Source of the DNA: Faecousia sp.
GTDB taxonomy: Bacteria > Bacillota > Clostridia > Oscillospirales > Oscillospiraceae
NCBI GenBank assembly: GCA_045651005.1
Contig: JAZRRS010000006.1
Coordinates: 84,366-148,365 of the forward strand
Reading direction: 5' to 3'
DNA length: 64,000 nt
Numbering within the stretch: the stretch's first letter is position 1; each line of letters starts with the position of its first letter. Position numbers and translations under genes: made by a program. The notes beneath the pieces were generated by a model, which did no database searches, was not told the DNA's origin, and saw only the letters and a program-made list of their open reading frames with translations. Of the stretch, positions 1 to 64,000 are shown one piece after another.

Positions 1-2671
1 TTCCGGTTTTGTAATCAACAACACGGAAGTATTGCCGTTCATCTTGATTCCAACTGTCAACACGATCCACTTTACCCCGGAGACACGCCGGCATAAGTGA
101 GCCGGAAACATCCACCGCAGGCACATCCGCACCCTCGTCAAAGTTCACCTCAATGCCAACCGGTTGGAAGAGAGAGTCCTGCAACTCTTCCCACAGTTCC
201 ATTACGATCAATTCCAGCTCATAGCCGTTTCGTTTGAACAAATAGTTCAGCCGCTGAGAATCCAACTCCGCAAAACGATTCTTCGCATATTCCTCCGAGT
301 GCCGTTTTGCAATTTTCAGCGTATCCTCCACAGACACGTTCCGGAAGCCACCTACAGACATAACCTCTCTGACTGTTTCCTCCAAAACTGCGTGAACATA
401 GGTTCCAAACTCTGCAGGATCCACCGAAACAGGCTTTCTCTCCCTTGCACGCAGACCATATTTCAGAAAATAGGACATTCGGCATTGCGCCTGTGTGTCG
501 ATCTGAGATGCCGACAGATTAAGTTTTGATCCGTACAGTTTTTTTACATTCTCTGCTGTCACACGCCCAATTGTATGCCGTGTTTGAGCCATCACCTTTG
601 CATACTGATCCTTGATCTGAAGCCGTGCTGCCGCAGCCGTATCACCCGATCGCACAAGCAACGCACTTGCCTCAAAGGAATCGCCCATCGCAGCACCCAA
701 CCGGAAAGAAGGGGTTGTTTCTCCTCCTGCCATTTCCGCCAAACGCTTGAAGACCACCGCAGGCTGTCCACTACAGTTGCTTATGGAAACCGTTTTCTCT
801 GCACCACAAAAAACACCGTAGATCTCTGCAAACTCCGCCTGTAGTCCTTCCAGCGCACCACCGGTCAGCGGTACACCCATTTGCCGCAGCTCTGTGCGCT
901 CCTGGTCCGAGAGGACTCCGTCGGAACCACCGTATGTCGGCAATGCGCCTTCCTGTGCGCCCAAAACCAATAAATGTTTACACTGCTGACAACGCATTGC
1001 ACTAACAGGTCCGACAGTAACAGCATCCAGTGTATGAGGAATCGTACCCACATCATACTGACTCAGCAGAAGCTTGAACAGTCGGGTAAAGCTTTCTGCG
1101 TCCCACACAGTGTCACCCAAAACATCATACATCTGTTCCAGTGCTGTCAGCAAAATATTCCAAAGCTGATCCAATATCTGCGCATCTGTGTTATTTCCCT
1201 GATTATCCATAACATCTGCCAGATCCTGCAGACGCTGACACAGAGATATGTCTGTGAAGAAATCATAGAGGGCACAGACCTGTTCCTTTACTTTTGCAGC
1301 TTCACGAAAGCGTTTCTGAAGCCGCACCAACGGTGCCATTCCCAACTCTCTGCTTTCATTCAGTGCAGAAAGGCGCTCTGTAGCATCATCATTTTCGCCC
1401 AATCCATCGGGGTGTGCTGTCCATTCCTTAAGCCAGCGATTTCCGGTAATACTCCACAGTACCGCATAGTCTTCCAGCCGATCGCAGCTTTCCATATCTA
1501 ACGGTGACAAGGCTGACTTGAAATAACGCAAAACATCTTCTTGATCAAATCCGTTCAGTGCAGCATCCATAGCCGTAAGAACAGTAGTTACCACAGATTT
1601 TTCAAGGATATCCTCCGTTCCCGATATGTAAATTGGAATATTACTGCGCCTGAAAAGCATTTCAAGGGTATCCCTATACGCAGACATTTCTGCACAGACT
1701 ATACTGATATCACGGTATCTCGCACCGTTTTGAATGAACTGATAAACTTCTTCTACCGCAGCTGCACACTCCTGGTGAATCGTATCGGTACGATACACCT
1801 TCAGACAGCTATCCTTCACTGAGGGCAAACTCCCTTGAAACAGCTTCTCTCGCAGGGGTGCAAGCGCATCCGCTCGGGGCGCAACCTGCCGAACATTCAC
1901 AGAAATACCTGTTTCTTTTGCAAAACGAATTAATTCAGCGGCTGTATCGCCTGCTTTCTCAAACGCCATTGCTTTTGATCCCGGTTTATCGCACACAAGG
2001 CATACAACAACATGGGGGGAAACCTGCATTAGGTGAAACAAAACCGCCATATGCTGACGTGTAAAGTCCGGAAAACCGTCCACATAGAATGTATGCTCTG
2101 CACCGAAGGTACTGTCCTCCAGCATTTCCAAAGCCCAGGTCATTTTATCCCGGGGATCTCGCTTTCCGTGACTGCACAATCCGTCATAGGTCTCCAAAAG
2201 CAAAGACAATTCCTCCAGCTTTTGAGCGAGACTGCCACTTGCCTGCCGTGATGCCGCCATCAGATCCTCAGAAGTTATGCAGCATCGTTTGAATTCATCC
2301 ACCGCATCCACAAGACTGGCAAGAAATTCCGGTCTGGTTTCCATAGACGCATAAGCCTTCAGCTTACTGTGCAAGCGACGGGCAGCTGCCGCCATTGCCA
2401 CAATTCGACCACCGTTATCCAGGCACTCCTGTGCCGCAAGACCGGCTGCATCAGAAACTCTGTCAGCAAGGCGCGAAAAGGAGAGGACCTCTGCAAAACG
2501 ACTACAGGTGTCACCTGCGGCCGCACACAGTCGCCTTTCTGTGTTGTGACTGATCAACTCCGGAACAATCAAAACACGATTCCCTTTTTCTTCCGTCACA
2601 TCACGGGCAATCATTTGCAGAACCTGCTCCCGTCCGGCTACCCAATCAGTACACAAAAGTAAGGTAAGCAT
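1..2671 (-). CDS. addB: ATP-dependent helicase/nuclease subunit B (AddB/RexB), 3' end beyond the left window edge
   Basis: Missed by the ORF track. Manual translation: ATG at 2671 behind AGGAAAGGGG; N-terminal LIVPELISHNTERRL...AEVLSFSRLADRV; LSASQIDTQAQCRMSYFLKYGL near 450-520; nuclease motif RGKVDRVD...YFRVVDYKTG at the left edge. Confidence 0.88.
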   Translation of the reverse strand, partial: MLTLLLCTDWVAGREQVLQMIARDVTEEKGNRVLIVPELISHNTERRLCAAAGDTCSRFAEVLSFSRLADRVSDAAGLAAQECLDNGGRIVAMAAAARRLHSKLKAYASMETRPEFLASLVDAVDEFKRCCITSEDLMAASRQASGSLAQKLEELSLLLETYDGLCSHGKRDPRDKMTWALEMLEDSTFGAEHTFYVDGFPDFTRQHMAVLFHLMQVSPHVVVCLVCDKPGSKAMAFEKAGDTAAELIRFAKETGISVNVRQVAPRADALAPLREKLFQGSLPSVKDSCLKVYRTDTIHQECAAAVEEVYQFIQNGARYRDISIVCAEMSAYRDTLEMLFRRSNIPIYISGTEDILEKSVVTTVLTAMDAALNGFDQEDVLRYFKSALSPLDMESCDRLEDYAVLWSITGNRWLKEWTAHPDGLGENDDATERLSALNESRELGMAPLVRLQKRFREAAKVKEQVCALYDFFTDISLCQRLQDLADVMDNQGNNTDAQILDQLWNILLTALEQMYDVLGDTVWDAESFTRLFKLLLSQYDVGTIPHTLDAVTVGPVSAMRCQQCKHLLVLGAQEGALPTYGGSDGVLSDQERTELRQMGVPLTGGALEGLQAEFAEIYGVFCGAEKTVSISNCSGQPAVVFKRLAEMAGGETTPSFRLGAAMGDSFEASALLVRSGDTAAAARLQIKDQYAKVMAQTRHTIGRVTAENVKKLYGSKLNLSASQIDTQAQCRMSYFLKYGLRARERKPVSVDPAEFGTYVHAVLEETVREVMSVGGFRNVSVEDTLKIAKRHSEEYAKNRFAELDSQRLNYLFKRNGYELELIVMELWEELQDSLFQPVGIEVNFDEGADVPAVDVSGSLMPACLRGKVDRVDSWNQDERQYFRVVDYKTG

Positions 2672-2738
2672 ATTATTACCCCTTTCCTCTGTCTTTGGAA
2701 TAATAATAACACAAATTGTGGGCAAATTATAGTACCAA

Positions 2739-3350
2739 TTACTGTCGATACAACATTTTTTCCAATTTCCCCACACAATCCAGCAAGAAGAACCTGATTT
2801 CGAAGTCCTTTGACTGCGTAAGACTTTCCGTCAAACCGGTATCAAAGCCAGCAGACACCGCCGTGCTGCGAAAACCCTTACTGGTGGTGGGCATACAAAG
2901 ATCAGGAAAAACCACGCACCACCAATTTTTTCCTTTGGCCTCACCGATATCAATCCGCAGAGTATCGTAAACACCTGCCGGCAGCCGGAAAGTATCATAA
3001 TTCCTGGTATCTGCACCCTCGCGAATCATATAGACCTTAACGGAATCAGCGCAATCTTTTGCGCAAAGTGTCGCTGTAGCCACCTCCTGTAGTAGCGGCA
3101 GATTGGAAGCGAGATATTCTCTTGCTTCACCAGCACTGGAAACATCCTTCATCTTATCTTTCAAGAAAGCATTAATAGCATCCCGAACTTCCATTTTGTG
3201 TTGCTGATCCTCCTCAGAATCCGTGGACGCTACCACACGAAGACGGATGATATTTTCACTAAGTTGACATTTATCCGCAAACACCATCCCCGTCAAAAAC
3301 AAGCAAAGTACAGCTACCGCTGACCAGACAAATCGAATTACTTTAGACAT
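2739..3350 (-). CDS. spoIIR: Stage II sporulation protein R
   Basis: Signal/TM segment, IRLRVVASTDSEEDQQHK, LPAGVYDTLRIDIGEAKGKNWWCVVFPDLC. Start placed at MSKVIR (3350). Lies next to ispE. Confidence 0.92.
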   Translation of the reverse strand: MSKVIRFVWSAVAVLCLFLTGMVFADKCQLSENIIRLRVVASTDSEEDQQHKMEVRDAINAFLKDKMKDVSSAGEAREYLASNLPLLQEVATATLCAKDCADSVKVYMIREGADTRNYDTFRLPAGVYDTLRIDIGEAKGKNWWCVVFPDLCMPTTSKGFRSTAVSAGFDTGLTESLTQSKDFEIRFFLLDCVGKLEKMLYRQ

Positions 3351-3408
3351 AAAAACACCGTCCATACTGAAATATTATCAGTATGGACGGTATTCGGAAA
3401 TTTTATAC
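3351..3408 (-). promoter_or_regulatory. Hairpin/terminator covering the spoIIR RBS, with an overlapping sigmaF/G-like promoter
   Basis: Perfect 14-bp inverted repeat ACCGTCCATACTGA/TCAGTATGGACGGT (3357-3391) followed by GTTTTT-ATG on the minus strand; GTATA-N15-GTCCATACTG at 3408-3379. Confidence 0.6.
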
Positions 3409-4269
3409 AGGTTTGGCAATAAAAACATTGGGATAGTTATCTTTTAACATATTACAGACAACCGCAGCAAACTCAAAATCCGGAACAATAGCGAATACCG
3501 CCGAGCCGGAGCCGGTCATTTGTTGACCCACAGAGCCGTAGCTGTTAAAAATAGATTTAATGTAGTTCAGTTCCAAGTGATCGGCAGTAACCACAGGATC
3601 AAACACATTGCAAAGGTTCTCTGCTACTTTACCCAAGTCACCTGCCAAAAGAGCACTTTCCATTGCACGGTTATCAGGACGCTTAGCGACCGCCGTTTCA
3701 TCCAATTTTTTATACAGCTCCGCAGTAGAACAAGAAAAATCGGGCTTGCAAACCACAAAAACACAATCCGGCATATCCGGCAGCTTACGAAGCCGTTCGC
3801 CCCTTCCCTCTACCATTGCAGTGCCGCAGACCGTGCAGAACGGAACATCGCTTCCCACAGCTGCGCCCAATTCCGCCAATGCAAAAACAGAAAAAGGATT
3901 ATCGTAGTGACGGTTCAGCGCACGTAGAACAGCCGCTGCATCCGCACTTCCGCCACCCAAACCGGCTTCGCTGGGAATGCGCTTTGTAATGCGGATCTCC
4001 AAACCATCAGGGTCTTTTCCTGTGGTTTCAAAAAAAACCTTTGCGGCTTTCCATGCAAGATTCCGTTCATCCGTAGGAATTCCTTCTTTTGTGCATTTGA
4101 GTGACCACGGCTTTCCCGTACCGATATCGATTTCAATATCATCACGGATTGAGATAGTCTGCATCACGCTCTGCAAATCATGGTAGCCATCTTCTCTTTT
4201 ACCGAGAACATCCAAAGTAAGATTCAGCTTTGCAAATGCACCTTCATACAATGTTGTCATAGCTTTCAT
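3403..4269 (-). CDS. ispE: 4-diphosphocytidyl-2-C-methyl-D-erythritol kinase
   Basis: AKLNLTLDVLGKREDGYHDL, IPSEAGLGGGSADAAA (GHMP kinase motif), GSDVPF, MTGSGSAVF. Confidence 0.97.
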   Translation of the reverse strand: MKAMTTLYEGAFAKLNLTLDVLGKREDGYHDLQSVMQTISIRDDIEIDIGTGKPWSLKCTKEGIPTDERNLAWKAAKVFFETTGKDPDGLEIRITKRIPSEAGLGGGSADAAAVLRALNRHYDNPFSVFALAELGAAVGSDVPFCTVCGTAMVEGRGERLRKLPDMPDCVFVVCKPDFSCSTAELYKKLDETAVAKRPDNRAMESALLAGDLGKVAENLCNVFDPVVTADHLELNYIKSIFNSYGSVGQQMTGSGSAVFAIVPDFEFAAVVCNMLKDNYPNVFIAKPV

Positions 4270-4409
4270 TCCTTTATTATTTTTCTGCGCTTATTATAGC
4301 CGAAGTCGACACTTTTTTCAATCATTAGTCAAAAAATATTGGATACGCATATTTTTTGTTTCACCGGGCAAGATAGGTATATCCAAATAACAATACCGGA
4401 GGTTAAATT

Positions 4410-4616
4410 ATGGATACTATCGCATTGATCCTTTCCATCATCGGCTCCTTGAACTGGGGCCTGGTTGGCATTTTCAAATTCGACCTTGTCGCCTGGCTCT
4501 TCGGTGGTCAGGGTGCCGTGTTCAGTCGGATTATTTACACCCTTGTAGGCCTGGCAGGTCTTTGGTGTATCAGCCTTCTGTTTCGCAGAGGCCGTGCCAG
4601 CTTCAACGCAGATTGA
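4410..4616 (+). CDS. DUF378 (YuzA-like) small membrane protein
   Basis: IIGSLNWGLVGIFKFDLVAWLFGG...SRIIYTLVGLAGLW signature; GGAGG RBS. Confidence 0.9.
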   Translation: MDTIALILSIIGSLNWGLVGIFKFDLVAWLFGGQGAVFSRIIYTLVGLAGLWCISLLFRRGRASFNAD

Positions 4617-4624
4617 TAAGAAAC

Positions 4625-4664
4625 GGTGCTGCCTCAGAATTTGTGAGGCAGCACCCGCTTTTTT
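4625..4664. terminator. Intrinsic terminator between convergent genes
   Basis: GGTGCTGCCTCA/TGAGGCAGCACC stem followed by a T-tract. Confidence 0.75.
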
Positions 4665-5940
4665 AATCTGTTTCCGTTTCTCCAGCTCTTACACGAACAA
4701 TGCACTGATAGAATTCTCCGTCAATATCCGTTGTTATCGTGGTATCGCCCACAGCAGCACCGGTAACCTCATTGCCGCTTACCGTGCATCTATCAGGATC
4801 AGACACCGTCCATGTCACTGTTACGGTCTCATTATCCTTATTTTTCAAAGTAAGTGTAAATTTCTCACCGACTACGATGGTTACATCCGTTGCACTGATT
4901 TTGTAATTTTTGTTTTCGGTCTCTATTTCTGTCTCAGTTTCTGTTTCCGCTTTATACTCACCAACAGAATCCGCACAGCGGACAATGCAGCTGACTTTTT
5001 TACCGCCATACTCGCCGTGGACCTGCGTCATACCCTTGCCTGTTGCTGTAACCACACCATTTTTAATCGTTACAACCTTTTCGTCATCTGTGGTCCAGGT
5101 AATCTTATCAGCAGCGATCTCACCGGAATAGAGCTTCCACGTGTCACCCTTGCCGGTCAACGTAAAGTCTTCACGGTTTAGCTTCAGTTCAAAGTTCTCA
5201 TCCACCTGCGTTGTAGGCTCTGTTGTTTCTTCTGTTTCATTTTCAAAAGTACAGACCACATCACACAAAGTAGCCTTATCGCCACAGATAACTGTAATCA
5301 CAGTTTCACCGCTTCCAACTGCAGTGATCTTACCACCGGCAGTGACTGTCGCAACATTTTCATCACCGGAGGTAAAGGTAATCTCATCCGTGGTGTCCTT
5401 GGGCATAGTGGTCACGTTCAGAAGATAGGATGCCCCTTTCTTCTCAAACTCCACTTTTTTCTTAGAGATCACAATATCTTCACAGGGAATCTCCAATTCA
5501 GTGGGTGCGGATGTATCTTCTGTCTGATGGGTCTGTTCTGTGGTCTGAGGAACATAAGGAACAGTCGGTTCCAGTCTGCCGATACCACCGTAGAACTGAC
5601 TCACAATGTAAATAACCGCTGCAATAATTGCCAGCGCCAATGCAATCACAGCAATAACCAACCCGGTATTTCCCTTTTCCTGGTTATCTTCCGCATATTC
5701 ATCCATATCCGGCTCATACTGACCGCTGGCCATTCTTTCTTTATTGCGTTTCCGCACGTTTGCTTTTGAGAATCTTCCGCCCTTCACATATGTATAGGTA
5801 TTGGTGGTCTGCTCTTCTTTCTTATCCGAACTGCCGGAAACAGTTGTTACATTGCCGGGTCGAACAGATCCACAGATTGGACACTGGGTAGCGGTTTCTG
5901 CATATGATGTGCCACAAACATCACAAATAATCTTGCTCAT
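4663..5940 (-). CDS. Membrane protein: N-terminal zinc ribbon, one TM helix, about three extracellular Ig-like (Big_2) domains
   Basis: CDVCG...CPICG; hydrophobic GLVIAVIALALAIIAAVIYIV; repeats such as ITFTSGDENVATVTAGGKITAVGSGETVITV. Confidence 0.8.
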   Translation of the reverse strand: MSKIICDVCGTSYAETATQCPICGSVRPGNVTTVSGSSDKKEEQTTNTYTYVKGGRFSKANVRKRNKERMASGQYEPDMDEYAEDNQEKGNTGLVIAVIALALAIIAAVIYIVSQFYGGIGRLEPTVPYVPQTTEQTHQTEDTSAPTELEIPCEDIVISKKKVEFEKKGASYLLNVTTMPKDTTDEITFTSGDENVATVTAGGKITAVGSGETVITVICGDKATLCDVVCTFENETEETTEPTTQVDENFELKLNREDFTLTGKGDTWKLYSGEIAADKITWTTDDEKVVTIKNGVVTATGKGMTQVHGEYGGKKVSCIVRCADSVGEYKAETETETEIETENKNYKISATDVTIVVGEKFTLTLKNKDNETVTVTWTVSDPDRCTVSGNEVTGAAVGDTTITTDIDGEFYQCIVRVRAGETETD

Positions 5941-6088
5941 AATATACCTCCTGTGATTATTAAACCATTGTCAACGTTTCTTCTTGCTGATTATATCATT
6001 TCTTGCTGAATAAAACAACCATAAAGATGTTGCTTTTTTTGTAAATTTATTTTATCATATACAGTGAACAAAGAAGGAGGCGATTATT

Positions 6089-9064
6089 GTGTCAGAACTA
6101 AAACTGATTTCGCCGATGCTTGACAATTTTGCAATGGGTGATCCTATCAGCGACCATAATGGTGTACGTTGCTGTCCCGCTATGGAAAATGATGCTGATA
6201 ACAGATACATAGTGAAGATCATTTCCAATCCTGCATCACAGGTCCAGCTGGATGCACTGCTGCTCAGCGGTGCCTACAGTGATAAGCAGGACGCCCTTAG
6301 CTATTTCAAATCGTTGGCATCCGGTATTACAGAGGAAGCTGAGATTTTGCAGAAGCTTTCTCAGCTTGAAGGATTTATTCCCTTTATCAAATGGCAGACC
6401 GTGCCAATGGAAGAAGACAACGGCTACGATGTATATCTTTTGAGTGCCTATCAATTGACGCTGCAAAAGTACCTTCGCAATCATCCTATGACCCATCTTG
6501 AGGCACTGAATCTGGGCCTTGATCTCTGTGCGGCACTTACAGTCTGTCGTCGTTCGGGTTATATCTATGTTGACTTGAAGCCCAACAATATTTACATCAC
6601 ACCCGAGCGAGGCTACCGCATCGGTGACCTTGGTTTTTTGAAGCTCAGCACTTTAAAATATGCTTCTCTTCCGGAACGTTACCGCAGCCAGTACACGGCA
6701 CCTGAGATTTCTGACGCATATGCGGCACCGAACACCACTATGGATATTTATGCCGCAGGTCTGATTCTCTACCAAGTATTTAATAACGGAACACTTCCCT
6801 TCACTGGTGATGCTGCGCCCCAGGAGTCCTTTGCTCCCCCTGCCTTCGCCGACTACGAAATGGCAGAGATCATCCTCAAGGCTTGTGCACCCGACCCTGC
6901 TGACCGTTGGCAGGATCCTGTGGATATGGGACAAGCCTTGGTGTCGTATATGCAGCGCAATGGTGCACATGACACTCCCATCACTCCTGTTGCAGAGGAA
7001 GAAGTGCCTGTTTCTGAGGACGAACAAGTCGGCACATTTGAATCAACAGATTCGCAGCCTGCTGATACAGAAGAATCTGCTGCTGATCAAGACGAAGCAG
7101 AACTCCCCGTTGACACCTCCTCAGAGGAGGCTGCTGAGCCGGTTGCTGAAGAAGCGATTTATTCAGAGGACGAGGAAGGCAATCTGACCTTCATCACCGA
7201 CGAAGAAGACGAAACGCTCCCCGGTGATGATGCGGAAGAAGAAATCACTTATACAGAAGTCTCCGAAGAAGTCTCTGATATGCTTGCACAAGCAGACGAG
7301 ATCATTGCACACCCGGCACCCGATCCTGTTGTTCAACCGGAAGCCATTGATGTTCCCATCCCTCCCCTGTCGGAACCGGAGTCCGAACCCGAATCTGAGA
7401 ATCCAGAAGAAACGCAGAAGGAAACCGAAACTGAGTGCGATGCAGAGGCCGCAACAGAATCTACAGCTACCGATTCAGAGGAAGCCACCGACACTGTCAC
7501 AGATGTCAGCGATGACGAGGAAGAAGAGGAAGCAATGCCTGTGAAGCGCAAGAGCCACTGGCTACGCAATTCTCTCTTGATTCTGTCTGCCTTGGCTCTC
7601 CTGGCGTTGGGTTTCCTGTTCTACAAGCATTATTATCTGCAGCCCATTGAAGCAATCGTCCTTGAAGAGAGTAGCAGCGGTGCACTCACCGTACTTGTTA
7701 CCAGCCCCATAAACGAAGAGAAGCTCTATGTTGTATGCTCCGACACCTACGGAAACAAGCACACTGCACCCGTAGAGAATGGCAAGGCAGTATTTGCTGA
7801 TCTGGCACCCAATTCTGCATACACGATCAAAGTAGCTGTCAGCGGTTTCCACAAGCTCACAGGCGACACAACCGCTGGATACACAACTCCCGTTCAGACA
7901 AACATCGTCCAATTCACTGCCGTTACCGGCACTGAGGACGGAAGTATCATTCTCAGCTTCGCCATTGACGGACCGGATGCAGATCAATGGTATATTTCCT
8001 ACACATCAGATAGCAATGAATTCAAAGAATCCATTTTCTCCGGACACACCCTGACATTGAACGGCTTTACCATCGGCAAAGAATATACTTTCTCCCTGCG
8101 TCCGGATGGTGATCAGCGCATTGGCGGTACTACCGAGGTCACTTATACTGCCAGTAAGATCATCAAAGCAACCAATCTGTCCATTACAGGCTTCTCCGAA
8201 AATACACTTACCGCTTCCTGGAGTGCCCCCGAGAACACAGAAGTGGATAGATGGACTGTGCGCTGCTATAACGACAACGGCTTTGACAATACCATTGTGA
8301 CTACTGAGTCCACCGCAAGCTTTGAGATCACAGATACCACCGCAAGCTATACAGTGGAAGTAACAGCAGCAGGTATGAGTGTCAACGAACGCATATTTGC
8401 TGCCGCCAACTCCCTGCTGGTAAACAGCTTCAAAGTGGACAAGGAAGATACCAACGCATTGACATTATCATGGAAATTGCCCGAAAATGTTCCACAAGAC
8501 GGCTGGACACTCAGCTACACCGTAGATGGCTCAGCCGCCAAGGAACTCTTTTTCTCCGGAAGCACCGCAACGCTTTCCCCGGTTGTCCCCGGTGCTAACT
8601 ATATATTCACCTTGAAACCCTCTGACGGTGGTGCTGTATTGGGTGGTGAACTCACCTATGCAGCAGCTGCTGCTCCTGCATTCTCTGCATACGGTGTTAA
8701 CTCCGAAACATTAGAATTCAGAATGTGCCGCCGCCCTTCCTTCACCGGATGGGATCGTTGGGATGTAAGTTCCTCTGACTACCGCACAGAGTTCGATGCA
8801 GGTGAAGAAGCCGCATTTGTCATCAAGCGTACAGTGGACTACGTCCACACTGAAGATCAAGTGGTAACACTGTTTGTGATCCGTGACGAAGCCGGTGCGG
8901 TAATAGATGCTGATGCAACCGAGTCTGAATACTGGTACGATATGTGGGTAAAGGGATATTGCGAACTGGATGTTCCCTCTATTCCTCAGACTCCCGGCAA
9001 GTACACAGTAGAGATTTACTTCAACGGTGCACTTGCTGCCGATGTTCCCTTTACTGTAAACTAA
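6089..9064 (+). CDS. Membrane Hanks-type Ser/Thr protein kinase with acidic linker, TM helix and FN3-like extracellular repeats
   Basis: YIVK, YVDLKPNNI, IGDLG, YTAPE, MDIYAAGLILY, DPADRW; TM LLILSALALLALGFLFY; FN3-like LTASWSAP...YTVEVTA; GTG start with AAGGAGG RBS. Confidence 0.82.
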   Translation: MSELKLISPMLDNFAMGDPISDHNGVRCCPAMENDADNRYIVKIISNPASQVQLDALLLSGAYSDKQDALSYFKSLASGITEEAEILQKLSQLEGFIPFIKWQTVPMEEDNGYDVYLLSAYQLTLQKYLRNHPMTHLEALNLGLDLCAALTVCRRSGYIYVDLKPNNIYITPERGYRIGDLGFLKLSTLKYASLPERYRSQYTAPEISDAYAAPNTTMDIYAAGLILYQVFNNGTLPFTGDAAPQESFAPPAFADYEMAEIILKACAPDPADRWQDPVDMGQALVSYMQRNGAHDTPITPVAEEEVPVSEDEQVGTFESTDSQPADTEESAADQDEAELPVDTSSEEAAEPVAEEAIYSEDEEGNLTFITDEEDETLPGDDAEEEITYTEVSEEVSDMLAQADEIIAHPAPDPVVQPEAIDVPIPPLSEPESEPESENPEETQKETETECDAEAATESTATDSEEATDTVTDVSDDEEEEEAMPVKRKSHWLRNSLLILSALALLALGFLFYKHYYLQPIEAIVLEESSSGALTVLVTSPINEEKLYVVCSDTYGNKHTAPVENGKAVFADLAPNSAYTIKVAVSGFHKLTGDTTAGYTTPVQTNIVQFTAVTGTEDGSIILSFAIDGPDADQWYISYTSDSNEFKESIFSGHTLTLNGFTIGKEYTFSLRPDGDQRIGGTTEVTYTASKIIKATNLSITGFSENTLTASWSAPENTEVDRWTVRCYNDNGFDNTIVTTESTASFEITDTTASYTVEVTAAGMSVNERIFAAANSLLVNSFKVDKEDTNALTLSWKLPENVPQDGWTLSYTVDGSAAKELFFSGSTATLSPVVPGANYIFTLKPSDGGAVLGGELTYAAAAAPAFSAYGVNSETLEFRMCRRPSFTGWDRWDVSSSDYRTEFDAGEEAAFVIKRTVDYVHTEDQVVTLFVIRDEAGAVIDADATESEYWYDMWVKGYCELDVPSIPQTPGKYTVEIYFNGALAADVPFTVN

Positions 9065-9073
9065 GCACAATAT

Positions 9074-9113
9074 AAGAACCTCCTGTACCCTACTTGTGGT
9101 ACAGGAGGTTCTT
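9074..9113. terminator. Bidirectional intrinsic terminator
   Basis: 16-bp stem AAGAACCTCCTGTACC/GGTACAGGAGGTTCTT between convergent genes. Confidence 0.8.
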
Positions 9114-9553
9114 TATATGACTTTGCATAATGTATTCATATTTGTGGTAACCGTCCCATCCAAAAGTCTGGCACTGTCACGAAGCACAAAAAAACCGCAT
9201 TTTTCATGGAGTCTTTGTGATGGGAGATTCTTCTTATCTACGTGAGAATAAATTCTATGGCAACCACGTCTTTCCAGAAGACCGATTACTTCCATAACAA
9301 GAGAATATCCGTAACCCTTCTGCCGTTCGTCGGGTGCAGTCTCTAATCCGGTCAAAAGAACACCATCCAAATATTTCTGAATACGCAGCACTGAGCAATA
9401 CTTCCCGTCAACGACCCACGCAGCACAAAAGGTATCCTTTTCTCCGAAAAAATCCACATAGAAATCATAGGAAGCTGCCGAAACAGGCTGCCCATAAACA
9501 GAATGAATTTTTTCTAAATCAAGCTGCTTGAAGGACTCTGTCAAAACCAACAT
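9113..9553 (-). CDS. GNAT family N-acetyltransferase
   Basis: LETAPDERQKGYG (acetyl-CoA motif A) and NLPSQRLHEKCGF. Exact start uncertain (9553-9565). Confidence 0.8.
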   Translation of the reverse strand: MLVLTESFKQLDLEKIHSVYGQPVSAASYDFYVDFFGEKDTFCAAWVVDGKYCSVLRIQKYLDGVLLTGLETAPDERQKGYGYSLVMEVIGLLERRGCHRIYSHVDKKNLPSQRLHEKCGFFVLRDSARLLDGTVTTNMNTLCKVI

Positions 9554-9565
9554 ACAGCACCTCAA

Positions 9566-10582
9566 TCAAAGGATCTCACCCAAAATAGACTTTGTTGCAT
9601 AAGCATTCAGAGACATATCCGCAGTGTTGCCCGCAAGAAGCTCATAATAAGCCTGAGCACCGATCATGGCCGCGTTATCTCCGCAAAGGGATAATGGTGG
9701 CATATACACCTGAGCACCCAGCTTTTCCGCAGCCGCTGAAATGTCCTTACGAATTCTGGAATTGGCAGCAACCCCGCCTGCCACTGCAAGTTTACGGTAT
9801 CCCGTCTGTTCCAATGCGGCAATTACACGTGGCACCAAGGTGTCTGAAACTGCCGAAGAAAACGCTGCACAAAGGCTGGGAATATCCAATACTTCTCCCA
9901 CCTGCTCTGCATGGTGGATCAAATTCAACGTTGCTGTTTTTAAGCCGGAGAAACTCATATCATAAGGGTTTGCACCAGGTCTGGATCTGGGAAGTTCATA
10001 CTTGCTCTCATCACCCTGTGCCGCCGCTTTATCCAGCGCTGCACCACCGGGGTATGGCATTCCCAAAACACGAGCAACCTTATCAAAGCACTCACCAGCC
10101 GCATCATCCAAAGTGCCACCAAGGATCTCCATTTTTGTATAGTCCTGCACATCTACCAGCATCGTGTGGCCACCGGATACCACAAGACACAAAAACGGCG
10201 GCTTCAGCTCCGGATAGGCAATATAGTTGGCAGCGATATGACCACGAATGTGGTGTACCGGGATCAAAGGCTTTCCCATTGCCATAGCGGCAGCCTTTGC
10301 AAAGTTTACACCCACCAGCACCGCACCGATCAATCCCGGTGCATAGGTCACCGCCACCGCATCAATATCTGTGCGAGAAAGCTGCGCTTCCGCAAGTGCC
10401 TGATCTGCAAGTCCATAAATCGCTTCAATATGCTTCCGGGAGGCGATTTCCGGCACAACACCGCCATAAATACGGTGAAGCGCCACCTGGGAAGCAATCT
10501 GATCCGTCAGAACGGTTCTGCCATCACGAACGATAGCAACCGCAGTCTCATCGCAAGATGATTCCACTGCAAGAATATTCAT
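9566..10582 (-). CDS. tsaD: tRNA N6-adenosine threonylcarbamoyltransferase
   Basis: ILAVESSCDET, GGVVPEIASRKH, HHIRGH, VSGGHT, DDAAGECFDK, CGDNAAMI. ATGA overlap with rimI. Confidence 0.97.
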   Translation of the reverse strand: MNILAVESSCDETAVAIVRDGRTVLTDQIASQVALHRIYGGVVPEIASRKHIEAIYGLADQALAEAQLSRTDIDAVAVTYAPGLIGAVLVGVNFAKAAAMAMGKPLIPVHHIRGHIAANYIAYPELKPPFLCLVVSGGHTMLVDVQDYTKMEILGGTLDDAAGECFDKVARVLGMPYPGGAALDKAAAQGDESKYELPRSRPGANPYDMSFSGLKTATLNLIHHAEQVGEVLDIPSLCAAFSSAVSDTLVPRVIAALEQTGYRKLAVAGGVAANSRIRKDISAAAEKLGAQVYMPPLSLCGDNAAMIGAQAYYELLAGNTADMSLNAYATKSILGEIL

Positions 10583-11022
10583 ACTTCCCACTCCTTTCGA
10601 AGAATCAGCGCATCCTCTTTGGGATTTGAATAGTAATTAGGGCGGCGTCCAACTTGAGAAAATCCGAGCTTATCATAAAGGCAAATCGCATTGTCGTTAG
10701 AAGCACGCACCTCCAAAGTCAGTGCATACACTTTATTTTCTTTCAGCCTTTGGATCAGCTCCGTTACCAGCTTTTCACCGATTCCCTGCCTTCTGTATTC
10801 CAGCGATACCGCAACATTCATCATATCCGCCTCGCCCATCACCGACTGAGAACCGATGTAACCCACTACACGTTCCCCATCACTTGCCACCAGCCAAAGA
10901 GAAAGCGGATTGGTCAACTCTGCAGAAACAGATCGTTCACTCCAAGGCATAGAAAAGCACTGCCTTTCCAATGCCGCCACAGCTGCTACATGTTCTTCTG
11001 TCATATTGATATATTCCATCAT
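10579..11022 (-). CDS. rimI: Ribosomal-protein-alanine N-acetyltransferase
   Basis: NVAVSLEYRRQGIG, TLEVRASN, GRRPNYYSNPKEDA; adjacent to tsaD. Confidence 0.93.
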   Translation of the reverse strand: MMEYINMTEEHVAAVAALERQCFSMPWSERSVSAELTNPLSLWLVASDGERVVGYIGSQSVMGEADMMNVAVSLEYRRQGIGEKLVTELIQRLKENKVYALTLEVRASNDNAICLYDKLGFSQVGRRPNYYSNPKEDALILRKEWEV

Positions 11023-13544
11023 TTTGCCTCAAACCAGCTTTTTCCGATTTTTGCTTCTGCAAGCAACGGCACATTCAGTTCCGCAACCTGCTGCATCTGA
11101 CTGCTTACAAGCTCAGCTACCGCCGGTGCTATCTCTTCCGGACACTCTACGATCAGTTCATCGTGTACCTGCAAAAGAAGCTTTGCTTCCGGATACTGCT
11201 TTGAAAGTGCCTGATCTACCCGGATCATAGCAAGCTTGATAAGATCAGCCGCAGTTCCCTGTATAGGTGTATTCAGAGCAATACGCTCCGCACCCTGCCG
11301 GATGTTAAAATTGCTGCTCTTTAGCTCCGGAATATAGCGGCGGCGTCCGTACATCGTTTTGGTATATCCCTCTGCACGTGCGGTTTCAACAACCTGCTTC
11401 ATATAGGTACGAACACCGTTATACGTTGACAAGTATCCTTCAATATATTCTTTCGCTTCATAACGGCTTACGCCAATATCTTCAGCCAGAGAAAATTCCG
11501 AGATTCCATAAACGATGCCGAAGTTGACCGCTTTGGCATTTCTTCTTTGCAACGGTGTTACAGCCTCTGTGGGAACGCCAAAAACCTGTGAAGCCGTAAC
11601 TGTGTGAATATCCATACCGGAAGCAAAAGCATCGCACATTGTTTTATCTGATGCAATATGGGCAAGTACTCGCAGTTCGATCTGACTGTAGTCCGCATCT
11701 ACCAGCACATTGCCCGGGCCGGGCACAAACATCTTACGGATCTCCGCACCGAGATCGGTACGGACAGGAATATTCTGCAAATTCGGTTCTGTAGAAGAAA
11801 GCCGGCCGGTGGCAGTCACCAGGTTTTGGAAAGTCGTACGAATTCTGCCGTCTTGACCAACCACCTTCATAAGTCCGTCCGCATATGTGGAGTTCAGCTT
11901 TGTGAGCATCCGGTAATCCATAATGGCGAGAACAATGGGATGCTTATCTTTCAGCTTTTCCAGCACATCTGCATTTGTGGAATAGCCCGTCTTTGTTTTT
12001 TTCACAGGCGGCAATCCCAACTTCTCAAACAGAAGCTCACCCAACTGTTTTGGCGAGTTGATATTGAACGGGCCTTCGGCAACCTCATAAATCAGTTTTT
12101 CGCAGTCAGCGATCCTCGTTTTCAGCATAGTGCCAAATTGTTCCAGCTGCTTTTTATCGATAGCAATACCCTGCCGTTCCATTTTATAAAGGACACTGCA
12201 CAAAGGAAGTTCAATATCTTTGTACAAGGATGTCATCTCTACCCTATCCAGTTCCTTTTCAAGAACGCTATGCAGGTGCCACAAAGCCTCCGCACAACTA
12301 CCGGCGTCCCCATCCTCCACAGAGATGCCGAGGAAATTGGTTGCCAGCTTGGATACCGGGTATTCAGATGCAGAAGGATTCAAGTCATAAGCAGCCAGTG
12401 CTGTATCAAAGAGGATCTCAGCGTGGTTCAGATTCATTGCATCCATTCTGTGCATAGTGGACTTAGCATCGTGGAGGATCAGCGCACCAGGCATAAAATC
12501 ATACGCCATTTGTGCTTCTAGAGGTGTCATCACATAGACGCCCGCTTCCCACGCAATGCCAACAGACTGATCCTCCGCCATATAGATCGCACAGGGAGTT
12601 CCGTTTTGAGGAAGTGCTTCTAACTTAGGCAATCGCACAATTTCCACAGCAGGCGCAGGCATTAGCGTCTCAACACCCCGAAGACCATAGCGATCAATAA
12701 GGCGAACAAATTCCAGTTTTACAAACAAACTGTAAAGCTCCGGTTTATTATATGGTCTGACTACCGCATCCATAGGAGAAAAATCAATCGGTGCTGACGG
12801 ACAAATGGTAGCAAGGTCATAGGACAGATAAGCATTTTCCCTAGATGCTTCCAGTTTTTCCCGTAGTTTCGGACGAATAGAGGGATCATCCAAATGCGCA
12901 TAAACGCCATCCAAGGAGCCGAATTTCATCAAAAGCTCTGTAGCTGTTTTAGGACCAACGCCTGCCACACCGGGAATATTATCAGAGGAATCACCCATCA
13001 AGGCTTTCAAATCCACCATTTTCTCCGGAGCAAAGCCATACTCTTCTATGAACTTCTCTTTATCAAAAAGCGTGGTAGTGGTTTGTCCCGGTTTGGAAAT
13101 CACAAGTTTGACCTTCACGTGGTTATCGATAAGCTGCAAGCTATCCCGATCACCGGTGACAATTACGCATTCCCAGTCATTATTTCCGCATATCTTTCCC
13201 ACTGTACCAATGACATCATCCGCTTCCCAGCCTTGACATTCATAGATCGGAATGTTCATTGCCTGCAGCACCTGCTTCATAATGGGCATCTGCTGTGCCA
13301 GTTCCTCCGGCATTGGGTGACGAGTGGCCTTATAGCCTTCATACTTTAAATGACGGAAGGTAGGACCGTGAAGGTCAAAAGCGACACAGACTGCTTCCGG
13401 CTGCTCTTCCTTCTCCATCTTCTCCAATATATTCAAAAAGCCATAAATAGCATGGGTGCAAAGCCCCTCACGAGTCGTAAGGGGCTTCACACCAAAAAAC
13501 GCTCTGTTAATAACGCTGTTGCCGTCAAGAATCAGCAGCTTCAT
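11019..13544 (-). CDS. polA: DNA polymerase I
   Basis: LDGNS..RAF 5'-3' exonuclease start, TATGRLSS, DYSQIELR, KAVNFGIVYG, QVHDEL. Start MKLLIL overlaps the cysS stop (ATGA). Confidence 0.98.
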   Translation of the reverse strand: MKLLILDGNSVINRAFFGVKPLTTREGLCTHAIYGFLNILEKMEKEEQPEAVCVAFDLHGPTFRHLKYEGYKATRHPMPEELAQQMPIMKQVLQAMNIPIYECQGWEADDVIGTVGKICGNNDWECVIVTGDRDSLQLIDNHVKVKLVISKPGQTTTTLFDKEKFIEEYGFAPEKMVDLKALMGDSSDNIPGVAGVGPKTATELLMKFGSLDGVYAHLDDPSIRPKLREKLEASRENAYLSYDLATICPSAPIDFSPMDAVVRPYNKPELYSLFVKLEFVRLIDRYGLRGVETLMPAPAVEIVRLPKLEALPQNGTPCAIYMAEDQSVGIAWEAGVYVMTPLEAQMAYDFMPGALILHDAKSTMHRMDAMNLNHAEILFDTALAAYDLNPSASEYPVSKLATNFLGISVEDGDAGSCAEALWHLHSVLEKELDRVEMTSLYKDIELPLCSVLYKMERQGIAIDKKQLEQFGTMLKTRIADCEKLIYEVAEGPFNINSPKQLGELLFEKLGLPPVKKTKTGYSTNADVLEKLKDKHPIVLAIMDYRMLTKLNSTYADGLMKVVGQDGRIRTTFQNLVTATGRLSSTEPNLQNIPVRTDLGAEIRKMFVPGPGNVLVDADYSQIELRVLAHIASDKTMCDAFASGMDIHTVTASQVFGVPTEAVTPLQRRNAKAVNFGIVYGISEFSLAEDIGVSRYEAKEYIEGYLSTYNGVRTYMKQVVETARAEGYTKTMYGRRRYIPELKSSNFNIRQGAERIALNTPIQGTAADLIKLAMIRVDQALSKQYPEAKLLLQVHDELIVECPEEIAPAVAELVSSQMQQVAELNVPLLAEAKIGKSWFEAK

Positions 13545-14956
13545 ACTCTTCTCCACTTTGCACCCTGGGGGGTGTCGATGATCTCAATGCCTCTTGCTTT
13601 CAATTCATCACGAATACGGTCAGCTTCAGCATAATTTTTTGCCTTCTTTGCTTCAGTACGGGCAGCAACCAGTGCATCGATTTCCGGATCTGCAGAAGCT
13701 GCAGCTTCCGCTTCCTCTTTTTCGCGCAACGCCTTAGCCGCTGCAAGCAAATTCAAGGAAAGAACGGTATCAAAGTCAGCCAATGCCGCCAGTTTGGTAG
13801 CATCAGTGGTCTTTGCTTTCAGCACATCGTAAAGCGCGGTCACTGCCAAAGAAGTGTTCAGATCGCCATTCAGCGCACCGGCAAAACGCTCCTTCAAAGC
13901 AGCCAGAGCTGCCTCATCAATGTCGCTGCCGTCTTTCAGGGTAGCAATCTTTGCCACCAACTTTTCGTATGCCACAGTAGCGTTGTCCAGGTTTTCCCAA
14001 CTGAACACAAGATTTCTGCGGTAGTGGCTCTGCAGGCAGAACAGGCGGTATGCCATAGGATTATAGCCCTTCTGCTCCAAAAGGGACACCGTAAGGAAGT
14101 CACCCTTGGACTTGCTCATTTTTCCGGATTCATCATTCAAATGCATTACATGGAACCAGTAATTGCACCACTTATGACCAATGAAGGATTCTGTCTGCGC
14201 AATCTCATTGGTATGGTGTGGGAACGCATTGTCGATACCGCCACAGTGGATATCCAGATCCTCGCCCAAATACTTCATAGAAATACCGGAACACTCGATG
14301 TGCCAGCCGGGATAGCCAACGCCCCAAGGGGATTCCCACTTCAAAGCCTGATCTTCAAACTTAGACTTGGTGAACCAAAGCACAAAGTCATTCTTATTGC
14401 GCTTATTGGTATCCTCTTCAACACCCTCACGGACACCCGTGTCCAGATCCTCTGCATCGTGATCGTTGAACACATAGTATTTTTCCAGCTTGGAAGTATC
14501 AAAATACACGTTACCACCGGCGATATAAGCAAAGCCTTTCTCCAGCAGACCCTCTACCATAGCAATAAATTCAGGGATACAGCCGGTAGCAGGCTGAATG
14601 ATATCCGGTTTTTTAATATTCAGCTTCTCACAGTCAGCAAAAAACGCATCCGTATAATACTGAGCGATCTCCATAACCGACTTATTCTCACGCTTTGCGC
14701 CCTTGACCATCTTGTCTTCACCGGTATCTGCATCAGACGCAAGATGACCCACATCGGTAATATTCATAACACGCTTCACGTTATAACCCACATAGCGCAG
14801 TGCTTTTTCCAGCACGTCTTCCATAATGTAGGTACGCAGATTACCGATGTGCGCAAAATGATATACCGTAGGACCACAGGTATACATTTTCACCACATCA
14901 GGAGAATTGGGCTGAAACAGTTCCTTTTTATGAGACAAAGAATTATAAAGATACAT
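13541..14956 (-). CDS. cysS: Cysteine--tRNA ligase
   Basis: [32 protein letters not shown]. Start MYLYNS at 14956 with GGAGG RBS. Confidence 0.97.
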
Positions 14957-14965
14957 AGACGATTC

Positions 14966-15190
14966 CTCCAAAAAATAAACGCCTCTTATGCAGCAGCACA
15001 AGAGGCGGGTCATACAACTCGCGGTTCCACTCTCATTTATCACTCAAAGACACATCCAAATGGCATTTGAATGGTGTCCGAAAAACATTCACTCCCGGAC
15101 GCACTTTCATACTCTGACACCGTCCGGGCTTGCAGCCGATGACCCGAACTCTCTGTAGGATAAAAAGTATTACTCTTTCCGTTCACAGTG
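14966..15190 (-). promoter_or_regulatory. Cys-specific T-box riboswitch
   Basis: Minus strand: AGTA and AGAGAG stem I motifs, specifier GAAAG-TGC (Cys codon), T-box AATGAGAGTGGAACCGCG, terminator CGCCTCTT...AAGAGGCG-TTTATTTTTT. Confidence 0.9.
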
Positions 15191-15327
15191 ATATTTAATT
15201 ACAAACATTTTACCATTGTTTAATAGGCTTTGTCAAGACTTCCAAATGTATCTAATCAAATTTCGTTGCAATATACCACAATATATGATATACTGATTTC
15301 GACCAATTTATACAAGGAGGAAATCCT

Positions 15328-16497
15328 ATGAAGCGCTATATATCATATATTCTGGCTGTATTGCTGGTCGCTTCTCTCTCCGGTTGCAGAAAGGTCCCTG
15401 TTGCAACACCTTCTACTACCCCCACCCAGACTACCGCTGCAACAGAACCTGCGCCTACAGAGACACAACCCGAAATTATGGTTGATCAACAGCCTATGGC
15501 TGCCATCTCTATGCCCGTTGTCATGGAAGACAAAACCACCGATGATGGTACAGTCATATTCAGCTATGTATATCAGAACATCACGCTGACTGTACCGGAA
15601 CCCGAAGTGGCTGACGCTGTCATCGTAGACTTTCTGAACCGAACAGATCACCACGAAACCGCCGATTCTCTGTACGCAGCAGCAAAAAAAGCATATGAAC
15701 AAGGCGCGACTATGCCCAGTCCTTATTTGTGCTCTACGGTGTATGCACCTATGCGCATCGACCCCAGTGTGCTCAGTCTGTTGGGCAACTATGTCACCTA
15801 CGAAGGCGGTGCCCACGGAAGCCAGGTCTCCACAGCAGTATCCTACGATCTGATCACAGGAAAGTCCCTCACATGGAAAGACATTCTGATCGATGGCACG
15901 ACTGCTGATGATATTTGTGCATTGGTACTAAGTGCCTTGCAAAATTACGAATATAAAGATAACCTGTTTGAAGATCATCCCCAAACCGTTAAAAACATCT
16001 TCTCTCAAGGATTGCAGCATCACACCGATTGGTATTTCTCCGAGAAGGGACTCTGCTGCTTCTTCTCCCCTTACGAAATCGGTCCATTTGCGGCAGGCAC
16101 TGTAGTAGCTGAGATCCCCTACAGTGACCTGGTCGGAATTTTGAAGGATGATTACTTCCCTCCGGAGCGGGATGTTGTTAAGGGACAGCTGATTACGGAA
16201 AAATTTGATCCTGAGAAACAGAGCGCATTTTCCCAGTTTGCAGAGGTTATTTTGGATGGGAGTGCAGAGCAGATCGTTGTTTATACCAATTCCATTGTAT
16301 ATGACGTACGGCTGGAAACCGGTCATCTGTCTTCTGACGGCACACGTTTCATAGCGGAAAACACCATTTTTGGTTGCGCCACGCTGACTCCCGGTGATGC
16401 ACTAATGATTCAGGCTCCGCTGGATGATCCCAACAATGCAATACAAATCACTTACACATCTGCGGGGGAAACCCTCACACTGATTCCACAGTTCTAA
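15328..16497 (+). CDS. Lipoprotein with DUF4163/DUF3298 (RsiV/PdaC-like) domains
   Basis: Lipobox LSGC, Thr/Pro linker, YEGGAHG, YDLITGKSL, FSPYEIGPFAAGTVVAEIPY. Confidence 0.8.
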   Translation: MKRYISYILAVLLVASLSGCRKVPVATPSTTPTQTTAATEPAPTETQPEIMVDQQPMAAISMPVVMEDKTTDDGTVIFSYVYQNITLTVPEPEVADAVIVDFLNRTDHHETADSLYAAAKKAYEQGATMPSPYLCSTVYAPMRIDPSVLSLLGNYVTYEGGAHGSQVSTAVSYDLITGKSLTWKDILIDGTTADDICALVLSALQNYEYKDNLFEDHPQTVKNIFSQGLQHHTDWYFSEKGLCCFFSPYEIGPFAAGTVVAEIPYSDLVGILKDDYFPPERDVVKGQLITEKFDPEKQSAFSQFAEVILDGSAEQIVVYTNSIVYDVRLETGHLSSDGTRFIAENTIFGCATLTPGDALMIQAPLDDPNNAIQITYTSAGETLTLIPQF

Positions 16498-16501
16498 AAC
16501 A

Positions 16502-16530
16502 ACACGCCGTCCTTTTCTTGGACGGCGTGT
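16502..16530. terminator. Terminator between convergent genes
   Basis: ACACGCCGTCC/GGACGGCGTGT stem. Confidence 0.75.
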
Positions 16531-16533
16531 AAT

Positions 16534-16971
16534 TTATTTACCGGTAGAGCCAAAGCCACCTTCACCACGGCTGGTATCTGTCAGCTCTTCCACTTCCTCA
16601 TAAACAGGTGTCAGCACCGGAGTGATCACAAACTGGGCGATACGCTCACCGGGAGCGACCGTTTGCGTCTCGCTGCTGTGGTTAAGCAGCACCACCTTGA
16701 TCTCACCACGATAGTCACTGTCCACAACTCCCACTTTATTGGCAGGCGCAAGTCCCCTTTTTGTTCCCAAACTACTACGGGCATAAATAAGACCGGCACA
16801 ACCCTTAGGCACTTCCAACGCAATACCAGTAGGAATCCACGCAACTTCTCCGGGTTTTACCGTAACCGCTTCCTCCAGGCAGGCATATAGATCTGCACCC
16901 GCAGCTTCCGGTGAGCCATAAGTGGGTAGGATCGCCTTTTCATTTAGTTTTTTTACGCGAACAGCATTCAT
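16534..16971 (-). CDS. dut: dUTP diphosphatase
   Basis: AGADL, ARSSLG, GVVDSDYRGE, GERIAQ, RGEGGFGSTG. Confidence 0.97.
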   Translation of the reverse strand: MNAVRVKKLNEKAILPTYGSPEAAGADLYACLEEAVTVKPGEVAWIPTGIALEVPKGCAGLIYARSSLGTKRGLAPANKVGVVDSDYRGEIKVVLLNHSSETQTVAPGERIAQFVITPVLTPVYEEVEELTDTSRGEGGFGSTGK

Positions 16972-16988
16972 TTTATGTTCCTCTTTCC

Positions 16989-17915
16989 TTACAGGTTATC
17001 TTTCAAAAATTCTTCAATATGGGTAATATAGCGCATATGATCCACCAAAAAGCTCACACCATGACCGGCGTTCTCTACAAGAAGAAGCTTTTTGGATGAC
17101 GCGCAAGCATCATAACTCCTCTGGGTCATCTCACAAGGAACGAAATCATCTGCCTTGCCGTGGATCAAAAGCACCGGAAGTCGACTGTGCGCAAGGGACT
17201 TTTCCGTGGATTTCTCACAAAGAGAAAAACCTGCAATAACCCTTGCCAGAAGATCTGTCACCCATAGAGTAGGCGTAGCAGGCAGGTGTGTGGCATCCCG
17301 AAAAACAGAAGCTATAATATCTCTTGGGGAAGTAAAACCACAGTCAGCGATGATCCCCCGAACATTCTCCGGAAGCTTTTCATCCGCCATAAACATCACC
17401 GTGGATGCGCCCATAGAAAGGCCGCTCAAAATCATAGAATATGCACCAAAGTGATGGTTATGGAAATCGATCCAACGGAGCATATCCCCACTTTCTTTTA
17501 CACCAAAGGTAATATACCGTCCCTCACTCTCACCGTGACATCTGTGCTCCGGTATTAGCAAATTCAGTCCCTTCTCGTGATAAAAAGGAAACGCTACACC
17601 AAAATCCACCAATTTTGTACTTCTGTAGCCGTGAACCAACAAAACTGTTCCCACAGCATTCTCAGCAGGTACCCACAGACCATGGAGTTTCAGTCCGTCA
17701 TCGCTTTTGATCCAAACATCCTGCGCATTGTTGTCACGAAGCCAACAGTCCGCATCTTGTATGGTTTCATAATATTTTCCATAGGGTGTCTTTTCCAGTT
17801 CTTCCTTTACAAACCACGGCAATTCCTTTCTGCGCAAGCAGGCAACGAAAAACACATATCCCCCACTCACCAGCAACAGAAGCAGAATTGCACACGAAAT
17901 AAAAAGGATCCACAC
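16989..17915 (-). CDS. Membrane-anchored alpha/beta hydrolase (YqkD-like)
   Basis: N-terminal TM, LVHGY, GLSMG nucleophile elbow, IHGKADDFVP, GH. Confidence 0.88.
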   Translation of the reverse strand: MWILFISCAILLLLLVSGGYVFFVACLRRKELPWFVKEELEKTPYGKYYETIQDADCWLRDNNAQDVWIKSDDGLKLHGLWVPAENAVGTVLLVHGYRSTKLVDFGVAFPFYHEKGLNLLIPEHRCHGESEGRYITFGVKESGDMLRWIDFHNHHFGAYSMILSGLSMGASTVMFMADEKLPENVRGIIADCGFTSPRDIIASVFRDATHLPATPTLWVTDLLARVIAGFSLCEKSTEKSLAHSRLPVLLIHGKADDFVPCEMTQRSYDACASSKKLLLVENAGHGVSFLVDHMRYITHIEEFLKDNL

Positions 17916-17921
17916 AGCACA

Positions 17922-18833
17922 TTACTCCTTGCGGCCCAATGTTGAAAACAGACGAAAACTCAACGGCCATAGAATTCCCGCTACGATCACAATCAAACAG
18001 TAGCGCAAGGCTCTGCCCGGATATTCCCCAAGCAGCGCATTGATGGGTGCTTTCAAGCCGCTCTTAACCGCCAACACCAGCAAGAGACCTCCAACAACTT
18101 TTAGAATCTGCGCCCACCAAACAGCCTCCGTAGGGAAATTTAGCCACTTTTCATCCACAATATACACCACAACCAGTCCAATTAATGCGCCAAGTAGCGT
18201 ATAAGCATTTTTCATACCGGACTGAAGGTTGTGCGCATCAATATCCGCAGGAAAAGAATAGAAAGAAACAAAGCACAAGAAGCCTACGGCGCAAAGCATC
18301 ATAATTCCCAATAACCACGGCATAGTCTTTTGATGACGCAAGAGCACTACCGGCTTCAAAATAAGGATCAGCGCCACAGCCATTGCCGAAGCAACCAGCA
18401 CATCCAACGGTGTATGAACACCGATATACATACGGGACAACGGTACGAGAACAGCGATGATCAATGCCCCGACCTGTACCCAACGCTTTTTCGTGGTATA
18501 GGCAATACTGCCAAAAGTACCCACTGCACTTTGGGAATGTCCGCTGGGAAAACTGTAACCTGCCGCCGCTTCCCTTGCCTGCTCCAATATAGAGAAATTC
18601 TCATCCATCACCCAAGGTCTCGGAATACGAAACCACAGCTTCATAAACTGATTGGCAAGTGTACCGATAAATCCAACTGAAAGAACATAGTAACCCTTGT
18701 ATTTATCCACGCACCAAAACAACACCAGCGCAACCACTAAAAAGGCAGTTTCTTCGCCCAACTGCGTGATCAGAAGCATAAACTCATTCAGCACCGGTAC
18801 GCGGATCTTCTCAAGCATATATAAAAAATCCAT
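17922..18833 (-). CDS. PAP2 family membrane phosphatase
   Basis: K-x6-RP (KLWFRIPRP), SFPSGH, SRMYIGVH-x3-D. Start MDFLY with GGAGGTG RBS. Confidence 0.9.
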   Translation of the reverse strand: MDFLYMLEKIRVPVLNEFMLLITQLGEETAFLVVALVLFWCVDKYKGYYVLSVGFIGTLANQFMKLWFRIPRPWVMDENFSILEQAREAAAGYSFPSGHSQSAVGTFGSIAYTTKKRWVQVGALIIAVLVPLSRMYIGVHTPLDVLVASAMAVALILILKPVVLLRHQKTMPWLLGIMMLCAVGFLCFVSFYSFPADIDAHNLQSGMKNAYTLLGALIGLVVVYIVDEKWLNFPTEAVWWAQILKVVGGLLLVLAVKSGLKAPINALLGEYPGRALRYCLIVIVAGILWPLSFRLFSTLGRKE

Positions 18834-18964
18834 ATCACACCTCCTGTGATATATTATACAAGGCGCAAAAGAAAATGTAAAGTTTTTATGCACAGGTTGC
18901 TATGACTTGCTTTTTCATAAATTACAGATATAATGTACATATATGATTAGAATTGAGGGATACT

Positions 18965-19744
18965 ATGTTTTCCAGAGAAAAGAGATGCCATTACAATAAC
19001 TATCGCCCGGCAGAGGTGATCTGTCAACTGCGTTTTCCGGAAATACTGACCATCGGTGCCAATCAGCCGGTGGATTTTCAAGAAGCCATCCGGGGTGAAT
19101 TTCCCCAATATGCAGTACGCAATGACGCTGCCGCACCAAGAATCAGTGGCACACCCGGCAATCTTCAATTAGAAAATCAGAAGCCAACTGTGAACTATCA
19201 ATTTATGACAGCGGACGGTATGTGGCGTGTAAATCTTACCGGTACATTTCTCTCACTTTCCTGCACCGCTTATCCCGGCTGGGAGACCTTTGCAAAAAAA
19301 CTGGATCTTCCACTTGCCGCATTGATCCGGGTATATAAACCTGCATATTTTGAGCGCATCGGTTTGCGTTATATCAATTTCATTTCCAGAAACCAGCTCG
19401 GTCTCAACGACACGCCCTTCCGAGATATGTTCCAGCCGCAATATTTAGGACTATTGGGTGACGAAGATGTCAACGAAGCAGACACCACCCGTAACGGTGT
19501 GGACGCGGAGCTTGCCATCCCCGGTGCTTGCCGTATGAAGGTTCACGCAGGACCGGGACTCATCAAGAGAAATGGTGTTCAAGACCCGGAGCCGAAGTTC
19601 ATTCTGGATATGGATCTGTTTATGAACGGCAATGTTCCTGTAAATTATTCCGCAGGCGCACTAGAAACATTGCATTCCCATGCTTTTCCCATTTTCCGCG
19701 GTGCAATCACCGATCTGCTTCACGAAGCTATGGAGCCTGTATAA
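18965..19744 (+). CDS. TIGR04255 family protein
   Basis: EVICQLRFP, YPGWETF, ERIGLRYIN, FILDMD pattern. Confidence 0.75.
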   Translation: MFSREKRCHYNNYRPAEVICQLRFPEILTIGANQPVDFQEAIRGEFPQYAVRNDAAAPRISGTPGNLQLENQKPTVNYQFMTADGMWRVNLTGTFLSLSCTAYPGWETFAKKLDLPLAALIRVYKPAYFERIGLRYINFISRNQLGLNDTPFRDMFQPQYLGLLGDEDVNEADTTRNGVDAELAIPGACRMKVHAGPGLIKRNGVQDPEPKFILDMDLFMNGNVPVNYSAGALETLHSHAFPIFRGAITDLLHEAMEPV

Positions 19745-19756
19745 GGAGGACACCCT

Positions 19757-20476
19757 ATGCCATATTTTTATGGATTCGACTGGACATATCTTGTCTTTGT
19801 CTTACCCTGCATCATTCTGTCTCTATGTGCCAGCACCAGCGTCAACAGCACGTTTAAGAAGTATTCAAATCAAATTTCTGCACGGCATATCACCGGTGCG
19901 CAGGCAGCTCAGAAAGTTCTTGTTGCCAACGGTGTCAACAATGTACGAATCGAACGAGTATCCGGCAATCTGACTGACCATTTTGACCCGAAGTCAAATG
20001 TTATACGGCTGTCAGACAGCGTTTATAACAGTCCTTCCACCGCAGCGATCGGTGTTGCCTGCCACGAAGCCGGCCACGCAGTACAATACGCTAAGGAGTA
20101 TGGGCCTATCAAGCTGCGTGCCGCCATCATCCCCGTTACCAACATCGGCTCCCGACTTGCGATGCCTTTGATTCTATTGGGAATTCTGCTCTCTTCACTG
20201 GGCAATTTTTCCTACACCATCGTGTATATTGGTATCGCCTGCTTTGCACTGTCTCTTCTTTTCCAACTGGTGACTCTTCCGGTAGAATTCAACGCCAGCC
20301 GCAGAGCAATGGATGCCATTGAAAACTGCGGACTTCTAACCACAGAAGAACAACGAGGCGCAAGAAAAACACTTACCGCCGCTGCAATGACTTATGTTGC
20401 TGCAACAGCAACCGCTTTAGCGCAGTTACTGCGTTTGATCGTTCTCTTTGGCGGTGGTCGGCGGAGGAGAGATTAA
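19757..20476 (+). CDS. Neutral zinc metallopeptidase (YugP family)
   Basis: LTDHFDP, ACHEAGHAVQ, TLPVEFNASRRA, AAMTYVA. Confidence 0.92.
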   Translation: MPYFYGFDWTYLVFVLPCIILSLCASTSVNSTFKKYSNQISARHITGAQAAQKVLVANGVNNVRIERVSGNLTDHFDPKSNVIRLSDSVYNSPSTAAIGVACHEAGHAVQYAKEYGPIKLRAAIIPVTNIGSRLAMPLILLGILLSSLGNFSYTIVYIGIACFALSLLFQLVTLPVEFNASRRAMDAIENCGLLTTEEQRGARKTLTAAAMTYVAATATALAQLLRLIVLFGGGRRRRD

Positions 20477-20486
20477 GCTACTCCAT

Positions 20487-20528
20487 AACCGCTCCGATAT
20501 TGACAATCGGAGCGGTTTTTGTTATACT
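20487..20528 (+). promoter_or_regulatory. Intrinsic terminator with an embedded sigmaA promoter
   Basis: Stem AACCGCTCCGAT/ATCGGAGCGGTT plus T-tract; TTGACA (20500)-N17-TATACT (20523). Confidence 0.75.
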
Positions 20529-20571
20529 GATCAAGTATGAAAAATATGAAAAGTAGGAAAGAAGGGATATC

Positions 20572-20817
20572 GTGGCCGGAGGTAAACACATACTGGGCAA
20601 GAACAATGCCCGGAGAGTATTCGGCACCGCAAAAGTGGGCGACCGTGGGCAAATCGTAATTCCCAAGGAAGCTCGGGAGCTATTTAACATCCAGCCCGGT
20701 GACACGTTGCTGATCGTTGGTGACGAGGATACGGGACTTATCGTATCAAGACCGGAAGTGCTCAACAATCTTGCTAACGAAATATTTGAAAATGTAAAAA
20801 AAGAGGAGAAACAATAA
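20572..20817 (+). CDS. AbrB/MazE/SpoVT family DNA-binding protein
   Basis: TAKVGDRGQIVIPKEARELFNIQPGDTL. Confidence 0.9.
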   Translation: MAGGKHILGKNNARRVFGTAKVGDRGQIVIPKEARELFNIQPGDTLLIVGDEDTGLIVSRPEVLNNLANEIFENVKKEEKQ

Positions 20818-22100
20818 TGGAGGCATTACTGGAGTTATACAGTCAGATGGGAATCTCCCCTGCTGTTTATGAATACGGAGAAAAAGTACTTGCCGGTTTG
20901 ACGGAACGTTTTGCACAAATCGACAAAATCACCGAGCTGAATCAAGCAAAGGTCATTGCAGCAATGCAGAAAAACCGTGTATCTGCGGCTTGCTTTGCCG
21001 CTACCACCGGTTATGGCTATGATGATGTGGGACGTGACAACCTGGAACGAGTCTATGCAGATGTATTTCACACAGAGGCTGCATTGGTTCGTCCCCAGAT
21101 CACATGCGGCACTCACGCACTGACTGTTGCCCTTTCTGCAAATCTTCTGCCCGGTGATGAATTACTTTCTCCAGTAGGTCTTCCCTACGACACATTGCAG
21201 GAGGTCATCGGTATTCGGGAGAGTCCCTGTTCTCTGAAGGAATATGGTGTCAGCTACCGGCAGGTAGACCTGCTTGCAGACGGCACATTCGACTATGACG
21301 GCATTCGCGATGCGATAAACGAAAAAACAAAACTTATCACCATTCAACGCTCTAAGGGATATGCTACACGTCCGACCTTCTCCGTTGCGCAGATTGGCGA
21401 ACTGATCGCTTTTGTTAAGGGCATCAAGCCGGATGTGATCTGTATGGTCGACAACTGCTACGGTGAATTTGTGGAAACCATCGAACCCTCTGACGTAGGT
21501 GCTGATATGGTAGTAGGCTCTCTCATTAAAAATCCAGGTGGTGGTCTTGCCCCCATTGGTGGCTATATCTGCGGTACAGAAGCCTGTGTCAGTCGCTGCG
21601 CCTTCCGTCTCTCCGCCCCCGGTTTGGGCCAGGAGGTCGGAGCAAATCTGGGTCTGATGCCTGCTTTGTATCAGGGCTTTTTTATGGCACCTACTGTAGT
21701 TGCCGGTGCGGAAAAGGGTGCGATCTTCGCTGCAAATCTTTACGAGCCCTTGGGCTTCCATTGTGTGCCCAATGCCACAGAAAGTCGCCACGACATTATT
21801 CAGGCTGTGGAGCTAAAAAGCGAAGAAGGTATGATCGCATTCTGCAAAGGCATCCAGGCAGCCGCTCCGGTGGACTCCTTCGCAACTCCCCTTCCCTGGG
21901 ATATGCCCGGCTACAGCGACAAGGTCATTATGGCTGCAGGCGCTTTTGTGCAGGGCTCATCCATTGAACTTTCTGCTGACGGGCCGATCCGTCCTCCCTA
22001 TGCCGTTTATTTCCAAGGTGGTCTCACCTGGCATCACGCAAAACTTGGTATTCTTATGAGCCTGCAAAAGATGATCGATGCAGGTCTTGTAACATTATAA
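20817..22100 (+). CDS. Methionine gamma-lyase family / YnbB-like (aluminium resistance) PLP protein
   Basis: TTGYGYDDVGRD, ALVRPQITCGTHAL, IQRSKGY, VDNCYGEF, GSLIKNPGGG, SIELSADGP. Confidence 0.9.
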   Translation: MEALLELYSQMGISPAVYEYGEKVLAGLTERFAQIDKITELNQAKVIAAMQKNRVSAACFAATTGYGYDDVGRDNLERVYADVFHTEAALVRPQITCGTHALTVALSANLLPGDELLSPVGLPYDTLQEVIGIRESPCSLKEYGVSYRQVDLLADGTFDYDGIRDAINEKTKLITIQRSKGYATRPTFSVAQIGELIAFVKGIKPDVICMVDNCYGEFVETIEPSDVGADMVVGSLIKNPGGGLAPIGGYICGTEACVSRCAFRLSAPGLGQEVGANLGLMPALYQGFFMAPTVVAGAEKGAIFAANLYEPLGFHCVPNATESRHDIIQAVELKSEEGMIAFCKGIQAAAPVDSFATPLPWDMPGYSDKVIMAAGAFVQGSSIELSADGPIRPPYAVYFQGGLTWHHAKLGILMSLQKMIDAGLVTL

Positions 22101-22113
22101 TCGGAGGTAATTT

Positions 22114-23022
22114 ATGAATTGGTTTTGGTTTTCAATCGTAGCACTTCTATGTTGGTCCGGCTCTGACTTCTTCTCAAAGCTAGGTTGTCGTGACAACCGA
22201 GACAAGTACAGTCAATTTAAAATGGTAATGGCTGTGGGTTTGGTTATGGGTATCCACGCACTGTACGAGATCATTGGCGGTGTCGAGATCTCCTGGAGCG
22301 TTATGCTGCAATACCTTCCCGTTTCCCTGCTATACATCGGCTCCATGGCGCTGGGCTATATTGGTCTGCGCTACATTGAGCTTTCTATCTCCTCTCCCAT
22401 CTGTAACGCATCCGGTGCTGTGGTCGCAGTGCTTAGCTTGATCATGGGCAATGCGGAAATGGATCATCCCCTGCAATATGTGGCTGTGGCGCTGGCTTGT
22501 TTGGGTGTCATTGGTCTCGGTATTGTAGAAGCCACCGAAGACAAGGATCTCCGTGCCGCACGTCAAGAGGCTTCCAACTACAAATACGCTAAGTCCTGGC
22601 TTGCCTTAGCACTGCCTATCGCTTATTGTATGCTGGATGCAGCCGGTACTTTTGCCGACGCCCTCGTACTGGAAAACCTCAACGAGGACTCTGCCAACGT
22701 CGCATATGAGTTGACCTTCTTTGCTGCCGGTGTGGTTTGCTTTATTTACACCGTACTGATCCGGAAGCAGCCTTTGGTCGCAAAGGTAGAACGCCCCAAG
22801 TATATCGGTGCTCTGTTTGAAACCGCAGGTCAATTCGCTTATATCTACGCATTGGCCGATTCCGAGCACGTAGCAATGTCCGCTCCCATCATATCTTCTT
22901 ACTGCATTGCATCTGTCTTGTGGAGCCGTATTTTCTTGAAGGAAAAGCTCTCCTGGAAGCACTATGCTGCCATTGCCGTTACCATTTGCGGCATTGTCAT
23001 AATGGGTGTATTTGATATGTAA
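22114..23022 (+). CDS. EamA/DMT family transporter
   Basis: About 10 hydrophobic helices in two repeats; C-terminal SRIFLKEKLS. Confidence 0.82.
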   Translation: MNWFWFSIVALLCWSGSDFFSKLGCRDNRDKYSQFKMVMAVGLVMGIHALYEIIGGVEISWSVMLQYLPVSLLYIGSMALGYIGLRYIELSISSPICNASGAVVAVLSLIMGNAEMDHPLQYVAVALACLGVIGLGIVEATEDKDLRAARQEASNYKYAKSWLALALPIAYCMLDAAGTFADALVLENLNEDSANVAYELTFFAAGVVCFIYTVLIRKQPLVAKVERPKYIGALFETAGQFAYIYALADSEHVAMSAPIISSYCIASVLWSRIFLKEKLSWKHYAAIAVTICGIVIMGVFDM

Positions 23023-23023
23023 C

Positions 23024-23060
23024 AAAAAAATCGTGTCAGAAAATTTCTGACACGATTTTT
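23024..23060. terminator. Bidirectional terminator
   Basis: A-tract, ATCGTGTCAGAAA/TTTCTGACACGAT stem, T-tract. Confidence 0.85.
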
Positions 23061-23481
23061 ATTTTGCGCGAATATCCAGATGATAGTCAACCACTCCGGC
23101 AGCTGTCTGTTCGATCTCAATATCATACACAAGATCAATCATTCCGCCGTTATCGTCCAGCTGTGCCAAAATTCGCTTGGCACAAACCGTGATCATCAGT
23201 GCGCCAAATTCCATATGATACAAGGAATCGTGACGCAAACCCTCGCTAAAGACCATTTGAGAATTCAGCTTTCCGGTGCGGGTCAGCGTTATCTTTTCCG
23301 GCTCAACACGGAATGTTGTGGTCACTCCCGCAAGTCCGGTAAGCGCTGTCTCCTCATAGCAGATATCCCAGCCGCCATCCCGGAAGGATAACTCTCCCTC
23401 CGTGACCAATTCTATAACCTCCGGCTCTTGATCTAAATACGCCTGCCGCCCACGAATCGACAGTATTACTTTCTTACCCAT
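23059..23481 (-). CDS. DUF1934 (YwiB-like) protein
   Basis: Start MGKKV; IELVTEG, YEETALTG, LTRTGKLNSQMVF, SLYHMEFGAL. Confidence 0.85.
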   Translation of the reverse strand: MGKKVILSIRGRQAYLDQEPEVIELVTEGELSFRDGGWDICYEETALTGLAGVTTTFRVEPEKITLTRTGKLNSQMVFSEGLRHDSLYHMEFGALMITVCAKRILAQLDDNGGMIDLVYDIEIEQTAAGVVDYHLDIRAK

Positions 23482-23482
23482 C

Positions 23483-24541
23483 TTATGCCTCCATAGCCAA
23501 AGAAAGCAACGTTTCGATTTGCTCTTTATAGGGGATACCACTGGCATTAAAAAGCTTGGGGTACATAGAAATAGAAGTAAATCCAGGCAACGTATTGATC
23601 TCATTAAACACAATACGCTGATCCTCATAAGTCACAAAGAAGTCTACACGGCTCAAGCCCTTACATCCCATTGCCACATATGCTTTCACCGCAAGTTCTC
23701 TTACCTGCTCCGCTGTTTCTTCAGAGATTCGAGCAGGAATGTAGGCTACAGAGGTATCTGTCACATATTTTGCATCATAGTCGTAGAACTCTGCTCCAGA
23801 GTCGATCTCACCGCAAATAGAAGCCGCAGGGCTGGCATTGCCCATCACTGCAACTTCGATCTCTCTGCCACAGATAAACGCTTCCACAAGGATCTTTTCA
23901 TCGTATTTTCCTGCAAAGAACAACGCCTTTTCCAGTGCATCACGATCTGCCGCCTTAGACACACCTACAGAAGACCCTGTACCTGCCGGCTTTACAAATA
24001 CGGGATAAGTGAATTTCTTTTCTATCGCAGAAATAACTGCATCCAGATCATTCAGTTCGCTTTTTTTAACCAGAAGCCATTCAGCCTGTGGAATACCTGT
24101 GTGATCCATCACAAGCTTTGTTAGTGTCTTATCCATCGCCACAGCAGAAGAAGCCACAGACGGACCTACAAAGGGAATTCCTGCCATTTGCAAAAGACCC
24201 TGCATAGCACCGTCCTCACCGTTTTCACCGTGCAGGACCGGAAATACCACGTCTATGCGTACAAGCTCCACTTCATCCTTACGGAAAACCATCAGTCCCT
24301 GACCGCGAACCGGAGAGATCGCAGCATCACAATTTTCCGGATGTTCCTGCCAGCTGCCGTCGGGAAGTGCAGAATACTCACCGCAAAACAGGATCCAGCG
24401 TCCGTCCTTTGTGATACCCACAGGATAAACATTATACTTATCAGAATCCATTTGATTCAGCACAAACTCTGCAGAACGAAGGGATACCTCATGTTCGGGA
24501 CTAATGCCGCCAAACAGGACACATACATTGATCTTATTCAA
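23483..24541 (-). CDS. ddl: D-alanine--D-alanine ligase
   Basis: GGISPEHEVSLRSA, LHGENGEDG, GSSVG, FYDYDAKY, EINTLPGFT. Confidence 0.97.
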   Translation of the reverse strand: MNKINVCVLFGGISPEHEVSLRSAEFVLNQMDSDKYNVYPVGITKDGRWILFCGEYSALPDGSWQEHPENCDAAISPVRGQGLMVFRKDEVELVRIDVVFPVLHGENGEDGAMQGLLQMAGIPFVGPSVASSAVAMDKTLTKLVMDHTGIPQAEWLLVKKSELNDLDAVISAIEKKFTYPVFVKPAGTGSSVGVSKAADRDALEKALFFAGKYDEKILVEAFICGREIEVAVMGNASPAASICGEIDSGAEFYDYDAKYVTDTSVAYIPARISEETAEQVRELAVKAYVAMGCKGLSRVDFFVTYEDQRIVFNEINTLPGFTSISMYPKLFNASGIPYKEQIETLLSLAMEA

Positions 24542-24580
24542 GCAAAACGCCTCGCTTTCGGGAACATTACCCCAAAAAGG

Positions 24581-25942
24581 TTATTTATCCAACAACGCCT
24601 CTCCGGCCTTGTAGATGTCACCAGCACCTACCGTAAGGATCACATCTCCCTCACCGGCAATTGCCTTTAGATGTTCTGTGACCTGAGGAAGCGTCTCACA
24701 ATAAACGCTCCCCGGAATGACCTTTACAAGATCCATTGAAGAAATGCCGGTTGTATTTCGCTCCCGGGCCGCATAGATCTCAGCCAAAATAAGATAGTCC
24801 ACATTTTTCAGCTCACGAACAAATTCATCAAACAGTGCGGTAGTTCTGGAATAAGTATGGGGCTGGAACGCCACCACCACACGGCGGTAATTAAGCGTCC
24901 GTATAGCTGCAATGGTGGCTGCAAGCTCATCGGGATGGTGAGCGTAGTCATCATATACATCCGCACCGTTATACGTACCCTTAAACTGCATACGACGTTG
25001 AGCACCGCCAAAAGTTGCAAGACCGGCAGAAACCGCATCACCGGGAATCGAGAGCATCCACGCCGCACCGGCTGCCGCCAAAGCGTTGATTGCGTTGTGC
25101 CTGCCAATGACCTTCAAATCCAAGTGGCAATAGAAGCTTCCGTCACACACAACGTCAAAATGACGCCAATCCGCACTCATATTCACTGCGTGAACACGAT
25201 TGTTCTCAGAAAGTCCAAAGGTAATATACTCCATTCCTTCCAGAGCAGTAACCACGTTGGGATCATCACCATTTGCAAAAACGCCATTGGTAGATAATTT
25301 TGCAAAGCTGCGGAAGGATTTCTGCACATCCGCAAGATCCTTAAAGTAATCCAGGTGGTCTGCATCCACATTGAGAATCACTGCCAGCGTAGGGAAGAAA
25401 TTCAGGAATGAGTCACAATACTCACAGCTCTCCAAAACAATGGTATCCCCCTCACCTACTCTGTGGCCAGCACCCAAAAGCGGAAGATTGCCGCCAATCA
25501 TTACCGTTGGATCCACGCCAGCCTCCATAAGAATATGGGTAACCATAGATGTGGTAGTTGTCTTTCCGTGTGTGCCGGAAATGCATACGGCATTTTTATA
25601 TGCCTGCATAATAACACCCCATGCCTGCGCACGCTCAAAGGTAGGGATACCGGCAGAACGGGCTGCAGCGATCTCCGGGTTATCATTATGTGCAGCAGCA
25701 GTTCGGATCACACAATCCGCACCTTCGATGTTCTCTGCTGCGTGACCGATAAAAACACGGATACCCTTGGCAATCAACTCATCTGTGGAAACAGAGGCAT
25801 TCATATCTGAACCGGTGACCATAACACCCATTCCCTGCAGCACAAGGCCCAAAGGACGCATCGACACGCCACCGATACCCACAAGATGAACATGTTTTCC
25901 GGCAACCAAATATTTTTTAAGCTCTTCACTTCGATTCATCAT
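24581..25942 (-). CDS. murC: UDP-N-acetylmuramate--L-alanine ligase
   Basis: GIGGVSM, GTHGKTTTTSM, DHLDYF, DDYAHHP, FQPHTYSRT. Confidence 0.97.
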   Translation of the reverse strand: MMNRSEELKKYLVAGKHVHLVGIGGVSMRPLGLVLQGMGVMVTGSDMNASVSTDELIAKGIRVFIGHAAENIEGADCVIRTAAAHNDNPEIAAARSAGIPTFERAQAWGVIMQAYKNAVCISGTHGKTTTTSMVTHILMEAGVDPTVMIGGNLPLLGAGHRVGEGDTIVLESCEYCDSFLNFFPTLAVILNVDADHLDYFKDLADVQKSFRSFAKLSTNGVFANGDDPNVVTALEGMEYITFGLSENNRVHAVNMSADWRHFDVVCDGSFYCHLDLKVIGRHNAINALAAAGAAWMLSIPGDAVSAGLATFGGAQRRMQFKGTYNGADVYDDYAHHPDELAATIAAIRTLNYRRVVVAFQPHTYSRTTALFDEFVRELKNVDYLILAEIYAARERNTTGISSMDLVKVIPGSVYCETLPQVTEHLKAIAGEGDVILTVGAGDIYKAGEALLDK

Positions 25943-26217
25943 AGAAACTACTCCTCAAAGCACACGATTTCTTCATATCCTTGTCATTATATATTATTCC
26001 TTCTCTTATTACAACTAGTATTTTACCCAAAATTTCCATCCCTAACGAACAAAAAAGTCATTTCTTTTTAAATTGTCCGCAGGCAAAAGACACCTGTAAC
26101 CAACAGGCAGAGCAACACAAAATCAAAATATTCATTTATGCACACAATTATGCATAATTTGTTCAGAATATGTATATAAAACCGGAAAAAATCATTGAAA
26201 GTTGTGGTATTTACTAG

Positions 26218-26246
26218 TTGACGATGAATAATATACGGTGTATAAT
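26218..26246 (+). promoter_or_regulatory. sigmaA promoter of the amino-acid ABC operon
   Basis: TTGACG-N17-TATAAT about 50 nt upstream of the start codon. Confidence 0.7.
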
Positions 26247-26298
26247 ACATTCGTAAATTAACCTTACCTTACAGTAAGGTCAAAAAGGAGTTATTACA

Positions 26299-27138
26299 AT
26301 GAAAAAGTTTATTGCACTTATTCTCGCATTGGTTATGACCCTGGCTCTGTTTACCGCCTGCGGTGCCAAAAACGAAGCAACCCCCACCACCGAAGCAACT
26401 GAGGGTACAACCGCTGAGCCCGAGACCACCGAAGCTACTGAGGCTGCCGGTGTGTTCACAACCGTCGAAGAAGGCAAGCTGACTATGGCTACCAATGCCT
26501 ACTTCCCTCCCTATGAGTACTACGAAGGCGATAAGATCATCGGCATCGACGCTGAGATTGCTGCTGCCATTGCTGAGAAGCTGGGTCTGGAGCTGGTAAT
26601 CAGCGATATGCAGTTTGATTCCATCATCACCGCTGTCAAGGAAGGCAGCGCTGACTTTGGTCTGGCCGGTATGACTGTTACCGAAGAAAGACTGCAGGAG
26701 ATCGACTTCTCCATCAGCTATGCTTCCGGTGTTCAGTCCATTATCGTCAAGGAAGGCTCCCCCATCACAACTGTTGACGATCTCTATGCAGATGGCGCTG
26801 CTTATAAGATCGGCGTTCAGCTTGGTACCACCGGCGACATCTATGCAACCGACGATTTCGGTGAAGATCTGGTAAGTCAGTACAGCAACGGCAACGAGGC
26901 TGTTGTTGCTCTGCTGGGCGGTGACATCGACTGTGTCATCATCGACAACGAGCCCGCAAAGGCATTCGTTGCTGCTAACGAGGGCCTGGTAATTCTTGAG
27001 ACCTCCTACGCTGACGAGGACTACGCTGCATGTATCGCTCAGGAAAATGACGCTCTGCGTGAGGCCATTGACGCTGCTATTATGGAGCTGACCGAGGACG
27101 GCACCATCGACGACATCATCGCAAAGTACATCAAGTAA
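26299..27138 (+). CDS. Polar amino-acid ABC transporter substrate-binding lipoprotein
   Basis: Lipobox FTAC, TNAYFPPYEY, GIDAEIA, GMTVTEER, GVQLGTTG. Confidence 0.93.
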   Translation: MKKFIALILALVMTLALFTACGAKNEATPTTEATEGTTAEPETTEATEAAGVFTTVEEGKLTMATNAYFPPYEYYEGDKIIGIDAEIAAAIAEKLGLELVISDMQFDSIITAVKEGSADFGLAGMTVTEERLQEIDFSISYASGVQSIIVKEGSPITTVDDLYADGAAYKIGVQLGTTGDIYATDDFGEDLVSQYSNGNEAVVALLGGDIDCVIIDNEPAKAFVAANEGLVILETSYADEDYAACIAQENDALREAIDAAIMELTEDGTIDDIIAKYIK

Positions 27139-27159
27139 TTGATTCACGAAACAAGATAC

Positions 27160-27193
27160 GAAAAATAGGAATGCTTAGCCATTCCTATTTTTC
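27160..27193 (+). terminator. Intra-operon stem-loop after the binding-protein gene
   Basis: GAAAAATAGGAATG/CATTCCTATTTTTC inverted repeat. Confidence 0.65.
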
Positions 27194-27214
27194 TTGCTAA
27201 TCCGCAAGGAGATA

Positions 27215-28618
27215 ATGATATTGAAAAAAAACTTTAAAAATAAAAAGCTATGGATCTCGCTTGCTTTGGTTGTAATTTTGGTGTTCTCCCTTGCGATTTA
27301 CTGCTCTGTAACCGCAAAGGACAACCAGGTATCCAACAGGCTGACAGTTGACCAATCCCAGGAAATCGTCGACAATGCGCTTGGTTCCATCGCCAAAAGC
27401 ACTGCCCAAGGCGCAAAATATATTCTGGAAAACACAAACGTTACTGTCAACAGCGTGGAATACGGCTACGAAAAGGACATAATCCTTTCCTGCTCATATT
27501 CTGCACTGGACGTAGAGGGTGCTCTTTCTCAGAATATCAATGCGATCCTTCAACGGGTGTACTCGTTCTATAACGAAAATACTGAGGCCGGCAAAAAAAC
27601 AAATGCCACAAAAATCAATCTGCTGGTAAAACAAGACATCGTCAGTTATCTTGAAACGGCACAAACGGTATCCGGAGAGATCACACTTTATATTTACGAA
27701 ACCACCAGCGGTATGAAGCTTTATCTTCAGGACGAAGTGGTTGATACCTTAACCGGCGGTCTCATCACTGTCACCAAGGCTTTCCAAGACACAACAACCG
27801 TTGAGCATAACGATGAGATCATTGATATTTCCAGCAAGAACACATTGCGCACCGGTATCGTCGACTGTATTGCACTGGAAAACTATTCCACAACGAAACC
27901 GGTTACCGGCAACCCGCTGATGGTTATGTGGGAAGATTTTAAAGATGAGTTTTCCAGAAACTTTATCGTGGCAAACAGATGGCAATATTTGGTCAACGGT
28001 CTTGGCAAAACACTGTCCATCACCGCACTTGCTGCCTTGGTTGGTATCATTTTGGGATTTATTGTTGCAGTGATTCGTTGCACCAACCAAATGACCGGCA
28101 AGCTCTCTATTATTGATAAATTTTGCCGCATTTATCTGACCGTTACCCGTGGCACTCCCGTTATGGTGCAGCTGCTTATTCTCTTCTTTGTTTTCCTTCT
28201 GCCTTTAAAGGTAGATAAATTCGTTGCCGCTGTGATCTGCTTCGGACTGAACTCCGGTGCTTATGTTGCCGAGATCGTCCGTGGTGGCATTATGAGCGTT
28301 GATAAGGGACAGATTGAGGCTGGCCGCAGCCTTGGATTTAACTATGTGCAAACTATGGTGCACTTTGTCCTTCCCCAGGCTTTCAAAGCCATTCTCCCCT
28401 CTCTTGCCAACGAATTCATTACCCTTCTTAAGGAATCTTCCGTTGCTTTCTATATTGGCGTTGCTGACCTTACCCAAGGCGGACTGAAGATCCGTTCTAT
28501 CACCTACAGTAATTTTATGCCTCTGATCGCAGTTGCTGTAATCTATCTGGTTCTTGTTATGATTATGACCAAGCTGGTCGAACTTCTGGAAAGGAGGCTG
28601 GCTAAGAGTGACCACTAA
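27215..28618 (+). CDS. Amino-acid ABC permease (HisM/GlnP type) with a large N-terminal extracytoplasmic extension
   Basis: [44 protein letters not shown]. Start uncertain (27215-27221). Confidence 0.9.
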
Positions 28619-29351
28619 TAACGAAGTGCTGATTCATGTAGATAATCTACAAAAATCCTTTGGCAACCTCCTGGTTTTGGATGGTATCGACATTGATATT
28701 CATCGTGGAGATGTGGTAGTTGTTGTTGGACCCTCCGGCTCCGGCAAATCAACCTTTCTGCGTTGTCTGAACCGTCTGGAAGAAAGCACCGGCGGCAGCA
28801 TCTACTTTAACGGAGAAGACATTACCGCTGACGGCGTAAACATTAACAAGCATCGTCAAAAAATGGGTATGGTCTTCCAGCAGTTTAATCTGTTCCCTCA
28901 CTTGACCATTATGCGCAATCTTACCATCGGCCCCATGAAGCTCCTTGGCAAAAGCAAGGCTGAAGCTGAGCAAAAAGCACAGGAGTTGTTAGACAGAGTC
29001 GGTCTTGGTGACCGCGCCTATTCCTATCCTAACCAGCTTTCCGGTGGTCAGAAGCAACGTGTAGCCATCGTGCGCGCTCTTTGTATGGAGCCTGAAGTAA
29101 TGCTCTTTGATGAACCCACCTCCGCCTTGGATCCCGAGATGGTTGGCGAAGTTCTCGACGTTATGCAGGAGCTTGCCAGAGAGGGTATGACTATGGTATG
29201 CGTTACCCACGAAATGGGTTTTGCACGTGAGGTTGGCAGCCGGGTAATTTTCATTGACGGTGGTAAAATCGTAGAAGAAGGATCTCCCGACGAGATCTTC
29301 AATCACCCCAAAAACCCCAGACTGCAGGAATTCCTGTCTAAAGTTCTATAA
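28608..29351 (+). CDS. Amino-acid ABC transporter ATP-binding protein (GlnQ type)
   Basis: [35 protein letters not shown]. Confidence 0.95.
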
Positions 29352-29402
29352 AGGCAAACTGCCCCTCGTAAAGGGGCGCAGTTATCATTTAAACAAAAAA
29401 AG

Positions 29403-29433
29403 AAAGGCCTCTGTAAAACAACAGAGGCCTTTT
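29403..29433 (-). terminator. Terminator downstream of tRNA-Gly
   Basis: AAAGGCCTCTGT/ACAGAGGCCTTT stem with a minus-strand T-tract. Confidence 0.7.
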
Positions 29434-29508
29434 GGAGCGGGTGACGAGGCTCGAACTCGCTACCTCCACCTTGGCAAGGTGGCGCTCTACCGGATGAGCT
29501 ACACCCGC
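29433..29508 (-). tRNA. tRNA-Gly(GCC)
   Basis: GCGGGTGTAGCTCATCCGGTAGAGCGCCACCTTGCCAAGGTGGAGGTAGCGAGTTCGAGCCTCGTCACCCGCTCCA; 76 nt, CCA encoded. Confidence 0.97.
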
Positions 29509-29573
29509 GGAACAAGAGGTATTATAACAGATTTCTATTAAAAGTCAATACCCTTTTCCAAAAATTTTTGTAT

Positions 29574-30644
29574 TTATTCCGGGTAAGCAGAATAGTCCCA
29601 AACATACCCCACCAGATCCGTTGGATATGCAGGAGAAAAGTCGCCATTCTCTACAGAGCGTAGCAAATCAAGATGGTAATATCGACCATAGTAAAATATC
29701 AAATTCCAAGTCCACGGCTCGCCATCACGAGTTCCGGAAATCACAACGCATTCCAGACCTGCCCTTCTGCACATTGCAGCATAAACATTGGCAAACGCCT
29801 TGCAGTCCCCTACTCCGTGATTCAATAGCGAATAAGCGGGGGTAATGGACGTCTCGACCTTATACCGAGAACGCTCCATTAAAAACGCATACAACTGGGC
29901 ATACTTTTCCTGTGCCTGGGTAGCATTTTTTACATAGAGTTCTGCTGCGGTAAACACAGGCTCTACCGTATTTTGCATATTTTGCAGAGATTCCCGGCTG
30001 GTTTGATATGTAAAAGCCATCTCAACTATACGATCATCACCCTGTTGCGGATACACTCCAGCCTCCACAACAGGCACTTCCATAACAATATCCGGATTTT
30101 GTGCCGCATAATCCCGCACCCATTGCACCAAATCCGTTTCCTCGTAGTTGGGTACACGAATTGCAACATAGGAATCACAACCGGAAAGCGCATCCCCAAT
30201 CATTTGGAAGGCTCCCTCCATATTCTCTGCCTGTGCAATGCGCAGAATACGAGAACGATCAAATCGATAAGATATTTCCAAAGCTATGGCAGCTTCACCT
30301 GCGTTGGTGCCGATCTCATAGGTAATGTCATCCAAAGCATATGCACCAACAGGATTTGTACTCTTTACATAACGAATCGCAGTATCCACAAAAAAGTGAA
30401 CAGATGGACTATTGAAATTTTCTACAGACAGAACACCGCCGCTGGCACCCTGTTCCACAAGTTCTGTCACAGCATTGCGAAGCTGCATATAGGTAGAAAC
30501 CGGAACGATCTCTTTGGTTGCCGAATCACCAATCTGCTGATACGGCTCTATAGAAACACGTTCTCCGTCCATCCAAAAGCCACAGCCACTGAGAATGCAG
30601 CTCAAAACGCCCAAGAGGGCTGTAATTGCGATATATCGTTTCAT
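29574..30644 (-). CDS. Transglutaminase-like domain lipoprotein
   Basis: Lipobox LSGC; GDCKAFANVYAAMCRRAGLECVVISG; WTWNLI...YYHLD. Confidence 0.8.
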   Translation of the reverse strand: MKRYIAITALLGVLSCILSGCGFWMDGERVSIEPYQQIGDSATKEIVPVSTYMQLRNAVTELVEQGASGGVLSVENFNSPSVHFFVDTAIRYVKSTNPVGAYALDDITYEIGTNAGEAAIALEISYRFDRSRILRIAQAENMEGAFQMIGDALSGCDSYVAIRVPNYEETDLVQWVRDYAAQNPDIVMEVPVVEAGVYPQQGDDRIVEMAFTYQTSRESLQNMQNTVEPVFTAAELYVKNATQAQEKYAQLYAFLMERSRYKVETSITPAYSLLNHGVGDCKAFANVYAAMCRRAGLECVVISGTRDGEPWTWNLIFYYGRYYHLDLLRSVENGDFSPAYPTDLVGYVWDYSAYPE

Positions 30645-30652
30645 ACATCCTC

Positions 30653-31498
30653 CTAAAGCATTTCATTGCTGTAGCGCAAAAAGCCGTCTCCAAGGATCTG
30701 ATGAGCCTCCTGCACAATGATAAATGCAGACGGGTCTGTCTCAGCCACCAAGCGTTTCAATTCAGCCAGTTGCTGTCTGCGAATGGCTGTCAGCACCACA
30801 TTCAATTCCTGCCCCGAAAAACTGCCCTGTGCGTGCAGGAATGTCGCACCGCGTCCAAGCTCAGAACCGATGGCACGTGCAAGTTCCCTGTGATATTTTG
30901 TAATAACAAGGGCAACGCGGGAATAATCGAATCGGTAGACCACTGCGTCAATTACTCTTCCAGACAGAAAGATGGCAATGGCACTGTATAGCGTTCTGCC
31001 AATATCCTGAAACACAACACCTGTGATCACCGCCACCAGCAGATCAAAACCAATAACAATGGTCCCCAAAGGGACATTGCGATACCGTCGCTTAAGCAAA
31101 CGAACAATAATATCCGAGCCACCGGTAGAACCGCCGGACGCAAACACCGTACCTAATCCAAGACCGCATAGGAGACCTCCATAAAGGCAACCTATAAGCG
31201 GCTCGGTATTTGGCGTTGGCAACAGCGTGAACAGATCAATCAACACAGAGCTGGCAGCTGTGCCCACAAGGGAGCTGTAAAAGAAGTGCTTACCAATCTT
31301 CACACCAGCCAACGCAAATAAAGGCAGATTTAAGATAACCGTATAGAGACCCACAGACCCAAATCCGGTTAAATGCACGAGCGCTACAGACAATCCGGAC
31401 AAGCCACCGGCATTCAAGTCATTGGGTATCAAAAACAAATTGAGCCCAAGACCGAACATAGCCGATCCCATAATTATTTTAACAAAGGACCTTCTCAT
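30653..31498 (-). CDS. YitT family membrane protein
   Basis: GGLSG, GGSTGGSDI, LGRGAT, DPSAFIIV...ILGDGF. Confidence 0.92.
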   Translation of the reverse strand: MRRSFVKIIMGSAMFGLGLNLFLIPNDLNAGGLSGLSVALVHLTGFGSVGLYTVILNLPLFALAGVKIGKHFFYSSLVGTAASSVLIDLFTLLPTPNTEPLIGCLYGGLLCGLGLGTVFASGGSTGGSDIIVRLLKRRYRNVPLGTIVIGFDLLVAVITGVVFQDIGRTLYSAIAIFLSGRVIDAVVYRFDYSRVALVITKYHRELARAIGSELGRGATFLHAQGSFSGQELNVVLTAIRRQQLAELKRLVAETDPSAFIIVQEAHQILGDGFLRYSNEML

Positions 31499-31532
31499 AA
31501 TACCCTCCGTCTGTCCGGCAGGGTATCTCCCC

Positions 31533-33791
31533 TTAGGACTGGATATCTTCGAAGGTTATCTGCTTTTCAGAAGAGTCTTCCTCTTTCAAAAGCGCACCGG
31601 CCGCCGGAATTGCTCTGCAACGGTAGCGGCTTGCATTGACAATGCCGCTTCCCTCCAACAGTTCTACGCGGTCAACAACGGACTTTTTCTTAAGGCTCAT
31701 AGCACTGACACCAATGGTGTTACGTGTGGTCTTAGGCAGCAGCAGTGCCGTAGAAAACACAAGCGCACGACCGTCAGTTGCATAGATGACCACCTGTTCA
31801 TCCTTCTCAAGAGCAACAAGGCCCTTCAGCGGAGACTTTTCGGAATAAGCACCGGTGAGGCGACGACGGTTAGCCTTGGTTTCATAGGCACTCAACGGCA
31901 CTTTCGCCACCTTGCCATTTTCAAAGAAGAACAAAACAAAACCCTTATAGTCACCGGGCAGCACAACGCATACCACATTTTCGCCCGAATCCATACCCAG
32001 CTTCTGAGGCAGATAATCTCCAAGCAGAGATGCCTTTGAGTCCTCAAAATCAGAAAGACGGGACTTGTAGCACTGGAACTGGTCCGTAAAAACAAGGATC
32101 TCTGCCTTGTTATTAGTTTCCCTCGAAAATGCCAGGCTATCCCCTTCTTTGAATTTTTGATCACCAGACATACGAAGACTCTGCTGGGTAATCTTCTTAA
32201 TGTAACCCTGCTTGGACACAAAGAGAGTTACAGGATAATCCGGTGTATCGTCCTCTTCGTCCTCAGACTCTATCGAGGTAGTCTCATAAACGATCTCCGT
32301 TTTACGAGGCTGTCCGTATTTTTTCGACACTTCCTTCAGTTCTGTGATGATCACATTCTTCAGTCTGCGTCTGCTGTTAAGCGTATCCTTCAGATCTGCA
32401 ATCTCTTCTTCCAGGCTATCCACAGCTTTGATCTGCTTCAGAATATATTCTTTATTGATATTGCGCAGCTTGATCTCCGCTACATAGTCTGCCTGGATCT
32501 CATCGATACCAAAACCGATCATCAAGTTAGGAATAACTTCGCTTTCCAACTCCGTCTCACGAATGATGCGAATAGCTTTATCAATATCCAGCAAGATCCG
32601 TTCCAGACCCTTCAACAGGTGCAGCCGCTCCTCTTTCTTGGTGATCTGGAAGTAAATCCTGCGGCGGACACACTCTGTACGCCACGCAGTCCACTCATCG
32701 AGAATCTCACGCACACCCATAACCCGGGGCATACCCGCAATAAGAATATTAAAATTACAGGGGAAGCTGTCCTGCAAAGGCGTCAATCTAAAGAGCTTTT
32801 GCATCAGCTTCTCCGGCTCAACACCACGCTTGATATCAATTGCCAGCTTCAGACCGTTGCGGTCCGATTCGTCACGCATATCATTGATCTCTTTGATCTT
32901 ACCTGCCTTGATCAGCTCCGAGACCTTATCAATAATTACCTCACTGGTGGTGGAATAAGGAATCTCATAGATCTCAATAACATTTTCCTTCTTCTCATAA
33001 CGCCATTTGGCACGAAGCTTAAAGCTGCCTCTTCCGGTATTATAGATCTCACGGGTGGTAGCTTCATCGAAAAGAAGCTCTGCACCGGTGGAAAAATCCG
33101 GTCCGGGCAGTGTTTCCAAAACGTCATGATCGGGATTTTCCATCAGCGCAATGGTCGTCTGACAGATCTCCTGAAGATTAAAGGAACAGATATTGCTTGC
33201 CATACCAACAGCAATGCCCTGATTGGCAGAAACCAACACATTAGGGAAAGTCGTAGGCAGCAGAGACGGCTCTTTTTTGGAACCATCATAATTGTCAACC
33301 ATATCAACCGTGTCGCTGTCAATATCTCGGAATATCTCTTCACACAAGGGTTCCAGCTTTGCTTCCGTGTAACGGGAAGCTGCATAAGCCATATCCCGGG
33401 AATAGACCTTACCAAAGTTACCCTTGGAAGCCACAAATGGGTGCAGCAGCGTCTCGTTACTGCGAGCAAGACGCACCATCGTCTCATAAATGGCCGCATC
33501 ACCATGGGGATTCAGCTGCATAGTCTGACCGACAATATTGGCAGACTTAGTCAGCTTTCCCTTCAGAAGTCCCATTTTGTACATGGTGTACAGCAATTTT
33601 CTGTGGGAAGGCTTGAAGCCGTCGATCTCCGGGATCGCACGGGAGACGATCACAGACATCGCATAGGGCATATAGTTGATCTCCAGCGTTTCGGAGATAG
33701 GCTGCTCTGTGGTAGAACCTACCAGGCCCACCACATTGCTGATATTAATGTCCGGCTTATCTGCACGGGCATCCTTTTTCTTCCTTGCCAT
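31533..33791 (-). CDS. parC: Type IIA topoisomerase subunit A (ParC-like, no GyrA box)
   Basis: YAMSVIVSRAIPEIDGFKPSHR, NPHGD, catalytic ASRYTE, GIAVGMA, PGPDF; no QRRGGKG-like motif seen in the C-terminal domain. Confidence 0.8.
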   Translation of the reverse strand: MARKKKDARADKPDINISNVVGLVGSTTEQPISETLEINYMPYAMSVIVSRAIPEIDGFKPSHRKLLYTMYKMGLLKGKLTKSANIVGQTMQLNPHGDAAIYETMVRLARSNETLLHPFVASKGNFGKVYSRDMAYAASRYTEAKLEPLCEEIFRDIDSDTVDMVDNYDGSKKEPSLLPTTFPNVLVSANQGIAVGMASNICSFNLQEICQTTIALMENPDHDVLETLPGPDFSTGAELLFDEATTREIYNTGRGSFKLRAKWRYEKKENVIEIYEIPYSTTSEVIIDKVSELIKAGKIKEINDMRDESDRNGLKLAIDIKRGVEPEKLMQKLFRLTPLQDSFPCNFNILIAGMPRVMGVREILDEWTAWRTECVRRRIYFQITKKEERLHLLKGLERILLDIDKAIRIIRETELESEVIPNLMIGFGIDEIQADYVAEIKLRNINKEYILKQIKAVDSLEEEIADLKDTLNSRRRLKNVIITELKEVSKKYGQPRKTEIVYETTSIESEDEEDDTPDYPVTLFVSKQGYIKKITQQSLRMSGDQKFKEGDSLAFSRETNNKAEILVFTDQFQCYKSRLSDFEDSKASLLGDYLPQKLGMDSGENVVCVVLPGDYKGFVLFFFENGKVAKVPLSAYETKANRRRLTGAYSEKSPLKGLVALEKDEQVVIYATDGRALVFSTALLLPKTTRNTIGVSAMSLKKKSVVDRVELLEGSGIVNASRYRCRAIPAAGALLKEEDSSEKQITFEDIQS

Positions 33792-33803
33792 AGTAAACCT
33801 CTC

Positions 33804-35792
33804 TTACGAAATGTCTGCCAGTTCCAAATACCTGGAACCGTTCTCTGTAATAAAATTCTTACGCTCTTCCAAGCTATCACCCAGCAGAACATCAAAATAA
33901 CGAGCAGTACGCTCAGCATCCTCCGGCATAACCCTGATGAGCCTTCGGGTTTCGGGGCTCATTGTTGTCATCCACATCATCTCAGGGTCATTCTCACCAA
34001 GACCCTTGGAGCGCTGGATGTTGGACGGTTTATTGCCTTCCAGATCGTCACGAAGAATTCTCACCTTTTCTGCCTCGTTATAAGCAAACCAGGTCTTGTC
34101 TTTATATGTGATCTCAAACAAGGGAGACTCCGCAATATAGACATAACCCTCCCGAATCAGCGTGGGGCAGAGTCTATAAAGCATAGTCAAAATCAAGGTA
34201 CGGATCTGGAATCCATCCACATCAGCATCCGTACAGATAATGACCTTACTCCAGCGGAGATTGGAGATATCAAAGGAGGACAACTCCTTGGTCTTCTTAC
34301 CCTGCAGTTCCACACCGCAGCCCAGCACCTTCATAAGGTCAGTGATAATGGGGGACGCAAAAATCCGGGAATAATCCGCCTTCAAGCAGTTCAATATCTT
34401 TCCACGCACCGGCATAATGCCCTGGAATTCAGAATTTCTTGATTGCTTGACACTGCCCATTGCAGAATCACCCTCAACGATATAAAGCTCACGAATCGAG
34501 GGATCCTTACTGCGGCAATCCACAAACTTCTGCACACGGTTGGCAATATCCACCTTTGCCACAAGGTTTTTCTTAATATCCAGTTTTGTCTTTTCTGCAC
34601 GTTCACGGGCACGCTTGTTGATAAGAATCTGTTCTATTGCCTTATCCGCTTCCTGCTTATGTTCCATAAACCAGATTTGCAGCTGATCCTTCAAAAACTG
34701 GGTCATGGCATCCTGGGTAAATTTGGAATTCACCGCTTTTTTGGTTTGGTTAGAGAAACAGCCAATGGTGGAGAAGCAGTTTGTCACCAGCACAAGAGAG
34801 TCCTGAATGTCCTGGAACGTCACCTTTGCTTCGTTTTTATTATATTTGTTGGTTTCCCTCAAGTACTTATCAAAACCCGCCACAAACGCAATACGAACAG
34901 CACGATCCGGACTACCACCCTCTGTTAACCAGGATGAATTATGATAATATTCCAGATGATTGACACGCTTACTGAAGCAGAAGCAGCTGGTGATCTTCAG
35001 CTTCATTTCTGCTCTGTTTTCTGCATCCTTACCGTGGCGCTCCGCCTCCCAGAAAGCAGGCATGGTAAAGGCGTCATCACCGGTAAGCTCTTCTATATAC
35101 TGAACGATACCATTTTCGTAGCAATAGTCTTCCGTTTCAAACTTTCCGCCAACCTGATTGCGGAAGCGGATGGTAATACCCTTGTTGACCACCGCCTGGC
35201 GGCGCAGAACATCCCGATAGTACTCCACAGGAATATTAATATCCGTAAACACCTCAAGGTCCGGCTTCCAGCGGAAGCAAGAGCCGGTTTTCTTGCGGTC
35301 AGTGGGTTCTTTCTTTAAACCACCCTTATTCCTTCCTTTTTCAAAGTGGAGATCATAACGAAAACCGTCACGACGGATCACCGCATCAAAGTATTCCGAA
35401 GCATACTGAGTAGCACAAGCGCCCAGACCGTTCAATCCCAAAGAGAATTCGTAGCTGGAGCCGCCCTTCTTATACTTACCGCCTGCATACATCTCACAGA
35501 AAACAAGCTCCCAGTTATAACGCTTCTCCTTTTCGTTATAATCCACGGGACAACCACGGCCAAAGTCTTCTACCTCCACAGAGTTGTCCTCATAACGAGT
35601 CACAACGACCATATCACCATGGCCTTCTCTTGCTTCATCAAGAGCGTTGGAAAGGATTTCAAACACAGCGTGCTTACAACCCTCCAGATCATCAGATCCA
35701 AAGATAACACTGGGCAACGTTCTAACACGCTCTTCATCCTTCAGCATCGAAATACTGGAGTTATCATATTGTTGCTGTTTTGCTTTTGCCAT
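33804..35792 (-). CDS. parE: Type IIA topoisomerase subunit B (ParE-like)
   Basis: EILSNALDE, DFGRGCP, AGGKY, VEGDSA, PVRGKILN, TDADVDG, RSKGLGE. Start MAKAK. Confidence 0.8.
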   Translation of the reverse strand: MAKAKQQQYDNSSISMLKDEERVRTLPSVIFGSDDLEGCKHAVFEILSNALDEAREGHGDMVVVTRYEDNSVEVEDFGRGCPVDYNEKEKRYNWELVFCEMYAGGKYKKGGSSYEFSLGLNGLGACATQYASEYFDAVIRRDGFRYDLHFEKGRNKGGLKKEPTDRKKTGSCFRWKPDLEVFTDINIPVEYYRDVLRRQAVVNKGITIRFRNQVGGKFETEDYCYENGIVQYIEELTGDDAFTMPAFWEAERHGKDAENRAEMKLKITSCFCFSKRVNHLEYYHNSSWLTEGGSPDRAVRIAFVAGFDKYLRETNKYNKNEAKVTFQDIQDSLVLVTNCFSTIGCFSNQTKKAVNSKFTQDAMTQFLKDQLQIWFMEHKQEADKAIEQILINKRARERAEKTKLDIKKNLVAKVDIANRVQKFVDCRSKDPSIRELYIVEGDSAMGSVKQSRNSEFQGIMPVRGKILNCLKADYSRIFASPIITDLMKVLGCGVELQGKKTKELSSFDISNLRWSKVIICTDADVDGFQIRTLILTMLYRLCPTLIREGYVYIAESPLFEITYKDKTWFAYNEAEKVRILRDDLEGNKPSNIQRSKGLGENDPEMMWMTTMSPETRRLIRVMPEDAERTARYFDVLLGDSLEERKNFITENGSRYLELADIS

Positions 35793-35896
35793 AATATCAA
35801 CCTGCCAATACTTATCCATAATATATCTACTGTATTATACCCATTTTGTGGAATAAAGTCAACACAAACCACAATATATTGTTCTTTATTAAAAAA

Positions 35897-35928
35897 ACAC
35901 CTTTCCGGAGATCAAACCGGAAAGGTGT
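35897..35928 (-). terminator. Terminator of the SGNH hydrolase gene
   Basis: ACACCTTTCCGG/CCGGAAAGGTGT with a minus-strand T7 tract. Confidence 0.8.
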
Positions 35929-35933
35929 AAATT

Positions 35934-36947
35934 TTATATTTTATCGCGAATCTGTTTCCACAGATTTTCAAAGTATTGAGCAAAGCCTTCATCATTTGGA
36001 TGACAGCCGTAGTCGGCAAAATACGACACGTCGTGGGGCACAAGAGAAAAGCCTTCCACAAGCACCGTATCGGGTCGTGAGGACGCAGCCTTTCGAATTG
36101 CATTTGACACCTCTTCCATAGAAGAGAAGTCTGTTTCCGCATTGAGGTTGCTGCGCCAAATAGGCGTGATCACAATGGTTTTGACATCAGGATACGCTTC
36201 ATTCAAAGCATCAAAGAAGCCTTTCACATCTGCAAAGAACGCTTCCCGTGGATGCTTGCGCCAGTCGTTGGTACCATAAGCAACCACAATATAGTCCGGA
36301 ACAAAAGCATCCCGCAAGGATGGCAGTTCCGGCCAAAAGAATTCGCCACCAATGCCTTTGTTAAATTCCTCCGCACCCAAAGCATCAGAAAGACGAGCAA
36401 TGTAGCGGGAAGATGGATGCATCGAAGCATTCCCGTATGTAATGGAATCTCCCAAAGCCAGAAGTTTCCGGTTCGGTTTTACCGGCACAAGCGTTGCACC
36501 GTCATCCAGTGTAATTTCCTGAAGGTAAGGAAACGCATTCCACGGCAGGTGCACTGTGACCTCTTTCTCCCCACGACCAAGATTGAAGCTGCCGGAAAAC
36601 TCTCCAATAGGGAACTCCAATTTCATATATCGTCTGGGCAGTTCCAAGCCCTCAAAGTTGTTCAAAGAACCAATCATCTTTCCATCAACAAACACATCAA
36701 ATGCCATAAAACTGGCACCGATGTGATCATTTACCAAAAAGCGAAGAAACAGATTGCCGCTGTCCGTTCGAAAACGAAGCTTCACACCGGAGGTAGTCTT
36801 GCTCTTTTTAAAGAACGTTTCAGACCGCTTCTCATAAGCAGCAAGCTGTTCCTGCGTAAAACGGTAAAACTGAACACCTTCTGCCTCCTGTACTACAGAT
36901 ACTGCACCTGTGGTAATCGACTTTATCTGTTGAAGATCCAATTTCAT
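35934..36947 (-). CDS. SGNH/GDSL hydrolase (esterase)
   Basis: GDSITYG, NKGIGG, YGTND, DYGCHPNDEG. Confidence 0.9.
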   Translation of the reverse strand: MKLDLQQIKSITTGAVSVVQEAEGVQFYRFTQEQLAAYEKRSETFFKKSKTTSGVKLRFRTDSGNLFLRFLVNDHIGASFMAFDVFVDGKMIGSLNNFEGLELPRRYMKLEFPIGEFSGSFNLGRGEKEVTVHLPWNAFPYLQEITLDDGATLVPVKPNRKLLALGDSITYGNASMHPSSRYIARLSDALGAEEFNKGIGGEFFWPELPSLRDAFVPDYIVVAYGTNDWRKHPREAFFADVKGFFDALNEAYPDVKTIVITPIWRSNLNAETDFSSMEEVSNAIRKAASSRPDTVLVEGFSLVPHDVSYFADYGCHPNDEGFAQYFENLWKQIRDKI

Positions 36948-37315
36948 ATATAAATCCCCTATTTCTAAGTGCATAAAATGGCGTTTCACGCAAACCTCTT
37001 GCAGTAATTATATCAACATCACGATACTAATTCAATATAAATATAACGCACATACATCAAAAGAAGCTGAATGTTTTGTGTATATCTGTAAATTAACTGT
37101 AAACATCATTTCTTTCAGCTTCCTTTAAGCTAGAAGTCATATTATAATAACCATCACTATGAATAACAAAGGAGAAGTTACCAATGTGCTAATTTCTTCC
37201 ACATCCGGTTTTGGCGGAAGCCGCAGACCGACAATCAAAAACCAATAAGATTGAGAATTTACCAGAAGTCAATGTAAATTCACTTACGTATTTATACAGT
37301 TTCTATCGACTAACG

Positions 37316-37355
37316 AAAAATGCACCCAATCTAACTTAGATTGGGTGCGTTTTTC
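37316..37355. terminator. Bidirectional terminator
   Basis: GAAAAATGCACCCAATCTAA/TTAGATTGGGTGCGTTTTTC. Confidence 0.85.
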
Positions 37356-37441
37356 ATATAGCTTTCTAAAAAGATATAAATGAAATTCAGAAAGTTTGGA
37401 CATTAGCGGACGCACCTTAAAGACGTGCATATCTTCTTATG

Positions 37442-40084
37442 TCATTCAACCAAACCATATTTGACCTTGATTCGATCAAGTTTTTCCAGCATTGGTTCGG
37501 CGGCAACGAGGAGGAAGATCACTGTGGCGGCTGCGTGAACTAAGTCCATAGGCAAACCGGACACATAGTAGGCCATAATCACTTCCCAGTTAAGATTTTG
37601 GGAACTGTACATCAGCGCCGAGGCCGGATTCATAATGCCGCCGTAGATGATAACAGCCGCAAATGCGCCAAAGGTTGCAAGACTGCCACGGCTACGACAA
37701 AGCAGACCTTTACGGAACAGAATGCCAGACAAGAAACCGATAATGCCCATGCTGAACATCTGCCATGGTGTCCACGGACCTTGGGAAAACAGCACATTGG
37801 ATGCAAGCATCGTAACAGCACCTACCAGGAAGCCGCTCTCTCCGCCAAAGGCCACACCGGCGATAATCACCAATGCCATCACCGGTTTGAACTGGGGCAG
37901 CATGAAGAACGCAGACCGTCCGGCTACACCGATGGCGCACAAAACCGCGATCACCACCAGTTCTCTTGCCTTGGGTTTTCGACTCTCGAACACCAAGAAG
38001 AAAGGTAGCATACATTCCGCCAACACCAAAAGGGCAGTAATGTTATAGTGCTGGTTTCCCAAGTACATTATTCCAGCAAATATCGTCACCGGAATACACA
38101 GCACGATCATCACAGCCGCCACCAGGGTGCGTTTACTCAACTTTCGCTGCTTGACCGGGGTTTGCAGCATAGCCGCCGGAGCGCTTCTTCGTCCAATGGA
38201 TGCGATAAAGCCACCCAAAGCCACGATCAGCACCACATATAATTTCAGCTGATCCGCACCGGAAGCGGTCAGACCATCCTTTGTGATCACAGCGGACAGA
38301 TCGGTCATACCGGCAGCACAGAAAAACACCCATAAAGCAATCAGCAGACACACGCCAGCCAGTAGCTTTCTCCACAATGGTAGCGGCTTTGGCTTGAAAT
38401 TTGCAGCTGTTTTCTTCACTGCAGGCAAAGGTGCCGCTTCTGGAATTGACCGTTCTGTAGGTAGTTCTCCGCCACAGCAACCGATGATGTCAGCAACTGT
38501 CACAGCCTGATGAATCAAATGACGAGCCATACGGTTGGCAGGTGTGGTATAGAAGCTATTGCCGGAGAAAAACTCCCGGGGCGCATCCTCTGCCACAATG
38601 CCGCCATCAAAGAACAAGCCGCATTTATGAGCATACTCAGCGCAGAAAGGCACGTCGTGGCTTACCATCAAAATTGTGGTGCCTTGGGCAACCAATCTGC
38701 GAAGGATCAGGGCAAAGGTCACCTTAAACTCTGCGTCAAAACCCTTGGTAGGCTCGTCCAACAAAAGAATATCCGGTGCAGTTAGAAGCACCTTTGCCAA
38801 AGCGGTACGCTGTTGCTCACCACCGGAAATGTCATAGGGATGGCGGTCAAGAAATTCTCGCAGACCGCACAGTTCCACGATTCGGGCAACCTCTGCATCC
38901 TGCTGCTCCTTGGGAATCTTCTCACCACGGAACACCTCATACAGATCTTCACGGACAGTTCTTTTGATAAATAAGGTTTGGGGATTCTGCGGCAAGTGTC
39001 CCAGCTTACCTTGCAGTCGCACATCACCCCGATAGGCAAAGCACAAACCAGAGATTACTTTTAAAGTAGTGGACTTGCCGGCACCGTTGCCGCCCAGGAT
39101 GGCATAGAACTCGCCCTTGCGAAGTTTCAAAGAAAAGCCTTTGACTACGTCCGGGGAGTCTTTCTCATAGCGGAACCACAGATTCTCACATTCCAAGGCT
39201 GTTTCTTCCGGATATGTCGGGGGATCTTTTTCTGTCAGAGGTAGCAATGCTTCCTCTTCTACTCGCTGAGAGAGAAAGCTACTACCATCACGGACGGTCA
39301 TAGGACAATCCAGCTTCGTTTCCACCGCTGCCCAAACTCGCATAGCGGTGGGCATAGCAAGGAACATTCCACTGCCCTTATCCTTAAGTTGCAGACCTAC
39401 ATTCTCCGGCTTGTCATCGCAGACGATCGCACCTTCGTCCATCACAATGACGCGGGTAGCAAAAGGAAAAGCTTCCTCCAAACGATGCTCCGTCAGGATA
39501 ATGGTTGTACCCAGTTCCCGGTTCATCTTGCCCAACAGCGCTAAAAAGTCAGCGGCGGCAATGGGGTCAAGCTGTGCGGTAGGCTCATCCAGCACAAGCA
39601 CACCCGGTTGCATAGCCATCACGGAAGCAAGGCTCAAAAGCTGCTTCTGTCCACCGGACAGTTCAGTAATATCCTTATAAAACCAGTTCTCAATGCCAAA
39701 GAAGGCCGCAATTTCCGCCACACGGCGTCGAATGGTAGGTGTATCGTCCCCCAAGCTTTCCAAACCAAAGGCCAACTCGTGCCACACCTTGTCGGTGACC
39801 ACTTGATTCTCCGGGGATTGCAGCACATAGCCGATTCTTTCTGCCTGCTCCCTTTGGGAGAGTTCGGACAAGAGTGTGCCTTGATAGCGGATCTCACCGG
39901 AGAATAAGCCGTGGGGTGTCAAGCAGGATTTCAAGTGTCGCAGAAGTGTAGATTTACCGCAGCCGGAAGGACCACAAAGAATCACAAACTCGCCTTGCCG
40001 AACCGTAAAGGATATATGGGAAAGGGCCTTCTTTTCGCCCTCCGGGTATGTAAAATCTACATTTTTGAATGAATAGCTTTCCAT
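37442..40084 (-). CDS. ECF transporter fusion: duplicated ATPase (A-A') plus a C-terminal CbrT-like S component
   Basis: Two Walker A motifs (GPSGCGKS, GGNGAGKS), LSGGQ/ISGGE, two DEPT motifs; C-terminal ARELVVIAVLCAIGVAGR...FKPV...GPWTPWQM S-component signature. Confidence 0.9.
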   Translation of the reverse strand: MESYSFKNVDFTYPEGEKKALSHISFTVRQGEFVILCGPSGCGKSTLLRHLKSCLTPHGLFSGEIRYQGTLLSELSQREQAERIGYVLQSPENQVVTDKVWHELAFGLESLGDDTPTIRRRVAEIAAFFGIENWFYKDITELSGGQKQLLSLASVMAMQPGVLVLDEPTAQLDPIAAADFLALLGKMNRELGTTIILTEHRLEEAFPFATRVIVMDEGAIVCDDKPENVGLQLKDKGSGMFLAMPTAMRVWAAVETKLDCPMTVRDGSSFLSQRVEEEALLPLTEKDPPTYPEETALECENLWFRYEKDSPDVVKGFSLKLRKGEFYAILGGNGAGKSTTLKVISGLCFAYRGDVRLQGKLGHLPQNPQTLFIKRTVREDLYEVFRGEKIPKEQQDAEVARIVELCGLREFLDRHPYDISGGEQQRTALAKVLLTAPDILLLDEPTKGFDAEFKVTFALILRRLVAQGTTILMVSHDVPFCAEYAHKCGLFFDGGIVAEDAPREFFSGNSFYTTPANRMARHLIHQAVTVADIIGCCGGELPTERSIPEAAPLPAVKKTAANFKPKPLPLWRKLLAGVCLLIALWVFFCAAGMTDLSAVITKDGLTASGADQLKLYVVLIVALGGFIASIGRRSAPAAMLQTPVKQRKLSKRTLVAAVMIVLCIPVTIFAGIMYLGNQHYNITALLVLAECMLPFFLVFESRKPKARELVVIAVLCAIGVAGRSAFFMLPQFKPVMALVIIAGVAFGGESGFLVGAVTMLASNVLFSQGPWTPWQMFSMGIIGFLSGILFRKGLLCRSRGSLATFGAFAAVIIYGGIMNPASALMYSSQNLNWEVIMAYYVSGLPMDLVHAAATVIFLLVAAEPMLEKLDRIKVKYGLVE

Positions 40085-40947
40085 TTTCTCTCCTCTGCCC
40101 AGTTCAGCACTACGGGCATCAAACCAAGAATCAAATACACAAACTGAAAAGAAAGGGTCACGGCATTCAAACCGATATAGCGGATACTGGGAAAATACCG
40201 GAAGCCGAAGGCAGAAACCATGCTGCCTGTCAGCAGGTAAAAACCGCAGAAACCTAAATAGAGCAATGCCATTTTATCCCGATCATCAAAGCGGTAAATG
40301 GAGAAGACCGTGCGTCCCTTCAGACCATAGCCACGGCTTTTCATACTGTCGGCGGTCTCGATGGCATTTTCCAGCGCCCAAGTGACCATAATGGACAGTA
40401 CCGTAATAGCAACCTTTGTGCGGTGCCAGGCAGACCCTTCCGAAATATCTCTGCCGATGCTTTTTTGTGCATCGGTAACCGCTTGCAGCTGCGTTCTGAA
40501 TTTGGGAATAAAACGCAAGGTCATACTCAGCACCAGTGACATTGCGGGAATGATGCGGCCAAACAGATAAATAAACTTATCCGATGTGATCACCCTGTTG
40601 AAATTTTTGAACCACAGTAGCACGGTAGCCAGCATCGTACCTGCGGATAGTCCGTACAGGAGGCTCTCCAATGTCAGCGGATTACCGCTTGGAAAATACA
40701 TCAGGATCGTCATACCCTCATGGCTGAATGCCGGGTTAATAAATGCCGTCAGCAAAAAAATCGGCAAACACCATTTTAAGCTAAAGAGCGCCGCCTTTGT
40801 TCCCTCCGTCTGCACCGCATAAGTAAGCGCACAAACAAAGGATATGCCCTGTGTCAAAGGGTGATTCAGCGCCATAGAAAAGCCGATCACCAAGGTAAAA
40901 TATAGAAAGTTTACCAAGGGATGGTATTTAGCAAAACGATCTAGCAT
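40057..40947 (-). CDS. ECF transporter transmembrane T component
   Basis: YHPLVNFLYF, SMTLRFIP, ADSMKSRGYG. Confidence 0.9.
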   Translation of the reverse strand: MLDRFAKYHPLVNFLYFTLVIGFSMALNHPLTQGISFVCALTYAVQTEGTKAALFSLKWCLPIFLLTAFINPAFSHEGMTILMYFPSGNPLTLESLLYGLSAGTMLATVLLWFKNFNRVITSDKFIYLFGRIIPAMSLVLSMTLRFIPKFRTQLQAVTDAQKSIGRDISEGSAWHRTKVAITVLSIMVTWALENAIETADSMKSRGYGLKGRTVFSIYRFDDRDKMALLYLGFCGFYLLTGSMVSAFGFRYFPSIRYIGLNAVTLSFQFVYLILGLMPVVLNWAEERKWKAIHSKM

Positions 40948-40948
40948 T

Positions 40949-42058
40949 TTAACCTCCGACGGCATAACTACCGCCTACATCATTACCCAAGTCGCAGGTG
41001 TAGCGCCACTCTACCACATCGCCATCTTTCATCTGATAACGGGAACTACCATAATTGGGATACCAGCCATTGACCTTGTACATCCAGCCGGACAGTGCGC
41101 CGCAATCAAACTCATAGAGATTATGGATGCCTTCCACATAAGCACTGTTGTAAATGGGTGTCCACTCCGCTTCCATATGGATACCCTTTTCCTTGCAGAC
41201 CCGCTGCAGTACATCGAATACGGACTCACCCTCATAGAAGGTCACCGTAGTTTTTTTCAGAATCGCACCACCGGAGGGAACGCATTCCAGTTTTTCGGGA
41301 TCCAGCATATCCAAATTGTTCAGAATGGTGGAACACTCGATGGAGAAAGTACAAGTATAGCTTTTTGCCTTGTTCACTTCTGCATCTTCCGGTTCCACCG
41401 GCTTTGGTTTGCCTTCCGGGACGGGATCGGTATTATACTTGTCTTTACCGTCATTTTGGCCCGGTTTAGAGAGATATTCATCCTGTCCACCCACGAGAGC
41501 AGTTGGTGTTTGATTGGATTGTGTTTCTTCTGTCCCGGTTATTTCTTCTTCATCCTCCAGATTTTTGTCCGGGCGAATCTCTAATCCATCCATAGAACCA
41601 TCCAAAATAAGATTCAAAATGGTTGTTTTGCTGCCGGTAATAGAAACCGAAGCAAAAGCGTTCTTGCCTACATACGCAGTTGCACTCTGGGCGTTCCATT
41701 GCTCATCCAGATATATGGACAGCAACGCAGAAAAGCCAAAGGCTCTTACTTGCCGCAGATTCACTTGTATGCTGCCTTCGTCTGTCTTGCGCAAGGTTAC
41801 ATCCAGATTGATTTCCGTTGGATCAGTAATATCACTACCAAAAATCGTCCACTCATAGCGCAAACCATTGGATGCCCCGGTAAATACCCCAATAGTATTT
41901 TCGTTTTTAATTTGCTTGATAATGCTTTCTTTTATAATGCCATCTTCCGGGATCTCAATAGGATCATTCAGGTTTACACTGCCGAAGTTTCCTTGGCATG
42001 CGCATAAGGACATCATTATTGTAAAAGCCAGCAATATGCTCAGTATTTTCTTCATCAT
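40949..42058 (-). CDS. Lipoprotein with C-terminal DUF4430 (transcobalamin beta-like) domain
   Basis: Lipobox LCAC; SVFDVL...AYVEGIHNLYEFDCGALSGWMYKVNGWYPNYG...DGDVVEWRYT. Confidence 0.88.
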   Translation of the reverse strand: MMKKILSILLAFTIMMSLCACQGNFGSVNLNDPIEIPEDGIIKESIIKQIKNENTIGVFTGASNGLRYEWTIFGSDITDPTEINLDVTLRKTDEGSIQVNLRQVRAFGFSALLSIYLDEQWNAQSATAYVGKNAFASVSITGSKTTILNLILDGSMDGLEIRPDKNLEDEEEITGTEETQSNQTPTALVGGQDEYLSKPGQNDGKDKYNTDPVPEGKPKPVEPEDAEVNKAKSYTCTFSIECSTILNNLDMLDPEKLECVPSGGAILKKTTVTFYEGESVFDVLQRVCKEKGIHMEAEWTPIYNSAYVEGIHNLYEFDCGALSGWMYKVNGWYPNYGSSRYQMKDGDVVEWRYTCDLGNDVGGSYAVGG

Positions 42059-42666
42059 TATTCTCCAATCACCAGTCTGCCGTTTTTCACTTTCAGGTTA
42101 AGCGTGGTCATAGCAAGACTTTGGGTTTCATGGGATGCAGCAAACACGGCATCTTCAACAATCAAATCCAGCACATCGCCAGAACGAACACTACCACGAA
42201 GTCTGAATTTTAGCCGCAGTACCACATTATAGTCATCAGCCAAAAATTCTCTGGTAAATGCATTTTTCCCACCGGTCATATCCAAATACATAATGTTGAT
42301 AAGCCCGGTATCGTTGCTGTTTTGTATATTGCAGCTCCAATCCGGCAACTGCTGACCGTTACTGTTTTCGTCACTCAAAATAAAGATGTTGCCTTCTTCT
42401 ACTCCCAGAAATTCCAACCGGGAGGAGTCAAAGGCAATGCTCATACTCATAGCGGGATAACGAGCATCTCCTAAAGAAGAAATGGTAACATCCAAAGTAA
42501 ATTCATCTGTTTGACTCGCAGAAAGTTTTTGAGGTGTTTCCACAATCAAGGTAGGCTCACTTACAGTAGACTCACCGCCACACTGCACCAAGAGCCAGAC
42601 AATTGATGCAATCAAGACACAACCGCCTACAATCCATAGCCATCTATTTTTAAGAAACTTTTTCAT
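42058..42666 (-). CDS. N-terminally membrane-anchored cohesin-domain protein
   Basis: Signal-anchor WLWIVGGCVLIASIVWLLV; FTLDVTI...MSIAFDSSRLEFLGVEEG...GLINIMY...VLRLKFRL matches the cohesin strand pattern. Confidence 0.72.
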   Translation of the reverse strand: MKKFLKNRWLWIVGGCVLIASIVWLLVQCGGESTVSEPTLIVETPQKLSASQTDEFTLDVTISSLGDARYPAMSMSIAFDSSRLEFLGVEEGNIFILSDENSNGQQLPDWSCNIQNSNDTGLINIMYLDMTGGKNAFTREFLADDYNVVLRLKFRLRGSVRSGDVLDLIVEDAVFAASHETQSLAMTTLNLKVKNGRLVIGE

Positions 42667-42683
42667 AGAAACACTCCTCAAAG

Positions 42684-42706
42684 TGGGCGGGGATAAACCC
42701 CGCCCA
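42684..42706 (-). promoter_or_regulatory. GC-rich intra-operon stem-loop
   Basis: TGGGCGGGG-ATAAA-CCCCGCCCA between the large gene and the cohesin gene; only a weak T-tract. Confidence 0.6.
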
Positions 42707-42713
42707 TATGTTT

Positions 42714-45584
42714 TTAGGGATTGGTCGTAATGGTTGCGGCCTTGGTCACAACACCAAAGTCACTACCATCTACAAACTTTTCTACGATGCCCAGTGCATC
42801 GAAGGTGTTAATACGGCTGTCACCGTTGACATTTATGGTGAGAATCTGATCATCGGTAGGTTCATCGCCCTTGCGAAGCCATGCATCCACAGCATTCAAG
42901 GCATCCTGCGCATTCACAACACCGTCACCGTTGGTATCGCCGAACATAATATTGGTTGCAGCATCCTCAGTAAAGGTGAAATTCAGTTTATTCACGAACT
43001 GCTCCATAGCGATAGATGTATCCACCAATGCCACATAGGTTGCAATGCCGGTCTTTGCAGAGATTTCGGCGCTGTACTTAAAGACATACTGATTGGTACC
43101 GTCGTTGTATGTCAGCTTGGTAGCATTTTCGATGCCTACTACAGACACAGCAACTGCTTTCTTCGTGGCGGGAATCAGGTCAATATCATCACCGGTGTAC
43201 AGACAGATTGAACTGTAAGAAATACCCTTTACTACGTTGACAGTGTCTGCGGCAGTTGTAGTATCAACGACCACCATTGCATTTTCATCGCCAGGATTGG
43301 AAGTGCACTTCACGGACATACCGCCAATACTGATTACCTTCTGCTCACCTGCGTTTGCGGCATCCACCCGGAAAGTGACGGTGAAGAACTGCGCGGGGAA
43401 TGCGTTGCCCTCTGCGTTGCCAACAACAGTAATGTCACTGTGCTCATTGGCATCGAAATATACCACTCGGAGCTTGCCATCTGCATCCAAATGATAGCTG
43501 ACCTTGCCACCGTTTAACCGGCTGCCGGCGGTCACATCGGTAACACGCAAGCCTTCAGGAACATTCAGAATAAAGTCAATGAGCTTATAGCCTGCAGCGT
43601 TATCCCACTGATCCAGGGTGATCACAGCATTGAAAGTTTTGCCCACATCGTCGGTAATCTGGGTAGGCAGTCCCAACGTCGCGGTAGGCTTACCCTGAAC
43701 AATCGTGTCCTCTTCGGCAGTCACATCGGAGTAGTCATACAGAGAAGGCTTACCCTTTACCAGACGGTCGTAGGCAACGAGACCATAAGTAGCCTGATCG
43801 GTAGCCATAGCATTGGCGCCAGCGCCTCTGCCGTGTTCAAACTTAGCCTCATCTTCCAGGTAATAGGTCAGCAGATTGTCGATGGCGGAATTGCCGTTTT
43901 TGATGAAACGGGGGTCGGTATCCGGATTGATGCCCCAAGTGGTAGCCGCAACGATGGCCCACACACAGCTTTCGGAGGTTTCGCCCCTGCCATAGGGGAA
44001 ACCGCCGTTGTCCAGCTGGCTCTCAGACAGCCATGTAAAAGCTGCTTCGCAAGCCGCTGCAACCGCAGGCTGCTCCCGGTAGGGGTACAGTGCGGTCAAG
44101 GTCATACCGGTGATATCCACATTGGAAGGCTGGGCCTTGGCGGTGACCAGAGACCAGCCACCATCATTGTGCTGGGCAGCTACAATGGCATCCACGCACT
44201 GCTGCCGGATGGTGGGGTCGCTGGTCTCATAGCCGCCGCAATCCATGGCGATCAGTGTCCAGATCGTACCGTTCATCCCTTGTTTGCGGATCCAGTTGAT
44301 GCCGTTGGCGCTGTAAGCTTCCACCAAGTCCCAGTTGCCAACAGAGGTAGCATCCTTGCCGATGGCAGCAAGCGCCATAACGAGGCGAGAGTTGTCGGTG
44401 GATTTGTTGCTGTCCAATGCGCCGCTCTTATTGACTTCAGCGGCGGTGGTGTTGACATACTCTACGATGCGCTCGTAGTAGTCAGCAAAATACTGGCTGT
44501 CGTTTGCATAGTAGCCACCACGGGCCAGACCGAACACGGTCCACTCACCGTAGTTGGTGCCGAAGGAAGGCTCAGCAACGGTAGTTGCCTGCATGGCCAG
44601 CGTTGCATTCAGAACAGCAGAAACATCCTGCGGCTGACGGGGCGTTTCGGGAGCGGCTGCTCCGGCAACGGTTACCTTTGCAAAAGCAGGAGAGGAAACG
44701 ATGCAAGGCTCACCGGTTTCAAGGAAATGATCGCAGGTGGTATGGGTAAAACCGTCGTCAATACCCATGCCGCCGTCACACCAAATATAATAAGTACCGG
44801 CATTGGGAAAAGTAATCTGGGCATTGCCGCTTTCGTCGGTGGTCACAGAGCCTTCTGCAACACCAAAGCTACTGCCGTAATAGACCTCAAAATATTCTGC
44901 ATCCTTGACCCAAGCTTCACCAAACATCAGATCGCAAAAGGAATGCTTCAGCTTAATGTCGAGAGCCTCACCTGCATTGGCGGCATAATCGTGGGTGTAG
45001 TTATCATTTGCATCAGCAAACAAATGGAAACCTCCTGCCTGATCCCACAGGAAGTTATAGCAGCTGAAACTTGCCACATCCAGGAAGTCACCGACTTCCA
45101 GCACGATTCTGTCGGAGGTAGCGCCAACGGTCATATAGTCGCTCTGCTGGCTCTCATCTACAGGAAAATCGCCGTTGTGGAAGTACACTAGATTTTCGGT
45201 AAAGCCAAAGATACCCCCCTTGAAATAGGAACTACCGGGCAGAGCATCAAAGTTGACCTCACCCCAATCGCCACCGTAGAGTTCTTCATGGGCATAAATC
45301 AGAAGCTGCAGTGCGGTGGTTTCATATTCGCCGTCGCCATCTGCGTCATAAAGCATATTGTCCAGACCATACTCGGTCAGGTCGATGCCTTCAATCTTGG
45401 ACATTGGGACAGGAACATAGGCAATGGGATTGCCGTCTTTGTCGTCAATATAAGTGCTGTCAAAGCTGATGGACAGATAGATAACATCTTCCTGTGTACC
45501 TGTTGCAAAGGCAGTTACAGGCAACAGACCCAACACCATCACAACGGTGAGGATTATGCTCAAGATTTTCTTCGTAATTTTCAT
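42714..45584 (-). CDS. Secreted modular protein: DUF4430-like N-domain, prenyltransferase/squalene-cyclase-repeat alpha/alpha barrel (transcobalamin-alpha-like), cohesin-like domain, C-terminal dockerin
   Basis: Signal peptide ending AFA; QHNDGGW, QLDNGGF, VDITGM, MATDQA repeats; cohesin-like GKTFNAVITL...GKLRVVYF...FFTVTFRV; dockerin GDTNGDGVVNAQDA...NVNGDSRINTFDA. Confidence 0.82.
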   Translation of the reverse strand: MKITKKILSIILTVVMVLGLLPVTAFATGTQEDVIYLSISFDSTYIDDKDGNPIAYVPVPMSKIEGIDLTEYGLDNMLYDADGDGEYETTALQLLIYAHEELYGGDWGEVNFDALPGSSYFKGGIFGFTENLVYFHNGDFPVDESQQSDYMTVGATSDRIVLEVGDFLDVASFSCYNFLWDQAGGFHLFADANDNYTHDYAANAGEALDIKLKHSFCDLMFGEAWVKDAEYFEVYYGSSFGVAEGSVTTDESGNAQITFPNAGTYYIWCDGGMGIDDGFTHTTCDHFLETGEPCIVSSPAFAKVTVAGAAAPETPRQPQDVSAVLNATLAMQATTVAEPSFGTNYGEWTVFGLARGGYYANDSQYFADYYERIVEYVNTTAAEVNKSGALDSNKSTDNSRLVMALAAIGKDATSVGNWDLVEAYSANGINWIRKQGMNGTIWTLIAMDCGGYETSDPTIRQQCVDAIVAAQHNDGGWSLVTAKAQPSNVDITGMTLTALYPYREQPAVAAACEAAFTWLSESQLDNGGFPYGRGETSESCVWAIVAATTWGINPDTDPRFIKNGNSAIDNLLTYYLEDEAKFEHGRGAGANAMATDQATYGLVAYDRLVKGKPSLYDYSDVTAEEDTIVQGKPTATLGLPTQITDDVGKTFNAVITLDQWDNAAGYKLIDFILNVPEGLRVTDVTAGSRLNGGKVSYHLDADGKLRVVYFDANEHSDITVVGNAEGNAFPAQFFTVTFRVDAANAGEQKVISIGGMSVKCTSNPGDENAMVVVDTTTAADTVNVVKGISYSSICLYTGDDIDLIPATKKAVAVSVVGIENATKLTYNDGTNQYVFKYSAEISAKTGIATYVALVDTSIAMEQFVNKLNFTFTEDAATNIMFGDTNGDGVVNAQDALNAVDAWLRKGDEPTDDQILTINVNGDSRINTFDALGIVEKFVDGSDFGVVTKAATITTNP

Positions 45585-45826
45585 TCAAAATTCGTCCTTT
45601 CTGATTTGTTCGGGGCGTCGTGGGTGCCGCCCCCTGCAGTTTTTTCCTTGGGTTGTTTCAGTCCTGCGGACTCCAATGCGCGAGGCCAGGTTCCAAGATA
45701 AGCCTTAATTTGGGAGCAGGTTGCACTATCGAAGTCTTTCTTTGTAGGGAGTCTCCCCAGTTCCTGGCACTTGCATCGCAAAAGGTCCTCCGCCCAGGCC
45801 TTTTTCTCTTCGGGTGTCACTTGCAT
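45581..45826 (-). CDS. Small protein resembling the homing-endonuclease-associated repeat
   Basis: ELGRLPTKKDF...IKAYLGTWPRALESAGL; AAAGGAGG RBS; ATGA overlap with the next gene. Confidence 0.7.
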   Translation of the reverse strand: MQVTPEEKKAWAEDLLRCKCQELGRLPTKKDFDSATCSQIKAYLGTWPRALESAGLKQPKEKTAGGGTHDAPNKSERTNFE

Positions 45827-45859
45827 CCCTCCTTTGCTGGTTTGTAGCTTATCCGCAAA

Positions 45860-45907
45860 CAAAAAATGCAACCTATTTATCCTCAAGTACGGATAAATTA
45901 GGCTGCA
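45860..45907 (-). terminator. Attenuator terminator of the proximal riboswitch
   Basis: Minus strand TGCAGCCTAATTTATCC...GGATAAATAGGTTGCA-TTTTTT. Confidence 0.75.
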
Positions 45908-45934
45908 CTCTCCTGTCAAAGCGTGATAAACCCA

Positions 45935-46030
45935 AACGATAGGTTAGGCTCTCTGACTTATGGCGATGCCAAATACAGCAATGGACGGTTGTTCCGGTTT
46001 CTCACCGGATCACCTAAACCTATCGTATCA
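45935..46030 (-). promoter_or_regulatory. Compact cobalamin riboswitch (proximal)
   Basis: CGATAGGTT/AACCTATCG closing stem; CCGGTGAGAAACCGG, CATTGCTGTA and AAGTCAG B12-box elements; lacks the long peripheral extension. Confidence 0.72.
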
Positions 46031-46050
46031 GTAATATTCAGTTGGCATGC

Positions 46051-46096
46051 AGAAAAAGCAAAAAGCAGCAGCAACCCTATACTGGGCCGCTGCAGC
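46051..46096 (-). terminator. Attenuator terminator of the distal riboswitch
   Basis: Minus strand GCAGCGGCCC...GGGTTGCTGC followed by TGCTTTTTGCTTTTT. Confidence 0.7.
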
Positions 46097-46151
46097 CGGT
46101 TTTCCGCAACAAAAAATCACAGGCTCCGTACTTGCAGACCCTAGTGTTTTC

Positions 46152-46338
46152 CCTCATTTAAGCAGTTCTTCTGACTTACGCATCCTAAGCTCCACACAGC
46201 CTTCTCAGTTTTCCCCAATGACCGACTTTCGTCAAGTGTGTGCCTCCACGCATACAGCGGCGGTACCGTCCGGGAATCTCACCCGGTTTTCTATTCTCTT
46301 GCAGTGCTGTTACCACATCTGCAAGCACTTAAACGGAA
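46152..46338 (-). promoter_or_regulatory. Full-length cobalamin (AdoCbl-type) riboswitch (distal)
   Basis: AATAGAAAACCGGGTGAGATTCCCGGACGGTACCGCCGCTGTA...GTCATTGGGGAAAACTGAGAAGGC...TAAGTCAGAAGAACTGC. Confidence 0.9.
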
Positions 46339-46355
46339 TATTTACTTTGAAAACC

Positions 46356-46384
46356 AGTATACACGATTGTCCAGCAAATGTCAA
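46356..46384 (-). promoter_or_regulatory. sigmaA promoter of the B12 operon
   Basis: TTGACA-N17-TATACT directly upstream of the distal riboswitch. Confidence 0.8.
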
Positions 46385-46531
46385 TCGAAAATAGTATTTT
46401 TACCTCGCTTTTGCCTCATAGTAAAAAACAAAAATAGCGCAAAAATATTGTAAAAGAGTTATAACACCATTCAAACTTACATATAAGAAAAAGGAAATCC
46501 GGTCAGGATGAATTTCCTAACCGGATTTCAC

Positions 46532-46623
46532 TGGCGGAGTGAGAGGGATTTGAACCCTCGCGCGCTGTTTAGACGCCTACTCCCTTAGCAGGGGAGCCCC
46601 TTCGGCCTCTTGGGTATCACTCC
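46532..46623 (-). tRNA. tRNA-Ser(GCT)
   Basis: GGAGTGATACCCAAGAGGCCGAAGGGGCTCCCCTGCTAAGGGAGTAGG...GGTTCAAATCCCTCTCACTCCGCCA; long variable arm. Confidence 0.96.
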
Positions 46624-46745
46624 GAATCAAAAGAATTATTCTTTTGTATGCCAAAGTATTCTAGCACAGAGTACATCTTTTGTCAAGGGAAAATACACCT
46701 TTCTCTCAAAAAAGAGATTGCCGCCAAAGGCGGCAATCAAAATCA

Positions 46746-47114
46746 TTAACTTGGAAAAATATTTGTGATCAAAATCAAAACAGGCAGCATCAAGGAAAAC
46801 AGGCTAATCAACCACGGATAGATCACACGGCGGGAACAAAACATAAACAACAAGCAAAGAGCAGTCAGTGCCAACGGACCAAACACCGCCACTTCCCTTG
46901 CGATCATTTTCGCATACTCGCCGGTTGCCTGCAGATCGATGCCCACCATAGCCGGCAACGTCGCTTCATTGTAAACCGCCAGACACACGGCACCCACGGC
47001 TACAGGAATCGCAAGACCCACACTGCGAAGGCGGAACACCCAAGTCCAAAAAGATTTCCAACCGGCAACGAAGCGCTGCCAGCTATTTTTTGTGCCAACA
47101 TTCTTTTTACCCAT
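46746..47114 (-). CDS. Hypothetical membrane protein (about 3 TM)
   Basis: GGAGGTG RBS before MGKK; hydrophobic segments; terminator GATTGCCGCC/GGCGGCAATC just downstream. Confidence 0.75.
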   Translation of the reverse strand: MGKKNVGTKNSWQRFVAGWKSFWTWVFRLRSVGLAIPVAVGAVCLAVYNEATLPAMVGIDLQATGEYAKMIAREVAVFGPLALTALCLLFMFCSRRVIYPWLISLFSLMLPVLILITNIFPS

Positions 47115-47281
47115 AAAGCCACCTCCGGCGAATTGTAATTTTTTTATTATAATAGCATACTTTCTTATAGGATGCAAGCTATTGGGGAAATCTTTAAAAA
47201 CCTTCGTTTCTTATTGTCCGTTTTATTGTACTTTTCCTATTGTATCCTAATAGCAGATAAACCGCTAAGGAGGAATGGAAT

Positions 47282-47452
47282 ATGAAAATCGCTGCAGTAA
47301 AACAAAACGCTTTAAAGGCTAGACCGAACATTCCCTACCCCAACGCCGCCACCACAAAGGAACTTGTGCACAGGTTTCTTAACCTTGCCACCATGGCAGG
47401 TGTCGGTGCAGCTATGGCAGCCGCAGCACTGTTTCTGATGGCAATTCTTTAA
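47282..47452 (+). CDS. 56-aa small protein with a C-terminal hydrophobic helix
   Basis: Below the ORF-track cutoff; AAGGAGG RBS; MKIAAVKQNALKARPNIPYPNAATTKELVHRFLNLATMAGVGAAMAAAALFLMAIL. Confidence 0.7.
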   Translation: MKIAAVKQNALKARPNIPYPNAATTKELVHRFLNLATMAGVGAAMAAAALFLMAIL

Positions 47453-47940
47453 AGGAGCTCCTCCTGCCCGATAATACGGCAGGAGGTCACTATTTGATCC
47501 TCCACTTCCACAATGCCGACACTACCGCTGTAACCACGGCAAGAGCCGGGATTCATCACCCACATACCATCGCAAGTTTGATAACAGCTTGCTACGTGGG
47601 TATGCCCGTAGAGTGCCACCTTTGCTTGCATTTGATTGGCAGCAGATGACAAAACACTGTCATCCCCCTTCACGCCGTGTTTATGTCCATGGGTCATAAA
47701 GAAACGAACACCACCAATATCATAACACAGCACCAGCGGCTCTCGTGCACCAACGCCAAAACAATCACCGTTTCCCGGCACTTGATGAATGCGGATATGG
47801 GGATACAATTCTGCGACCGCCTGCCCGTCCTCATAATAATCCCCCAGGTGAACTATGTGATCCGGCTTCAGTTTATCCACGCAACGCCGCATAAAACTAA
47901 GACTCGAATGGGAATCACTCATCACAAGAATTTTCAGCAT
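47449..47940 (-). CDS. Metallophosphoesterase, YfcE/MJ0936 family
   Basis: SDSH, HLGD, PGNGD, THGH, YGHTH, NPGS. Confidence 0.92.
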   Translation of the reverse strand: MLKILVMSDSHSSLSFMRRCVDKLKPDHIVHLGDYYEDGQAVAELYPHIRIHQVPGNGDCFGVGAREPLVLCYDIGGVRFFMTHGHKHGVKGDDSVLSSAANQMQAKVALYGHTHVASCYQTCDGMWVMNPGSCRGYSGSVGIVEVEDQIVTSCRIIGQEELL

Positions 47941-48027
47941 ACACGAATCCTCTGCCTTTTGCATATAGTAGTATCGAATACAATACGTTTAATTATTATA
48001 GCAGATTTTATGACAGGAGGCAATGCT

Positions 48028-48252
48028 ATGCAGAAGAATCTGGGAGGATTTTCCGTAGAAGATGCAATTCGTCTTGCTACGACACCGGCTGGGCAGCAGC
48101 TGATTGAGCTGTTAAAACAATCAAACGCATCCGCACTGCAGGAAGCTGCAGCACAGGCTGCCGGAGGCGACATGGAACAGGCAAAAAAACTTCTTTGCCC
48201 ACTGCTGGCATCTGATGAAGTAAAAAAGCTACTGCAGCAGTTGGGAGGATAA
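48028..48252 (+). CDS. Hypothetical protein (74 aa, Gln/Ala-rich helical)
   Basis: AGGAGG RBS; MQKNLGGFSVEDAIRLATTPAGQQL; first of three tightly linked ORFs. Confidence 0.75.
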   Translation: MQKNLGGFSVEDAIRLATTPAGQQLIELLKQSNASALQEAAAQAAGGDMEQAKKLLCPLLASDEVKKLLQQLGG

Positions 48253-48255
48253 GTC

Positions 48256-48615
48256 GTGGACAACATACAAGAACAAATGAACACAGTACTGAACAATCCG
48301 GAAATGATGCAAAAAATAATGGGACTTGCGCAATCTCTAGGACAGACACAATCCGCACAAAACACATCTGTGCCTCACGAAAACGCAGACATTCCTTTCC
48401 CTGAGATCGATATTTCTATGCTGCAAAAGCTGTCAAAGCTTGCCGGCGGCAGCAAGATCGACAAAAATCAGCAGTCATTACTCAGTGCGCTTCGCCCTTA
48501 CTTAAGCAACGACCGCATCAACAAGCTCGAGAAGGCTATGCGAGCTGCCAAGCTCGCCAATATAGCCTCCGGTCTTTTAGGAAGCTCCGGCTTTCAATTT
48601 AACGCAGGCAGGTGA
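48256..48615 (+). CDS. Hypothetical protein, possibly sporulation-associated
   Basis: GGAGG RBS; VLNNPEMMQKIMGLA and LLSALRPYLSNDRINKLEKAM motifs. Confidence 0.75.
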   Translation: MDNIQEQMNTVLNNPEMMQKIMGLAQSLGQTQSAQNTSVPHENADIPFPEIDISMLQKLSKLAGGSKIDKNQQSLLSALRPYLSNDRINKLEKAMRAAKLANIASGLLGSSGFQFNAGR

Positions 48616-48621
48616 TGAGAC

Positions 48622-48954
48622 TTGTATAACCGATATATTCCCCAACCGGACGGCACCTACCTAAGAAACCGTGTTCCGGATCCCATTCCAAAACCATCTC
48701 CGCCACCTGCTCCTACACCACCGCCACCCTGTCCAAATCCGGAAGTGCCCCCTTGTCCTCCGCCACGGAATAAGTACCGGCAGCCACATCCCCCAAAACA
48801 AGACAGCATTCCCGATTTCTTTAAGCATCTTCTTCCCAAAAATATGGACACCGGAGATCTGCTGATTATTCTTCTGCTGCTTTTAATGGCAGGTGACTGT
48901 GACGAAAACAAGAATACCGCCCTGCTGACTTTGGCGATTTACTTTTTTCTGTAA
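48622..48954 (+). CDS. Proline-rich hypothetical protein with a hydrophobic C-terminus, possibly sporulation-associated
   Basis: MYNRYIP start, poly-Pro tract, DTGDLLIILLLLL. Confidence 0.72.
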   Translation: MYNRYIPQPDGTYLRNRVPDPIPKPSPPPAPTPPPPCPNPEVPPCPPPRNKYRQPHPPKQDSIPDFFKHLLPKNMDTGDLLIILLLLLMAGDCDENKNTALLTLAIYFFL

Positions 48955-49006
48955 AATTCTTGCAAGACAGAGGTATCCGTTATATAATCACCTTGAGGTG
49001 AACAGC

Positions 49007-49534
49007 ATGAAGAAATTACTTTGTTTTCTTTTGACACTTTTACTTTTTCTTACAGCTTGCAGTGCTCAAACGCCCACCGCCACAATAGAAAATACCATAA
49101 ACACAGAGGATGTAACAACCACAGGTTATCTCCCCTTGGATTTACTGGGCATGACTCCTGCACAGCTTATAGAGCTATTTGGCCCAAATTATCGGGAAGT
49201 CGTTCCGGAGGGCGATCCGCCCTATTTCTGTTTTGACGAAAAATCCCCCTATCATTTCTGTGGCAGTATAGATGATCCGCAAATCACCTATATTCAAGCG
49301 AAGGAAGACGGCAGCGGTGTTTTCCCCGGGCTGTGTATCGGCGATAGCTTGGCAGCTCTGGAAAGCTGGGCAAGCGAAAACCAGGAACTTACCTACACGC
49401 CTGCGGATGCTTGGTATGAGGGTACCAACGGTGAATACGGTTGGGTATTTCTCATTGGCAACGGCTATCACTATAGTTTCTATATTGAAAACAATGTCAT
49501 TCGTTCTTTTGAGTGCTGGTTAGAAATTTCATAA
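49007..49534 (+). CDS. Hypothetical lipoprotein
   Basis: MKKLL...LTAC lipobox; GAGGTG RBS; terminator at about 49541-49577. Confidence 0.75.
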   Translation: MKKLLCFLLTLLLFLTACSAQTPTATIENTINTEDVTTTGYLPLDLLGMTPAQLIELFGPNYREVVPEGDPPYFCFDEKSPYHFCGSIDDPQITYIQAKEDGSGVFPGLCIGDSLAALESWASENQELTYTPADAWYEGTNGEYGWVFLIGNGYHYSFYIENNVIRSFECWLEIS

Positions 49535-49608
49535 CGACATAAAGTGCGTGCTGCATACATTGCAACACGCACTTTTTCGTTTTGCTGCTGTTTTGAAAAT
49601 CTATCCTC

Positions 49609-50529
49609 TTATTTTTCGCCAATCGCCGTTGACTTATTCGGTCTTGTGACTTCACGGATACCCACCAAAATCAGTACTGCACCTAAAAACAAAGGCAGAT
49701 TCATCGGCTCTCCCATAAACACAACACCTGCAACAGTGGAGCAAAGTGTGGAAAGAGATCCAAAGGACGCTAATTTAAACACGGACATTTTTCCGGCAGC
49801 ATAATTCACCAAAAGATTGGCTGTAATGGAGCAAAACAATCCCAGTCCAAAAACAGAAAGTGAATAGTCCCAGTGAAGCAACGGTGCGGCATAGACAGAC
49901 AAATCCCAACCTACACTCTTCAACCCAACGAAGGTAAAGAACGTGCCGGAACATGCCAGAATCATAAATGTGCGCTGAAAAGCGCTAAACTCCAAAGCAG
50001 CTTTCCTGTTTGCTGTTTTGTAAAAGGCAGAGATCAACATCGTTATCAACAGAAACAAGATGCCCAGCGGCTTAATGACACCCAGCTCCTGGCCGGATAC
50101 GGTCATAATAATCACACCAGCTACCGGCATAATGCAAAACAGTGCTTGACGCCATGTGGGGTATTCCTTCAAGAACAGTGCGCCTGTGATAATGGTAGCC
50201 ACCGGCACCACCGCCAACACAAGTCCGGCAATGACAGAGTTGGTGTAAAGAATGCCATAAGTCTCAAAGATATAGTAGCTGACCTGCATCACCATCAGTA
50301 TCACAACAGGCCGCCAGTTTTTGCCTTTAAAGGACAACTTCTCCTTACCTGTAAGTAGAAATAGGGACATAAAAAGCGTCGCCAAAAGAAAGCGATGGGA
50401 TAGCATTACATTAGGGTTAGGAGCATATGCAAGGCCAACCTTTATCAGCAAAAAGCTGAGACCCCAAAAAACATTACCCAAAGCAGCACAAAACGCAGCC
50501 GCAGAAAACTTAGCTTTTATACGAAACAC
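49609..50529 (-). CDS. EamA/DMT family transporter
   Basis: FWGLSF, HRFLLA, ALFLKE, VFMGE; ten TM helices. Confidence 0.88.
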   Translation of the reverse strand: MFRIKAKFSAAAFCAALGNVFWGLSFLLIKVGLAYAPNPNVMLSHRFLLATLFMSLFLLTGKEKLSFKGKNWRPVVILMVMQVSYYIFETYGILYTNSVIAGLVLAVVPVATIITGALFLKEYPTWRQALFCIMPVAGVIIMTVSGQELGVIKPLGILFLLITMLISAFYKTANRKAALEFSAFQRTFMILACSGTFFTFVGLKSVGWDLSVYAAPLLHWDYSLSVFGLGLFCSITANLLVNYAAGKMSVFKLASFGSLSTLCSTVAGVVFMGEPMNLPLFLGAVLILVGIREVTRPNKSTAIGEK

Positions 50530-50586
50530 CCCCGAAAGATTTTCCTTGCAACACTAGCAGACACCGAAAATGGTACTATGTATCGA

Positions 50587-50665
50587 GACAAAGGGACGGT
50601 TCTGCTGTCCCCCTATCACTTTGAGCGGAGCAGACTAGAGGACAGGAGAACCGTCCCCTGTCTTC
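50587..50665. repeat. Inverted doublet of REP-like hairpins at the left border of the RHS island
   Basis: GGGACGGTTCT (50593-50603) and AGAACCGTCCC (50647-50657), each enclosed by a GACA/TGTC stem. Confidence 0.75.
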
Positions 50666-51248
50666 TTCCTTACCCTTCTCCACATACTTTATCAGCCGAT
50701 CTGCAAGATCGTAACAATATGTGGTTGTAATACCTGTGACAGAATCCTTTACCGTTGCCAAATTACCACTGTTATCGTAGGTATAGGAATAGGTATCTCC
50801 GTCTTCATAAGACTGGCCTGTCACACGTCCCTTATCATCGTAAGTATAGTGTACACTATCTCCATTGCCATAGTCAAGCGCGGAAAGATAATTATTTCGA
50901 TCATTTGTGTAGTTATAGGTTGCCAAGGTACGGCTGCCGATGCTGACTCCGGTACGAAGACCAAATTTACCATAGTCAAAGCTGTAGGTAGTGGTAGGCG
51001 TAGCAATGGCAGTCAGCCGGTCATCTGCATAGGTATAGGTTGCGCTGAGCCCCAGTCCTGTATCTGTTTCACAGGCGGCAGTTGCCATACGGTACATGCT
51101 GTCATAGGTATACTCCGTACGGGTGGCTTCTGTATCCTCCGGGTACTGCACCCAATCCAGCACATTGGTTTGGGCATTGTAGCCGTAGGTGGTAGTCTTT
51201 CCCAAGGCATCGGTAGTGGATACCAGCCGGTTACCGTCAGAGGAATAG
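50666..51248 (-). pseudogene. Truncated orphan RHS/YD-repeat fragment (no C-terminal toxin)
   Basis: YSSDGNRLVSTT...YVEKG is closely similar to the other two RHS copies; both ends run into hairpin repeats; no RBS. Confidence 0.85.
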
Positions 51249-51424
51249 CACAAAGGGGGCGGAAAACCGCCCCCTTTTGCCCTTTGTTGGATAGCACACA
51301 GAACCGTCCCCTGTGCTAGAACTTTGTTGGATAGCACACAGAACCGTCCCCTGTGCTAGAACCGTCCCCTGTGCTAACAGAACCGTCCCCTGTGCTAAGC
51401 ACATAGAACCGTCCCCTGTGCTAA
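51246..51424. repeat. Junction hairpin plus five copies of AGAACCGTCCCCTGTGCTA
   Basis: AAAGGGGGCGG-AAAA-CCGCCCCCTTT hairpin; 19-mers starting at 51300, 51340, 51358, 51379 and 51405. Confidence 0.92.
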
Positions 51425-51456
51425 GCATCGTACTCTATAGCATTGACATCATAATT

Positions 51457-51792
51457 TTAGTGCTTTTGCAGTAACATTTTTGCTGAAAAACAGATTGTCG
51501 AATCATCCGAAACATCAATTATTTTTTTCAATGCAAGAATGGCTTGGTCAACTAGAATTTCCGCCTGCAAACAGAAAGAAGCTGCGTTAACTTTTACTCT
51601 ATCATCTTCGTGATTAAGTAGCAGATACAATACATCATCATTCACATTCTGCTTCATTTCATCTTGCAACTTTTTCAGCTTTTTAAAAGCTTCATTGTGT
51701 TTTTTAACTTTCAGTTTATTCGCATAGTCATTTTTAGTACACTGCTGTAATGATAACTCTATAAATAAATTATAATAATCTTTCATATACAC
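51457..51792 (-). CDS. Putative immunity protein (DUF2019/HEAT-like)
   Basis: Immediately downstream of the orphan toxin, AT-rich, GAGGTG RBS; LLLNHEDDRVKVNAASFCL. Confidence 0.75.
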   Translation of the reverse strand: MYMKDYYNLFIELSLQQCTKNDYANKLKVKKHNEAFKKLKKLQDEMKQNVNDDVLYLLLNHEDDRVKVNAASFCLQAEILVDQAILALKKIIDVSDDSTICFSAKMLLQKH

Positions 51793-51795
51793 ACC

Positions 51796-54231
51796 TCACA
51801 TAAACATTTTAATAACGTTAATACCAAATTCATACTGTGCATTAAAACTTTGTCCAGCGAGCCAATTTCGTACAATCATTCCATTCGTAAAAGGCTGTAC
51901 ACTAGAATAGTAGCCACTTATTGCTCGGTGTGTCGTTTTGCTAATAGACATAATATTATTGGTGTTTTGAATCATCTGTGGGCTAAAACCTGACTTTGCA
52001 ATTTGGCTTTGCTCTACAATATGATGCCATTCATTTCCTGCTCCTGGCGAGCCTATTTCATTTTTTAATTGTCTGTAGGTATCAAAGCCTTTTCCTGCTG
52101 AAGTTGCTCCAGAATTATAGCTTAATCCGCCTGTTATTCCGCCTGTTATGGCACCACTAATTGCTCCAGATAATGCACCATTAGCCATACCGTTTAAAGC
52201 AGCTTCGCCAGCCCCGCTCCAACTACCAGTTGATATTCGATGGCTAATTGCACCACCTGCCGCACCGGTGGCGGCACCAACAGCAAATCCTATTGCGGCG
52301 CCTTTTGCAGCTCCTACAGCAACGGCAGCTATTGCTGTTCCTGCACCTGCAGTTGCTACCGTCACTACAGCCGCAACCGCAACAACTGCGACAACAGCTA
52401 CAGCAACAACAAGTTTAGTTGCCCATTTTGGCCAATTTCCAGTAGGATCATCCATATTGACAGGATTATTCATACAATACGCGAACATATTGTATCCCAA
52501 TATTTCGCCACCAACACCAGAAACCTGATTATCCGCATTTATAAATCTACCAATTTCCGGATCGTAGTATCTTGTACCTGTTAGATAGAATCCCGTCTCG
52601 GTATCGTAGACATATCCCCGGTAGGTCAGGGGGTTCAGCTGTCCCAGGGTGTCAGCCATAGAGCCGGTGGTGGACAGCTCATTGCCCCAGGCATCGTAGG
52701 TGTAGTTTACGACCTGCGCGCGGCTGGTGTTTATGATGGTTACCACATCACCCTGAATATTGGTGATGTAATAATACAGTTCGCCGTTATAATTTACCGT
52801 TAAGGGTGTGCCGCTGGCATCATAGGTAAACTTGAGCGTATCGTTGCCAACCGTCATTAGGCTAAGCTGACTGCCGTTGTAGATGTAGCTGTAGGTGGTT
52901 GTTCCGTCGGTACGGCTTGTGCGCATACCGTCAGCGTTATAGGTATAACTCCAGGTGGTGTCACCATCGGTCATACTTGCCAGCTGCCGTCCGTGCTGCC
53001 AATCGTATATCCAAGTGCCATCGGTCAAGGGGTTGCCAATTTCGTCATATTCAATTGTGTTGCCGTCGTAGGCGGTCAGCAAATCTCCCCAGTCGCTGTC
53101 ACCGTAGCTGTAGGTTATGGTATCTGTGGATGTGCCCAATTCGCCTGTGGTATAGCTGTATTCCTTACGGTTTTGGATGTTACCGGCGTTGTCGTATTCC
53201 CAAGTGTGGGTATAGCCGCCTGCCTGGTTGTTCTCCCGGATCAGCTGATTGGCACTGTCATAGACATAGCTTGTGGTATTCGTGCCATTGGAAACACTTG
53301 TGATGTTGCCGTTATCATCGTAGGTGTAAGTGTAAGTAAAATTGTAGCCGCCATAGACCGTATTTACGGTATGGATCTGACCGGACAACTTATTGCTCTC
53401 CGGGCTGGTAAAGGTGTACTTATCATACTGGATTGCCGCACCGTTATGCCATAATGCCTGCTGGCTCAGCCGCCCGTAGTTATCATAGGTATAGTACCGG
53501 GTGGTGACGCCGGTGCTTTCATTGGTTAGCCGGTTGTCATCATCGTAGGTGTAAGCAGTGGCATACTCTACACTATTGACAGTCTCTACCTGTTTGGTCA
53601 GGTTGTTGATGTCGTCGTATTCGTAACCGACACTGTGAGAATAATCTGTTCCGCTTTCTACATACTTCATCAACCGATCTGCAAGATCGTAATAATATGT
53701 GGTTGTAATACCTGTGACAGAATCCTTTACCGTTGCCAAATTACCACTGTTATCGTAGGTATAGGAATAGGTATCTCCGTCTTCATAGGTCTGCCCCGTT
53801 ACACGCCCCTTGCTGTCATATTCATATTGTACACTATTTCCGTTGCCATAGTCAAGAGCGGAAAGATAGTTATTTCGATCATTTGTGTAGTTATAGGTTG
53901 CTAAGCTACAGTTTCCGATACGGACACCGGTACGCAGACCAAATTTACCATAGTCAAAGCTGTAGGTAGTGGTAGGCGTAGCAATGGCAGTCAACAGGTC
54001 ATCTGTATAGGTATAGGCTGCGCTGAGCTCCAACCCTGTATCTGTTTCACAGGCAGCGGTTGCCATACGGTACATATTGTCATAGGTATACTCCGTGCGG
54101 GTGTCTTCTGTATCCTCCGGGTACTGCACCCAATCCAGCACATTGGTTTGGGCATTGTAGCCGTAGGTGGTCACCTTGCCCATTGCGTTGGTGGTGGAGA
54201 CAAGCCGGTTACCGTCAGAGGAATAGCACAA
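51796..54231 (-). CDS. Orphan RHS core plus C-terminal HNH-like nuclease toxin (WHHIVEQ motif); probably silent
   Basis: YD repeats, YRGYVYDTETG, RYYDPEIGRFINAD, NNPVNMDDPTG; Ala/Gly hydrophobic segment; no signal peptide and no RBS at the TTG start. Confidence 0.85.
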   Translation of the reverse strand: MCYSSDGNRLVSTTNAMGKVTTYGYNAQTNVLDWVQYPEDTEDTRTEYTYDNMYRMATAACETDTGLELSAAYTYTDDLLTAIATPTTTYSFDYGKFGLRTGVRIGNCSLATYNYTNDRNNYLSALDYGNGNSVQYEYDSKGRVTGQTYEDGDTYSYTYDNSGNLATVKDSVTGITTTYYYDLADRLMKYVESGTDYSHSVGYEYDDINNLTKQVETVNSVEYATAYTYDDDNRLTNESTGVTTRYYTYDNYGRLSQQALWHNGAAIQYDKYTFTSPESNKLSGQIHTVNTVYGGYNFTYTYTYDDNGNITSVSNGTNTTSYVYDSANQLIRENNQAGGYTHTWEYDNAGNIQNRKEYSYTTGELGTSTDTITYSYGDSDWGDLLTAYDGNTIEYDEIGNPLTDGTWIYDWQHGRQLASMTDGDTTWSYTYNADGMRTSRTDGTTTYSYIYNGSQLSLMTVGNDTLKFTYDASGTPLTVNYNGELYYYITNIQGDVVTIINTSRAQVVNYTYDAWGNELSTTGSMADTLGQLNPLTYRGYVYDTETGFYLTGTRYYDPEIGRFINADNQVSGVGGEILGYNMFAYCMNNPVNMDDPTGNWPKWATKLVVAVAVVAVVAVAAVVTVATAGAGTAIAAVAVGAAKGAAIGFAVGAATGAAGGAISHRISTGSWSGAGEAALNGMANGALSGAISGAITGGITGGLSYNSGATSAGKGFDTYRQLKNEIGSPGAGNEWHHIVEQSQIAKSGFSPQMIQNTNNIMSISKTTHRAISGYYSSVQPFTNGMIVRNWLAGQSFNAQYEFGINVIKMFM

Positions 54232-54416
54232 AGGGGGCGGAAAACCGCCCCCTTTTGCCCTTTGTTAGCTAGCACACAGAACCGTCCCCTGTGCTATGGT
54301 TTTTTCAAGACGGTTACCGTCAGAGGAATAGAACAAAGGGGACGGAAAACCGCCCCCTTGCCCTTTGTTGGTTAGCACACAGAACCGTCCCCTGTGCTAC
54401 CCTGTCTTGTGTGCTA
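54224..54416. repeat. Two tandem junction units (hairpin plus TAGCACACAGAACCGTCCCCTGTGCTA) with a 21-bp RHS remnant between them
   Basis: Units at about 54224-54297 and 54329-54399; CGGTTACCGTCAGAGGAATAG at 54311-54331. Confidence 0.9.
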
Positions 54417-54996
54417 TGTTATACTCAAGCGTAAATACGAATTCTTCGAAACTATCATTGACAGGATTTTTACACCGGTAACGAATTTTATTATTTGCTA
54501 AGGACTCACTAAGCATTGCATAGCCGGGATCTCCAACACAGGAATTTTTGCGAATTATTAATTTCTGCCTTTCATCAAAATAATCACATTCATAGCTTAT
54601 CCCGATTAGCCCAAGATTTGATTGATATGCAAATTCCACTTCATTATGTTTTGCATCAACCAGCACACCTAACATTTTAACCATTTTTTTTGACACCGCA
54701 TTACCATTATAGTCGGCTAGATATCCATTTGTAACAATTGTACCCTTTCCTCCAGGCACAGTAATAACTGGAATAATTCTATCTGAATAAGTTAGTTTTT
54801 CTACTTTAACGCAAACGACATAATTCACATTCGGTTGTAGCTGAACTATGTCTGTGTTGATGTATGGATAGCCTAACATCCGATTAATGATGCGATGTGT
54901 TGCAAGCCACAAACGTTCCTCAGGAAGAAGTTTACCTCCGTTGCGTACAATCGATAGCAGTTCTCTCCTATATTCTATTTCCTCTTCATAATTCAT
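54397..54996 (-). CDS. Putative immunity protein of the full-length RHS toxin (family not recognised)
   Basis: Starts 3 nt after the rhs stop; AT-rich; its TAG stop lies within the repeat. Confidence 0.72.
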   Translation of the reverse strand: MNYEEEIEYRRELLSIVRNGGKLLPEERLWLATHRIINRMLGYPYINTDIVQLQPNVNYVVCVKVEKLTYSDRIIPVITVPGGKGTIVTNGYLADYNGNAVSKKMVKMLGVLVDAKHNEVEFAYQSNLGLIGISYECDYFDERQKLIIRKNSCVGDPGYAMLSESLANNKIRYRCKNPVNDSFEEFVFTLEYNIAHKTG

Positions 54997-54999
54997 ATA

Positions 55000-57900
55000 T
55001 CAGTCTCCATAATGAATAAACCTGTGTTGTGATTGTGTCAATGGTTCAAAGACAAAGAAATTTTTCCCATTTCTTCCAAGAGGATGGTGAAGTTCCATCG
55101 AAAAACCATCTTCTCCAATTGGTGCAAGTCCCTTTTTTAAGCGATCCAAATCATCGAGATAACGATCAGGATTAAAATAGGCCTCATTCTTCCAGTAGCG
55201 TTGACGTACCGTTGTCCAGCTTGGTATATTTCCTGCTTTAGTAAGGTTAGTTATGTCATCGCCTACGTGCCATCCAACCTTTACAGTATCTACGGTATCA
55301 TCAAAATTACCAATCACTTTAGCCGTGTCGTGGATGTTGTCAATTGCTTTAGCTGCATCAACAACATCATCGGCTTTTGTTAAAAACTTAACTATAACGC
55401 CGCCAGCGGCTATACAAGGGAGAATCAGCGATGCTACATCCGCAACAACCCCTAGCCAAGCCATTGGATCGTCAGGATTTCCAACAACGTCACCTATGCT
55501 GACGCAAAGCGATATGACATCCAATACCGTTTCCCAGTAGTACCCGCCAATATCAGCACGAGAAGCAGGGCTGTTGCCGCAATAAGCAAACATATTATTG
55601 CCAACAAATCCCTGACCGGTAGATGTAACGCTATCCGCATTAATGAACCTACCCATCTCCGGGTTATAGTATCTGCTTTGGAGATAGTAGAGCCCTGTCT
55701 CGGTGTCGTAGACATACCCTCTATAACGCAGAGGATTCGCCTTGCCCAGCTTGTCTGCCATTCGGCCGGCGGTGGAAATGATATTGCCCCAGGCATCGTA
55801 GGTATATTCCACTACGGTATTGCCAAGGCTGGTGACCAGTGCTACCACATCGCCCTGCAGGTTGGTTACATAGAAGTAGATGCTGTCCTTGTAGATGACG
55901 CTCATAGGCGTACCGTCTGCAGCGTAGCTAAACCGCATAGGGTCACCGTCTATGGACATATACACCAAACTGCTGCCGTCATAAACGTATTCATAGTCGG
56001 TTTCACCGTCGGTACGCTTTGTACGCAGTCCGTCAGCATTGTAGGTATGTGTCCACGTTGTACCGTCCTTGGACATAGATGCAAGCTGTCTGCCGTGCTT
56101 CCATGTAAAGCTCCAGCCGTCTATGCATTCCGGGTTACCGATTTCGTCATAGGTAATTGTCTCGCCGTCATAGGATGTCAGCAGATCGCCCCATGCACCG
56201 TCTTCGTCATATCCGTAAGTAACGGTATCCGTGGGGATCACGTCATCATCAATATTTTCGGTGGTATAGGCGTATACCTTTTTGCTTAGGATGTTACCGG
56301 CGTTGTCATATTGCCAAGTGTAGGTGAAGTTACCGGCTTCATTATTCTCCCGGATCAGCTGGTTGGCGCTGTCGTAGACATAGCTTGTTGTCTTTGTGCC
56401 GTCCGAGATCGTCAGAATATTGCCATTGTCATCATAGGTATAGCTATAGGTTTTGCCATAGGGCGTATCCGCGCCTGTAGTGACATTTTGAATAGCGGTT
56501 ACCTGTGCCCCAGCGGTGGTTTCCGTATCCGCAAAGGTATAGCTGGTGGTCAGAACCGGCTCGTCCTTATGGCTGGTTACAGCAGAGGTGACTCTGTTCA
56601 GTCCGTCGTAGGTGTAGTCACGCTGGGTGTATGCCTTTCTGACGGATTCCAGTCTATCGTTAGCATCGTAGGTATACCGGGTGCCACGGTCATAGCCATC
56701 GATCAGCTCCAGCACATAGGTCAGTTTGTTGTCTGTATAGGAATATTTCAGACTGTAATCGTGATCTACACCTTTTTCCTCGTACAGGCGCAGTCTGCCC
56801 TCTAAGTCATAGGTATAGGTAGTGGTAATGCCGGTGGCAGAATCAGTCATTTCCGTCCAGAAGCCGCTTTCGTCATACTTCCAGCTGACAGATTCTCCAT
56901 CCTCGTAGGTCTGACTTACGATCCTGCCCTTATCATCATAAGTATAGTCTACACTATCTCCATTGCCGTAGTCAAGGGAGGAAAGGTAATTATTTCGGTC
57001 GTTTGTGTAGCTATAGGAAGCCAGAGTTTGGTCACCAATGCTTACCTCGGTGCGCAGACCGAATTTGCCGTAAGTCATACTGTAGGTGGTAGTTGGCGTG
57101 GTAATGGCTGTCAGCCGGTCATCTTCGTATGTATAAGCGGCAGACAAGGCAAGGTTTGTGTCCGTTTCGCAGGCGGCAGTTGCCATACGGTACATACTGT
57201 CATAGGTGTACTCCGTGCGGGTGTCTTCTGTATCCTCCGGGTACTGCACCCAATCCAGCACATTGGTTTGAGCATTGTAGCCGTAGGTGGTCACCTTGCC
57301 CATTGCGTTGGTGGTGGAGACAAGCCGGTTACCGTCAGAGGAATAGACAGCCGTACTGGTTGTGGTCTTTCCACCGCTGGTTACAGATACCGCGGTGTTA
57401 TTACCATAGGTATCGTAAGTGAAATTATAAGTAATATTCGCCTTGTCGGTGGCTGTTATGACATTATGGTAATTGTCATAGGTATAGGTCATCTCCGTTG
57501 TGCCGTCGATGATCTCCTTGGTCAGATTGTTGGCAGTATATTCATACTCATACTTTTTACTGTCCTGATCCACGACGCTGACCACTTTGCCATCATTATC
57601 GTAGGTATAGCAGTCACCGAATTCATCCCGGAACATCTGGATTCCGTCAAAGTAGGCTGTATTTACATTATAGCTATAATCCAATGTGACGGTGATGGAG
57701 GAGAAATCCTTTTTGGCAACTACCGCAGTTGCGGTATACTGCCAAAGATCACAATCGGAATTGAGTTTTGCCACAAAGGGATCCGAGGTCGTACCATCGG
57801 AATAGTTGAACACCGCATTAATGGAGAATTCCCGTTTCGGTGCGGTTTCACTATGGATGCCTTCTGCCTGTGTGTTGGCCACTGCGTTGCCCTTCGCCCA

Positions 57901-60900
57901 ACCGGAAAGGATATAGGTATAGCCTTCTTTGCCCTTGGCATAGACGGTTTGGGTATAGGTTTTGGCTGCAGTTGCTTCACCGCTTACCTTGATAACGGTT
58001 TTATCCAACTGGGGGGCAGCAGATGTGGAGAGGGTGGCAATGCCATCTGCGGAGGTGCAGTGATTGGCTGTCCAGCCGGTGAGACTGCCGCAGTTAAAAT
58101 CGCCGTTATTGATCATATTATAGCGGGTAGCAGTACGACCTTCCTCCAACTGGACGCAGTCAACATAAAATGAGCCCCAAGTATCTGACAATATGCTATA
58201 TTTAATGTTCTTCTCCTGTGCGGATGTATTGGTATAGGTCAGCTCCATTCTCTGCCAGGAGGTGCTGCTTGGCTGTATTTCGCTTTTCACCACATCCGAC
58301 CCACATTCTGCCTGAAGCCAAACAGGAAGGTCTGTAGGCTTGACATAGCAGGAGAATGTATAGGTAGCACCGGCAGGAATGGAAGCCCAAGTAAAAACGC
58401 CAACCTCTTCTTCATATATGTATTCACCATCTTCAGAGACATCAAGAATTTCGATATCCGTTTCCACAAGCAAAGAACGGGTATCCGTTTTGCTGCTTGC
58501 TGTGGTTATGGACATTTTGGTCAAAAGGCCAACAGTATACCAATCTGCCTTGGAACGCATTGCGCCGCCGGTAATCAGACTTGCGGTGGTATGTTGCAGA
58601 TCCGAAGACACTCTCAGCTGGTTGCCCTTGGCGGTGGGGTCGGTGTTGCTGTTCTTTTGGTCATCGGTATGGAAGGCATACTCGGCAAACTGGGCTTTTC
58701 CCTCGTCATCCTGAATACAGGTCAGGTTACCGAAGTCATTGAATTGCAGGATACTTTGGTTGCCGTTATGGTCGGTGATCGTGGTCTGGTTGTGACCGTA
58801 AGCAAAGGTAAGCTTACCGCCTTGCGTTGTGCCGTCTGCTTCCTCCACAGTCAGGACACGGTAAGGCTGCCACGTTTCGCTGACGGTATTATAGGTATAA
58901 GTCAGCTTATAGCCGTCGATGTCACTGGCTGTGCGCATAAGGCTGTTGCCATCATAAGTATAGGTGACGCTTTTTCCGTCTGCATCGGTGACGGTGGTAA
59001 GTCGGTTATTGCTGTAACCAAAAGACACATAGGTGAGCTCTCTACTGCCGGTGCCACGGTAGCTGATTCGAGAGAGCAGACCATTGGCATAGGTAAAGGC
59101 GTACACGCGGCCAGCGCCATCGGTAACAGCAGAAAGTCTTCCGTCTGCGTTGTAGGCTACGGAAATGGTGCTCTTGGTCGCCTGATTGTTTTCAATCACC
59201 GAAAGGCGGCCCTGGGTATCAAAGTAGGTATGATTTCCGTCTTTGTCTGCAATGCAGTATTTCCTTGTGCCGCTGCCGGTATCGGTCAGCGTCAGCTCCA
59301 GTCCGTCTTCATCCTTGTATACGCTGTTTTCCTGTTTGAAATAGTGGTCTGTTCCGTCGGAATCCTCCCAAATATAATAACTGCTGTCCAGATTCCACCG
59401 GTAGATCAGCTGGTTAAAATTGGTACGCCAGCCGATGCCCATACCAAACCCGTTGCCACCGGAATTGTTGGAATTGTTGCCGCTTCCGTCGGGATCAGAA
59501 ACGTCATTCAGGTTATACACGTGGCTGATGGTGACCGGTGCACGGTTGCCGCCAAAACCCATATCCGTCCGTGTCCAGGTCATATTGCCGGTGAAGTGAT
59601 TCACATAGCCAGTACCGGCACGGCCTGCAGAGGACGCGGTATAATCCCAATAGCCTTCCAGACCGTTGTTGTTACGGAACACGATTTGAAGGGTAGGCTT
59701 AACAGGCAAATAATCTGTATAGTCCGACGAGATAAACTGCTTGTACTTGGTTACCGCGGCGGCTTCTACACTGTCAGGCGCTTTAAACAGCATTCCCGTA
59801 TTGCCTGTGGCATACCAGTCACGGACAATGTCGGTAATTGTCCAACCGTAAAAGCCTTCTGCTTCCACAAGGGCATAGTCTTCGATGTTGCTGTCATAAC
59901 CGGGCTTGTTTGCCCAGGTGATGCTCTCCGATGTCCAGGTGCCGTTCACTTTATGCACATTGGTTTGCAGCTGACCGGTGTTTTCTACATCCGCGTTATA
60001 CATATGTACGCTGGCGTAAACCACCACGTCAGAAGAAGTCAGCTCCGGCAGATTGTTATATTTCAGATAGGTACGGGTCTTACCCTCGGTGCTGTAATAG
60101 CCCACCTGCAGCATACCCCAGCTGTTTGTGAGTTTATCTGTACTGGGGCTCCAGTAGCTTTCGTTCTCAAAGACGGTAATATCCCGGATGTTGGTGGTAG
60201 TCAGCTCCGGTGTCACCACAGGATCCAGCACCACAGGCCAGGCACGGGTTTCCTCTGCCAACCACCGGGTGGGCAGAAGGTAGGTCATTGTATACTCGCT
60301 GCCGCTTCCTTCAAGCTGTACCTGAATATCGCAGTTATATTCTCCGGCAGCATCCTGCAGGAAGGGTGCAGGCATCACCATAACGATGTTCTCTTTTGCT
60401 TTGTCATAGAGGGTGATCTGTCCGTCAGAGCCTAAGACGGGAATCATTTCACCCACATCCAAATTATAGCGGTAGCCCTGTAAGGTATCCTTATAAGCTT
60501 CCAGAATAACGGATTCCTTGACCTTGTTGGAATCCAGATCGTAGGTAATATGGGTATCCTCATACACCTCGTTGTAAGTAACACCGGACTGCAGCTTTTC
60601 CGGTACGGTTTCCGGGTACTCTGCTGCTTCCTTCAGGGAAGAAACATCCGCTTCCTTTTGCTGAACTGCGGATGGGTTGGCTTCCTCCAAAGTCAAGGGC
60701 TGTACAGTGTCATCCATAGTGGCAGTCAGGCGCATTGCGCCGGTGCTGCTGAGCTCTCCCGCCATAGAAAAAGACAGGGTATAGCCGTCCTTATCAATGG
60801 TGACGCTTTCATTTTTGTCCAAGGTCTGAGGAAAGCTGACGTCCCACACACCAGCGGTGTTGGTCAGTGTGCCGTCGTCTTTGGCGATCAGGGTGTTGTC

Positions 60901-61179
60901 AATGTCCTCCCAGCCGTTTTCTGTCTCAAAATGGACGGCTTCCGGATAGACCACCGCCATATGCAGTCCCGAACTAAGCAGGAACTCCTTGGAGAACTCC
61001 GTTCTCCTCTCCACGATCTCGTCTACCACCTGCACTGACTGAGGTGTGAGCGTTTTCAAAGCTTCCGCATCCGCTACCGCTTCCCGGAACGCCTCTGCAA
61101 ACACCCCCATTGGCAGCATATTGATCAACAAAACGATGATCAATATCATACTGCACACTCTCAAAAATCGCTTTTTCAT
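55000..61179 (-). CDS. WapA-like secreted RHS/YD-repeat polymorphic toxin with DNRLRE and carbohydrate-binding-like domains and a C-terminal HNH/EndoVII (LHH-like) nuclease
   Basis: Sec signal peptide; TRTYLKY...[12 protein letters not shown]; YD repeats; [51 protein letters not shown]...H...H; AAGGAGG RBS. Confidence 0.92.
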   Translation of the reverse strand: [2059 protein letters not shown]

Positions 61180-61289
61180 TTGATGTCCTCCTTATTTTCA
61201 ATATATTCGATTATTCCGTAGAATCCTACAAAACAATCTTTTTATCTACTATAACAGGAGGAAATCAAATAAATTGTCGATTTTAGAAA

Positions 61290-61326
61290 AATAGAAAAAG
61301 GGGACGAAAAAAATCCCCTTTGTCCC
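61290..61326. repeat. Diverged copy of the RHS junction hairpin at the right border of the island
   Basis: AATAGAAAAAGGGGACGAAAAAAATCCCCTTTGTCCC versus AATAGAACAAAGGGGACGGAAAACCGCCCCCTTGCCC at 54327. Confidence 0.65.
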
Positions 61327-61332
61327 TGCCCT

Positions 61333-61366
61333 AAAAAAAGAGGTGCTGCAAAAAATTGCAGCACCT
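61333..61366 (-). terminator. trpS terminator
   Basis: AGGTGCTGCAA/TTGCAGCACCT with a minus-strand T7 tract. Confidence 0.8.
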
Positions 61367-61382
61367 TACGGTAAATATAGAA

Positions 61383-62393
61383 TTATCTCTGCAGGAAGCC
61401 GATTTTCTTATAGACTTTACGAAGGGTCTTTTCTGCAACATAGGATGCCTTTTCTGCACCGTTGCGATATACACTTTCCAGATACGCCTTGTCCTTCAGC
61501 AGGCGGCCTGCCTCCTCACGGATGGGGCGCAATGTTTCCACAACAGCCTCACCAACCACAGGTTTAAACTTGCCATAACCCTGGCCGGCAAACTCATCCT
61601 CAATCTCCTGGAAGCTTCTACCGGTAACGGCAGAGTAAATAGACATCAGATTTGCCACACCGGGCTTATTCTCCGGATCAAAGCGGACACAATTTTCCGT
61701 ATCACTATCGGTAATGGCACGCTTAAACTTTCTCTGAATATCCTCAGGGCTTTCCATCAGGAACACACAGCCCTCGGGCATAGACTTACTCATTTTGCTG
61801 TCGGGAGCATTCAAGCTCATAACACGAGCACCCGTCTCAGGGATATAGGGATCCGGAATCTTAAACACATCGCCATAAATGCTGTTGAAGCGCTGTGCCA
61901 CATCACGGGTCAGCTCACAATGCTGCTTCTGATCATGTCCAACAGGCACCAGATCCGGCTGATACAAAAGAATATCCGCAGCCATCAACGCAGGATATGT
62001 AAACAGACCACCGTTGATATTCTCCGCATTCTTTGCAGACTTATCCTTGAACTGTGTCATACGGCTAAGCTCACCAAACATAGTATAGCAGTTAAGCACC
62101 CAACCAAGCTCTGCGTGCTGGTGCACATGGCTCTGAACAAACAAGGTATTCTTCTCCGGATCCAGTCCGCAGGCAATGTACTGAGCAAGCTGCTCCAAAG
62201 TACGACGACGGAGATCCGCAGGCGTCTGACGCACAGTAATGGTGTGCATATCTGCCATAAAATAGAAGCACTCGTAAAGTTCAGAACGAGAACTCCAATT
62301 CTTAATTGCGCCAAGATAATTTCCCAGATGCAGGTCACCGCTGGGTTGAATGCCGGAGAGCATTCTCTTTTTCGGTTGCATTACTTCTTCCAT
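61383..62393 (-). CDS. trpS: Tryptophan--tRNA ligase
   Basis: SGIQPSGDLHLGNYLGA, YPALMAADIL, VPVGHDQKQH, KMSKS. Start MEEVMQ with GAGG RBS. Confidence 0.97.
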   Translation of the reverse strand: MEEVMQPKKRMLSGIQPSGDLHLGNYLGAIKNWSSRSELYECFYFMADMHTITVRQTPADLRRRTLEQLAQYIACGLDPEKNTLFVQSHVHQHAELGWVLNCYTMFGELSRMTQFKDKSAKNAENINGGLFTYPALMAADILLYQPDLVPVGHDQKQHCELTRDVAQRFNSIYGDVFKIPDPYIPETGARVMSLNAPDSKMSKSMPEGCVFLMESPEDIQRKFKRAITDSDTENCVRFDPENKPGVANLMSIYSAVTGRSFQEIEDEFAGQGYGKFKPVVGEAVVETLRPIREEAGRLLKDKAYLESVYRNGAEKASYVAEKTLRKVYKKIGFLQR

Positions 62394-62460
62394 TGAAATT
62401 CGCCTCATTTCCATAATTTCCTGTATTTTATCACAAGAGCCAAAAAAACGCAACGAGAAA

Positions 62461-62490
62461 TTGACTTTCTGTCTTCCTGCGTGGTATAAT
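62461..62490 (+). promoter_or_regulatory. sigmaA promoter upstream of gltX
   Basis: TTGACT-N18-TATAAT with extended -10 TG. Confidence 0.7.
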
Positions 62491-62651
62491 ATTTTCGTTC
62501 TGCAAAGGTGTCTTTTAATATGACCGTAGTCAGCAATGTTGTGCAACTGCGCAACAGCAAACAAACAGTCAGCAGAGATGTCCTTGATGTTACATAAACT
62601 ATATTTATTCAGATTATTCTGGATCAAATGGAAAAGTAAGAGGTAGAAATT

Positions 62652-64000
62652 ATGGATCATATGAAATTAGCTGAGCTTTTATTCCCCAACGTTACAGACA
62701 CCCCGGAAATGCTTGAGGAGCGTTTCCCTCTCCGTCAGCTGCCGGAGGGCGCTGTTGTCACCCGTATGGCCCCCTCCCCCACAGGTTTTGTCCATTTGGG
62801 CAATTTGGTGCAAGGTCTGACCGCTGAAAGAATGGCGCATCAGAGCGGTGGTGTTCTTTTCCTTCGTGTCGAAGACACTGACGCAAAGCGTGAAGTACCC
62901 GGTGCAGTAGAGGTGCTTATTAACACCTTGAAGCATTATGGCATTTCCTTTGATGAGGGTGCAACCATAGACGGTGACAGCGGTGCATACGGTCCTTACC
63001 GTCAGCGTCAGAGAGCTGCTCTGTACCATGTTTACGCAAAGAAACTGGTATCCGAAGGTATGGCCTATCCTTGCTTCTGCACCGAAGAAGAGCTGTCTGC
63101 AATGCGTGAGCAACAGGAGTCCAACAAAGAAAACACCGGCTACTATGGCAAGTATGCTATGTGGCGTGACCGGTCTATGGAAGATATACAGCAACAGCTG
63201 AATGCCGGCAATCCCTGGGTGTTGCGTTCCCGCCCCACCGGTTCTATCGAAAACCAATATAAATTTGACGATCTGGTAAAAGGCAAACTGACCATCACCG
63301 AAAACGATGTGGATCACGTCCTTCTTAAGTCCGACGGCATTCCCACCTATCACTTTGCACACGCCGTAGACGATCACTTGATGCGTACGACCCACGTTGT
63401 CCGTGGTGACGAGTGGCTGCCCACCCTGCCCTTCCATATTCAACTCTTCAAGTCTCTGGGCTTTAAGCTTCCCAAGTATGTCCACATTGGACCTCTGATG
63501 AAGATGGACGGCACTTCCAAGCGTAAGCTCTCCAAGCGCAAAGACCCCGAACTGGCACTTACCTTTTACAAGGCAGAAGGCTTCCCTGTCGAGGCTGTGT
63601 ATGAATATATTATGACCATCCTCAACTCCAACTTTGAGGACTGGCGCAGAGCCAATCCCACCGCGTCTGCTGATGAATTCAAGTTCAGCCCCAAGAAGCT
63701 GAATCCTGCCGGCAGCCTCTTTGACTACGCAAAGCTCACTGACGTTTCTAAAAATGAGATCGCAAAAATGGACGCTGAAAAAGTCTATGGACTACTGACC
63801 GAGTGGGCACAGGAATTCGATGCTGATTTTGCACAGAAGCTTACTGCTGCTCCCGATTTTGCCAAGGCAATTCTCGCCATTGGTCGAGGTGGCAAGAAGC
63901 CTCGCAAAGACATTGCCACCTGGAAAGAAGCCAAGCCTTATATGGGCTTCTTCTACGACGAATATCTGGAAGCACCTGTGTTTGACGAAAAGTTCACTTC
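62652..64000 (+). CDS. gltX: Glutamate--tRNA ligase, truncated by the right window edge
   Basis: Missed by the ORF track. MDHMKLAELLFP...TRMAPSPTGFVHLGN, LRVEDTD, AYPCFCT, PTYHFAHAVDD, VVRGDEW, KLSKR. Confidence 0.95.
   Translation, partial: MDHMKLAELLFPNVTDTPEMLEERFPLRQLPEGAVVTRMAPSPTGFVHLGNLVQGLTAERMAHQSGGVLFLRVEDTDAKREVPGAVEVLINTLKHYGISFDEGATIDGDSGAYGPYRQRQRAALYHVYAKKLVSEGMAYPCFCTEEELSAMREQQESNKENTGYYGKYAMWRDRSMEDIQQQLNAGNPWVLRSRPTGSIENQYKFDDLVKGKLTITENDVDHVLLKSDGIPTYHFAHAVDDHLMRTTHVVRGDEWLPTLPFHIQLFKSLGFKLPKYVHIGPLMKMDGTSKRKLSKRKDPELALTFYKAEGFPVEAVYEYIMTILNSNFEDWRRANPTASADEFKFSPKKLNPAGSLFDYAKLTDVSKNEIAKMDAEKVYGLLTEWAQEFDADFAQKLTAAPDFAKAILAIGRGGKKPRKDIATWKEAKPYMGFFYDEYLEAPVFDEKFT

Follow-up and report, generated by a model that had tools for sequence, protein, structure and literature searches.

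A six-gene operon on the minus strand of the window analyzed here, from Faecousia sp., a gut-dwelling, uncultured member of the Clostridia (64,000 nucleotides; all positions below are window positions and all features lie on that strand) appears to encode a B12-repressed, dedicated corrinoid importer of the ECF-CbrT type with two extracytoplasmic accessory binders, one of them tethered by a cohesin-dockerin pair. We give this reading a probability of about 0.65. It supports the interpretation put forward in the initial annotation: each element named there was recovered in place on the minus strand, and every part that could be examined in silico turned out as predicted. No description of a cohesin-dockerin tether on an ECF importer was found in the literature searched, and within that literature the arrangement is new.

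The genes follow the order 81-aa ORF, 956-aa protein, 202-aa cohesin, DUF4430 lipoprotein, EcfT and EcfA-A'-S fusion, with neighbors overlapping or spaced by no more than 47 nt. The unit is bracketed by a sigma-70-like promoter at 46356–46384, directly upstream of the riboswitch (TTGACA, 17 nt, TATACT; a consensus match only, at 11 of 12 positions), and by a terminator-like hairpin at the operon end (37322–37348; a 12-pair stem, then a T-run). The leading ORF (45581–45826) carries an HNH_repeat motif (Pfam PF18780, 41.5 bits), and its stop overlaps the start of the 956-aa protein gene (ATGA); it is kept in most close relatives, and loci L036 and L040 have a 48- to 50-aa DUF2292 ORF instead. 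Over 20 related loci and all 7 distant relatives examined share this gene order, which holds down to 37% identity; the layout is not due to chance. Among the operon proteins, Pfam gave no match to a glycoside hydrolase family, as had been noted before.

The leader carries a full-length cobalamin riboswitch aptamer at 46144–46347 (Rfam RF00174, 80.4 bits against a gathering score of 31.5, E 3e-18), followed by a terminator-like hairpin with a T-run that would serve as its expression platform (46068–46093; 10 pairs, 7 of them GC). An RF00174 aptamer precedes the operon in all 8 close loci holding upstream DNA and also in L023, L036 and L038. A compact second cobalamin-type aptamer at about 45925–46040 matches RF01482 weakly (26.7 bits, below the gathering score of 50); it is absent from L013 and L016, and is conserved in 8 relatives with compensatory changes in 12 of 30 predicted pairs, which is why the plural "riboswitches" of the initial annotation holds even though this match is sub-threshold. 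Behind it lies a second terminator-like hairpin with a T-run (45861–45910), read directly from the sequence and unlisted by the terminator pattern scan; both hairpins are conserved in alignment A9. The relatives surveyed have cohesin and dockerin genes alongside DUF4430 and ECF genes, and in most loci that include upstream DNA a cobalamin riboswitch precedes them. The operon would be repressed by B12, and when B12 is scarce the tandem riboswitch-terminators would allow transcription to read through.

EcfT, the transmembrane coupling subunit of the CbiQ family, is encoded at 40057–40965 (Pfam CbiQ, 29.9 bits against a cut-off of 25), and the 880-aa EcfA-EcfA'-S fusion at 37442–40084 contains two ABC_tran domains and matches ECF S families at aa 705–858, in line with the earlier assignment of both genes. 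The only PDB match of the S part is CbrT (6fnp_A, E 1.6e-10); in L036, L038, L041 and L042 the S component is encoded by a separate gene. Together, these products would form an ATP-driven importer whose S part is a CbrT-type corrinoid-binding subunit. Between EcfT and the cohesin gene lies the gene for a 369-aa lipoprotein (40949–42058) with an N-terminal domain of unassigned family, an acidic linker and a C-terminal DUF4430 domain (63.4 bits in Pfam), the family under which it had first been described. A Cys after its signal helix is conserved, and its DUF4430 part has a mean column identity of 81% among relatives whose large proteins are 39–90% identical. A second riboswitch locus in the same genome holds a small DUF4430-like lipoprotein and a solo CbrT-like S component, and the genome encodes one B12-binding-domain protein. 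Neither CbiC nor CobS was found in this genome, where missing biosynthesis genes are weak evidence at 77% completeness.

The secreted 956-aa protein (42714–45584; AlphaFold2 model with a mean pLDDT of 89.6) has 1205 close and 5156 representative relatives and consists of a signal peptide followed by SLBB, Ig-like, toroid, cohesin-like, X and dockerin modules. Its beta-grasp SLBB domain (aa 30–180, 45045–45497; DUF4430-like, domain model pLDDT 93.2) resembles the transcobalamin beta domain. In an exhaustive search of 48,161 chains its best structural matches were haptocorrin (Z 8.2, 95 residues aligned, rmsd 3.3), bovine transcobalamin (7.7), intrinsic factor (7.6) and the DUF4430 protein 3u7z (7.5), scores of 7–8 being of a size that may indicate no more than a shared fold. 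An atlas lead pointed to DUF4430 clusters, and the comparison with the DUF4430 profile was weak (38% probability); distant relatives have a Pfam-detectable DUF4430 at this position. An Ig-like beta-sandwich (aa 185–310, 44655–45032), matching GH9 N-terminal Ig-like and PKD-type domains at Z 7–8, precedes an (alpha/alpha)6 toroid (aa 314–625, 43710–44645). The latter is confirmed, an alpha6/alpha6 barrel being one of the two transcobalamin-family folds named in the initial annotation: its structural matches are squalene cyclase (Z 22.8), intrinsic factor (18.1), transcobalamin (17.9) and haptocorrin (17.6). In Pfam the toroid reached 21 bits for Prenyltrans, under the cut-off, and gave no match to the eukaryotic cobalamin-binding family. 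Within the protein family, fusions of the toroid to DUF4430 and to SLH anchors occur. With a beta-like N-domain of its own beside the toroid, the 956-aa protein carries both halves of a transcobalamin-type binder, and it most likely binds corrinoid between or on the SLBB and toroid domains.

Further modules follow the toroid. An internal cohesin-like beta-sandwich (aa 634–785, 43230–43685) resembles the solved cohesins 2xdh (TMt 0.74) and 2vo8 (0.76) in Foldseek; neither this module nor the N-terminal beta-like domain had been recognized in the initial annotation. It is followed by a confidently folded, mixed alpha/beta spacer or X module (aa 789–875, 42960–43220) and by the dockerin (aa 880–950, 42735–42947). 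The duplicated Ca-loop architecture recognized earlier was borne out for the latter, as both Ca-loop/helix repeats are present, Pfam Dockerin_1 covers aa 882–931 (25.3 bits, cut-off 22.9), the best sequence matches are PDB dockerins, and both loops are kept in 19 relatives.

The predicted partner of this dockerin is the 202-aa product encoded at 42058–42666, a type II membrane protein with an N-terminal TM helix, a short linker and one cohesin. Its earlier identification as a cohesin stands (Pfam Cohesin, 27 bits against a cut-off of 24.1), and its profile matches in the PDB are cohesins only. No lipobox or cleavage site is conserved among the relatives. The initial annotation had placed the tether at the cell surface; anchoring to the membrane by the N-terminal helix agrees with this, but a distal surface location does not, since a linker of about 10–15 residues between helix and cohesin points to the outer face of the membrane.

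Modeling of the dockerin with this cohesin supported binding, with an ipSAE of 0.90 (0.90, 0.91 and 0.88 in the individual runs) versus 0.21 for the best of 3 controls, agreement between the runs in at least 97% of contacts and a partner pLDDT of at least 75. In the calibration, 58 of 80 solved complexes and 2 of 110 mismatched pairs came up to this ipSAE mark; its coverage does not extend to the custom alignments and Ca ligand used here. As solved structures include a good number of similar cohesin-dockerin complexes, the pass may reflect memory of that family and not this pair. The predicted interface is more conserved than the remainder of each module (cohesin, 0.80 vs 0.69, p 0.0035; dockerin, 0.86 vs 0.65, p 0.0001). 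All 7 distant dockerin-bearing relatives (37–50% identity) have a nearby cohesin or cohesin-like gene, adjacent in 6 of them, with DUF4430 and ECF genes also in the neighborhood, and no locus examined lacks a separate gene for the anchor cohesin. The genome has only two dockerins, the second also adjoined by a cohesin gene. In one natural fusion, a TM-anchored cohesin and a DUF4430 domain share a single chain. Judging from the model, the dockerin probably provides a physical tether to the membrane cohesin.

Other explanations of the tethering components must be considered. The cohesin and dockerin might not bind each other at all, the large protein being a soluble, released "corrinophore" or a ligand of some other cell or matrix component, and the small cohesin having an unrelated role. 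The tether is derived from a model, whose high score can stem from likeness to solved complexes, and the very short helix-cohesin linker, read from the sequence, could hinder docking of a 100-kDa protein. However, the two genes remain close neighbors as identity falls from 90% to 37% (adjacent except in L041), the predicted interface residues are the most conserved positions in both modules, and the other dockerin of the genome has its own adjoining cohesin. We regard this explanation as quite improbable. It is also doubtful, if somewhat less so, that the main partner of the dockerin is the internal cohesin-like module, forming a clasp in cis or head-to-tail chains in trans, with the membrane cohesin merely seeding chains or binding another ligand. 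This would fit the adaptor-scaffoldin layout of a cohesin and a dockerin in one protein, the resemblance of the module to solved cohesins, its homology to the anchor cohesin family (hhalign 94% probability, E 1e-7), and the location of its best-conserved residues (D41, R77, Y80 and K130 in alignment A7) in strands aligning with the predicted dockerin-binding strands of the anchor. However, the interface motifs YPAxS, MYLD and DAVFAAS of the anchor family are replaced by YKLxD, VYFD and GMSxK, the Pfam Cohesin model misses the module, and the loci all retain their separate anchor gene.

The 956-aa protein might instead bind no corrinoid and be a tethered enzyme or adhesin, its toroid resembling a terpene cyclase or a thioester domain; it would act for example in corrinoid release or modification or on host material, with B12 passing only via the lipoprotein and CbrT. 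The closest structures and the only sequence-level PDB matches of the toroid are squalene (squalene-hopene) cyclases (E 1e-13 for the repeat profile) and not corrinoid binders, the whole-protein Foldseek list is topped by complement C3 and alpha-2-macroglobulin (toroid plus beta-sandwiches), and the minimal riboswitch locus in the same genome makes do with a small lipoprotein and an S component. Against this, TM-scores do not exceed 0.21 for the C3 matches, with rmsd values of 34–50 A, and the best N-domain matches are B12-binding beta domains. Together, toroid and SLBB domain match the transcobalamin pair exactly, toroid-DUF4430 fusions occur among relatives, and in most of the relatives checked a B12 riboswitch controls the protein. 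We consider a non-binding role unlikely.

In the preferred reading of a tethered importer, the 202-aa protein would sit on the outer face of the cytoplasmic membrane via its uncleaved N-terminal helix, and the C-terminal dockerin of the 956-aa protein would plug into its single cohesin, holding the capture protein beside the transporter, beneath or within the cell wall. The DUF4430 lipoprotein would act as a second, lipid-tethered binder and would probably hand corrinoid to the S component; that both accessory proteins bind corrinoid, and in which order they pass it on, is what we infer from these features. Since an ECF S component ordinarily binds its substrate without help, it may also be that the accessory proteins do not supply the transporter.

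Several known systems share parts of this arrangement. Like ECF-CbrT of Lactobacillus delbrueckii (PDB 6FNP; Santos et al. 2018, PMC5997447), which transports cobalamin and cobinamide, the expected substrates here, the importer has a CbrT-homologous S part, EcfT and two ABC ATPase domains. For ECF-CbrT, substrate binding is ascribed to the S component by itself (PMC5997447), whereas the present system also has two extracytoplasmic accessory proteins and a cohesin anchor, and A, A' and S are fused in one 880-aa chain within a dedicated operon behind tandem B12 riboswitches. Scavenging of B12 by toroid and SLBB proteins encoded in CbiO/CbiQ operons was already predicted in 2007: the computational study of Burroughs, Balaji, Iyer and Aravind described secreted toroid and SLBB proteins encoded with CbiO-like and CbiQ-like genes, frequently with a second paralogous SLBB protein, and proposed such a role in organisms without B12 biosynthesis (PMC1796856). 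Our operon shares the secreted toroid and SLBB protein, the second SLBB-type protein and the CbiO/CbiQ-type genes. The anchors and modules of the 2007 systems are LPXTG-type, Ig, FIVAR and others, and the words cohesin, dockerin and riboswitch are absent from that paper (PMC1796856); no biochemically characterized member of the family was found in the literature searched.

We also compared cellulosomal and non-cellulosomal cohesin-dockerin pairs (the anchoring scaffoldins of Acetivibrio thermocellus, the Clostridium perfringens GH84C/GH33 cohesins 2w1n and 2vo8, and 2xdh of Archaeoglobus fulgidus). As in cellulosome anchoring, the cargo carries a C-terminal Ca-loop dockerin, preceded by a spacer module, that would dock onto a single cohesin of a cell-bound anchor. 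Unlike cellulosomes, the system lacks both glycoside hydrolases and a multi-cohesin scaffoldin. Anchoring scaffoldins are known to be attached through SLH domains or sortase signals; the present anchor relies on an N-terminal membrane helix, its cargo is a predicted vitamin binder, and the genes lie within a transporter operon.

In Bacteroides, BtuG is a surface B12-capture lipoprotein that works with BtuB. BtuH is another such lipoprotein acting with BtuB (PMC8941943). The likeness to these proteins is a functional analogy only: accessory proteins under riboswitch control, external to the membrane transporter, serve there, and are predicted to serve here, to capture corrinoids amid the competition of the gut. 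The Bacteroides proteins differ in having unrelated folds, a Gram-negative outer membrane setting and a TonB-dependent transporter, without cohesin or dockerin. Mammalian transcobalamin, intrinsic factor and haptocorrin (2bb6, 2pmv and 4kkj) have the same two folds, their beta domains being the top matches of the N-domain and their alpha domains matching the toroid at Z of about 18. Compared with these binders, at a sequence identity of 6–16%, the 956-aa protein has the reverse domain order (SLBB first) with an Ig-like domain in between, and it adds the cohesin-like, X and dockerin modules.

A single tightly packed transcription unit occupies positions 37442-46384 of the minus strand, on which the genes, promoter, riboswitches, terminators and tRNA described below for this stretch also lie. 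A promoter-like site (TTGACA, 17 nt, TATACT; 46356-46384) is located 5' of a full cobalamin riboswitch (46144-46347), which matched RF00174 (clan CL00101) over the full model at 80.4 bits, as compared to a gathering score of 31.5. This first aptamer is followed by a terminator-like hairpin (46068-46093), the likely expression platform. A second, compact aptamer at about 45925-46040, with its own hairpin and T-run, scored 26.7 bits with the Rfam AdoCbl model, below the gathering score of 50, and was absent from the Rfam matches across nine loci at E values up to 0.1. However, alignment and covariation showed that it is kept in eight relatives, with compensatory changes in 12 of its 30 predicted pairs. 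The initial annotation was therefore right to speak of riboswitches in the plural. The unit is closed by a terminator at 37322-37348. A long-arm tRNA (46535-46623) lies just upstream of the operon promoter and also flanks the operon in three relatives' loci (L004, L007 and L023), and the GDSL-type lipase/acylhydrolase gene that follows the operon terminator (35934-36989) is not conserved together with the operon.

Six open reading frames, which overlap or are no more than 47 nt apart, make up the unit. The operon is headed by an 81-aa ORF (45581-45826) with an HNH_repeat motif, a homing-endonuclease-associated repeat (PF18780, 41.5 bits). Its product looks cytoplasmic, and its stop codon overlaps the start of the next gene (ATGA). 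This ORF is kept in most close relatives, and two distant loci (L036 and L040) carry a 48-50-aa DUF2292 ORF instead. It is followed by the genes for a secreted 956-aa protein (42714-45584), a 202-aa cohesin protein (42058-42666), a 369-aa lipoprotein (40949-42058), EcfT (40057-40965) and an 880-aa EcfA-A'-S fusion (37442-40084). A Pfam scan of the operon proteins gave no match to any carbohydrate-active or glycoside hydrolase family, bearing out the earlier statement that no glycoside hydrolase is present. Between the genes for the large protein and the cohesin, the 47-nt spacer contains a strong, GC-rich hairpin of 10 pairs, 8 of them GC (42683-42707). On the mRNA, this hairpin could stabilize the upstream message or damp read-through, thereby setting the ratio of cargo to anchor.

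Judged by sequence, the operon very probably encodes a B12-regulated ECF importer. EcfT matched CbiQ (29.9 bits), the fusion carries two ABC_tran domains plus an S component, and matches to ECF_trnsprt and ECF-ribofla_trS were obtained as well. The S part of the fusion had a single PDB match, which was CbrT of ECF-CbrT (6fnp_A; E = 1.6e-10). In L. delbrueckii, ECF-CbrT imports cobalamin and cobinamide in an ATP-driven manner, and its S component has been described as the substrate-binding protein, without an outside helper (PMC5997447).

No other piece of the system is as well conserved as the DUF4430 part of the lipoprotein (63 bits), with a mean column identity of 81% across relatives whose large proteins are only 39-90% identical. 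The N-terminal domain of the lipoprotein (41564-41989; aa 24-165) is also conserved in relatives and is joined to DUF4430 by an acidic, proline-rich linker; no Pfam family matched this domain (best E of 0.2). Elsewhere in the same genome (L048:508-1718 on contig C75), a second riboswitch, matching RF00174 at 69 bits, is followed by genes for a 126-aa lipoprotein with a sub-threshold DUF4430 match (18.2 bits) and for a solo CbrT-like S component matching 6fnp_A (E = 7e-10). This locus resembles a B12 uptake pair reduced to the minimum, which would depend on an ECF module encoded elsewhere. From its layout, CbrT with a DUF4430 lipoprotein would seem to be the minimal unit, and the dockerin protein with its anchor an add-on. 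CbiC and CobS were not found in this genome, which is 77% complete, and one B12-binding-domain protein was; incomplete as the genome is, this fits a B12 scavenger.

The closest relatives are metagenome-assembled genomes from human and animal guts, labelled Faecousia (Oscillospiraceae, class Clostridia, in the NCBI taxonomy), Vescimonas, Acutalibacteraceae and Oscillospiraceae. Among loci long enough to show all six genes, the gene order is constant even where the large protein is only about 64% identical. For a distant sample, the contigs of seven dockerin-bearing representatives (37-50% identity) were examined. A cohesin or cohesin-like gene encoding about 200-240 aa was close by in all seven and directly adjacent in six, and a DUF4430 gene, EcfT and EcfA-A' were present in all seven, the S component being fused in some and encoded by a separate gene in others. 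In the seventh (L041:8001-13570), the cohesin gene is separated from the first dockerin gene by a second one: genes for two dockerin proteins of 982 and 606 aa, almost identical at their dockerin ends, come before a single cohesin gene, with the ECF genes upstream. Going by this layout, one anchor type may serve several cargoes. A riboswitch was found in all eight close loci with upstream DNA and also in L023, L036 and L038, the last with two full aptamers, while L040 showed none at gathering score upstream of the operon. Across this survey, the cohesin and dockerin genes co-occur with B12 riboswitches in most relatives with upstream DNA, as the initial annotation would predict. The anchor cohesin family amounts to 2528 clusters at 90% identity in a metagenome protein collection. 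At E 1e-10, it was detected in 12 of the 150 further genomes sampled from the genus, in 1 of 200 sampled from the family and in none of 398 sampled from the class; many of the genomes in these samples are incomplete. The system is thus patchy among species genomes.

The large protein was modelled by AlphaFold2 from a 56-row alignment (mean pLDDT of 89.6). The model comprises a signal peptide (aa 1-29), a mixed alpha/beta domain (aa 34-180), an Ig-like beta-sandwich (aa 185-310), a helical toroid (aa 320-625), a second beta-sandwich that forms an internal cohesin-like module (aa 634-785; 43230-43685), a small alpha/beta module (aa 789-875) and the dockerin (aa 880-950). In an alignment of relatives, the best-conserved residues of the internal module (D41, R77, Y80 and K130) are located in strands aligning with the predicted dockerin-binding strands of the anchor, which hints at a binding face for some partner.

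Residues 30-312 were refolded separately (pLDDT of 93.2, pTM of 0.90) and compared exhaustively with 48,161 solved chains. The N-terminal domain best matched the haptocorrin beta domain (4kkj; Z of 8.2, 95 residues aligned, rmsd of 3.3), followed by bovine transcobalamin (2bb6; Z of 7.7), human intrinsic factor (2pmv; 7.6), the DUF4430 protein 3u7z (7.5) and the human transcobalamin beta domain (5no0; 7.3), whereas generic beta-grasp proteins such as MoaD reached only about 6. The agreement of these five transcobalamin-type matches to the model is striking, although the Z scores are middling. Within the beta-grasp fold, the domain falls with the transcobalamin-like SLBB clade, at middling Z and with weak sequence support. 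Its position is that of the sequence-detectable DUF4430 in distant relatives, and a language-model lead also ran from it to DUF4430 clusters. A profile-profile alignment with DUF4430 reached a probability of 38% and was discarded as support. Foldseek on the N-terminal model gave scattered weak matches only (Zcp, Nir2 and cadherins), and the exhaustive aligner was needed to retrieve the transcobalamin beta domains. With the whole protein, Foldseek was led by complement C3 and alpha-2-macroglobulin at TM values of at most 0.21 and rmsd values of 34-50 Å, reflecting shared domain types and not kinship.

In the 202-aa protein, a basic N-terminus and a single hydrophobic helix are connected to the cohesin domain by a linker of about 10-15 residues. 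As no common lipobox or cleavage motif was found among its relatives, it is a type II membrane protein with the cohesin near the outside face of the membrane. Its Cohesin match (PF00963; aa 52-168) scored 27 bits against a cut-off of 24.1, and 27.4 bits in the genome search, and nearly all of the 120 homologues listed for it carry the same family. A search of the PDB with the single sequence gave no matches; a profile of relatives was needed, and it retrieved 5nrm and 5nrk at E 9e-4, with more cohesins just below. The dockerin at the end of the large protein (Dockerin_1, PF00404, type I) exceeded its cut-off of 22.9 with 25.3 bits and reached 29.6 bits when the genome was searched. Its two Ca loops (D-x-N-x-D-G...D and N-x-N-x-D...D) are both nearly invariant in 19 relatives, and its best PDB matches are dockerins. 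Both modules, a cohesin and a C-terminal dockerin with duplicated Ca loops, had been proposed from sequence alone and are substantiated by these results.

Two dockerins and two Pfam-detectable cohesins were found in total in this 77%-complete genome. The only other dockerin ends a 2052-aa BspA-type LRR protein (L035:6682-14088 on contig C89). Directly after it comes a gene whose product combines a signal peptide with a cohesin, two cadherin-like domains and a membrane helix at the C-terminus; the locus showed no riboswitch. This is a second private cohesin-dockerin pair, which probably anchors an adhesin. As the second dockerin also has a cohesin gene adjoining it, a dockerin cargo with a private neighboring anchor looks like a recurrent arrangement in this organism. 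The sole longer fused form of the cohesin that was found is P0393, a lone 411-aa sequence from a public read-set assembly, in which a TM helix and a cohesin of the anchor family (61% identical) are followed by a C-terminal DUF4430 domain, without the signal and N-terminal domain of the lipoprotein. Being a single sequence, and thus weak evidence, it is suggestive but may be either a real fusion or an assembly or deletion product.

The cohesin and dockerin modules encoded in the operon may not bind each other at all. Models of the complex between the cohesin ectodomain and the dockerin, built with 19-row alignments and two Ca ions, argue for binding. The ipSAE was 0.90 (0.90, 0.91 and 0.88 in the separate runs) as compared to 0.21 for the best of three controls, the runs shared at least 97% of contacts, and partner pLDDT was at least 75. 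In the calibration, which did not cover alignments of our own or a riding ligand, 58 of 80 solved complexes and 2 of 110 mismatched pairs attained this mark. As cohesin-dockerin complexes have already been solved, the pass may reflect prior exposure of the method to the family. As evidence separate from the model, conservation is higher at the predicted interface than elsewhere, both in the cohesin (0.80 vs 0.69; permutation p = 0.0035) and in the dockerin (0.86 vs 0.65; p = 0.0001, a difference inflated by the Ca ligands among these residues). Alternatively, the dockerin may bind the cohesin-like module of the large protein itself, which is homologous to the anchor cohesin (hhalign probability of 94%) but does not carry the interface motifs of the anchor. 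We favor the tether between the dockerin and the membrane-anchored cohesin, with a probability of roughly 0.75.

It is also possible that the large protein is an enzyme or an adhesin and not a binder, as its toroid is cyclase-like. Structural matches confirm an (alpha/alpha)6 barrel for the toroid, with squalene cyclase as the top match (Z of 22.8), ahead of intrinsic factor, transcobalamin and haptocorrin (Z of 17.6-18.1). The Pfam Prenyltrans match (21 bits) is below the cut-off, and a sequence profile of the toroid searched against the PDB found cyclase-type repeats only and no corrinoid binder. The toroid fold is therefore right; a specific link to the corrinoid-binding alpha domain is possible, but cyclases outrank the corrinoid binders and are all that sequence finds. 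Furthermore, none of the operon proteins matched the Pfam family of eukaryotic cobalamin-binding proteins at E values up to 0.01, and the large protein is therefore not filed as a member, the likeness being by domain content only. As modelled, the 956-aa protein contains both folds that sandwich B12 in transcobalamin, their order being reversed and the Ig-like domain separating them. Other members of the toroid family have the same toroid fused with DUF4430 and with SLH anchors. The predicted folds, the riboswitch control and the operon context together lead us to lean, with some reserve, towards corrinoid binding by the large protein.

These results suggest the following scheme. When B12 is scarce, both aptamer-terminators would permit read-through, and the importer would be assembled in the membrane. 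The 956-aa catcher would be secreted and its dockerin plugged onto the membrane cohesin, while the lipoprotein would be held by its lipid. Corrinoid bound by the catcher would then pass to the CbrT-type S part, either directly or via the lipoprotein, and be imported with ATP. The order of this relay is put forward tentatively. In a more elaborate version, which we consider rather unlikely, the modular relay from the dockerin-tethered, transcobalamin-like catcher through the DUF4430 lipoprotein to CbrT would be extended by further dockerin proteins, either copies of the catcher or paralogues as in L041, stacked on the catcher's own cohesin-like module. This would yield an exchangeable, multi-copy "corrinosome" that extends from the membrane into the wall.

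A cellulosome, with a multi-cohesin scaffoldin and dockerin-bearing carbohydrate-active enzymes, was considered and rejected, as the operon gave no match to a glycoside hydrolase family and the 77%-complete genome has just the two dockerins and two Pfam-detectable cohesins, its only dockerin outside the operon being on the BspA-type LRR protein. Non-cellulosomal cohesin-dockerin pairs are known, for example in enzymes of Clostridium perfringens and in Archaeoglobus, and cohesins from both were among the structural matches of the large protein. Such pairs have also been reported as adhesins in methane-oxidising consortia. In the literature searched, no paper was found that connects cohesin-dockerin pairing with the uptake of B12 or with ECF transport, and none that combines dockerin, cohesin, cobalamin and riboswitch. 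The layout of the operon is not described in papers on dockerin and vitamin B12, dockerin and prenyltransferase, or DUF4430 and cobalamin, nor in a survey of rumen dockerins (PMC6487960). Within that literature, the link is new.

Burroughs et al. (2007) predicted B12 scavenging by toroid/SLBB proteins that bacteria secrete and whose genes occur together with CbiO- and CbiQ-like ones, and proposed that paralogous SLBB proteins might form surface complexes; cohesin, dockerin and riboswitch do not occur in their text (PMC1796856). If our reading is true, it would provide the first concrete function for these long-predicted bacterial transcobalamin-like proteins.

Rivalry for B12 and other corrinoids shapes gut communities. 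To our knowledge, extracellular corrinoid capture is understood only in Bacteroides, through BtuG/BtuH, and in animals, through the transcobalamin family, and the membrane transporter is the only characterized part of B12 uptake in Gram-positive gut Clostridia. On the reading proposed here, the operon would supply the missing capture layer for a group of abundant, uncultured Oscillospiraceae and their relatives. The private one-to-one pair could serve as an orthogonal protein tether, and all of the parts are small soluble domains that are directly expressible. As far as we know, ECF transporters are generally regarded as working without an extracytoplasmic binding protein. The system proposed here would add accessory substrate binders to an ECF importer, an arrangement of which we found no description in the literature searched, and its cohesin-dockerin connector would have a natural use outside polysaccharide degradation.
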